DNA of 19,427 nt from the NCBI RefSeq assembly GCF_049969415.1, contig NZ_JBMFOX010000024.1, forward strand, positions 1-19,427, in the 5' to 3' direction. Both the position numbers and the translations under genes were made by a program. Under the pieces are notes generated by a model. That model saw nothing but the letters and a program-made list of their open reading frames with translations, was not told the DNA's origin and ran no database searches. This document shows positions 1 to 19,427 of this stretch, one piece after another (the first letter of the stretch is position 1; each line of letters opens with the position of its first letter). The stretch comes from Candidatus Hadarchaeum sp. GTDB lineage: Archaea > Hadarchaeota > Hadarchaeia > Hadarchaeales > Hadarchaeaceae.

Positions 1-1842
1 TTCTTCCTGAGGACCATCAGCCCGGTTAAGGATGCCAGAACCGGTGAGGTCAAGGCCGTCAGCGTTGTGGGGAAGGATATCACCAAGCTCAAAAAGGCCC
101 TTGAGGAGTTAAGGAAGTCTCGAGAGGAATACCGAAGCCTCGCGGATAACGTCGCCGACATTCTTCTCCGCATAGACCTGCAAGGGAACTGCACCTACAT
201 CAGCAGGAATGTGGAGGATGTGGCCGGATACACGCCAGACGAAGTCATGAAGATGAACATCAAGGACGTCCTCACGCCGGATTCTTACAAGGTTGCACTG
301 GCGCGGATAAAAATGTGGAAGGAGGGTGCCAAGAGACTGCCCCCATATGTGGTCGAAGTCAGGACTAAAGACGGCAGGATAGTGCCCTTTGAACTGAAGA
401 CTTCACCCATCTTCGAGAAGGGAGAACTGAAAGGTTTCCAAATCCTGGCTCGTGACATCACCGAACGGTTGGAGGCCGCACGGGCCCTGGAACGAGCGCG
501 CGCCTACGCGGAGACAATCGTGGAAACCGTGCACGAGCCCCTGGTGGTGCTCGACGCCGAGATGAAAGTGGTCTCGGCCAACCGCGCCTTCTACGAGTGC
601 TTCAAGGTGACCCGGGAGGAGACGGAAAGGTACTCGCTGTTCGACCTAGGCAACCGGCAGTGGGACATCCCGGAGCTGCGGAGGCTGTTGAAAGACGTGG
701 TTGAGAAAAACACCACTTTCAAGGAATTCGTGGTCGTGCACGACTTCCCACACATCGGAAGGAAGATCATGATGTTGAACGCCCGGCAGATGCGAATTGG
801 CCCAACCGAGGAGCCGATGGTCCTGCTGGCCATCGAGGACATCACCGAGCGCCAGCAGATGGAAACCCAGCTCAAGCGCAGCGTCGACATTCAGACCGCT
901 ATCGTTTCCCTGCTGAGCCTCCCGCTGAAGCTATCTCTGGAGAAGCTGCTGAAGCGTGCCCTTGAAATCATCCTTTTCCTTCCGTGTCTCGGCCTTGAGC
1001 AGCGGGGCGCCATCTTTCTCTTTGACGGGGAGAAAAACGCTCTGACAATGAAGGTTCAAAGCAACCTTTCGGGACCGCCGCAGAAATCCTGTGCCTCAGT
1101 CCCCCTCGGCAGGTGCCTCTGCGGAAAAGCGGCGCTGGAGAGGAAGCTGATCTTCGCCGACCACGTGGACGAAAACCATGAGACCAGATACGAGGGAATG
1201 ACTCCACACGGCCATTACTGCGTCCCGATCTTGGCGGAGGAAAAACTGTTAGGTGTGCTCAACCTCTACGTCAGCGAGGGCCACCGCCGCAATGAAGCTG
1301 AAGAGGAAGTCCTCCAAGCGGTTGCCAACGCCTTAGCCTTAATCATCATGCGCAAGAACTTTGAAAAGGAACAGCTGAAGTTCATCTACCGCACTAACGA
1401 ACTCTCACCAGGCGAGTGCTACCTGCTCCGGTCCCACCGGGCGGCCTACAATATCGCTGCCCAGCTCATGCTGCTCGGCGTCCCAGGCATCTGCTTTACG
1501 CGGGAGGCGCCCGAGAAACTGATGGAGTTCGGGATACCTAAGGAAAACATCATCCTGCTGTCCTCCGTGCCCCTAAAGGATTTTGAAGCCATCGACAGCC
1601 TTCAGAACATCAGCATGAGGATCTCGGAGTTCGTTAAAAACAATCGGGAGTCGATCGTGCTTCTGGACGGACTGGAATACCTGACGAGCCGTTTCGGGTT
1701 TGACATGGTATACAAATTCCTCCAGGAGAAACGCTTCAACTTCATCGACAGCGACGCCATCTTCCTGTTGCCCGTCGACCTCGGCGTCTTCAGCGAACGG
1801 GAGAGGGCGCTCCTCACCAGCGAAATCAAAATCCTCGGTTAG
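1..1842 (+). CDS. PAS-PAS-GAF-DUF835 signal transduction protein, 5'-partial (frame is open to the window edge)
   Basis: Frame 1 reads FFLRTISPVKDARTGEVKAVSVVGKDIT from base 1, a PAC motif, so the GTG at 67 is internal. Two full PAS/PAC domains follow (…ARDITER, …IEDITER), then a GAF domain (GRCLCGKAA…HYCVPI…LGVLNLY) and a C-terminal DUF835-like domain (IVLLDGLEYL…FGF). Confidence 0.85.
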   Translation, partial: FFLRTISPVKDARTGEVKAVSVVGKDITKLKKALEELRKSREEYRSLADNVADILLRIDLQGNCTYISRNVEDVAGYTPDEVMKMNIKDVLTPDSYKVALARIKMWKEGAKRLPPYVVEVRTKDGRIVPFELKTSPIFEKGELKGFQILARDITERLEAARALERARAYAETIVETVHEPLVVLDAEMKVVSANRAFYECFKVTREETERYSLFDLGNRQWDIPELRRLLKDVVEKNTTFKEFVVVHDFPHIGRKIMMLNARQMRIGPTEEPMVLLAIEDITERQQMETQLKRSVDIQTAIVSLLSLPLKLSLEKLLKRALEIILFLPCLGLEQRGAIFLFDGEKNALTMKVQSNLSGPPQKSCASVPLGRCLCGKAALERKLIFADHVDENHETRYEGMTPHGHYCVPILAEEKLLGVLNLYVSEGHRRNEAEEEVLQAVANALALIIMRKNFEKEQLKFIYRTNELSPGECYLLRSHRAAYNIAAQLMLLGVPGICFTREAPEKLMEFGIPKENIILLSSVPLKDFEAIDSLQNISMRISEFVKNNRESIVLLDGLEYLTSRFGFDMVYKFLQEKRFNFIDSDAIFLLPVDLGVFSERERALLTSEIKILG

Positions 1843-1896
1843 AAATTCTGGTCCCAATACCTGACCGCCCGTCCTGCCGGCCTGCGCGGATGAAAT

Positions 1897-2166
1897 TTAC
1901 TTCCCCAAAAATTCCCGGTTAACCTTCAGGATATTGGTCCTGAAATAGCGCTCCTTAGTTATGGCGTGCTTGTGCTCCAGGTTTTTCACCAGCGCGCTCA
2001 GCTTTGACTTCGACATGTCGAGCTCACGTCTGAGCTTGTCCTGGTAGGCCACGCCATCCGATCGCAGAATCGCCTCGAGGATGCGGTGCTCGTACTCGCC
2101 GAACACATTCAAAAAGCCGTGTCCCTGACGCTGGAAGTCTGATGACCGTAAAACCAAACAGGCCAC
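1897..2166 (-). CDS. Winged helix-turn-helix protein, resembling the C-terminal domain of archaeal membrane-anchored HTH regulators; possibly N-terminally truncated
   Basis: EHRILEAILRSDGVAYQDKLRRELDMSKSKLSALVKNLEHKHAITKERYFRTNILKV is a wHTH pattern. The N-terminal ~20 aa and the start codon are uncertain. Confidence 0.6.
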   Translation of the reverse strand: MACLVLRSSDFQRQGHGFLNVFGEYEHRILEAILRSDGVAYQDKLRRELDMSKSKLSALVKNLEHKHAITKERYFRTNILKVNREFLGK

Positions 2167-2191
2167 GCAACTTTAAAGTATTAAACCGCCT

Positions 2192-2509
2192 TCAAAAAAG
2201 CCCTTTCTTTTTCATCAAGCTGCATATAGCGCAGTAACGTCGGACCAAATCTGGCTGGGTGAGCTTGCCGCTGGCAACATCGTCGGCGAGGCTCCTGATA
2301 TCCTGGCCGATTAACTTCATCAGCTTCTTTTCCAGATGGCTCTTCCCCCTAAGTGCACTCAGGTATTGGCTGACTGCGGGCTGCGTGATCCCGAGCTTCC
2401 GCGCCACCTCCACCTGGCTGAACTCGTAGCGCTTGACCAGGTCCTTCACTACCATCGCTCGAATCGTGGGCAACACTTGACCGCTCACTATTTCGCACTG
2501 CGGTTTCAT
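2192..2509 (-). CDS. Archaeal HTH transcriptional regulator (COG2522-like)
   Basis: Motifs PQCE…LPTIRA…L…FSQVEVARKLGITQPAVSQYL and a C-terminal CxxC. The ATG at 2509 is preceded by GGTGA, so it is preferred over 2521. Confidence 0.8.
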   Translation of the reverse strand: MKPQCEIVSGQVLPTIRAMVVKDLVKRYEFSQVEVARKLGITQPAVSQYLSALRGKSHLEKKLMKLIGQDIRSLADDVASGKLTQPDLVRRYCAICSLMKKKGLF

Positions 2510-2610
2510 TTTATCACCCATTACTTTATCGGCGGCTTGCCATATTATCCTGTTATATCATCCTGCCCGCATCTTAAAAAACAGGCGGGAGCTGAAAAAT
2601 GATTGATCCG

Positions 2611-2871
2611 CTAGCTTCCCAGCTTCGCCTTCAGCCTTGACCAGAACCCCGGCTTTTTCTCAGCGGCCGCGCCTTCCTTCGGAACCGCGGCCCCTTCCTT
2701 TGGCTCCGTCTTGACCTTCTGATATTTCTCGATGTTTAGATATTTGTAAACGGTGAGATAGGACAGATTGAGCTCCTTCGCTATCTTCTGATAAGTCATG
2801 CCCTGACTTCTCAATTCCCGCATCTTTTTCAAAACTTCAGGATTTACCTTTTTCCTTTTATCAACTTTCAT
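2611..2871 (-). CDS. Small HTH DNA-binding protein with C-terminal amphipathic helix
   Basis: MRELRSQGMTYQKIAKELNLSYLTVYKYL is an HTH. It is followed by a low-complexity linker and the tail KKPGFWSRLKAKLGS. Confidence 0.75.
   Translation of the reverse strand: MKVDKRKKVNPEVLKKMRELRSQGMTYQKIAKELNLSYLTVYKYLNIEKYQKVKTEPKEGAAVPKEGAAAEKKPGFWSRLKAKLGS
2662..2703 (-). repeat. Imperfect 2 x 21-nt in-frame tandem duplication (PKEGAAV/PKEGAAA)
   Basis: Minus strand reads cca aag gaa ggg gcc gcg gtt / ccg aag gaa ggc gcg gcc gct. Confidence 0.7.
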
Positions 2872-3018
2872 AATTTAGTGTTTCCTCTTTTTTGTATATT
2901 AATTTATTTTTCCATCAAAATGAACCTTAAAAACGGAGTTTTAAAAATTAACAAATCAAATCCTCAGGAACTTTAGGCAGATATATATGTTATTAAAATT
3001 ATAAATGTTCGGTGAGCC
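2872..3018. promoter_or_regulatory. AT-rich divergent promoter region
   Basis: Strongly AT-rich spacer between divergent ORFs with several TATA-like elements (TATATTAA, TATATATG, TTATAAAT). A GGTGA Shine-Dalgarno at 3011-3015 precedes the ATG at 3019. Confidence 0.55.
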
Positions 3019-3492
3019 ATGGTGGAAAGAGGGCAATATGGCACCACCCTCATCGGACTTGGCGCCTTTCTGATATTTCTGGGGGCACTATTTCTCTTGC
3101 TGGTGTTGCTGGGTTATCTACAAAATCAAACATGGATCTTCTCCTGGATCACAACCAACCGGGCCGCTCTAGGCAGCATCATCCTCGGGGCAATCCTTCT
3201 CGGGGCTGGAATTCACACCCGGGCCGCCGTCAAAAGATACGAAAGAAAGCTGGAGGAGCTGGAACAAGCCAAAAGGCAGCAGGAGGCCGTATTGAGGGCT
3301 AGGGCCATCGAGCTCGGCAAGGCCCGGGCCAAGGCGAGAAAAAAGGAGATCGCCCTGAAGCTCACCCACGCCAAACTGAAGAAGGCCAGGCTGAAGGCGG
3401 AGAAAAAAGAACAGGCTTTGTTGAGGGTGCGCGGCAAGCTGGGCGAACGCAGCAAACGGTTGAAAAGGATAAGGAAACTGGCTGAAGTCTGA
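3019..3492 (+). CDS. Hypothetical membrane protein: two N-terminal TM helices plus a long Lys/Arg-rich coiled coil
   Basis: GGTGA Shine-Dalgarno before the ATG. Two hydrophobic segments, then ~85 aa of K/R/E/A/L helical sequence. Confidence 0.75.
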   Translation: MVERGQYGTTLIGLGAFLIFLGALFLLLVLLGYLQNQTWIFSWITTNRAALGSIILGAILLGAGIHTRAAVKRYERKLEELEQAKRQQEAVLRARAIELGKARAKARKKEIALKLTHAKLKKARLKAEKKEQALLRVRGKLGERSKRLKRIRKLAEV

Positions 3493-3587
3493 AAAATCGC
3501 CAAACGCTTCCACACAACACCGACCACCTTGGCAGGTTAACCATAAAAGCATCAAGGTCGAGAATTTCCTGCAAAAAGAGGATTTCG

Positions 3588-3827
3588 ATGAGCATCCGCG
3601 TCAAGGTTGAACTGATGCCCGGGCTCAAGCCCGTCCGCAAGGAAAATGTCTTTGAGATGGAGCTGCCTTCCGACATCACCCTTAGGGAGACGTTGCTGGA
3701 AATTGGGTTTCGTGAAAACGAAATCGAGCACCTCCGCGCCTTTGTGAACGAGGAACTTGCCCCGCTGGATAAAACATTAAAGGATGGGGACAGTATCTGG
3801 ATTGGAGTCGTCATAGGGGGCGGGTAA
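3588..3827 (+). CDS. MoaD/ThiS-family ubiquitin-like sulfur carrier (SAMP-like)
   Basis: 79 aa with a beta-grasp pattern, AFVNE…LKDGDSI…, and a C-terminal Gly-Gly. It lies directly upstream of a molybdoenzyme operon. Confidence 0.85.
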   Translation: MSIRVKVELMPGLKPVRKENVFEMELPSDITLRETLLEIGFRENEIEHLRAFVNEELAPLDKTLKDGDSIWIGVVIGGG

Positions 3828-3882
3828 TATCACGAACACCTACAACCGTGCTCTGCTCTGGGACTTTGAGTACTTCGAGCCC

Positions 3883-4728
3883 GTGACGATCTCCGAAGCG
3901 ATAAACTTGCTCAACAGGTTCGGCGCTGGGGCCAAGGTGATTGCCGGCGGCACCGACCTGCTGGTCGACATGAAGGACGAAAAAATCAGGCCGAAATTTT
4001 TAGTCAGCATCATGAAAATCCCCCAACTGAAATACATCATCGAGGATGGTGGTGCCCTTAGGATTGGCGCGGCGACCACTTTGGCGGAAATTGAAGAGTC
4101 CCCGATCGTTAGAGAAAAATACGGGCTCATCACGGAGGCGGTAAAGGCGCTGGGAACCGTTCAGGTCAGAAACATGGCCACCATCGGGGGCAACATCTGC
4201 AACGCAATCCCCTCCGCCGACTTGCCGCCAGCGCTGGTGACCCTTGACGCTCAGGTAAAAATAGCGGGGATTAACGGGGAAAGGACGCTGCCGCTTGATG
4301 AATTTTTCGTAGGCGTAAGGAAAACTAGGATGAACAACGAGCTACTGACCGAGATTACCGTCAGGCAACCTCCAGGGCACTCAGGGACGGCGTTTATCAA
4401 GCTGTCGAGAACTTCCGAAGACCTAGCCATGGTAAACGTGGCCACTAGGATTACGCTAAACAAGGAAGGTGTGTGCCAGGAAGCCAGGATCGCAATCGGT
4501 GGGGGGGTTGGCCCCACTTTGCTCCGGCCCAGAGAAGCAGAAAAAATCCTGGAAGGGAAAAAGCTGGACGAAGAAACTATCAGATTGGCTGCCGAAATCT
4601 CCTGCCAGAAGTTCCAGTGCCGGCCAACATCGATCCGGGCCCATCCGGAGTATAAAATTGAAGCGGGTAAAGCTCTGGTGAAACGCGCGCTGGTAAAGGC
4701 GCTGGGAAGGGCTGGAGGAGGGAAGTGA
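3883..4728 (+). CDS. Xanthine dehydrogenase/CoxM-family FAD-binding subunit (true N-terminus extends upstream to ~3848-3853)
   Basis: Motifs AGGTDL, IGAATTL, QVRNMATIGGN…SADLPPAL. The conserved N-terminal FEYFEP lies in frame at 3865-3882, upstream of the called GTG. Confidence 0.9.
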   Translation: MTISEAINLLNRFGAGAKVIAGGTDLLVDMKDEKIRPKFLVSIMKIPQLKYIIEDGGALRIGAATTLAEIEESPIVREKYGLITEAVKALGTVQVRNMATIGGNICNAIPSADLPPALVTLDAQVKIAGINGERTLPLDEFFVGVRKTRMNNELLTEITVRQPPGHSGTAFIKLSRTSEDLAMVNVATRITLNKEGVCQEARIAIGGGVGPTLLRPREAEKILEGKKLDEETIRLAAEISCQKFQCRPTSIRAHPEYKIEAGKALVKRALVKALGRAGGGK

Positions 4729-5207
4729 TGTTGCGAGAAATAGAGTTCACCATCAACGGGAGAAAAAGAAAATTGACCGTCAGGCCCAAGGATTTGCTGC
4801 TGAACGTGATCAGGGATGAGCTGGGGCTGAAGGGAACCAAATACGGCTGCGGGACCGGTGAGTGCGGCGCCTGCACGGTCCTCCTCGACGGAAAGCCGAT
4901 TCTGTCCTGCCTGACGCTGGCCGTCGCCGTCAACGGCAGGGACATCACTACCATCGAGGGCATCGGAACGGATGAAAACCTGCACCCCATCCAGCAGGCC
5001 TTCATCGACGCCGGGGCCATCCAGTGCGGCTACTGCACGCCGGGGATGATTATCTCGGCCAAGGCGCTGCTAGATAGAAATCCGAACCCCAGCGAGGAGG
5101 AAATCCGGCAGGCGATAAAGGGAAACCTCTGCCGCTGCACCGGCTATGTCAAGATAATCGAGGCCATCAAACTGGCCGCTGAACGCATGCGGGGTGAAAA
5201 ACGATGA
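4725..5207 (+). CDS. Xanthine dehydrogenase/CoxS-family [2Fe-2S] subunit
   Basis: GCGTGECGACTV…SC and QCGYCTPG…NLCRCTGY motifs. It overlaps both neighbours by 4 nt. Confidence 0.95.
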   Translation: MMLREIEFTINGRKRKLTVRPKDLLLNVIRDELGLKGTKYGCGTGECGACTVLLDGKPILSCLTLAVAVNGRDITTIEGIGTDENLHPIQQAFIDAGAIQCGYCTPGMIISAKALLDRNPNPSEEEIRQAIKGNLCRCTGYVKIIEAIKLAAERMRGEKR

Positions 5208-7531
5208 AAAACTTTAAAGTTGTGGGAAAAAGCGTAAGGAAGATCGATGCCGCTCCGCTGGCGAGAGGAAAGCCGCTCTTCACCGATGATATCAAGCTGG
5301 AGGACATGCTTCACGCCAGGATCCTCTGGAGCCCCCACGCCCACGCCCGCATCAGGGACATTGACACCAGCGCGGCCGAAGCGCTGCCCGGAGTTCACGC
5401 GGTGCTCTGCTACAAAAACGTGCCGAGGGTGCTGCACACGAGCGCGGGACAGGGCTGGCCCGAGCCCTCGCCTTACGACATGGTGATGTTCGACAACAAG
5501 GTGCGCTACGTCGGCGACAGGGTGGCTGCCGTGGCCGCGGAGACGGAGGAGATCGCGGAAAAGGCCCTCCGCTTGATCAAGGTCGACTACGAGGTCCTGC
5601 CGGCGGTCTTTGACCCGGAAAAGGCGATGGAAGAAGGGGCGCCGGTGATTCACGATGAACCCGACTGTCACCAGGTTCTGCCGCTCTTCTACGATCCCAA
5701 ACACAACCACTGCGCCCACATCGAGGTCAAGACTGGAGACTCCGACCGCGGGCTGAGCGAGGCCGACATCGTGATCGAGCACACGGTCAAAAACCACTAT
5801 GCCCAGCACTGTGCCCTCGAGCCCCACTCCTGCATCAGCTACCTCGACCATACGGGGAGAATCGTGGTACGCAGCTCCACGCAGGTCCCCTACTACGCGC
5901 GCCGGATTATCGCCCACTGCCTGCAACTGCCGGAGAGGATGATCCGGGTGATCAAGCCACGCATCGGCGGCGGGTTCGGGTCCAAGCAGGAAATCGTCGT
6001 CGAGGATGTCTGCGCCATGTTCACGCTGAGAACCAGGCGGCCGGTCAGGCTCGTCTTCACCAGGCCCGAGGTCTTTGTCTCCACGAGGACCCGCCACCCG
6101 ATGGTGATGAGGGTGAAGACGGGGGTGAAGAAGGACGGGACCGTCACCGCCATCAAAATGCGCGTGATCAGCAACACTGGGGCCTACGGTCCCCACTGCA
6201 TGACAGTCCTCGGCAGCACCTGTGCCAAGACGCTGCCCCTCTACCGGTGCCAGAACATCGAGTTCATCGGGGACACCGTCTACACTAACCTGCTCAACGC
6301 AGGGGCCTACCGGGGCTACGGCGTCCTCCAGGGAACTTTCGCCATGGGCATCATGATGGACGAGATGGCCCACGCGATCGGCATGGACCCGGTCGAGTTC
6401 TGGAAGAAGAACACCATCCGGGTCGGGGAAACCTCGCCCATCTTCAGCGCCCTGAGCGAGATCGGGAAGGGTGCCGAGCAGAAGGTCGACAGCTGCGCCC
6501 TGCCCGAATGCATCGACCGGGGCGCCGAGGCCTTCGGGTGGAGGGAAAAGCGCGAGCGCTACCGCAACCAGCCGGAGGGTCCGATCAGGCGCGGTGTGGG
6601 GATGGTCTGCACGGTACACGGTGGCACTGTCGCCCTGCTGGACGCGAGCTCGGTCACGGCGAAGATGAACGAGGACGGCTCCTTCAACCTCCTCATCAGC
6701 GCCAGCGACGTCGGCGGCGGCTGCGACACCGTGCTCTCCCAGATCTTTGCCGAGGCGATGAACATCCCGCTGGAGGACGTAATTGTCTACGCCACTGACA
6801 CCGACGTCACCCCCTACGACAAGGGGGCCTACGCCTCGGGAACCACCTACCTCTCAGGACTGGCGGTGATCAAAACTGCCGAGGAAATCAAGAAGCAGAT
6901 ATTCAAGGTGGCCTCGGAGATGCTGAACGAGCCCGCAGAGAACCTGAGGCTGGAGAACAAGGGAGTGGTCTCAAAACAGAGCGGCAAAAGGCTGGAGTTC
7001 GGACAGATAGCCAAGCGCGCCATGTACAGTAAGAACCAGTTCCAAATTGCGGCCACGGCGTCCGAGTACAGCCACCTGCACCCGCAGACCTTCACGGCCC
7101 AGTTCGCCGAGGTCGAGGTCGACATGGAGACGGGACAAGTCAAGGTCCTCAATTACGTGTGCGCGGTCGACTGTGGCACGGCCATTAACCCGACGCTGGC
7201 CGAAGGTCAGGTTGAGGGATCGATCGTCAACGGCATCAGCTACGCCCTCATCGAAGAATTCGTCTTCGATGAAAACGGCCGAGTGCTGAATCCCTCCTTC
7301 AGGGACTACAAGATCTTCTCCGCTCCCGACATCCCTAAGATAAAGACCATCCTCGTGCCCAGCTACGATCCCACCGGTCCCTTCGGCGCCAAGCCCATCG
7401 GGGAGCCGGCCATGGACGGGGTTCTGCCCACCATCTCCAACGCCATCTACAACGCCATCGGCATCAGGTTCACCGAATCTCCCTTCACGCCGGAAAAAGT
7501 CCTCAGGGCAATAAAAAGCCGGAGGGGCTGA
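5204..7531 (+). CDS. Xanthine dehydrogenase-family molybdopterin-binding large subunit (substrate unknown)
   Basis: Motifs SPHAHARI, IGGGFGSKQ, AYRGYG, DCGTAINP…EGQVEG and GAKPIGEP with the catalytic Glu. It lacks the CO dehydrogenase AYRCSFR/AYRGAGR motif. Confidence 0.92.
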   Translation: MKNFKVVGKSVRKIDAAPLARGKPLFTDDIKLEDMLHARILWSPHAHARIRDIDTSAAEALPGVHAVLCYKNVPRVLHTSAGQGWPEPSPYDMVMFDNKVRYVGDRVAAVAAETEEIAEKALRLIKVDYEVLPAVFDPEKAMEEGAPVIHDEPDCHQVLPLFYDPKHNHCAHIEVKTGDSDRGLSEADIVIEHTVKNHYAQHCALEPHSCISYLDHTGRIVVRSSTQVPYYARRIIAHCLQLPERMIRVIKPRIGGGFGSKQEIVVEDVCAMFTLRTRRPVRLVFTRPEVFVSTRTRHPMVMRVKTGVKKDGTVTAIKMRVISNTGAYGPHCMTVLGSTCAKTLPLYRCQNIEFIGDTVYTNLLNAGAYRGYGVLQGTFAMGIMMDEMAHAIGMDPVEFWKKNTIRVGETSPIFSALSEIGKGAEQKVDSCALPECIDRGAEAFGWREKRERYRNQPEGPIRRGVGMVCTVHGGTVALLDASSVTAKMNEDGSFNLLISASDVGGGCDTVLSQIFAEAMNIPLEDVIVYATDTDVTPYDKGAYASGTTYLSGLAVIKTAEEIKKQIFKVASEMLNEPAENLRLENKGVVSKQSGKRLEFGQIAKRAMYSKNQFQIAATASEYSHLHPQTFTAQFAEVEVDMETGQVKVLNYVCAVDCGTAINPTLAEGQVEGSIVNGISYALIEEFVFDENGRVLNPSFRDYKIFSAPDIPKIKTILVPSYDPTGPFGAKPIGEPAMDGVLPTISNAIYNAIGIRFTESPFTPEKVLRAIKSRRG

Positions 7532-7595
7532 GTGATCTACCGCACCCTAAAAAATTTAAGCTCAAGGGATTGCCTTCAACTGGGCTGGTGACCGC

Positions 7596-7967
7596 TTGGC
7601 CGATAATAACGAGATTCTGGAAGAGCTGCGCCAAATCAGAAAGCTCTTGGAACCAAAGCCCGCACCGCCGGCACCGGTGAAGAAGGGGTTCATCGCCGAA
7701 TTCATGGAATTCATCAGCAAATACAAGGTGGTGGGGATGGCCGTAGCCTTCATCATCGGTCTTTACCTAGGTGCTCTAGTACAGGCACTGGTGAACGACC
7801 TAATCATGCCGATAATCCAGCTGGCAGTCCCGGGGGCGACGTGGGAAACAATAGAAGTCGGTCCCTTCCGGGTCGGCCACTTCCTTGGCGCCTTGATAAC
7901 CTTTCTGATAGTCGCGCTGGTGATCTTCCTCATCGTGAAAATGTCCAAGAAGTGGGGCCTCGAATAA
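7596..7967 (+). CDS. mscL: Large-conductance mechanosensitive channel MscL
   Basis: EFMEFI…VVGMAVAFIIG…LVQALVNDLIMPII…GHFLGALITFLIVALVIFLIVK. TTG start with GGTGA 4 nt upstream. Confidence 0.88.
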   Translation: MADNNEILEELRQIRKLLEPKPAPPAPVKKGFIAEFMEFISKYKVVGMAVAFIIGLYLGALVQALVNDLIMPIIQLAVPGATWETIEVGPFRVGHFLGALITFLIVALVIFLIVKMSKKWGLE

Positions 7968-7974
7968 CTCCGAC

Positions 7975-8691
7975 CTATTTCTCTTCCTTCAACTTAGATT
8001 CCAGCTGCTCCGCTCTAGCCAGCAACAGCAGACCCAAGAGGGCCTCCTCCTTGCGCGGCGTCTCCATCGTGAAATGCAAAGCCAGAAATCTGGCCCTCTG
8101 GAGCCTGTTCTCGTAATCTTGAGAGGGGAGTCCCTCTAAGCCTTCCAGTGCAGCGTGCCCCTGCCGAAGCAGCTCCGCTCCGGTAATCTCCGAGAGTTCC
8201 AGCGGCTCCTCCTCAGGCCGGAGACATTTCCCACACTTTCCCGAGACACAGTTTAACACCGGCTCTCCACAAACGCTGCATACCGCAGCACCCCAGATTA
8301 GGCGCGAGACGGAGTTGGCGACCCTCAATATCTCCTCCCGGTCCATCGCCTGCTGGATCTTGATCTTCCCATTCTTGAAGATGCTGATGTCCCGACCGCC
8401 CCACCTCAGCTTGGCCACACCGAGCGCCTCGCTGCACCTGAGGTCGGCAAACCGGTGGCGGTGAACTCTCAACAGGGCACAGAGTTTCCCAGGGTCGAAA
8501 AATCGGGAATCGATATCTTTGGTGAGCTCGATGTCGGCCATCAGCTTCCCCCGCTCCGAGGTGCAGGGCTGCACGTAGAGCAGGGCGTCCTTCCTGACCC
8601 CGACCAGTTCCCTGACATCGATCCCCCTAAAAGCCAGACAGTCCTCCCGGAACCTAGGAACGGTGACCCTGCTTCCAGCCACCGTCATCAT
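7975..8691 (-). CDS. Hypothetical Cys-rich protein, putative metal or Fe-S binding
   Basis: CSVCGEPVLNCVSGKCGKC cluster plus further Cys residues. It overlaps the iscU stop (ATGA), so it is probably co-translated. Confidence 0.7.
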   Translation of the reverse strand: MMTVAGSRVTVPRFREDCLAFRGIDVRELVGVRKDALLYVQPCTSERGKLMADIELTKDIDSRFFDPGKLCALLRVHRHRFADLRCSEALGVAKLRWGGRDISIFKNGKIKIQQAMDREEILRVANSVSRLIWGAAVCSVCGEPVLNCVSGKCGKCLRPEEEPLELSEITGAELLRQGHAALEGLEGLPSQDYENRLQRARFLALHFTMETPRKEEALLGLLLLARAEQLESKLKEEK

Positions 8692-9107
8692 CCCTGCGGC
8701 CCGCCGCCGGACTTTATTTTTCGGTACTCGGCGAGAGCTTTCTTCAGCGTTTTGTAGGCAAGCACGGCGCAGTGCATCTTTATCACCGGCAGTCCTCCCA
8801 GTGCCTCGGCAATTTCCTTGATCTGCAGCTTTTCGGCCTCAGCGACCGTCTTCCCCTTAATTAAATCCACAGTCACATCACCGGTGGCGATGTTAGCCGC
8901 ACATCCGAAGGAGAGGAACTTGGCGTCGACTATGCGGTCGTTTTCAATCTTCAAAAACATCCGGAACATGTCCCCGCACTGGGGGTCGCCCTCCTCCGCC
9001 ACTACGGTCGGGTTCTCCAGCTCCCCGATGTTTCTCGGGTTCCGGAAGCGCTCGAGCAGCTTCTCGCTGTACTTGAGCATCCCGCGCTCAGTATATTCTA
9101 CCGACAT
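8688..9107 (-). CDS. iscU: Fe-S cluster scaffold protein IscU/NifU-N
   Basis: YSEKLLERFRNPRNIG, GDPQCGD, FGCAANIA and LPVIKMHCA, with all three conserved Cys. Confidence 0.93.
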   Translation of the reverse strand: MSVEYTERGMLKYSEKLLERFRNPRNIGELENPTVVAEEGDPQCGDMFRMFLKIENDRIVDAKFLSFGCAANIATGDVTVDLIKGKTVAEAEKLQIKEIAEALGGLPVIKMHCAVLAYKTLKKALAEYRKIKSGGGPQG

Positions 9108-9116
9108 TTCACCACC

Positions 9117-10286
9117 TCACAGCTGCTCCGGCTTCACCGGGCTTATCCTCCTGAGATGTTCCACCACCCGCGGCACCACGCTCAGCGTGTAATCTACCTC
9201 CTCCTCAGTGTTATACCGGCTCAGGGTGAACCTTATCGTGCCGTGAGCAACCGCGGCCTTGACCCCGATCGCCGTGAGGACATGGCTGGGCTGCAGCTTG
9301 GTCGTAGAGCAGGCAGAACCCGTGGCAACCGAGATCCCGTTCAAATCAAGGTGCAGCATCATCGACTCCCCCTCCACCCCCTTAAAGGAACAGCTGACGT
9401 TTGCCGGGCTGCGCTTCTCCCCGCGAGGACCGTTGATCACGGTGTAGGGGATTTCCTCAAGTCCGGAGAGCAGCCTGTCGCGCAACCTCCTCATGTGGGC
9501 GACATCGCGGCCGAAGTTCTCCGCCATCAGCTCGGCGGCCCGGCCAAATCCCACGATGCCCGGCACGTTCTCCGTCCCGGGTTTCAGTTTGAACATGGAG
9601 ATGTAACCATAGGTCACGGGCTCGATCGGCGTCCCCTCGGCGATAAAAAGGGCACCGACCCCCTTCGGGCCGTGGACCTTATGGGCGCTCAGGCTCAGCA
9701 GGTCGACACCCATCTTTTTCACATCAACTCTGACCCTGCCATAGCCCGCCGCCGCGTTGACATGGAAGTACACCTTTTCCCGGCGTCCGCTGAGGATTTC
9801 GCCGATCTCCTCGACAGGTTCAATGGTACCGATCTCATCGTTCACGTTGGCCACGCTCACCAGAATAGTCTCCTCGGTAAGCCGCCTCTCCAATTCGGCG
9901 GTGTCGACGAAGCCCTCCTTATCCACGGGAAGATAATCGACCTTGAAGCCCTCCTTCTCCAGCCTCTCGCAGACCCTCAGAACCGAGGGATTCTCCACCC
10001 TGCTAGTGATGATGTGCCGGCCCCGATGGCGGTTGGCATAGGCAACGCCGCGGATGGCCATGTCGTTGGACTGGGTCGCCCCGGAAGTTAAGACCACCTC
10101 CTCCGGCCTGGCGTTGATGGTCCCCGCAATGATCCGCTGCGATCTCTCCACAGCCTCGGCCGCCTCCAGACCCGGTGTATAGGGAAAAATAGGATGGCCG
10201 AATTTCTCCGTGAAGTAGGGAAGCATGGCCTCCACAACCTCTCTAGCGACCGGTGTAGTCGTGCCGTTGTCCAGATAGACCTTCAC
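9117..10286 (-). CDS. iscS: Cysteine desulfurase IscS/NifS family (group I) with divergent PLP-site residues
   Basis: YLDN.TTTP, TSGAT, SAHKVHGPKG (PLP Lys), GSACS (persulfide Cys) and IRFTLSRYNT. Adjacent to iscU. Confidence 0.88.
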   Translation of the reverse strand: MKVYLDNGTTTPVAREVVEAMLPYFTEKFGHPIFPYTPGLEAAEAVERSQRIIAGTINARPEEVVLTSGATQSNDMAIRGVAYANRHRGRHIITSRVENPSVLRVCERLEKEGFKVDYLPVDKEGFVDTAELERRLTEETILVSVANVNDEIGTIEPVEEIGEILSGRREKVYFHVNAAAGYGRVRVDVKKMGVDLLSLSAHKVHGPKGVGALFIAEGTPIEPVTYGYISMFKLKPGTENVPGIVGFGRAAELMAENFGRDVAHMRRLRDRLLSGLEEIPYTVINGPRGEKRSPANVSCSFKGVEGESMMLHLDLNGISVATGSACSTTKLQPSHVLTAIGVKAAVAHGTIRFTLSRYNTEEEVDYTLSVVPRVVEHLRRISPVKPEQL

Positions 10287-10365
10287 ACGAGCACCAAGGG
10301 ATAATAACGCCTTGATAGCTTATACTTTTTATTCTCACCCGAGCCATTTACTCTAAAGTGGTCTG

Positions 10366-10866
10366 ATGGATGAGTTCACCTTCAGGGCCGCCTACGCGAT
10401 ATTCGGGGCAGTGCTGCTAGCCTTGCTGTTCTTCATCTTCAGCCGCAAGCTGGACCGAAAGCTCTTCGCGGTCCCCGTGGTGGTTGGCTTCCTCTTCTCG
10501 GCAATTACCGCGCAGTTCATCGGCGGCGGCGTGGCCTCGCCTCTGTTCGGTGGCGTCCTGACCGGCTATCTGGTAAAAAACACGACGAAGTGGTCAACCC
10601 TCTTCAGAGCCGGCGCCGCCAACGCCGCCCTGACTCTGGCCGCTCTGTTTCTGCCGGCCCACCTCACCCTCTACCAGACCAGCCTCGCGGACCTGCTGGC
10701 AATGATCTCAACGGCCGGATACACGATAACTGCGGAGCAGTTCCTCTACCTGCTCATCAGCAACTACCTCCTTTATTTCGTAACCATTTTCACCTTCCTC
10801 ACCGGGACAGGCGCCATCCTAGGCAACTACCTGCGCAGAGTGCTGATGCCCAAACAGCACCTTTAG
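10366..10866 (+). CDS. Hypothetical integral membrane protein
   Basis: 166-aa ORF with about five hydrophobic segments, ATG start, divergent from iscS. Confidence 0.7.
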   Translation: MDEFTFRAAYAIFGAVLLALLFFIFSRKLDRKLFAVPVVVGFLFSAITAQFIGGGVASPLFGGVLTGYLVKNTTKWSTLFRAGAANAALTLAALFLPAHLTLYQTSLADLLAMISTAGYTITAEQFLYLLISNYLLYFVTIFTFLTGTGAILGNYLRRVLMPKQHL

Positions 10867-10895
10867 AAGTTCAGAAACGCAAAAACCGCAACCCA

Positions 10896-10902
10896 TTTAT
10901 CT
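10896..10902 (+). promoter_or_regulatory. Putative TATA box of the tRNA gene
   Basis: TTTATCT about 25 nt upstream of G10925, where the structured tRNA leader begins. Confidence 0.5.
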
Positions 10903-10952
10903 CCAAAGGAGCACACGGTTTCACGGTAGCGGGAGAGCTACCCTCCGTAGCG

Positions 10953-10968
10953 AGCCTCGGGCCTACAA
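10953..10968 (+). other. tRNA intron 1, position 4/5 (acceptor stem), 16 nt
   Basis: Strict BHB: outer CC(10945-46)/GG(10970-71), central GUAG(10947-50)/CUAC(10963-66), bulges CG|A and AA|G, inner GCC/GGC. Confidence 0.8.
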
Positions 10969-10996
10969 GGGTAGGGCAGCATGGAGTGCCCGCCGG

Positions 10997-11018
10997 ACGT
11001 GGGAGAACCACGGGCGAA
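10997..11018 (+). other. tRNA intron 2, position 30/31, 22 nt
   Basis: Central CGCC(10991-94)/GGCG(11013-16), bulges GG|A and AA|G, inner CGUGG/CCACG. No outer helix (relaxed BHB). Confidence 0.9.
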
Positions 11019-11025
11019 GCTCATA

Positions 11026-11059
11026 AGGCGTCAAGCCGTGGGTTTGGCGCTCCTGCGAG
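11026..11059 (+). other. tRNA intron 3, canonical position 37/38, 34 nt
   Basis: Central CUCA(11020-23)/UGCG(11054-57) with one U.C mismatch, bulges UA|A and AG|A, and a 10-bp intron hairpin 11028-37/11041-50. Confidence 0.88.
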
Positions 11060-11067
11060 ACCCGGAG

Positions 11068-11096
11068 TCATCCGTGCCAAGACACGGGTGCCGGAA
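11068..11096 (+). other. tRNA intron 4, position 45/46 (variable loop), 29 nt
   Basis: Central CCGG(11062-65)/CCGG(11091-94), bulges AG|U and AA|G, inner 8-bp CAUCCGUG/CACGGGUG. Confidence 0.9.
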
Positions 11097-11110
11097 GTCG
11101 GTGGTTCAAG

Positions 11111-11139
11111 AGAGAACGGCGGTTGCCGGTCTCTGAAGT
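11111..11139 (+). other. tRNA intron 5, position 59/60 (T loop), 29 nt
   Basis: Strict BHB: the T-stem is the outer helix, central UUCA(11105-08)/UGAA(11134-37), bulges AG|A and GU|U, inner GAGA/UCUC. Confidence 0.9.
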
Positions 11140-11345
11140 TCCACCCCCCGCTACCACCTGCTGATCTTCAAACCGCGACCGATTTTAGAAAATGAGGACC
11201 CTAAGCTGTCCAAACGGTGGGTCAAGTTTTATCAGGCTCAATCGGCCGAGGAAAAATTGGCCGGGCGGCATGCATCAATGCTGCATTGAAAAACGAACCA
11301 AAAATCTCTTCTTCTTTGACAACAGACAATTAACGGGATGATGCC

Positions 11346-11930
11346 TTGGTAAGCTTTCTTTTCATTATAGTTTCAACCTTCATCTTCGGCCCCCTTGGCT
11401 CCACGCCCTACTGTTTTTCCCAAGGATTGTCCATCATCGAAACAGCTGTACTCGTGAGCATCGTCCACGCCGCCTTGGTCCCAATCTGGTTTCTCATCTT
11501 AGAGGTCATCCGTTACCGGTTAATTTACGAGAATCGTCTGCTAAGGAGAATCACCAGCGGCGCCTGGGCCAAATCCGGAAGTATCCGGGCCCGCTTGGAG
11601 AGGAACGCCAAGGAGTTTGAACGCCGGGTGGGTCAGAAGGGATTCGGCCTGGGTGTGGTGGTGTTCACCTTCACCTTCGGCGTCTCCTGGGCCGCTCTCG
11701 CCGCCGTGATGCTCAACATCAAGAAAAGCACCATTATCTACTCCATCGCGATCGGTGCGGTGGCCTCAAGCGTCTTCACCGCAGTGGCCTTGGGGACCAT
11801 CGGGACCCTGCTGCCCAGCCCCTGGCTCCTTTATCTCGTGGGCGCGGGTGCCATCCTGGTGATCTTCGGCCACCAAAAATACCGCGAGCGCAGGCTGCTG
11901 CACAGGCTCTACAGGCAGAAAAATCTGTGA
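11346..11930 (+). CDS. Hypothetical integral membrane protein
   Basis: 194-aa ORF with a TTG start (in-frame TAA at 11331), several TM segments and a basic cytoplasmic loop. Confidence 0.7.
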   Translation: MVSFLFIIVSTFIFGPLGSTPYCFSQGLSIIETAVLVSIVHAALVPIWFLILEVIRYRLIYENRLLRRITSGAWAKSGSIRARLERNAKEFERRVGQKGFGLGVVVFTFTFGVSWAALAAVMLNIKKSTIIYSIAIGAVASSVFTAVALGTIGTLLPSPWLLYLVGAGAILVIFGHQKYRERRLLHRLYRQKNL

Positions 11931-11943
11931 GGCAGGCACAGGC

Positions 11944-13083
11944 TCATTTGATAAGCCCGACGCGGTAAAGATACTCGGCCGCCAGCACCGCCCCCTTCGC
12001 CGCGCCCAGCTCGGTGTTATGTGAAAGCACGGTGTACTGAAAGCCCTTCTCAAAGACATTAGGCTCCACGCCACCGATGACCGCGACCATACCTCCCTCA
12101 ACCAAGCAATCGAACCTCGGCTGCGGACGGTCAACTTCCTCGGTGACCACAATGGGCTGCTTCGGCGCGGTCGGCAGCCCCAACCGCTGCGGCTCCCCGC
12201 GGTAACTCCTCCAGGCCTCCTTCAGCTCGTCAACGGTGCATCTGTCCCTGGTCTCGACGAAAACCGACTCCGTGTGCCCATCGAGGACCGGGACGCGGTT
12301 GCACTTGCAGGCTATCTTGAACGAAGCCGGGACAATTTTGCCATCGACAAAATCACCCAACAGTTTCACCGTCTCCTTTCTGACCTTCTCCTCTTCTCCC
12401 TTGATGTAAGGGATGACGTTGCCCTCGAAGGTTCCTGGGACAAAGTCGGGCAACGGCTCGGGCAGGCTGCCTCCCTGGGCGCGGCGCTGGTTCGCCCAGT
12501 TGCTCACCGCCGCATACCCGGCTCCCGAAACCGCCTGCATGGAAGCCATCGTCACCCGCTCCAGACCAAATCCATCGTAAACCGGTTTCAGTGACATGAC
12601 CAAGCCAATGGTCGTGCAGTTGGGCTGCGGGACCACGAATCCCTTCCAGCCCCGCCTCCTTTGTTGAATCTCGATAATTTTAGCGTGGTGTTCGTTGACA
12701 CCCGGTAGGTAGGTGAAGCTGTCCTCAAAATATCGGTAGGCCGAGGCCGTGCTGACCACCGGCTTTTCCCGGGCAATTCTGCCCTCCACTTCAAGTGCCG
12801 TTTCCGACGGCAAAGCGGAGAAGAAGAGATCAACCTCATCGCCGCGGACCTTGTTAACGTCCGCCACCTCCAGATCAAGGATCCTCTTCTTAGGGGCGGC
12901 TTTGACGAACCATCGGGAATCCTCGGTTCCGTATCCCAGCGCATCGGCATAGCTCTTCCCCGCCGACCTCTCGGAAGCGAAGAGGGCTGAAATCTCAAAC
13001 CACGGGTGGTTCTGTAGGTTAACGACGAACTTCTGCCCCACCTCTCCCGTAGCCCCCAAGATGCCCGCACTAATCTTCGTCAC
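11944..13083 (-). CDS. asd: Aspartate-semialdehyde dehydrogenase (archaeal type)
   Basis: GILGATGEVGQ, ASERSAGK, PNCTT (catalytic Cys), MQAVSGAGY, CNRVPVLDGH and SHNTELGAA. Confidence 0.95.
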   Translation of the reverse strand: MTKISAGILGATGEVGQKFVVNLQNHPWFEISALFASERSAGKSYADALGYGTEDSRWFVKAAPKKRILDLEVADVNKVRGDEVDLFFSALPSETALEVEGRIAREKPVVSTASAYRYFEDSFTYLPGVNEHHAKIIEIQQRRRGWKGFVVPQPNCTTIGLVMSLKPVYDGFGLERVTMASMQAVSGAGYAAVSNWANQRRAQGGSLPEPLPDFVPGTFEGNVIPYIKGEEEKVRKETVKLLGDFVDGKIVPASFKIACKCNRVPVLDGHTESVFVETRDRCTVDELKEAWRSYRGEPQRLGLPTAPKQPIVVTEEVDRPQPRFDCLVEGGMVAVIGGVEPNVFEKGFQYTVLSHNTELGAAKGAVLAAEYLYRVGLIK

Positions 13084-13171
13084 CTTGACACCTGCCCAAT
13101 TCTCTTCAATGCTAAAATTTATGAACGAACACCTTTTTAACGGTTATTAACTAAACGCAGCTGGTGATTCG

Positions 13172-13300
13172 TTGCCCCGTCGGAAATACGGTCACATGGT
13201 CGGTCCACTGCCACAACCGCCCAAGCCGGAAAAATGCCGCTTCTGCAGATCCGGGAGACCCTGCCCCTTCCACAAGCAGAACCCGCGGAACGGCGGCTAG
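13172..13300 (+). CDS. Putative 42-aa Cys/His zinc-finger micro-protein (absent from the ORF track)
   Basis: TTG…TAG ORF MPRRKYGHMVGPLPQPPKPEKCRFCRSGRPCPFHKQNPRNGG. GCTGGTGA Shine-Dalgarno 4 nt before the TTG and TATA-like TTTTTAA at ~13134-13140. Alternative ATG at 13196. Confidence 0.55.
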   Translation: MPRRKYGHMVGPLPQPPKPEKCRFCRSGRPCPFHKQNPRNGG

Positions 13301-13339
13301 AAATCACAGCGGTAACGTTAACCGGAGCTTCGTCAAAGG

Positions 13340-13690
13340 CTACTCAACAAAAATAATCTTAAGCTCCTTGTTGTCTAATGCCAAGTTTTTGGAAATGAGC
13401 TGGTTCTCTATCCAACAGGCGTTCATCACCGCGACTGGTACGATGCAGGTTGGTGTCAGACGTGCTTCGTGTGCCCGCGCAAATATCGGGCTCGTCTCGG
13501 CCCGGTAAAGGTCCTCCTTTCTGACCGCGACCAAAAGCTCACCGTAACTCTTTACCTTGAAGCAACCGCTATCCAGCTTCAATCTGGTTATTTGACCATC
13601 GCTGACCGCCGTAATCAGTGTCCTAAACCCACATAGCTTGCTCTCGGCGATTACCTTGGTCGGCATTTTCACTACCAACGTTTTTCCCAA
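13340..13690 (-). CDS. Conserved hypothetical protein (DUF6951-like); start may be the ATG at 13666
   Basis: Pattern LCGFRTLITA…SGC..V…CIVPVAVMNACWIENQL. Confidence 0.65.
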   Translation of the reverse strand: MGKTLVVKMPTKVIAESKLCGFRTLITAVSDGQITRLKLDSGCFKVKSYGELLVAVRKEDLYRAETSPIFARAHEARLTPTCIVPVAVMNACWIENQLISKNLALDNKELKIIFVE

Positions 13691-13817
13691 CTAGTGTTTA
13701 CCAGAATATAATCCCTTCCCTCCGGTGCAGAAATCAATCTCAAACGACGGAAAATACTGGGAAAAAGGGAATTTCTTGACAAGAACCCGTTCCAAAGTTA
13801 CATTTTAGGCGCCCAAG

Positions 13818-14594
13818 TCAGCGCAGCCCAAGTACGTCCTGCATGTCCTTTATAATCCCGGGCTTGCCCTTCTTGATGACATACCGAATCGCCTTCATTG
13901 TACCAACGGCGAACACTTCGCGGCTTTTCGCCCGATGGGTGATCTCCAAGACCTCAAAGGAGTTGGCGAACGCCAGCGTGTGATCACCAACGACCTCCCC
14001 TTCCCTAATCGACTTGATCTTGATTTCTTCAGGTTCAATACCAAACTCCTCAGCCACGATTTCCGCGGCTCTCAGCGCCGTTCCGCTGGGGGCATCCTTT
14101 TTGTAAACGTGGTGTACCTCGACCACGCTGGGCTCGTAATCCCGGCCGAGAACTTTGGCGGCTTCCCGGGCCAGCTTGAAAAACACGTTAACCCCGACCG
14201 AAAAGTTGGGCGAAATTACGGCCCGGATCCTTCCCCGCTTTATCGCCGCTTCTAGCGTTCTTCTTTGTTCCTCCGTGAAACCCGTGGTGCCCACGACGAC
14301 GGAAACCCCCATCCGCGCCGCCGTCTTCACATTCTGCACCGAGGCCTCCGCTGTGGTGAAGTCCACGAGGACATGCGGCTTAGTTTTTCTAAGTACCTCG
14401 CTCAGCTTACTCGACTCCACGACATTAACTCCCAACTTCTGAACGCCGGCAATCAGGCCGGCATCCTTTCCGATCATGGGGTGCTCAGGCACGTCAATGG
14501 CCGCCACGAGTTTCATGTCCTTCTGACCGGCCAGCTGGCGGACGATCAACCTTCCCATCCGCCCGGCCGCCCCGCAGACCGCAACCCGAATCAT
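13818..14594 (-). CDS. dapB: 4-hydroxy-tetrahydrodipicolinate reductase
   Basis: GAAGRMG, VDFT, VVGTTG, SPNFSVGVN, EVHHVYKKDAPSGTA and ITHRAKSR. Confidence 0.96.
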   Translation of the reverse strand: MIRVAVCGAAGRMGRLIVRQLAGQKDMKLVAAIDVPEHPMIGKDAGLIAGVQKLGVNVVESSKLSEVLRKTKPHVLVDFTTAEASVQNVKTAARMGVSVVVGTTGFTEEQRRTLEAAIKRGRIRAVISPNFSVGVNVFFKLAREAAKVLGRDYEPSVVEVHHVYKKDAPSGTALRAAEIVAEEFGIEPEEIKIKSIREGEVVGDHTLAFANSFEVLEITHRAKSREVFAVGTMKAIRYVIKKGKPGIIKDMQDVLGLR

Positions 14595-15478
14595 CTCAGC
14601 AGCCCCATCTCGACCAGCACCCGGCGCAACCGCTCCTGATTCTCCGGCTGCATCTCGACCAAGGGCAACCTGTAACCCCCGGCGGGCATCCCCATCCAGT
14701 TCATGGCTGCCTTCACCGGTACCGGGTTGGTCTCAAGAAAGAGCGCCTTAAAGAGGGGCATGAGTTCCTCATTCAGCCTTCTCGCCGCCTCGATATCCCC
14801 GGCGCGGAAGGATTCGACCAGCCTGGCCACCTTGTCGGGCACGATGTTGGAGGCCACGGAGATAACGCCCTTGCCCCCCAGCTTCATGATCTCAAAGGTT
14901 AGGGCGTCGTCACCGGAAAGCACGGTGAAATCCTCACCGCGGGTCAACTCGATAATCCGGGCCACCTGATTGAGGTCCCCGCTGGCCTCCTTCACGCCGA
15001 CGATGTTCTTCAGCTTGGCCAGCTTCGCCATCGTCTCCGGCAGCATGTTCACCCCGGTGCGGGAAGGGATGTTGTAGATCACCTGGGGGATATCAACCTC
15101 CTCGGCCAGCTTCTTGAAGTGGGCGTAGAGCCCCGCCTGGGTCGGTTTGTTATAGTAGGGCACCACGATCAGCGCGCCATCGGCTCCAACCTCCTTCGCG
15201 TGCTTGGTGAGCATCAGCGCCTCCCAAGTGCTGTTGCTCCCGGTCCCGGCCAGAACCGGTACCCTGCCACCCGCCTCGTCAACGACGATTTCAATGACGC
15301 GGTTGTGCTCTTCATAGGACAACGTTGGCGATTCCCCGGTAGTGCCGGTCGGGACCAAGCCGTGAATGCCCTTTTTGATCTGGAACCTCACGTTCTCGCG
15401 GAGGCCCTCCTCATCAACCTTTCCCTCACTGTCGAACGGAGTCACCATTGCAGTATATGCGCCCTCAAACATGATCAA
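14591..15478 (-). CDS. dapA: 4-hydroxy-tetrahydrodipicolinate synthase (start TTG 15478 or ATG 15472)
   Basis: GTTGES, PYYNKP, YNIPSRTG, GVKEAS (Schiff-base Lys), LSGDD and ETNPVPVK. Confidence 0.96.
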   Translation of the reverse strand: MIMFEGAYTAMVTPFDSEGKVDEEGLRENVRFQIKKGIHGLVPTGTTGESPTLSYEEHNRVIEIVVDEAGGRVPVLAGTGSNSTWEALMLTKHAKEVGADGALIVVPYYNKPTQAGLYAHFKKLAEEVDIPQVIYNIPSRTGVNMLPETMAKLAKLKNIVGVKEASGDLNQVARIIELTRGEDFTVLSGDDALTFEIMKLGGKGVISVASNIVPDKVARLVESFRAGDIEAARRLNEELMPLFKALFLETNPVPVKAAMNWMGMPAGGYRLPLVEMQPENQERLRRVLVEMGLLR

Positions 15479-16704
15479 CCCTCAATCTCCTTCATCGCCT
15501 TCTTGAAGAGCCTCAGCGCCTGTTCACGGTCATCCCATTTGACAAAGAAGCTGATCGATGCCCGGCTGGAAATTATCTCAATGATGTTGATTTTGGCCTG
15601 GGCGAGGGGCTCGGTGAGCTTCGCAATGACGCCCGGCGCGTAAATAAAGCGCTCGCTCTCGGTCACTATCATGGCGATGTTGCCCTCGCCTGTGATTGCC
15701 TTCAGCTTGCTGCTCAGCACCACCTGGTGGAGGAGATCCATCGCCCTCTTCGCGTCCTCCTCTGCCAAATAAATGGAAAAGGACCTGGGACCGATGGAAA
15801 CTGCGTAAATATTTATCCTCGCCCTGCTCAACGGGGCCGAAAACTTGGCGAGAATGCCTGGGGTTGTTTGCATGGACTCACCCACAATCGTCAGCATCGC
15901 CAGTGGTTTTTCATGCAGCCATACTCCGGACAGATTATCACCCCTCGGGCCAATTATCCTTGTTCCCTCCGCACGTAAATTACCATGCCTATAATGTATA
16001 ACCTTGGCGCTTATCTCCGGATCCTTGTAGGCCATGGCCCTCGGGTGCATCACCTGGGCCCCAAACCGGGCGAGATCGGTCATCTCCTCGACCGTGATGC
16101 TCTTCAGAAGCCGGGCACCTGAGATTTTGTTCGGGTCGGCCGTCATGACTCCCTCAACATCAGTCACGATGATCACCTCATCGGCCTTCAGGCACCTGCC
16201 TATCAGAAAAGCGGTGATATCGCTGCCCCCCCTGCCAATTGTCGTCACATTGCCCTCCCGGTCACGCCCCAAAAAGCCGCAGATGACAGGGACCACGCCC
16301 TTCTCGAGGAGAGGAACGATAAACCTCTGCACCCGCCGCTTGGTCGACTCGAAGTCGATATTCGCCATGCCGAAGTTGCTGTCGGTGATTACCGGCCAGT
16401 TCTCCATGCCCGGATCCAGATAGACCGACTTTACCCCCAAGCTCTTCAGGGCCGCGGAGAAAATGCGGGCGCTGGTGCGCTCACCCATCGCCAGGATATC
16501 ATCGAAATCCCAGGGATCAATCCTGCCCTGGGTGCTGCCCTTGGCCGCCTGCACCAGATCGTCGGTATACTGACCCATCGCCGAGACCACAACAGCGATC
16601 TGGGTCCCCTTTCTGTACTCATCGTGAACTGATTTGGCCCCAAGCCTGATGCGATTGGCATTGCCCACGCTGGTCCCGCCGAACTTCACCACAACGCGCC
16701 TCAT
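15475..16704 (-). CDS. lysC: Aspartate kinase with two ACT domains
   Basis: VVKFGGTSV, VVSAMG, TTIGRGGSD, TDVEGVMTADP and GAQVMHPRA. Confidence 0.95.
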   Translation of the reverse strand: MRRVVVKFGGTSVGNANRIRLGAKSVHDEYRKGTQIAVVVSAMGQYTDDLVQAAKGSTQGRIDPWDFDDILAMGERTSARIFSAALKSLGVKSVYLDPGMENWPVITDSNFGMANIDFESTKRRVQRFIVPLLEKGVVPVICGFLGRDREGNVTTIGRGGSDITAFLIGRCLKADEVIIVTDVEGVMTADPNKISGARLLKSITVEEMTDLARFGAQVMHPRAMAYKDPEISAKVIHYRHGNLRAEGTRIIGPRGDNLSGVWLHEKPLAMLTIVGESMQTTPGILAKFSAPLSRARINIYAVSIGPRSFSIYLAEEDAKRAMDLLHQVVLSSKLKAITGEGNIAMIVTESERFIYAPGVIAKLTEPLAQAKINIIEIISSRASISFFVKWDDREQALRLFKKAMKEIEG

Positions 16705-18014
16705 AACAACCAGCTCGGAATCTGGTCGAGTCGGGTCAGGTCCTCGTAAGTCTCTCTTTTCCTCACGACCTCAGCCTTATCTCCGTTAACCAAGACCATC
16801 GCCGGCCGCGGCTGGGCGGTGTGCTGGCAGGCCATGGCTAGGCCATAGGCGCCGACATCAAAGACCACGGCCAGATCACCCGGCTCTACCTTTGGCAGTT
16901 TCCTATCCTTCCCGAGAAAATCCCCAGACTCGCAAAGTGGTCCAGCCACATTAACCAAGTGCTCGTTTCTCTGGTTCATCTTGTTGGCGAGTTCAATGTG
17001 GTGGTAAGCTCCATAGAGGGCAGGCCTCATCAGGGCATTCATGCCGGCATCCACTGCCACCCAGTCGGGCATCCCCGGGCGCTCCTTCGTGTAACCAACC
17101 CTCGCCAGTAACACGCAGGCGTCTGCGACTATGAAACGACCCGGCTCTAATAGCAGCGTTGGTTTCTCCAGTCCCTTTTCCTGTACCACCCGCCTCACCA
17201 CGCCAACTACCTTCTCCGCCACCTCTTCCGGAGGCAGTTCTCTATCCTCCGGTTTATAGGGAATTCCGATACCGCCGCCTAGGTCGACGAACTTGAGGTC
17301 AATGCCGAATCGTTCCTTGATCTCGCTGACGATCTTCATGAGCTTTTCCGCCTCCTCCACGAACGGGGCCGCATCAAGGATTTGAGAACCTACATTAGCA
17401 TGGATGCCCAGTATCTCAACCGAGGACATTTCTTTGGCCCGCTTGTAGGCCGCCAAGGCCTGGCCGCTGATGACGTCAAAGCCGAACTTGCTTTCCCTGA
17501 GACCGACGGCGATGTAGGGGTGTGTATCGGCTCGGATATCTGGGTTTATCCTGAAACCGATCCTCGCCCGCTTGCCCAGCCGGAGCGCGATTTTATCGAT
17601 CGCCTCCAGCTCCTGAAAGCTGTCGACGTTAATCAGGATATCGTTAAGTATGGCCAGCTCCAGCTCACGTTGGGTCTTGTAATTGCCGTTGAAAACGATC
17701 TTTTCACCGGGGATGCCCACCTTCAGGGCGATCCTCAGCTCCGTCTCCGAGCTGACATCGGCGCCCGCTCCTTCTGACTGGAGGACCTTCACCACGGCCA
17801 TGTTCGAGTTGGCCTTGAGGGCATAGTGGACCCTTGCCTCGGACCATTGGCTAGAGAAGGCTCGATAGAAGCGCCGGTATCTCTCCCGGATCCGCTGCTC
17901 ATCAACAACGTATAGTGGGGTGCCAAACCTCTCGGCCAGCTCCACCGCGTCTAACCGGCCGACCACCAAGTGGCCCAGCGAGTTCACCGAAAAGTGTTCC
18001 TTGAGCATCAGCAT
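16701..18014 (-). CDS. lysA: Diaminopimelate decarboxylase with atypical active-site residues (start ATG 18014 or 18008)
   Basis: GTPLYVVD, YALKANS (PLP Lys), SKFG, DLGGG, EPGR, RPALY, GPLCESGD and GAYG, in a lysine operon. Confidence 0.9.
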   Translation of the reverse strand: MLMLKEHFSVNSLGHLVVGRLDAVELAERFGTPLYVVDEQRIRERYRRFYRAFSSQWSEARVHYALKANSNMAVVKVLQSEGAGADVSSETELRIALKVGIPGEKIVFNGNYKTQRELELAILNDILINVDSFQELEAIDKIALRLGKRARIGFRINPDIRADTHPYIAVGLRESKFGFDVISGQALAAYKRAKEMSSVEILGIHANVGSQILDAAPFVEEAEKLMKIVSEIKERFGIDLKFVDLGGGIGIPYKPEDRELPPEEVAEKVVGVVRRVVQEKGLEKPTLLLEPGRFIVADACVLLARVGYTKERPGMPDWVAVDAGMNALMRPALYGAYHHIELANKMNQRNEHLVNVAGPLCESGDFLGKDRKLPKVEPGDLAVVFDVGAYGLAMACQHTAQPRPAMVLVNGDKAEVVRKRETYEDLTRLDQIPSWLL

Positions 18015-19363
18015 TTTCGCTCGACCTCTCGCAGGGACTCCTCGAGGAGATCTAGGCCGAGGTCGAGTTCTCGCTCAGTAATTGTCAGCGGGGGTGCAAT
18101 CCTTATGCTCGCATTGCCGCCTCTGAAGACAATCAGGCCCCGCTTCAAGGCCTCGGCCACGATCATGTCACGCTCCTTGACTCCGTGCTGCTTCTTCTCC
18201 TTGTCCTTGACTATCTCCAAGGCCAGCATCAGGCCCAGCCCCCGGGCTTCCCCGATTATCTTCGAGTTCTCTTCCATCTCCTTCAGCCTCCGTAAAGCCC
18301 TTTCGCCGAGATCGGCCGCCCTCTTAACGAGCTTCTGCTCCTCAAGGATCTTCAACCCCTCAATTGCCGCAGCGCAGGCGACGATATTGCCGCCGAAGGT
18401 CGAGGCGTGGGCGCCAGGTTCCCAGTCCATCACCTCGGCCCGAGCAATTATGGCGCCTATCGGAGCTATGCCGCAGGAAAGCGCCTTGGCCAAACAGATG
18501 ATGTCAGGAACAACCCCCCAGTGCTCGATGGCAAACATTTTACCGGAACGCCCCAGACCGGTCTGAACCTCATCAACTATGAAGAGCCAGCCGTGCTCGT
18601 CGCAGAGTTCCTTGATCAACTGGTAATATCCCGGCGGCGGTATGATGTAACCTGAATTTCCCTGGATGGGTTCGGTGATAATTGCCGCCACCTCCTCCGG
18701 CGGCACGACCTTCTTCAGCTGATCCCGGATGAAATCCACGCAGAAAAATCCACAGCCGGGATGGCTCTTGCCAAACGGGCAGCGGTAGCAGTAAGGATAT
18801 GGAAGGTGGGTGACTCCGGGGACCAGCGGCGAGAAGTAGCGGTGGTGCAGCACATTTGTGGAGGAAAGGCTCATCGCGCCAAAGGTTCGACCGTGAAAGG
18901 CACCGGTGAACGCTAGCATCCTCGGGCGGCGGGTGTGCCAGCGAGCGCACTTAAACGCCGCTTCAACGGCCTCCGCCCCGGAATTCCCGAAGTACACCCT
19001 CTTGGGGAAATCACCCGGAGTTATCTTCACCAGACGCTCAGCTAGCTCGACCTGGGCGGGGTAGTAGAAATCTGTGCCCGCAAAATGGGTCAACTTCCTG
19101 GCCTGCCTGACCACGGCCCTGACGATGCGGGGATGCGAGTAGCCGTAGTTCAGAACAAACATGCCGGAGGAAAGGTCCAGAAACACGTTGCCGTCTAGGT
19201 CCCTAACATAGCATCCCCAGCCCTCCTCCGCCGCAATTGGTTCGGTCCTGGTGTAGGAAGGCGACATCACCTTCTCATCCCGGGCCACGAGTTCCCTCGC
19301 CTTGGGTCCAGGAATTTCCCTGATCACCCTCGGTCCGCCCTTGATCCACGAAGGCCTTGACAT
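18008..19363 (-). CDS. Class III PLP-dependent aminotransferase (ArgD/GabT/OAT family), first gene of the lysine operon
   Basis: DLDGNVFLD, NSGAEAVEAA, GAFHGRT, EPIQG, DEVQTGLGRSG, LAKAL, STFGGN and IRIAPPL. Its stop overlaps the lysA start. Confidence 0.9.
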   Translation of the reverse strand: MSRPSWIKGGPRVIREIPGPKARELVARDEKVMSPSYTRTEPIAAEEGWGCYVRDLDGNVFLDLSSGMFVLNYGYSHPRIVRAVVRQARKLTHFAGTDFYYPAQVELAERLVKITPGDFPKRVYFGNSGAEAVEAAFKCARWHTRRPRMLAFTGAFHGRTFGAMSLSSTNVLHHRYFSPLVPGVTHLPYPYCYRCPFGKSHPGCGFFCVDFIRDQLKKVVPPEEVAAIITEPIQGNSGYIIPPPGYYQLIKELCDEHGWLFIVDEVQTGLGRSGKMFAIEHWGVVPDIICLAKALSCGIAPIGAIIARAEVMDWEPGAHASTFGGNIVACAAAIEGLKILEEQKLVKRAADLGERALRRLKEMEENSKIIGEARGLGLMLALEIVKDKEKKQHGVKERDMIVAEALKRGLIVFRGGNASIRIAPPLTITERELDLGLDLLEESLREVERKC

Positions 19364-19392
19364 GAGATCACACCAACTCCTTGCTTCTTTTC

Positions 19393-19410
19393 TCCTTAAA
19401 TATTTGAGGA
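19393..19410 (-). promoter_or_regulatory. TATA-containing near-perfect palindrome upstream of the lysine operon
   Basis: TCCTTAAATATTTGAGGA is an 18-nt dyad with one mismatched pair. It contains TATTTAAG on the minus strand, 30-47 nt upstream of the start codon. Confidence 0.45.
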
Positions 19411-19427
19411 AAAATCATTTTATCAAC

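What the first reader, a model, noticed from the sequence alone, without database searches (positions are those of the whole stretch)
10949..11156. Initiator tRNA-Met gene fragmented by five BHB introns
Seen: a 208-nt locus that yields a perfect 78-nt initiator tRNA (A1-U72, three G-C pairs ending the anticodon stem, CAU, CCA) after removing 16+22+34+29+29 = 130 nt. Every junction lies after the second base of a 3-nt bulge next to a 4-bp helix, the EndA cleavage rule. Exons are only 4, 28, 7, 8, 14 and 17 nt. Known: multi-intron archaeal tRNAs are described mainly in Thermoproteales, and the maximum I know of is three per tRNA (Thermofilum pendens). Inference: five introns spanning acceptor stem, anticodon stem, anticodon loop, variable loop and T loop would be an extreme case, probably invisible to standard tRNA finders. 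Extreme fragmentation might protect the gene from use as an integration site.
Basis: partly seen in the sequence, partly recalled or inferred. Interest (0 to 1): 0.97.

Follow-up and report, generated by a model that had tools for sequence, protein, structure and literature searches.

The report
Initiator tRNA gene with five introns
This is the cell's only detectable initiator methionine tRNA gene, cut into six tiny pieces by five short archaeal introns, one of the most interrupted tRNA genes seen so far and part of a family-wide pattern in Hadarchaeota.

Summary
Removing 16+22+34+29+29 nt from window 10949-11156 (+) gives a 78-nt tRNA-Met(CAU) with initiator marks. ARAGORN and Rfam find nothing in the unspliced DNA. 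Four introns have a perfect 4-bp central helix flanked by two 3-nt bulges. The canonical 37/38 intron has 3 of 4 pairs. Such geometry occurs at 0.08% and 1.8% of random positions.

Relatives settle it. Of 41 genomes of the order, 34 hold the gene, with 0, 1, 3, 4, 5 or 6 introns (7, 8, 3, 8, 7 and 1 genomes). Each intron is precisely absent somewhere. Intron helices show compensatory changes. Exons are 74-75/75 identical among congeners.

The genome holds one alpha4-like EndA, RtcB and RNase P RNA, and no second initiator gene. Named records place the lineage in Hadarchaeota.

Novelty is less than claimed. A 2018 paper noted tRNA gene disruption in Hadesarchaea, and a 2026 preprint reports up to five intervening sequences in Asgard tRNA genes. 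No RNA evidence could be obtained.

The parts
10896..10901 (+). TATA-like box (TTTATC) of the inferred promoter
   Evidence: Read. The same or a similar box (TTTATC or CTTAAAG) lies at the matching place in relatives. It sits about 32 nt before the A of the distal leader copy, the same distance as from the box to A1 in leaderless relatives. This is inferred and not mapped.
10925..10948 (+). Conserved 5' leader. It holds a distal copy of the acceptor 5' strand (GGTAGCGGG, 10925-10933), its complement GCTACC (10937-10942), and CCGT, which supplies the outer helix and half of the central helix of intron 1.
   Evidence: The GGTAGC, GGG, GCTAC and CCGT blocks are invariant in the 9 loci with a 4/5 intron. 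The leader is also present in loci with a 10/11 intron and in L061, which has no first intron. It is absent from L006, L012, L013 and L020. In the MFE fold the distal copy pairs with the tRNA 3' end.
10949..10952 (+). Exon 1 (tRNA positions 1-4)
10953..10968 (+). Intron 1, 16 nt, at 4/5 (acceptor stem)
   Evidence: Central helix GTAG/CTAC 4/4, inner helix 3 bp, outer helix 2 bp. It forms in the MFE fold. It is absent from L006, L012, L013 and L061-L072.
10969..10996 (+). Exon 2 (positions 5-30: rest of the acceptor 5' strand, D arm, start of the anticodon stem)
10997..11018 (+). Intron 2, 22 nt, at 30/31 (anticodon stem)
   Evidence: Central helix CGCC/GGCG 4/4, inner helix 5 bp. Over 13 distinct sequences, 100% of cells pair and all 5 inner pairs show changes on both sides. 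It is absent from L016-L019, L061-L074.
11019..11025 (+). Exon 3 (positions 31-37, includes anticodon CAT)
11026..11059 (+). Intron 3, 34 nt, at the canonical 37/38 position
   Evidence: Central helix 3/4 (CTCA/TGCG, U.C mismatch; perfect TGAG in L015, L020, L040), with the 5-bp anticodon stem as outer helix in spliced context. It is absent from L016-L018, L061, L062 and L066-L072.
11060..11067 (+). Exon 4 (positions 38-45)
11068..11096 (+). Intron 4, 29 nt, at 45/46 (variable loop)
   Evidence: Central helix CCGG/CCGG 4/4, inner helix 8 bp. Over 14 sequences, 95.2% of cells pair and 5 pairs show changes on both sides. It is precisely absent from L010-L013 among others.
11097..11110 (+). Exon 5 (positions 46-59)
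11111..11139 (+). Intron 5, 29 nt, at 59/60 (T loop)
   Evidence: Central helix TTCA/TGAA 4/4, inner helix 4 bp (9 with one mismatch), with the 5-bp T stem as outer helix. Over 18 sequences, 91% of cells pair and 11 pairs show changes on both sides. It is absent from L007, L008, L015 among others.
11140..11156 (+). Exon 6 (positions 60-76, encoded CCA at 11154-11156)

Best explanation
Window 10949-11156 (+) is the single functional initiator tRNA-Met gene of a Hadarchaeota archaeon. It is transcribed from a TATA-type promoter about 50 nt upstream as one precursor of roughly 235 nt. Five bulge-helix-bulge introns, at 4/5, 30/31, 37/38, 45/46 and 59/60, are cut out by the genome's single alpha4-like EndA. 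The six exons (4-28 nt) are joined by RtcB. RNase P then removes the 5' leader.

The central helices of introns 2 and 4 use bases that later form the D and anticodon stems. The canonical intron 3 needs the anticodon stem as its outer helix. I therefore infer an order: introns 1, 2, 4 and 5 can go first and intron 3 last. Intron 1 must go before the leader is removed, because its central helix uses two leader bases.

Shown here: the sequence anatomy, the motif geometry, the empty sites, the covariation, the enzymes present, and the absence of a second copy. Inferred: transcription start, actual cleavage, order of splicing, and the role of the leader.
For: (1) Splicing in a script gives a 78-nt tRNA-Met(CAU) found by ARAGORN. 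It is 95% identical (reported) to the uninterrupted gene of relative G016, which scores 61.8 bits on Rfam tRNA.
(2) BHB geometry at all five junctions is far above the random control.
(3) Of 41 genomes of the order, 34 hold the gene. Intron counts are 0 (7 genomes, one truncated at a contig end), 1 (8), 3 (3), 4 (8), 5 (7) and 6 (1). Every intron is precisely absent in some relative, which leaves a continuous tRNA.
(4) Intron helices covary. For introns 2, 4 and 5, 100%, 95.2% and 91.0% of cells pair, against 30-54% when partners are slid. They have 5, 5 and 11 pairs changed on both sides, and 0 of 500 shuffles reach the covariation score.
(5) Of 88 distinct intron sequences in relatives, 80 have a central helix of at least 3/4 plus an inner helix of at least 2 bp.
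(6) Among the four congeners with the same architecture, exons are 74-75 of 75 identical, introns 112-128 of 131-134, and the 100 nt downstream 48-81 of 100.
(7) There is no other initiator gene: blastn-short and a whole-genome spliced alignment hit only C24, in a MAG rated 95% complete.
(8) The genome holds EndA (179 aa, both Pfam domains, near-gapless to M. jannaschii 1a79), RtcB and RNase P RNA.
(9) The precursor folds at -123.3 kcal/mol, z = -5.18, and 0 of 200 shuffles fold as well.
(10) Other tRNAs of this genome are also multi-intron, including Phe with 4 and Gln(TTG) with 3.
Against: There is no RNA-level evidence: no sequencing run was listed, so spliced junctions, circular introns and the transcript start are unseen.

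Intron 3 has a U.C mismatch in its central helix in 11 of 14 distinct sequences. Its exact BHB does not appear in any MFE fold I made, and neither does the central helix of intron 5.

Introns 2 and 4 have no contiguous outer helix under the strict 3-nt-bulge geometry. By the literature, alpha4-type enzymes are the strict ones (passages of PMC4090602 and PMC5829648).

The MAG is incomplete (95%) and 2% contaminated, so a second initiator gene on a missing piece cannot be excluded.

Relatives are kin, so the shuffle counts overstate independence.
Confidence: 0.9

Rival explanations
1. Same gene and product, but exon 1 is the distal copy. The tRNA 5' end would lie at 10928-10931 within GGTAGCGGG, and the first intron would be 37 nt (10932-10968). 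The transcript would then be almost leaderless, as in relatives without a first intron.
For: Deleting 37 nt restores the ancestral 5' end exactly (read). The TATA box lies about 32 nt before the distal A, the spacing seen before A1 in leaderless relatives. The upstream DNA of leaderless L020 is homologous to that of L008 and L061 up to the distal copy. GTAG at 10926-10929 can also pair with CTAC at 10963-10966.
Against: With the distal site, the inner helix is 1 bp and there is no outer helix. The proximal site has 3 and 2 bp (and reading). In relatives with a 10/11 first intron, the same distal copy cannot serve as the exon. Skipping to it would lose GTAG, and I found no BHB at any shift (by eye). 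CCGTAGCG before the intron is invariant in 9 of 9 loci.
Confidence: 0.08
2. The locus is a decaying pseudogene riddled with insertions, and the working initiator tRNA is encoded elsewhere, on an unassembled piece.
For: The MAG is 95% complete in 138 contigs. No RNA data are available.
Against: Exons are 74-75/75 identical among congeners while flanks are 48-81% identical. Insertions sit only at BHB-competent junctions. Intron helices keep pairing through compensatory changes. The 34 genomes with the gene each show one locus. No second copy was found by two whole-genome searches.
Confidence: 0.015
3. The interrupted structure is an assembly or binning artefact (a chimera of reads).
For: The source is a short-contig metagenome assembly.
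Against: The same five-intron architecture, at 90-94% identity, is found in three other genomes of the genus. Related 4- to 6-intron forms occur in further genera and in separately deposited named records. The locus lies inside a 19-kb contig of ordinary housekeeping genes.
Confidence: 0.005

Closest known systems
Multi-intron tRNA genes of Thermoproteales (Thermofilum pendens, Pyrobaculum): up to three BHB introns per gene (Sugahara et al. 2007/2008, recalled; cited in passages of PMC4090602)
   Same: Short BHB introns at non-canonical positions (acceptor, D, anticodon, variable and T regions). They are removed by EndA and joined by RtcB, and standard finders miss them.
   Different: Five introns here, and six in L048/L014, against three. 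The lineage is Hadarchaeota, not Thermoproteota. There is a single alpha4-like EndA gene, not the (alpha-beta)2 enzyme. A 4-nt first exon has a BHB that borrows leader bases.
[quoted passage not shown]
   Same: Most tRNA genes are interrupted, with up to five intervening sequences in one gene. Annotators miss many. Intron load differs sharply between related families. EndA type does not explain the load.
   Different: A different phylum; the preprint text has 0 occurrences of Hadarchae- or Hadesarchae-. Here the extreme case is the initiator tRNA. Introns 2-5 are sequence-conserved across genera, and a relative reaches six. The preprint's supplementary tables could not be seen.
Hadesarchaea YNP_N21 in the EndA survey of PMC5829648 (section 16 read whole)
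   Same: The same lineage. [quoted passage not shown]
   Different: The text I read gives no per-gene intron numbers and no initiator tRNA; Figure 7 itself is not held. The EndA here aligns almost without gaps to M. jannaschii EndA (165 against 163 residues). I did not identify an L3 insertion.
Nuclear tRNA genes of the red alga Cyanidioschyzon merolae (PMC3728597, one passage; PMC4090602)
   Same: Ectopic and multiple BHB-type introns in D, anticodon and T regions.
   Different: Eukaryotic nucleus; by my recall, at most three introns per gene (in tRNA-Ile(UAU); abstract of PMC9602550 in the listing); some genes are permuted. The gene here is colinear.

Membership tests
Archaeal BHB (EndA-spliced) tRNA introns | Removal of the segments restores a canonical cloverleaf tRNA | tested here: met
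   ARAGORN calls tRNA-Met(cat), 78 nt, on the in-script spliced sequence and nothing on the unspliced one. The product is 95% identical to the uninterrupted orthologue of G016.
Archaeal BHB (EndA-spliced) tRNA introns | Bulge-helix-bulge motif: two 3-nt bulges on opposite strands separated by a 4-bp helix, cleavage after the second bulge base, and flanking helices (definition recalled from Marck and Grosjean 2003) | tested here: met
   Central helix 4/4 for introns 1, 2, 4 and 5, and 3/4 for intron 3. Inner helices are 3, 5, 2, 8 and 4 bp. The outer helix is 2, 0, 5 (spliced context), 0 and 5 bp, so introns 2 and 4 lack a contiguous outer helix. The random control gives 0.081% and 1.83%.
Archaeal BHB (EndA-spliced) tRNA introns | Structure kept by selection (compensatory changes in intron helices) | tested here: met
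   Searches give 5, 11 and 5 pairs with changes on both sides, and 0/500 shuffles reach the covariation score. Slid controls pair at 30-54%. Intron 3 is weaker: 85.9% of cells paired and 3 such pairs.
Archaeal BHB (EndA-spliced) tRNA introns | Splicing endonuclease and RNA ligase encoded by the genome | tested here: met
   EndA at C9:25592-25849 (PF01974 115 bits, PF02778 77 bits, 179 aa). RtcB at 594.6 bits. One EndA match in 35 of the 37 genomes of the order that have any.
Archaeal BHB (EndA-spliced) tRNA introns | Excision seen in RNA (spliced junctions, circular introns) or in vitro | not testable with these tools
   The look-up of sequencing runs listed no run, so read laying could not be used.
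Archaeal initiator tRNA-Met | CAU anticodon, A1-U72 end pair, and three consecutive G-C pairs at the bottom of the anticodon stem (features recalled) | tested here: met
   ARAGORN drawing of the spliced product. The other CAU tRNA of the genome (C6:45731-45840) has G1-C72 and is the elongator.
Split or permuted tRNA genes | Pieces encoded at separate loci, or in permuted order | tested here: not met
   All six exons are colinear on one strand within 208 nt.
Group I / group II introns | Ribozyme core of hundreds of nt | tested here: not met
   The segments are 16-34 nt. No Rfam family matches at E up to 10 in 10800-11300.

The most novel reading that the evidence does not exclude
Hadarchaeales initiator tRNA genes are the most intron-dense tRNA genes yet seen. 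They carry five to six BHB introns (62-67% of the gene), with exons down to 4 nt, all handled by one homotetramer-type EndA. Splicing would be an ordered, cooperative pathway. A conserved leader copy of the acceptor strand would clamp the 3' end and supply part of the first BHB. The 3' part of intron 3 would supply the missing outer helix for intron 2. The canonical intron would go last. The patchwork of 0-6 introns among close relatives, including complementary sets within one genus, would reflect fast block-wise loss or allele replacement. That would make this gene a natural system for studying how BHB introns come and go.
Probability: 0.35. Interest if true: 0.75.

Novelty: new member of a known kind. 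Interest (0 to 1): 0.6.

Why it matters
The initiator tRNA is essential and apparently single-copy here, yet 130 of its 208 gene bases must be removed in five precise cuts before the cell can start any protein.

The case shows that extreme tRNA gene fragmentation is not confined to Thermoproteales or Asgard archaea. It also occurs in a lineage with a simple homotetramer-type endonuclease, which the literature treats as the strict type.

In practice, standard finders report such genomes as lacking initiator, Phe, Gln or Tyr tRNAs. That distorts completeness estimates and codon-usage inference for Hadarchaeota MAGs.

The series of orthologous genes with 0 to 6 introns gives clean material for asking how BHB introns are gained and lost, and in what order multiple introns are removed.

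Tried and rejected
RNA evidence: the look-up of sequencing runs on window 9500-12500 listed no run (none was listed, no RNA holder listed). Read laying therefore could not be called.

Rfam at gathering threshold and at E up to 10, and ARAGORN with intron mode, gave nothing on the unspliced locus.

Thermodynamic folding as a test of splice order gave limited support. The central helices of introns 1, 2 and 4 appear in the MFE of the full precursor. Those of introns 3 and 5 never appear, in any intermediate. The proposed order therefore rests on which bases are shared between helices, not on MFE.

Intron 3 as a partner of exon 2 gave weak support. An 8-9-nt complement ending next to the central helix of intron 2 is present in 12 of 13 distinct intron-3 variants from loci with intron 2. 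It is present in 1 of 5 variants without intron 2. Mononucleotide shuffles reach the same length in 11-56 of 500 trials, and the loci are kin. It is only a lead.

I looked by eye for a BHB that would make the distal leader copy an exon, or that would cut at the leader/A1 border. None was convincing.

I looked for C/D-box motifs in the conserved 34-nt intron 3 by eye and saw none.

The first spliced-alignment pass misplaced exon 1 in L003, L014 and L015, because AGCG is repeated. It also misplaced the 3' exons of L014. These were redone. The rows 'after 58' and 'after 60' come from such misplacements. They are counted among the 8 of 88 that fail.

The 15 bacterial records among the 37 hits of the pattern scan scored 23-43 in the spliced alignment and were dropped as chance. 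L032 is a Hadarchaeota-titled record cut at a contig end; it scored 19 and was also dropped.

I built no species tree, so gains and losses are not polarised.
Full report
**What is at the locus**

Window 10949-11156 (+) was read. Joined inside a script, the exons form a 78-nt sequence. ARAGORN calls it tRNA-Met(cat) with a regular cloverleaf, an A1-U72 end pair, three G-C pairs at the base of the anticodon stem and an encoded CCA.

The unspliced DNA gives nothing with any finder I had:
- ARAGORN on the window and with intron mode on 10900-11200;
- Rfam at gathering scores;
- Rfam at E up to 10 over 10800-11300.

By my own count of Sprinzl positions, the introns lie at 4/5, 30/31, 37/38 (the canonical place), 45/46 and 59/60.

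**Is the splicing motif there beyond chance?**

I used the bulge-helix-bulge geometry as I recall it from Marck and Grosjean 2003. The four exon bases before the last two exon bases pair with the four intron bases before the last two intron bases. A 3-nt bulge is cut after its second base on each strand.

| Intron | Central helix | Pairs | Inner helix (bp) |
|---|---|---|---|
| 1 | GTAG/CTAC | 4/4 | 3 |
| 2 | CGCC/GGCG | 4/4 | 5 |
| 3 | CTCA/TGCG | 3/4 (U.C mismatch) | 2 |
| 4 | CCGG/CCGG | 4/4 | 8 |
| 5 | TTCA/TGAA | 4/4 | 4 |

Intron 3 gains the 5-bp anticodon stem as outer helix once the other introns are removed. In 200,000 random placements of the same lengths in this window, 0.081% reached 4/4 plus an inner helix of at least 3 bp, and 1.83% reached at least 3/4 plus at least 2 bp. 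The junctions were fixed by the tRNA sequence, not by the motif, so this is an independent test.

Two caveats apply. Introns 2 and 4 have no contiguous outer helix under the strict geometry. The central helix of intron 1 uses the two leader bases before A1.

**Relatives**

A DNA search of 41 genomes of the same order, G000 included, found the gene in 34, at one locus each. I aligned the spliced product to each locus with an intron-tolerant alignment and printed the layouts.

| Introns in the gene | Genomes (of 34) |
|---|---|
| 0 | 7 (one cut by a contig end) |
| 1 | 8 |
| 3 | 3 |
| 4 | 8 |
| 5 | 7 |
| 6 | 1 |

Each of the window's five introns is precisely missing in some relative, leaving a continuous tRNA:
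- L016-L018 keep only the 4/5 intron.
- L061 and L062 keep only 59/60.
- L010 and L011 lack only 45/46.
- L007 and L008 lack only 59/60.
- L019 lacks only 30/31.
- L066-L072 have no intron at all.

Some genera place the first intron at 10/11 or about 14/15 instead of 4/5.

One relative (L014; the named locus L048 has the same layout) has six introns: 4/5, D loop, 30/31, 37/38, 45/46 and 59/60. Its spliced form is again tRNA-Met for ARAGORN. By eye, its D-loop intron fits a perfect GGGC/GCCC central helix if taken as 27 nt at 15/16.

**Selection on the introns**

Alignments of distinct intron sequences with 10 and 6 nt of flanking exon were scored against the BHB structure I derived from the window.

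| Intron (call) | Sequences | Cells paired | Pairs changed on both sides |
|---|---|---|---|
| 2 | 13 | 100% | 5 |
| 4 | 14 | 95.2% | 5 |
| 5 | 18 | 91.0% | 11 |

For introns 2, 4 and 5, versions with partners slid by 1-3 columns pair at 30-54%, and 0 of 500 shuffles reach the observed covariation score. Intron 3 is weaker: over 14 sequences, 85.9% of cells pair and 3 pairs change on both sides. Its central U.C mismatch is present in 11 of 14 sequences.

Over all 88 distinct intron sequences, 80 meet at least 3/4 plus at least 2 bp, and 40 meet 4/4 plus at least 3 bp. The sequences are kin, so these counts overstate independence.

Among the four congeners with the same layout, exons are 74-75 of 75 identical, introns 112-128 of 131-134, and the 100 nt downstream 48-81 of 100. 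Exons are therefore under the strongest constraint and introns under some.

**The rest of the genome**

G000 has 1.47 Mb in 138 contigs and is rated 95% complete and 2% contaminated. I found no second initiator gene. A blastn-short search with the spliced product hits only C24 beyond 16 nt. A whole-genome spliced alignment with the uninterrupted initiator tRNA of G016 peaks only at C24. The other CAU tRNA (C6:45731-45840) has G1-C72 and two introns and is the elongator.

The splicing machinery is present:
- one EndA gene (179 aa, both Pfam domains; it aligns nearly without gaps to the homotetrameric M. jannaschii enzyme 1a79, with Tyr, His and Lys conserved at the catalytic-triad positions as I recall them);
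- RtcB;
- archaeal RNase P RNA.

Across the order, 37 of 41 genomes have EndA, and 35 of those show a single match. This holds for intron-poor and intron-rich genomes alike.

**Lineage**

A scan of one genome per GTDB species used a pattern that requires introns at both 30/31 and 37/38. It gave 37 stretches. Of these, 22 are archaeal: 19 titled Hadarchaeota, Hadesarchaea, Hadarchaeum or Hadarchaeales; two titled Hodarchaeaceae (a family name I take, untested, to lie in this lineage); one titled Micrarchaeota; and one titled uncultured archaeon. The other 15 are bacterial and scored as chance in the spliced alignment. I therefore place the window in Hadarchaeota.

**Context within the genome**

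ARAGORN and Rfam find about 45-50 tRNAs in G000 and none for Phe, Tyr, Asn or the initiator. As a motif-free probe I used the 42 compact tRNAs of relative G016. That genome is in the same family and has 47 Rfam hits, almost all uninterrupted. The probe found hidden genes:
- tRNA-Phe at C3:56388-56558 with four introns (central/inner helix 4/8, 4/6, 4/9 and 3/2);
- tRNA-Gln(TTG) at C3:45151-45284 with three;
- tRNA-Tyr at C6:21768-21900 with at least two non-canonical introns plus the canonical one.

The initiator's five is the highest count I saw in this genome. Intron load thus differs sharply within one family.

**The leader**

In all 9 loci with a 4/5 intron, the 28 nt before A1 hold GGTAGCGGG, then GCTACC, then CCGT. 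GGTAGCGGG copies the acceptor 5' strand together with the GGT that precedes A1 in leaderless relatives.

The same two elements precede genes with a 10/11 intron. They also precede L061, which has no first intron. They are missing from L006, L012, L013 and L020.

The TATA-like box (10896-10901) lies about 32 nt before the distal copy. That is the spacing seen before A1 in leaderless relatives. The upstream DNA of leaderless L020 is homologous to that of L008 and L061 up to the distal copy. The distal copy therefore looks like the ancestral 5' end, and the present exon 1 lies in a later duplication.

In the MFE fold of 10922-11160 (-123.3 kcal/mol, z = -5.18, 0 of 200 shuffles as stable):
- the distal copy pairs with the tRNA 3' end over 9 bp;
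- CUACCCU of the leader pairs with the start of exon 2;
- the central helices of introns 1, 2 and 4 are formed.

My reading, which is inferred, is that the leader holds the ends of the precursor together while the acceptor stem is still split, and that it supplies part of the first BHB. The alternative, that the distal copy is itself exon 1 with a 37-nt intron, gives the same mature tRNA. It has almost no flanking helices, and it cannot apply to the 10/11-type genes.

**Mechanism and order (inferred)**

The central helix of intron 2 uses positions 25-28. That of intron 4 uses 40-43. Intron 3 needs the 27-31/39-43 stem as its outer helix. These three motifs therefore cannot all exist at once, and intron 3 should be removed after introns 2 and 4. 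Intron 1 must be removed before RNase P acts.

MFE folds of intermediates did not reproduce the exact motif for introns 3 and 5, so this order is a prediction, not a result. The conserved 3' part of intron 3 is complementary to the exon-2 bases just before the central helix of intron 2. This holds in 12 of 13 variants that have intron 2 and in 1 of 5 that lack it. Shuffles reach the same length in 3-11% of trials. It is a lead only.

**Comparison with print**

Passages of the 2014 review PMC4090602 describe three-intron genes as the crenarchaeal case. [quoted passage not shown] I saw no per-gene numbers there, and the figure is not held.

PMC11291895 reports that over half of the tRNA genes of three Asgard genomes have multiple introns. 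The preprint 10.64898/2026.10.13.758758 reports up to five intervening sequences in a single Asgard gene and does not mention Hadarchaeota.

Full-text searches found no paper describing tRNA introns of this lineage in detail, and none describing a BHB-intron tRNA gene with four or five introns other than the preprint. The searches were:
- Hadesarchaea or Hadarchaeota with tRNA and intron;
- 'five introns' with tRNA and archaea;
- 'four introns' with tRNA and bulge-helix-bulge.

**Verdict**

It is a new member of a known kind: EndA-spliced multi-intron tRNA genes. It lies at or near the known extreme in intron number, in a lineage where this had only been noted in passing.

The claim of a record beyond three is overtaken by the Asgard preprint and by the six-intron relative found here. 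The integration-protection idea (recalled from Randau and Söll 2008) was not tested; no integrase lies in the window. Evidence at RNA level is still missing.

Noticed in passing
L014:1449-1672 (+); the named locus L048 has the same layout: The same initiator tRNA gene in a sister genus has six introns: 4/5, D loop about 15/16, 30/31, 37/38, 45/46 and 59/60, about 157 intron nt in all. ARAGORN calls tRNA-Met after in-script splicing.
   Followed up: partly
G000 C3:56388-56558 (-), C3:45151-45284 (+), C6:21768-21900 (-): These are hidden tRNA genes of the same genome that ARAGORN and Rfam missed. tRNA-Phe has four BHB introns, tRNA-Gln(TTG) has three, and tRNA-Tyr has two non-canonical introns plus the canonical one. 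They were found with compact tRNAs of relative G016 as probes. A further locus at C3:47103-47232 has three insertions, but its boundaries are unsure.
   Followed up: partly
G016 (relative, same family), loci L075-L121: This genome has 47 Rfam tRNA hits, of which 42 are 92 nt or shorter, so it is almost intron-free, and its initiator gene is uninterrupted. Intron load therefore differs sharply within one family while EndA stays single-copy.
   Followed up: partly
window 10925-10942 and the matching leaders of L002-L005, L007-L011, L014-L019, L061, L073, L074: The conserved leader holds a copy of the acceptor 5' strand (GGTAGCGGG) and its complement (GCTACC). The distal copy sits where the true 5' end lies in leaderless relatives. 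It persists in L061, which has no first intron. Its function is unexplained.
   Followed up: partly
L007/L062 (genus g2) and L008/L061 (genus g9): Two genera each show complementary intron sets. One genome has 10/11, 30/31, 37/38 and 45/46 but not 59/60; the other has only 59/60. L016 (genus of the window) keeps only the 4/5 intron and has a T stem like the intron-free alleles of other families. This suggests block loss or allele replacement.
   Followed up: no
L033:6192-6348 (-), a record titled Candidatus Micrarchaeota archaeon: An initiator tRNA gene with four A+T-rich insertions, at 30/31, 37/38, about 53/54 and about 58/59. They are unrelated in sequence to the Hadarchaeota introns. ARAGORN calls tRNA-Met after splicing.
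   Followed up: partly
G000 C74:2213-2445, C136:224-381, C69:530-602, C50:1691-1764: Adjacent uninterrupted tRNA-Ile(GAT) and tRNA-Ala(TGC) pairs sit on very short contigs. This arrangement is, as I recall, typical of bacterial rRNA spacers, so it may be part of the 2% contamination.
   Followed up: no
window 10590-11195 (+): A 201-codon open frame runs across the whole tRNA locus. It is most likely a chance frame in G+C-rich RNA-coding DNA and could be miscalled as a gene.
   Followed up: no
L120 (G016:C2:226095-226282): The tRNA-Trp gene of G016 has a long anticodon-loop intron with box C/D-like motifs (GATGATGA and CTGA). It recalls the guide-RNA intron of euryarchaeal tRNA-Trp (recalled).
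   Followed up: no

Follow-up and report, generated by a model that had tools for sequence, protein, structure and literature searches.

Positions 10949 to 11156 of the window (the whole stretch of DNA analysed, 19,427 nt from Candidatus Hadarchaeum sp.) very probably hold the sole and essential initiator tRNA-Met gene of this uncultured archaeon, in which the BHB motif of an intron at position 4/5 draws on the transcribed 5′ leader. The interrupted gene, which lies on the plus strand and spans 208 nt, was found to give a cloverleaf after in-silico splicing. Comparison with archaeal initiator tRNA predicted five BHB introns, at 4/5, 30/31, 37/38, 45/46, and 59/60, and their in-silico excision yielded a 78-nt tRNA-Met(CAU) with a clean cloverleaf in ARAGORN. 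The ARAGORN fold of the spliced product contains a 7-bp acceptor stem, an A1:U72 pair, an encoded CCA, and three G:C pairs that close the foot of the anticodon stem. Archaeal initiator tRNA-Met is marked by a CAU anticodon, an A1:U72 pair, and three G:C pairs closing the anticodon stem. The unspliced segment 10949-11156 is itself highly structured, folding better than 200 of 200 shuffles (z = -3.26). A mechanical ORF at 10590-11195 overlaps the tRNA segment and counts as no evidence of a gene. The promoter box, the exons, and the four downstream introns were assigned as follows.

10895..10901, plus strand: TATA-like promoter box ATTTATC, predicted only, from the sequence and its spacing in relatives
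10949..10952, plus strand: exon 1, AGCG, tRNA positions 1-4, from the spliced product with its 7-bp acceptor stem
10969..10996, plus strand: exon 2, positions 5-30, from the spliced fold
10997..11018, plus strand: intron 2, 22 nt, at 30/31, with central helix H 4/4, inner helix h′ 5, and outer helix h 0; present in 20 of 48 loci
11019..11025, plus strand: exon 3, positions 31-37, carrying the anticodon CAU, from the spliced fold
11026..11059, plus strand: intron 3, 34 nt, at the canonical position 37/38, H 3/4
11060..11067, plus strand: exon 4, positions 38-45, from the spliced fold
11068..11096, plus strand: intron 4, 29 nt, at 45/46, H 4/4, h′ 8
11097..11110, plus strand: exon 5, positions 46-59, from the spliced fold
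11111..11139, plus strand: intron 5, 29 nt, at 59/60 in the T loop, H 4/4, h 5, h′ 4
11140..11156, plus strand: exon 6, positions 60-76, with the encoded CCA, from the spliced fold
11146-11155, plus strand: E5, the 3′ acceptor strand plus ACC, within exon 6, from transcript folding

ARAGORN called no tRNA in the unspliced window, and Rfam at the gathering threshold gave no match to the initiator gene there; a search of the whole genome with RF00005 returned 48 matches, none of them on the contig of this gene. The gene was missed by both tools because five BHB introns split it. No second initiator tRNA gene was found in the genome, which is 95% complete: the remaining motif matches were coding sequence, and the tRNA-Met on contig C6 is of the elongator type, with G1:C72. 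With no other initiator gene in this genome, 10949-11156 must therefore work. In the elongator tRNA-Met (C6, 45728-45840, minus strand), ARAGORN places an intron of 21 nt in the anticodon loop and draws an unusual anticodon arm, and this gene probably carries non-canonical introns too.

The first intron was examined by BHB scoring together with the spliced fold. The stretch 10945-10971 reads CC GUAG CGA GCC UCG GGC CUAC AAG GG and forms a complete hBHBh′ motif, in which a 4-bp helix lies between two bulges of 3 nt, one on each strand. Its parts are as follows.

10953..10968, plus strand: intron 1, 16 nt, at position 4/5, from BHB scoring and the spliced fold
10947..10950, plus strand: 5′ strand of the central helix H, GUAG, made of leader bases G-2 and U-1 with A1 and G2; 4/4 pairs, with covariation
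10963..10966, plus strand: 3′ strand of H, CUAC, the same letters as tRNA positions 71-74; 4/4 pairs
10945..10946, plus strand: outer helix h, leader bases -4 and -3 (CC) with G7 and G6 (10971, 10970), 2 bp, from scoring and alignments
10954..10962, plus strand: hairpin of the inner helix h′, GCC UCG GGC, 3 bp (10954-56 with 10960-62), from scoring and covariation
10951..10953, plus strand: 5′ bulge CGA, with a predicted cut after 10952, from BHB scoring
10967..10969, plus strand: 3′ bulge AAG, with a predicted cut after 10968, from BHB scoring

At BHB motifs, cleavage occurs after the second bulge base. Cuts after the second base of each bulge join AGCG (10949-52) to GGG (10969-71), and the joined 5′ strand AGCG+GGG is fully complementary to CCCCGCU (11146-52). 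The earlier note had proposed an intron at 4/5 whose central helix is built from leader bases -2 and -1 with A1 and G2 and whose outer helix uses the leader CC, and both parts of this proposal were borne out, with 4/4 pairs in the one helix and 2 bp in the other. Both flanking helices reach the minimum of at least 2 bp, with 2 bp in h and 3 bp in h′. It had also been cautioned that the run of G residues might make cuts at 5/6 or 6/7 indistinguishable from 4/5. This caution proved mistaken for the exon at 10949-52: the junction 10952/10969 is the only one that restores the stem, and no shifted register gives the same product, so that the caveat does not apply here; it is valid only for an upstream duplicate, AGCGGG, at 10928-33.

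The motif by itself is not distinctive. The local 37-nt fold is at chance level (z = 0.12, with 104 of 200 shuffles as good), and strict hBHBh′ motifs are common in this G+C-rich genome, numbering 89,562, or about 2.6e-4 per given pair of cut sites. These figures would also suit a decayed or non-functional tRNA gene with a BHB-like fold produced by chance, a reading that is extremely improbable: this is the only initiator gene in the genome, its product is a perfect cloverleaf, and the motif has been kept with compensatory changes in 12 sequences and across three phyla. The weight of the case for a functional 4/5 intron is carried by the exact junction, the perfect cloverleaf left when all five introns are removed, and conservation with covariation. 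A survey for further acceptor-stem introns, in which each of 68,484 strict motifs in the genome was removed singly before ARAGORN was run, gave no convincing new case among 26 junction-spanning matches, by a procedure that is blind to multi-intron or relaxed cases. Folding of the full predicted transcript placed the GUAG:CUAC helix in the minimum free energy (MFE) structure at 37, 60, and 80 °C. Forcing the canonical intron 1 bulges in that transcript costs 3.8 kcal/mol; in the whole-precursor MFE, 10938-44 pairs alternatively with 10968-74, collapsing the 3′ bulge.

Among 66 species genomes of the phylum that could be searched, the intron 1 pattern matched in 11. Two of these matches lay inside ORFs and were not counted, leaving nine true holders of the 4/5 intron (9 of 66 genomes), which fall in five genera and two families. 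The homologous introns measure 15-18 nt in the eight relatives. When introns were counted over 48 initiator loci in the phylum, they occurred at 4/5 in 9 loci (all with H 4/4), at 10/11 in 19 (H 3/4), at 30/31 in 20, at 37/38 in 27 with a further 4 scored as 38/39, at 45/46 in 16, and at 59/60 in 24. The number of introns per initiator gene ranges from 0 to 6, with six in one gene, five in 7 genes including that of the window, and four in 15. The gene with six (L014, in G009) is predicted to be interrupted at 4/5, 15/16, 30/31, 37/38, 45/46, and 58/59. A scan of metagenomes in which the search pattern specified AGCG and the D arm alone, leaving -2 and -1 unconstrained, returned four contigs with the 4/5 intron; one of them is similar to G028, and three further distinct sequences were added in this way.

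In an alignment of 12 such sequences, 97.2% of the cells are paired. Neither this pairing nor the covariation score was equalled in any of 500 shuffles, and sliding the partners lowered pairing to 27-46%. The earlier note had named covariation of leader and intron bases as a check on its proposal, and such covariation was observed. In the 12 Hadarchaeota-type sequences, the -1:intron pair is U:A in 11 and C:G in one, the latter in a metagenome contig in which leader base -1 is C and the intron reads CUGC. The -2:intron pair is G:C in 8 and G:U in 4, and the leader C:G pairs of the outer helix are present in 12 of 12. Two of the three pairs of h′ are changed on both sides (G:C, A:U, and G:U in one; C:G, G:C, and A:U in the other), and the motif holds three pairs with two-sided changes in total.

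The design extends beyond the phylum. Two scans of contigs from one genome per species were made, and 142 CAU-tRNA-like matches were examined among those listed. One scan fixed GUAG and CUAY, so its loci are uninformative on -2 and -1; the second left these positions free, as did the metagenome scan. Among the matches listed, the 4/5 design occurs under record titles naming Bathyarchaeia/Bathyarchaeota, Geothermarchaeota, Thermoproteota, and Thermoplasmatota/Thermoplasmatales, with intron lengths of 14-42 nt across phyla. At least about 42 initiator genes titled Bathyarchaeia or Thermoplasmatota share the leader-built intron at 4/5. The earlier note had named no intron at this position as known, and this is overturned by these genes together with the nine holders in the phylum. 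At least 55 distinct genes among the 142 matches are split after base 4 with H 4/4, 54 of these 55 have h of at least 2 bp, and one (L152) looks like a chance match; a contiguous 5′ strand was seen in 63 of the 142, and H falls below 4 in two.

Over the 55 genes among the matches listed, the -2:intron pair is G:C in 19, G:U in 20, and A:U in 16, and the -1:intron pair is U:A in 51, U:G in 3, and C:G in 1, the same-pair counts at these two positions being inflated because loci of the first scan were selected with fixed GUAG and CUAY. In the same genes, A1:U and G2:C are each found in all 55, the -3:G6 pair is C:G in 51 and U:G in 3 with one non-pair, and the -4:G7 pair is C:G in 41 and U:G in 14; all such counts overstate the number of events because related genes are not independent.

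Upstream of the motif, the leader contains two further elements.

10925..10933, plus strand: E1, GGUAGCGGG, which duplicates the acceptor 5′ strand within the leader; located where the transcript is predicted to begin, and complementary to 11147-11155
10937..10942, plus strand: E2, GCUACC, a copy of the tRNA 3′ end, able to form a 6-bp hairpin with E1

E1 repeats leader sequence together with the first six tRNA bases. In relatives with a leader copy, 24-27 nt separate the end of the TATA-like box from the first AGCG, and in genes that lack one the box ends 21-30 nt from A1. Since these distances match, E1 is assigned to the position of the ancestral 5′ end, where the transcript is predicted to start. 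Of the 47 loci in the phylum whose initiator gene has a mapped 5′ end, 29 retain the copy, and comparable copies are found in other phyla. Complementarity of at least 9/10 between E1 and the 3′ strand was found in 9/9 genes interrupted at 4/5, in 19/19 of those interrupted at 10/11, and in 1/19 of the others in the phylum. Across phyla, among the matches listed, 39 of 50 genes carrying the 4/5 intron have a leader (-50 to -5) in which a run of at least 8 pairs to their own 3′ strand can form, as against 0 of 55 genes lacking it.

The 19 loci that carry an intron at 10/11 and none at 4/5 (L005, L007-L011, L019, L022, L023, and others) have introns of 26-31 nt there. The central helix of this intron uses acceptor bases G4-G7 and, in the register by which the D stem is restored, reaches only 3/4; an unbroken helix of 9 bp between exon and intron is also possible. 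E2 is less conserved than E1 in these relatives. Three forms of the initiator gene, namely 4/5 with the leader copy, 10/11 with the leader copy, and neither, occur within single genera (g1, g2, g10, and g12), a patchiness that suggests replacement or transfer of whole gene forms and not simple descent. The joint occurrence of leader copy, leader pairs, and 4/5 intron, patchy within genera, points to repeated transfer or loss of the whole gene form.

The presence of an upstream copy raises the question of which one is the real 5′ exon. AGCG, AGCGG, or AGCGGG at 10928-33 might be joined to 10969-71 by removal of a 37-nt intron, in which case the proximal GUAGCG would belong to the intron, the leader would shrink to about 3 nt, and the G-run ambiguity would apply. 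The resulting tRNA would be identical, the spacing between the TATA-like box and the upstream copy matches that between the box and the mature 5′ end in genes without a copy, and an intron at 10932-10968 also has H 4/4 with 3-nt bulges (GUAGCG at 10926-31 with the same CUAC). We nevertheless regard the upstream exon as distinctly unlikely. Its junction has an outer helix of 0 bp and an inner helix of 1 bp, and the other two registers reach H 1/4 and 0/4; at 37 °C its conformation is less stable by 5.3 kcal/mol (-9.2 vs -14.5); and the covarying h′ hairpin adjoins the proximal bulge. Moreover, in the 19 relatives with the upstream copy and the 10/11 intron, no BHB joining the copy to the tRNA was seen by eye, so that there the copy must be leader. 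The choice of the proximal 5′ exon, as predicted by scoring and folding, is based on the flanking helices and the energy.

Two other candidates involving the upstream region were rejected. Removal of the leader by EndA through a bulge-helix-loop, with GGAG (10932-35) pairing to CUCC (10943-46) and a cut before A1, was discarded when inspection of the alignment by eye showed that the helix is lost in G009 and G018. A permuted or split gene was also dismissed, the initiator gene being collinear with only GCUACC (10937-42) upstream resembling a 3′ end.

With the proximal exon as the preferred reading, a role for E1 in splicing can be considered. In the MFE of the full transcript, E1 pairs over 9 bp with the real 3′ strand (11147-55) at 37, 60, and 80 °C. 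When the first five bases of E1 (10925-29) were left out of the folded transcript, the true 5′ end paired with the 3′ strand and not with the intron. At 70 °C, the central helix was present in the MFE with E1 and absent without it in G000, G001, G002, and G007, the window's clade; in the other five of the nine holders, the presence or absence of E1 had no effect on the central helix at that temperature. The outcome of this folding comparison is mixed. Two relatives (G041 and G044) show a matched change, GAUAGC... with ...GCUAUC, which is the only clean compensatory event between E1 and the 3′ strand. Covariation of E1 with positions 73-75 is weak (the pair e-2:74 is G:C in 37 and A:U in 7, with 20 non-pairs), and the E1/E2 hairpin, with six pairs and 100% of its cells paired, shows one-sided changes only (G:U).

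We tentatively propose, with somewhat less than even confidence, that E1 and the 4/5 intron form a conserved two-part module in which E1 acts as a surrogate acceptor strand during splicing. On this model, E1 would pair with the 3′ acceptor strand in the primary transcript, keeping that strand occupied and the tRNA body folded, and the true 5′ strand would thereby be free to form the splicing motif with the leader and the intron. After ligation, the true strand would displace the surrogate, and RNase P would discard E1. Alternatively, E1 may be the scar of an insertion or duplication that created this gene form, or may reflect a constraint of the initially transcribed sequence. If the surrogate-strand module is real, it would amount to a built-in RNA chaperone that explains how an essential tRNA tolerates an intron consuming its own acceptor strand, and it would explain the recurrence of this arrangement in three phyla.

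The genome encodes the enzymes that such a pathway would call for. A single EndA gene of 179 aa with both Pfam domains is located on contig C9 (25337-25873), and no second copy was found in the genome by tblastn or Pfam. Among solved structures, the best relatives of this EndA are the enzyme of M. kandleri and the homotetramer of M. jannaschii. An RtcB gene (594.6 bits) and a full-length archaeal RNase P RNA (196 bits) are also present. To our knowledge, the splicing endonucleases of broad specificity described so far are of the two-subunit or three-unit types. A lone single-unit EndA is thus found in a genome with many non-canonical tRNA introns; either it depends on motifs of the canonical kind, or a second subunit was overlooked. 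According to the accessible text of PMC5829648, and as is established, an EndA of the single-subunit type should need the canonical motif. Leader pairs -2 and -1 of the central helix would be indispensable if the EndA of this genome is of that type.

These considerations bear on the order of processing. Since the leader pairs covary and the canonical motif forms only with the leader attached, cutting is expected to need a leader-bearing precursor. Once the leader is gone, two of the four central pairs are left, no outer helix is left, and the 4-nt exon is barely held, which makes splicing before trimming the natural sequence. We infer, soundly in our view, that splicing would precede RNase P trimming. 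In the proposed pathway, the primary transcript, starting near 10925, would fold the leader, exon, and intron into the motif; EndA would cut both 3-nt bulges of intron 1; RtcB would join the leader and AGCG to GGG; and not until then would the 7-bp acceptor stem assemble and the leader of about 24 nt be taken off by RNase P.

No RNA run containing the window was among those listed. Contigs of a relative roughly 94-95% identical were examined in four runs, two of DNA and two labelled as metatranscriptomic that are flagged as probably DNA. These contigs contained no spliced joints, all showing the unspliced form. The two DNA runs cross the locus linearly. In the runs with a metatranscriptomic label (X1 and X14), a 218-nt unit is joined head to tail with all five introns kept. 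The unit corresponds to 10938 (position -11) to C75, that is, window positions 10938-11155, and the joint connects the equivalent of 11152 to that of 10938 with three letters between them and one misfitting base. One of the metatranscriptome-labelled runs holds the head-to-tail form only, at a depth of 24.6, and the DNA run from the same sample is linear. No BHB was found, in the window or in L002, that would explain the ends of the unit. The joint could represent a circular precursor, an artefact, or a tandem variant, and a head-to-tail joined precursor might belong to the surrogate-strand pathway.

The same joint would fit a scheme in which the intron is real and the order is not fixed by the leader, with trimming to about -11, circularisation, or the action of a presenting factor coming first. 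The occurrence of the unit in two metatranscriptome-labelled runs, set beside linear DNA runs, speaks for such a scheme. It was seen, however, in contigs only, in runs flagged as probably DNA, with a base that misfits and with ends that lack a BHB. A form beginning at -11 retains every leader base of the motif and therefore does not contradict leader dependence. We consider this scheme unlikely and favour an order in which the leader-bearing precursor is spliced first.

The initiator tRNA is essential and encoded by a single copy here, so the start of translation depends on a splice site that belongs to the leader-bearing precursor only. The gene is a naturally occurring substrate on which one could ask whether the splicing of archaeal pre-tRNA and trimming by RNase P are bound to a set order, with built-in controls in relatives that have the same tRNA and no intron, or an intron elsewhere. 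For annotation, the gene is invisible to ARAGORN and Rfam, and genomes of this kind would be scored as lacking an initiator tRNA. In evolutionary terms, the combination of leader copy, leader pairs, and 4/5 intron is found in genes titled Hadarchaeota-type, Bathyarchaeia, and Thermoplasmatota.

The closest precedent is the acceptor-stem intron at 3/4 in certain Thermoproteales, described as "an extreme case" (Sugahara et al. 2008, in Yoshihisa 2014, PMC4090602). Both are protein-spliced BHB introns in the 5′ acceptor strand that are removed by EndA and an RNA ligase, and in both the central helix must by geometry reach into the 5′ leader. With an intron this near the 5′ end, a 4-bp central helix must start upstream of the mature tRNA; geometry therefore obliges every BHB intron near the 5′ end, the published 3/4 case among them, to involve the leader, and the principle of a leader-built BHB is already known and not new. 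Unlike the Thermoproteales case, the present intron is located at 4/5, interrupts an initiator tRNA, permits no shift that gives the same product, and occurs in Hadarchaeota-type genomes and, by record titles, in Bathyarchaeia and Thermoplasmatota. It is further distinguished by the conserved leader copy of the acceptor strand, which the accessible text of PMC4090602 does not mention.

Genes with several introns are also known elsewhere. "Up to three" introns per tRNA gene are given for Thermoproteales in the available portions of PMC4033280 and PMC8450103. A 2026 preprint on Asgard archaea, as far as its accessible part goes, reports up to five in a single tRNA gene and refers to a few acceptor-stem cases in its supplement only (bioRxiv 10.64898/2026.10.13.758758). 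The gene described here resembles these in being missed by standard finders; by comparison, it has five introns, with six predicted in one relative, and a lone single-unit EndA. This phylum is unmentioned for tRNA introns in the literature found.

Split and permuted tRNAs, known from Nanoarchaeum equitans and elsewhere, build their BHB from leader and trailer, and the tRNA-iMet of Thermofilum pendens is permuted at 59/60, as given in the accessible text of Chan et al. 2011 (PMC3218864). They share with the present gene the use of a non-tRNA flank in the splicing motif and the maturation of ends after splicing; the T. pendens gene resembles it further in that an initiator tRNA is affected and the 59/60 junction is used. 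Unlike these tRNAs, the gene here is collinear and in one piece, its leader pairs with the intron and not with a trailer, and only 6 nt resembling a 3′ end lie upstream. In searching for introns close to gene ends, tRNAscan-SE 2.0 adds 60 nt of flank to its candidates (PMC8450103, accessible text), which implies that annotators know of BHB motifs that reach into the flank. This routine is a search device, and that text gives neither a 4/5 initiator design nor an account of processing order. No account of an intron at 4/5, of its reliance on the leader, or of an acceptor-strand copy in the leader came up in our literature search, and earlier priority is possible (Marck & Grosjean 2003, Sugahara 2008). 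The leader-built intron at 4/5 is widespread rather than unique, and it belongs to the already known class of BHB tRNA introns.
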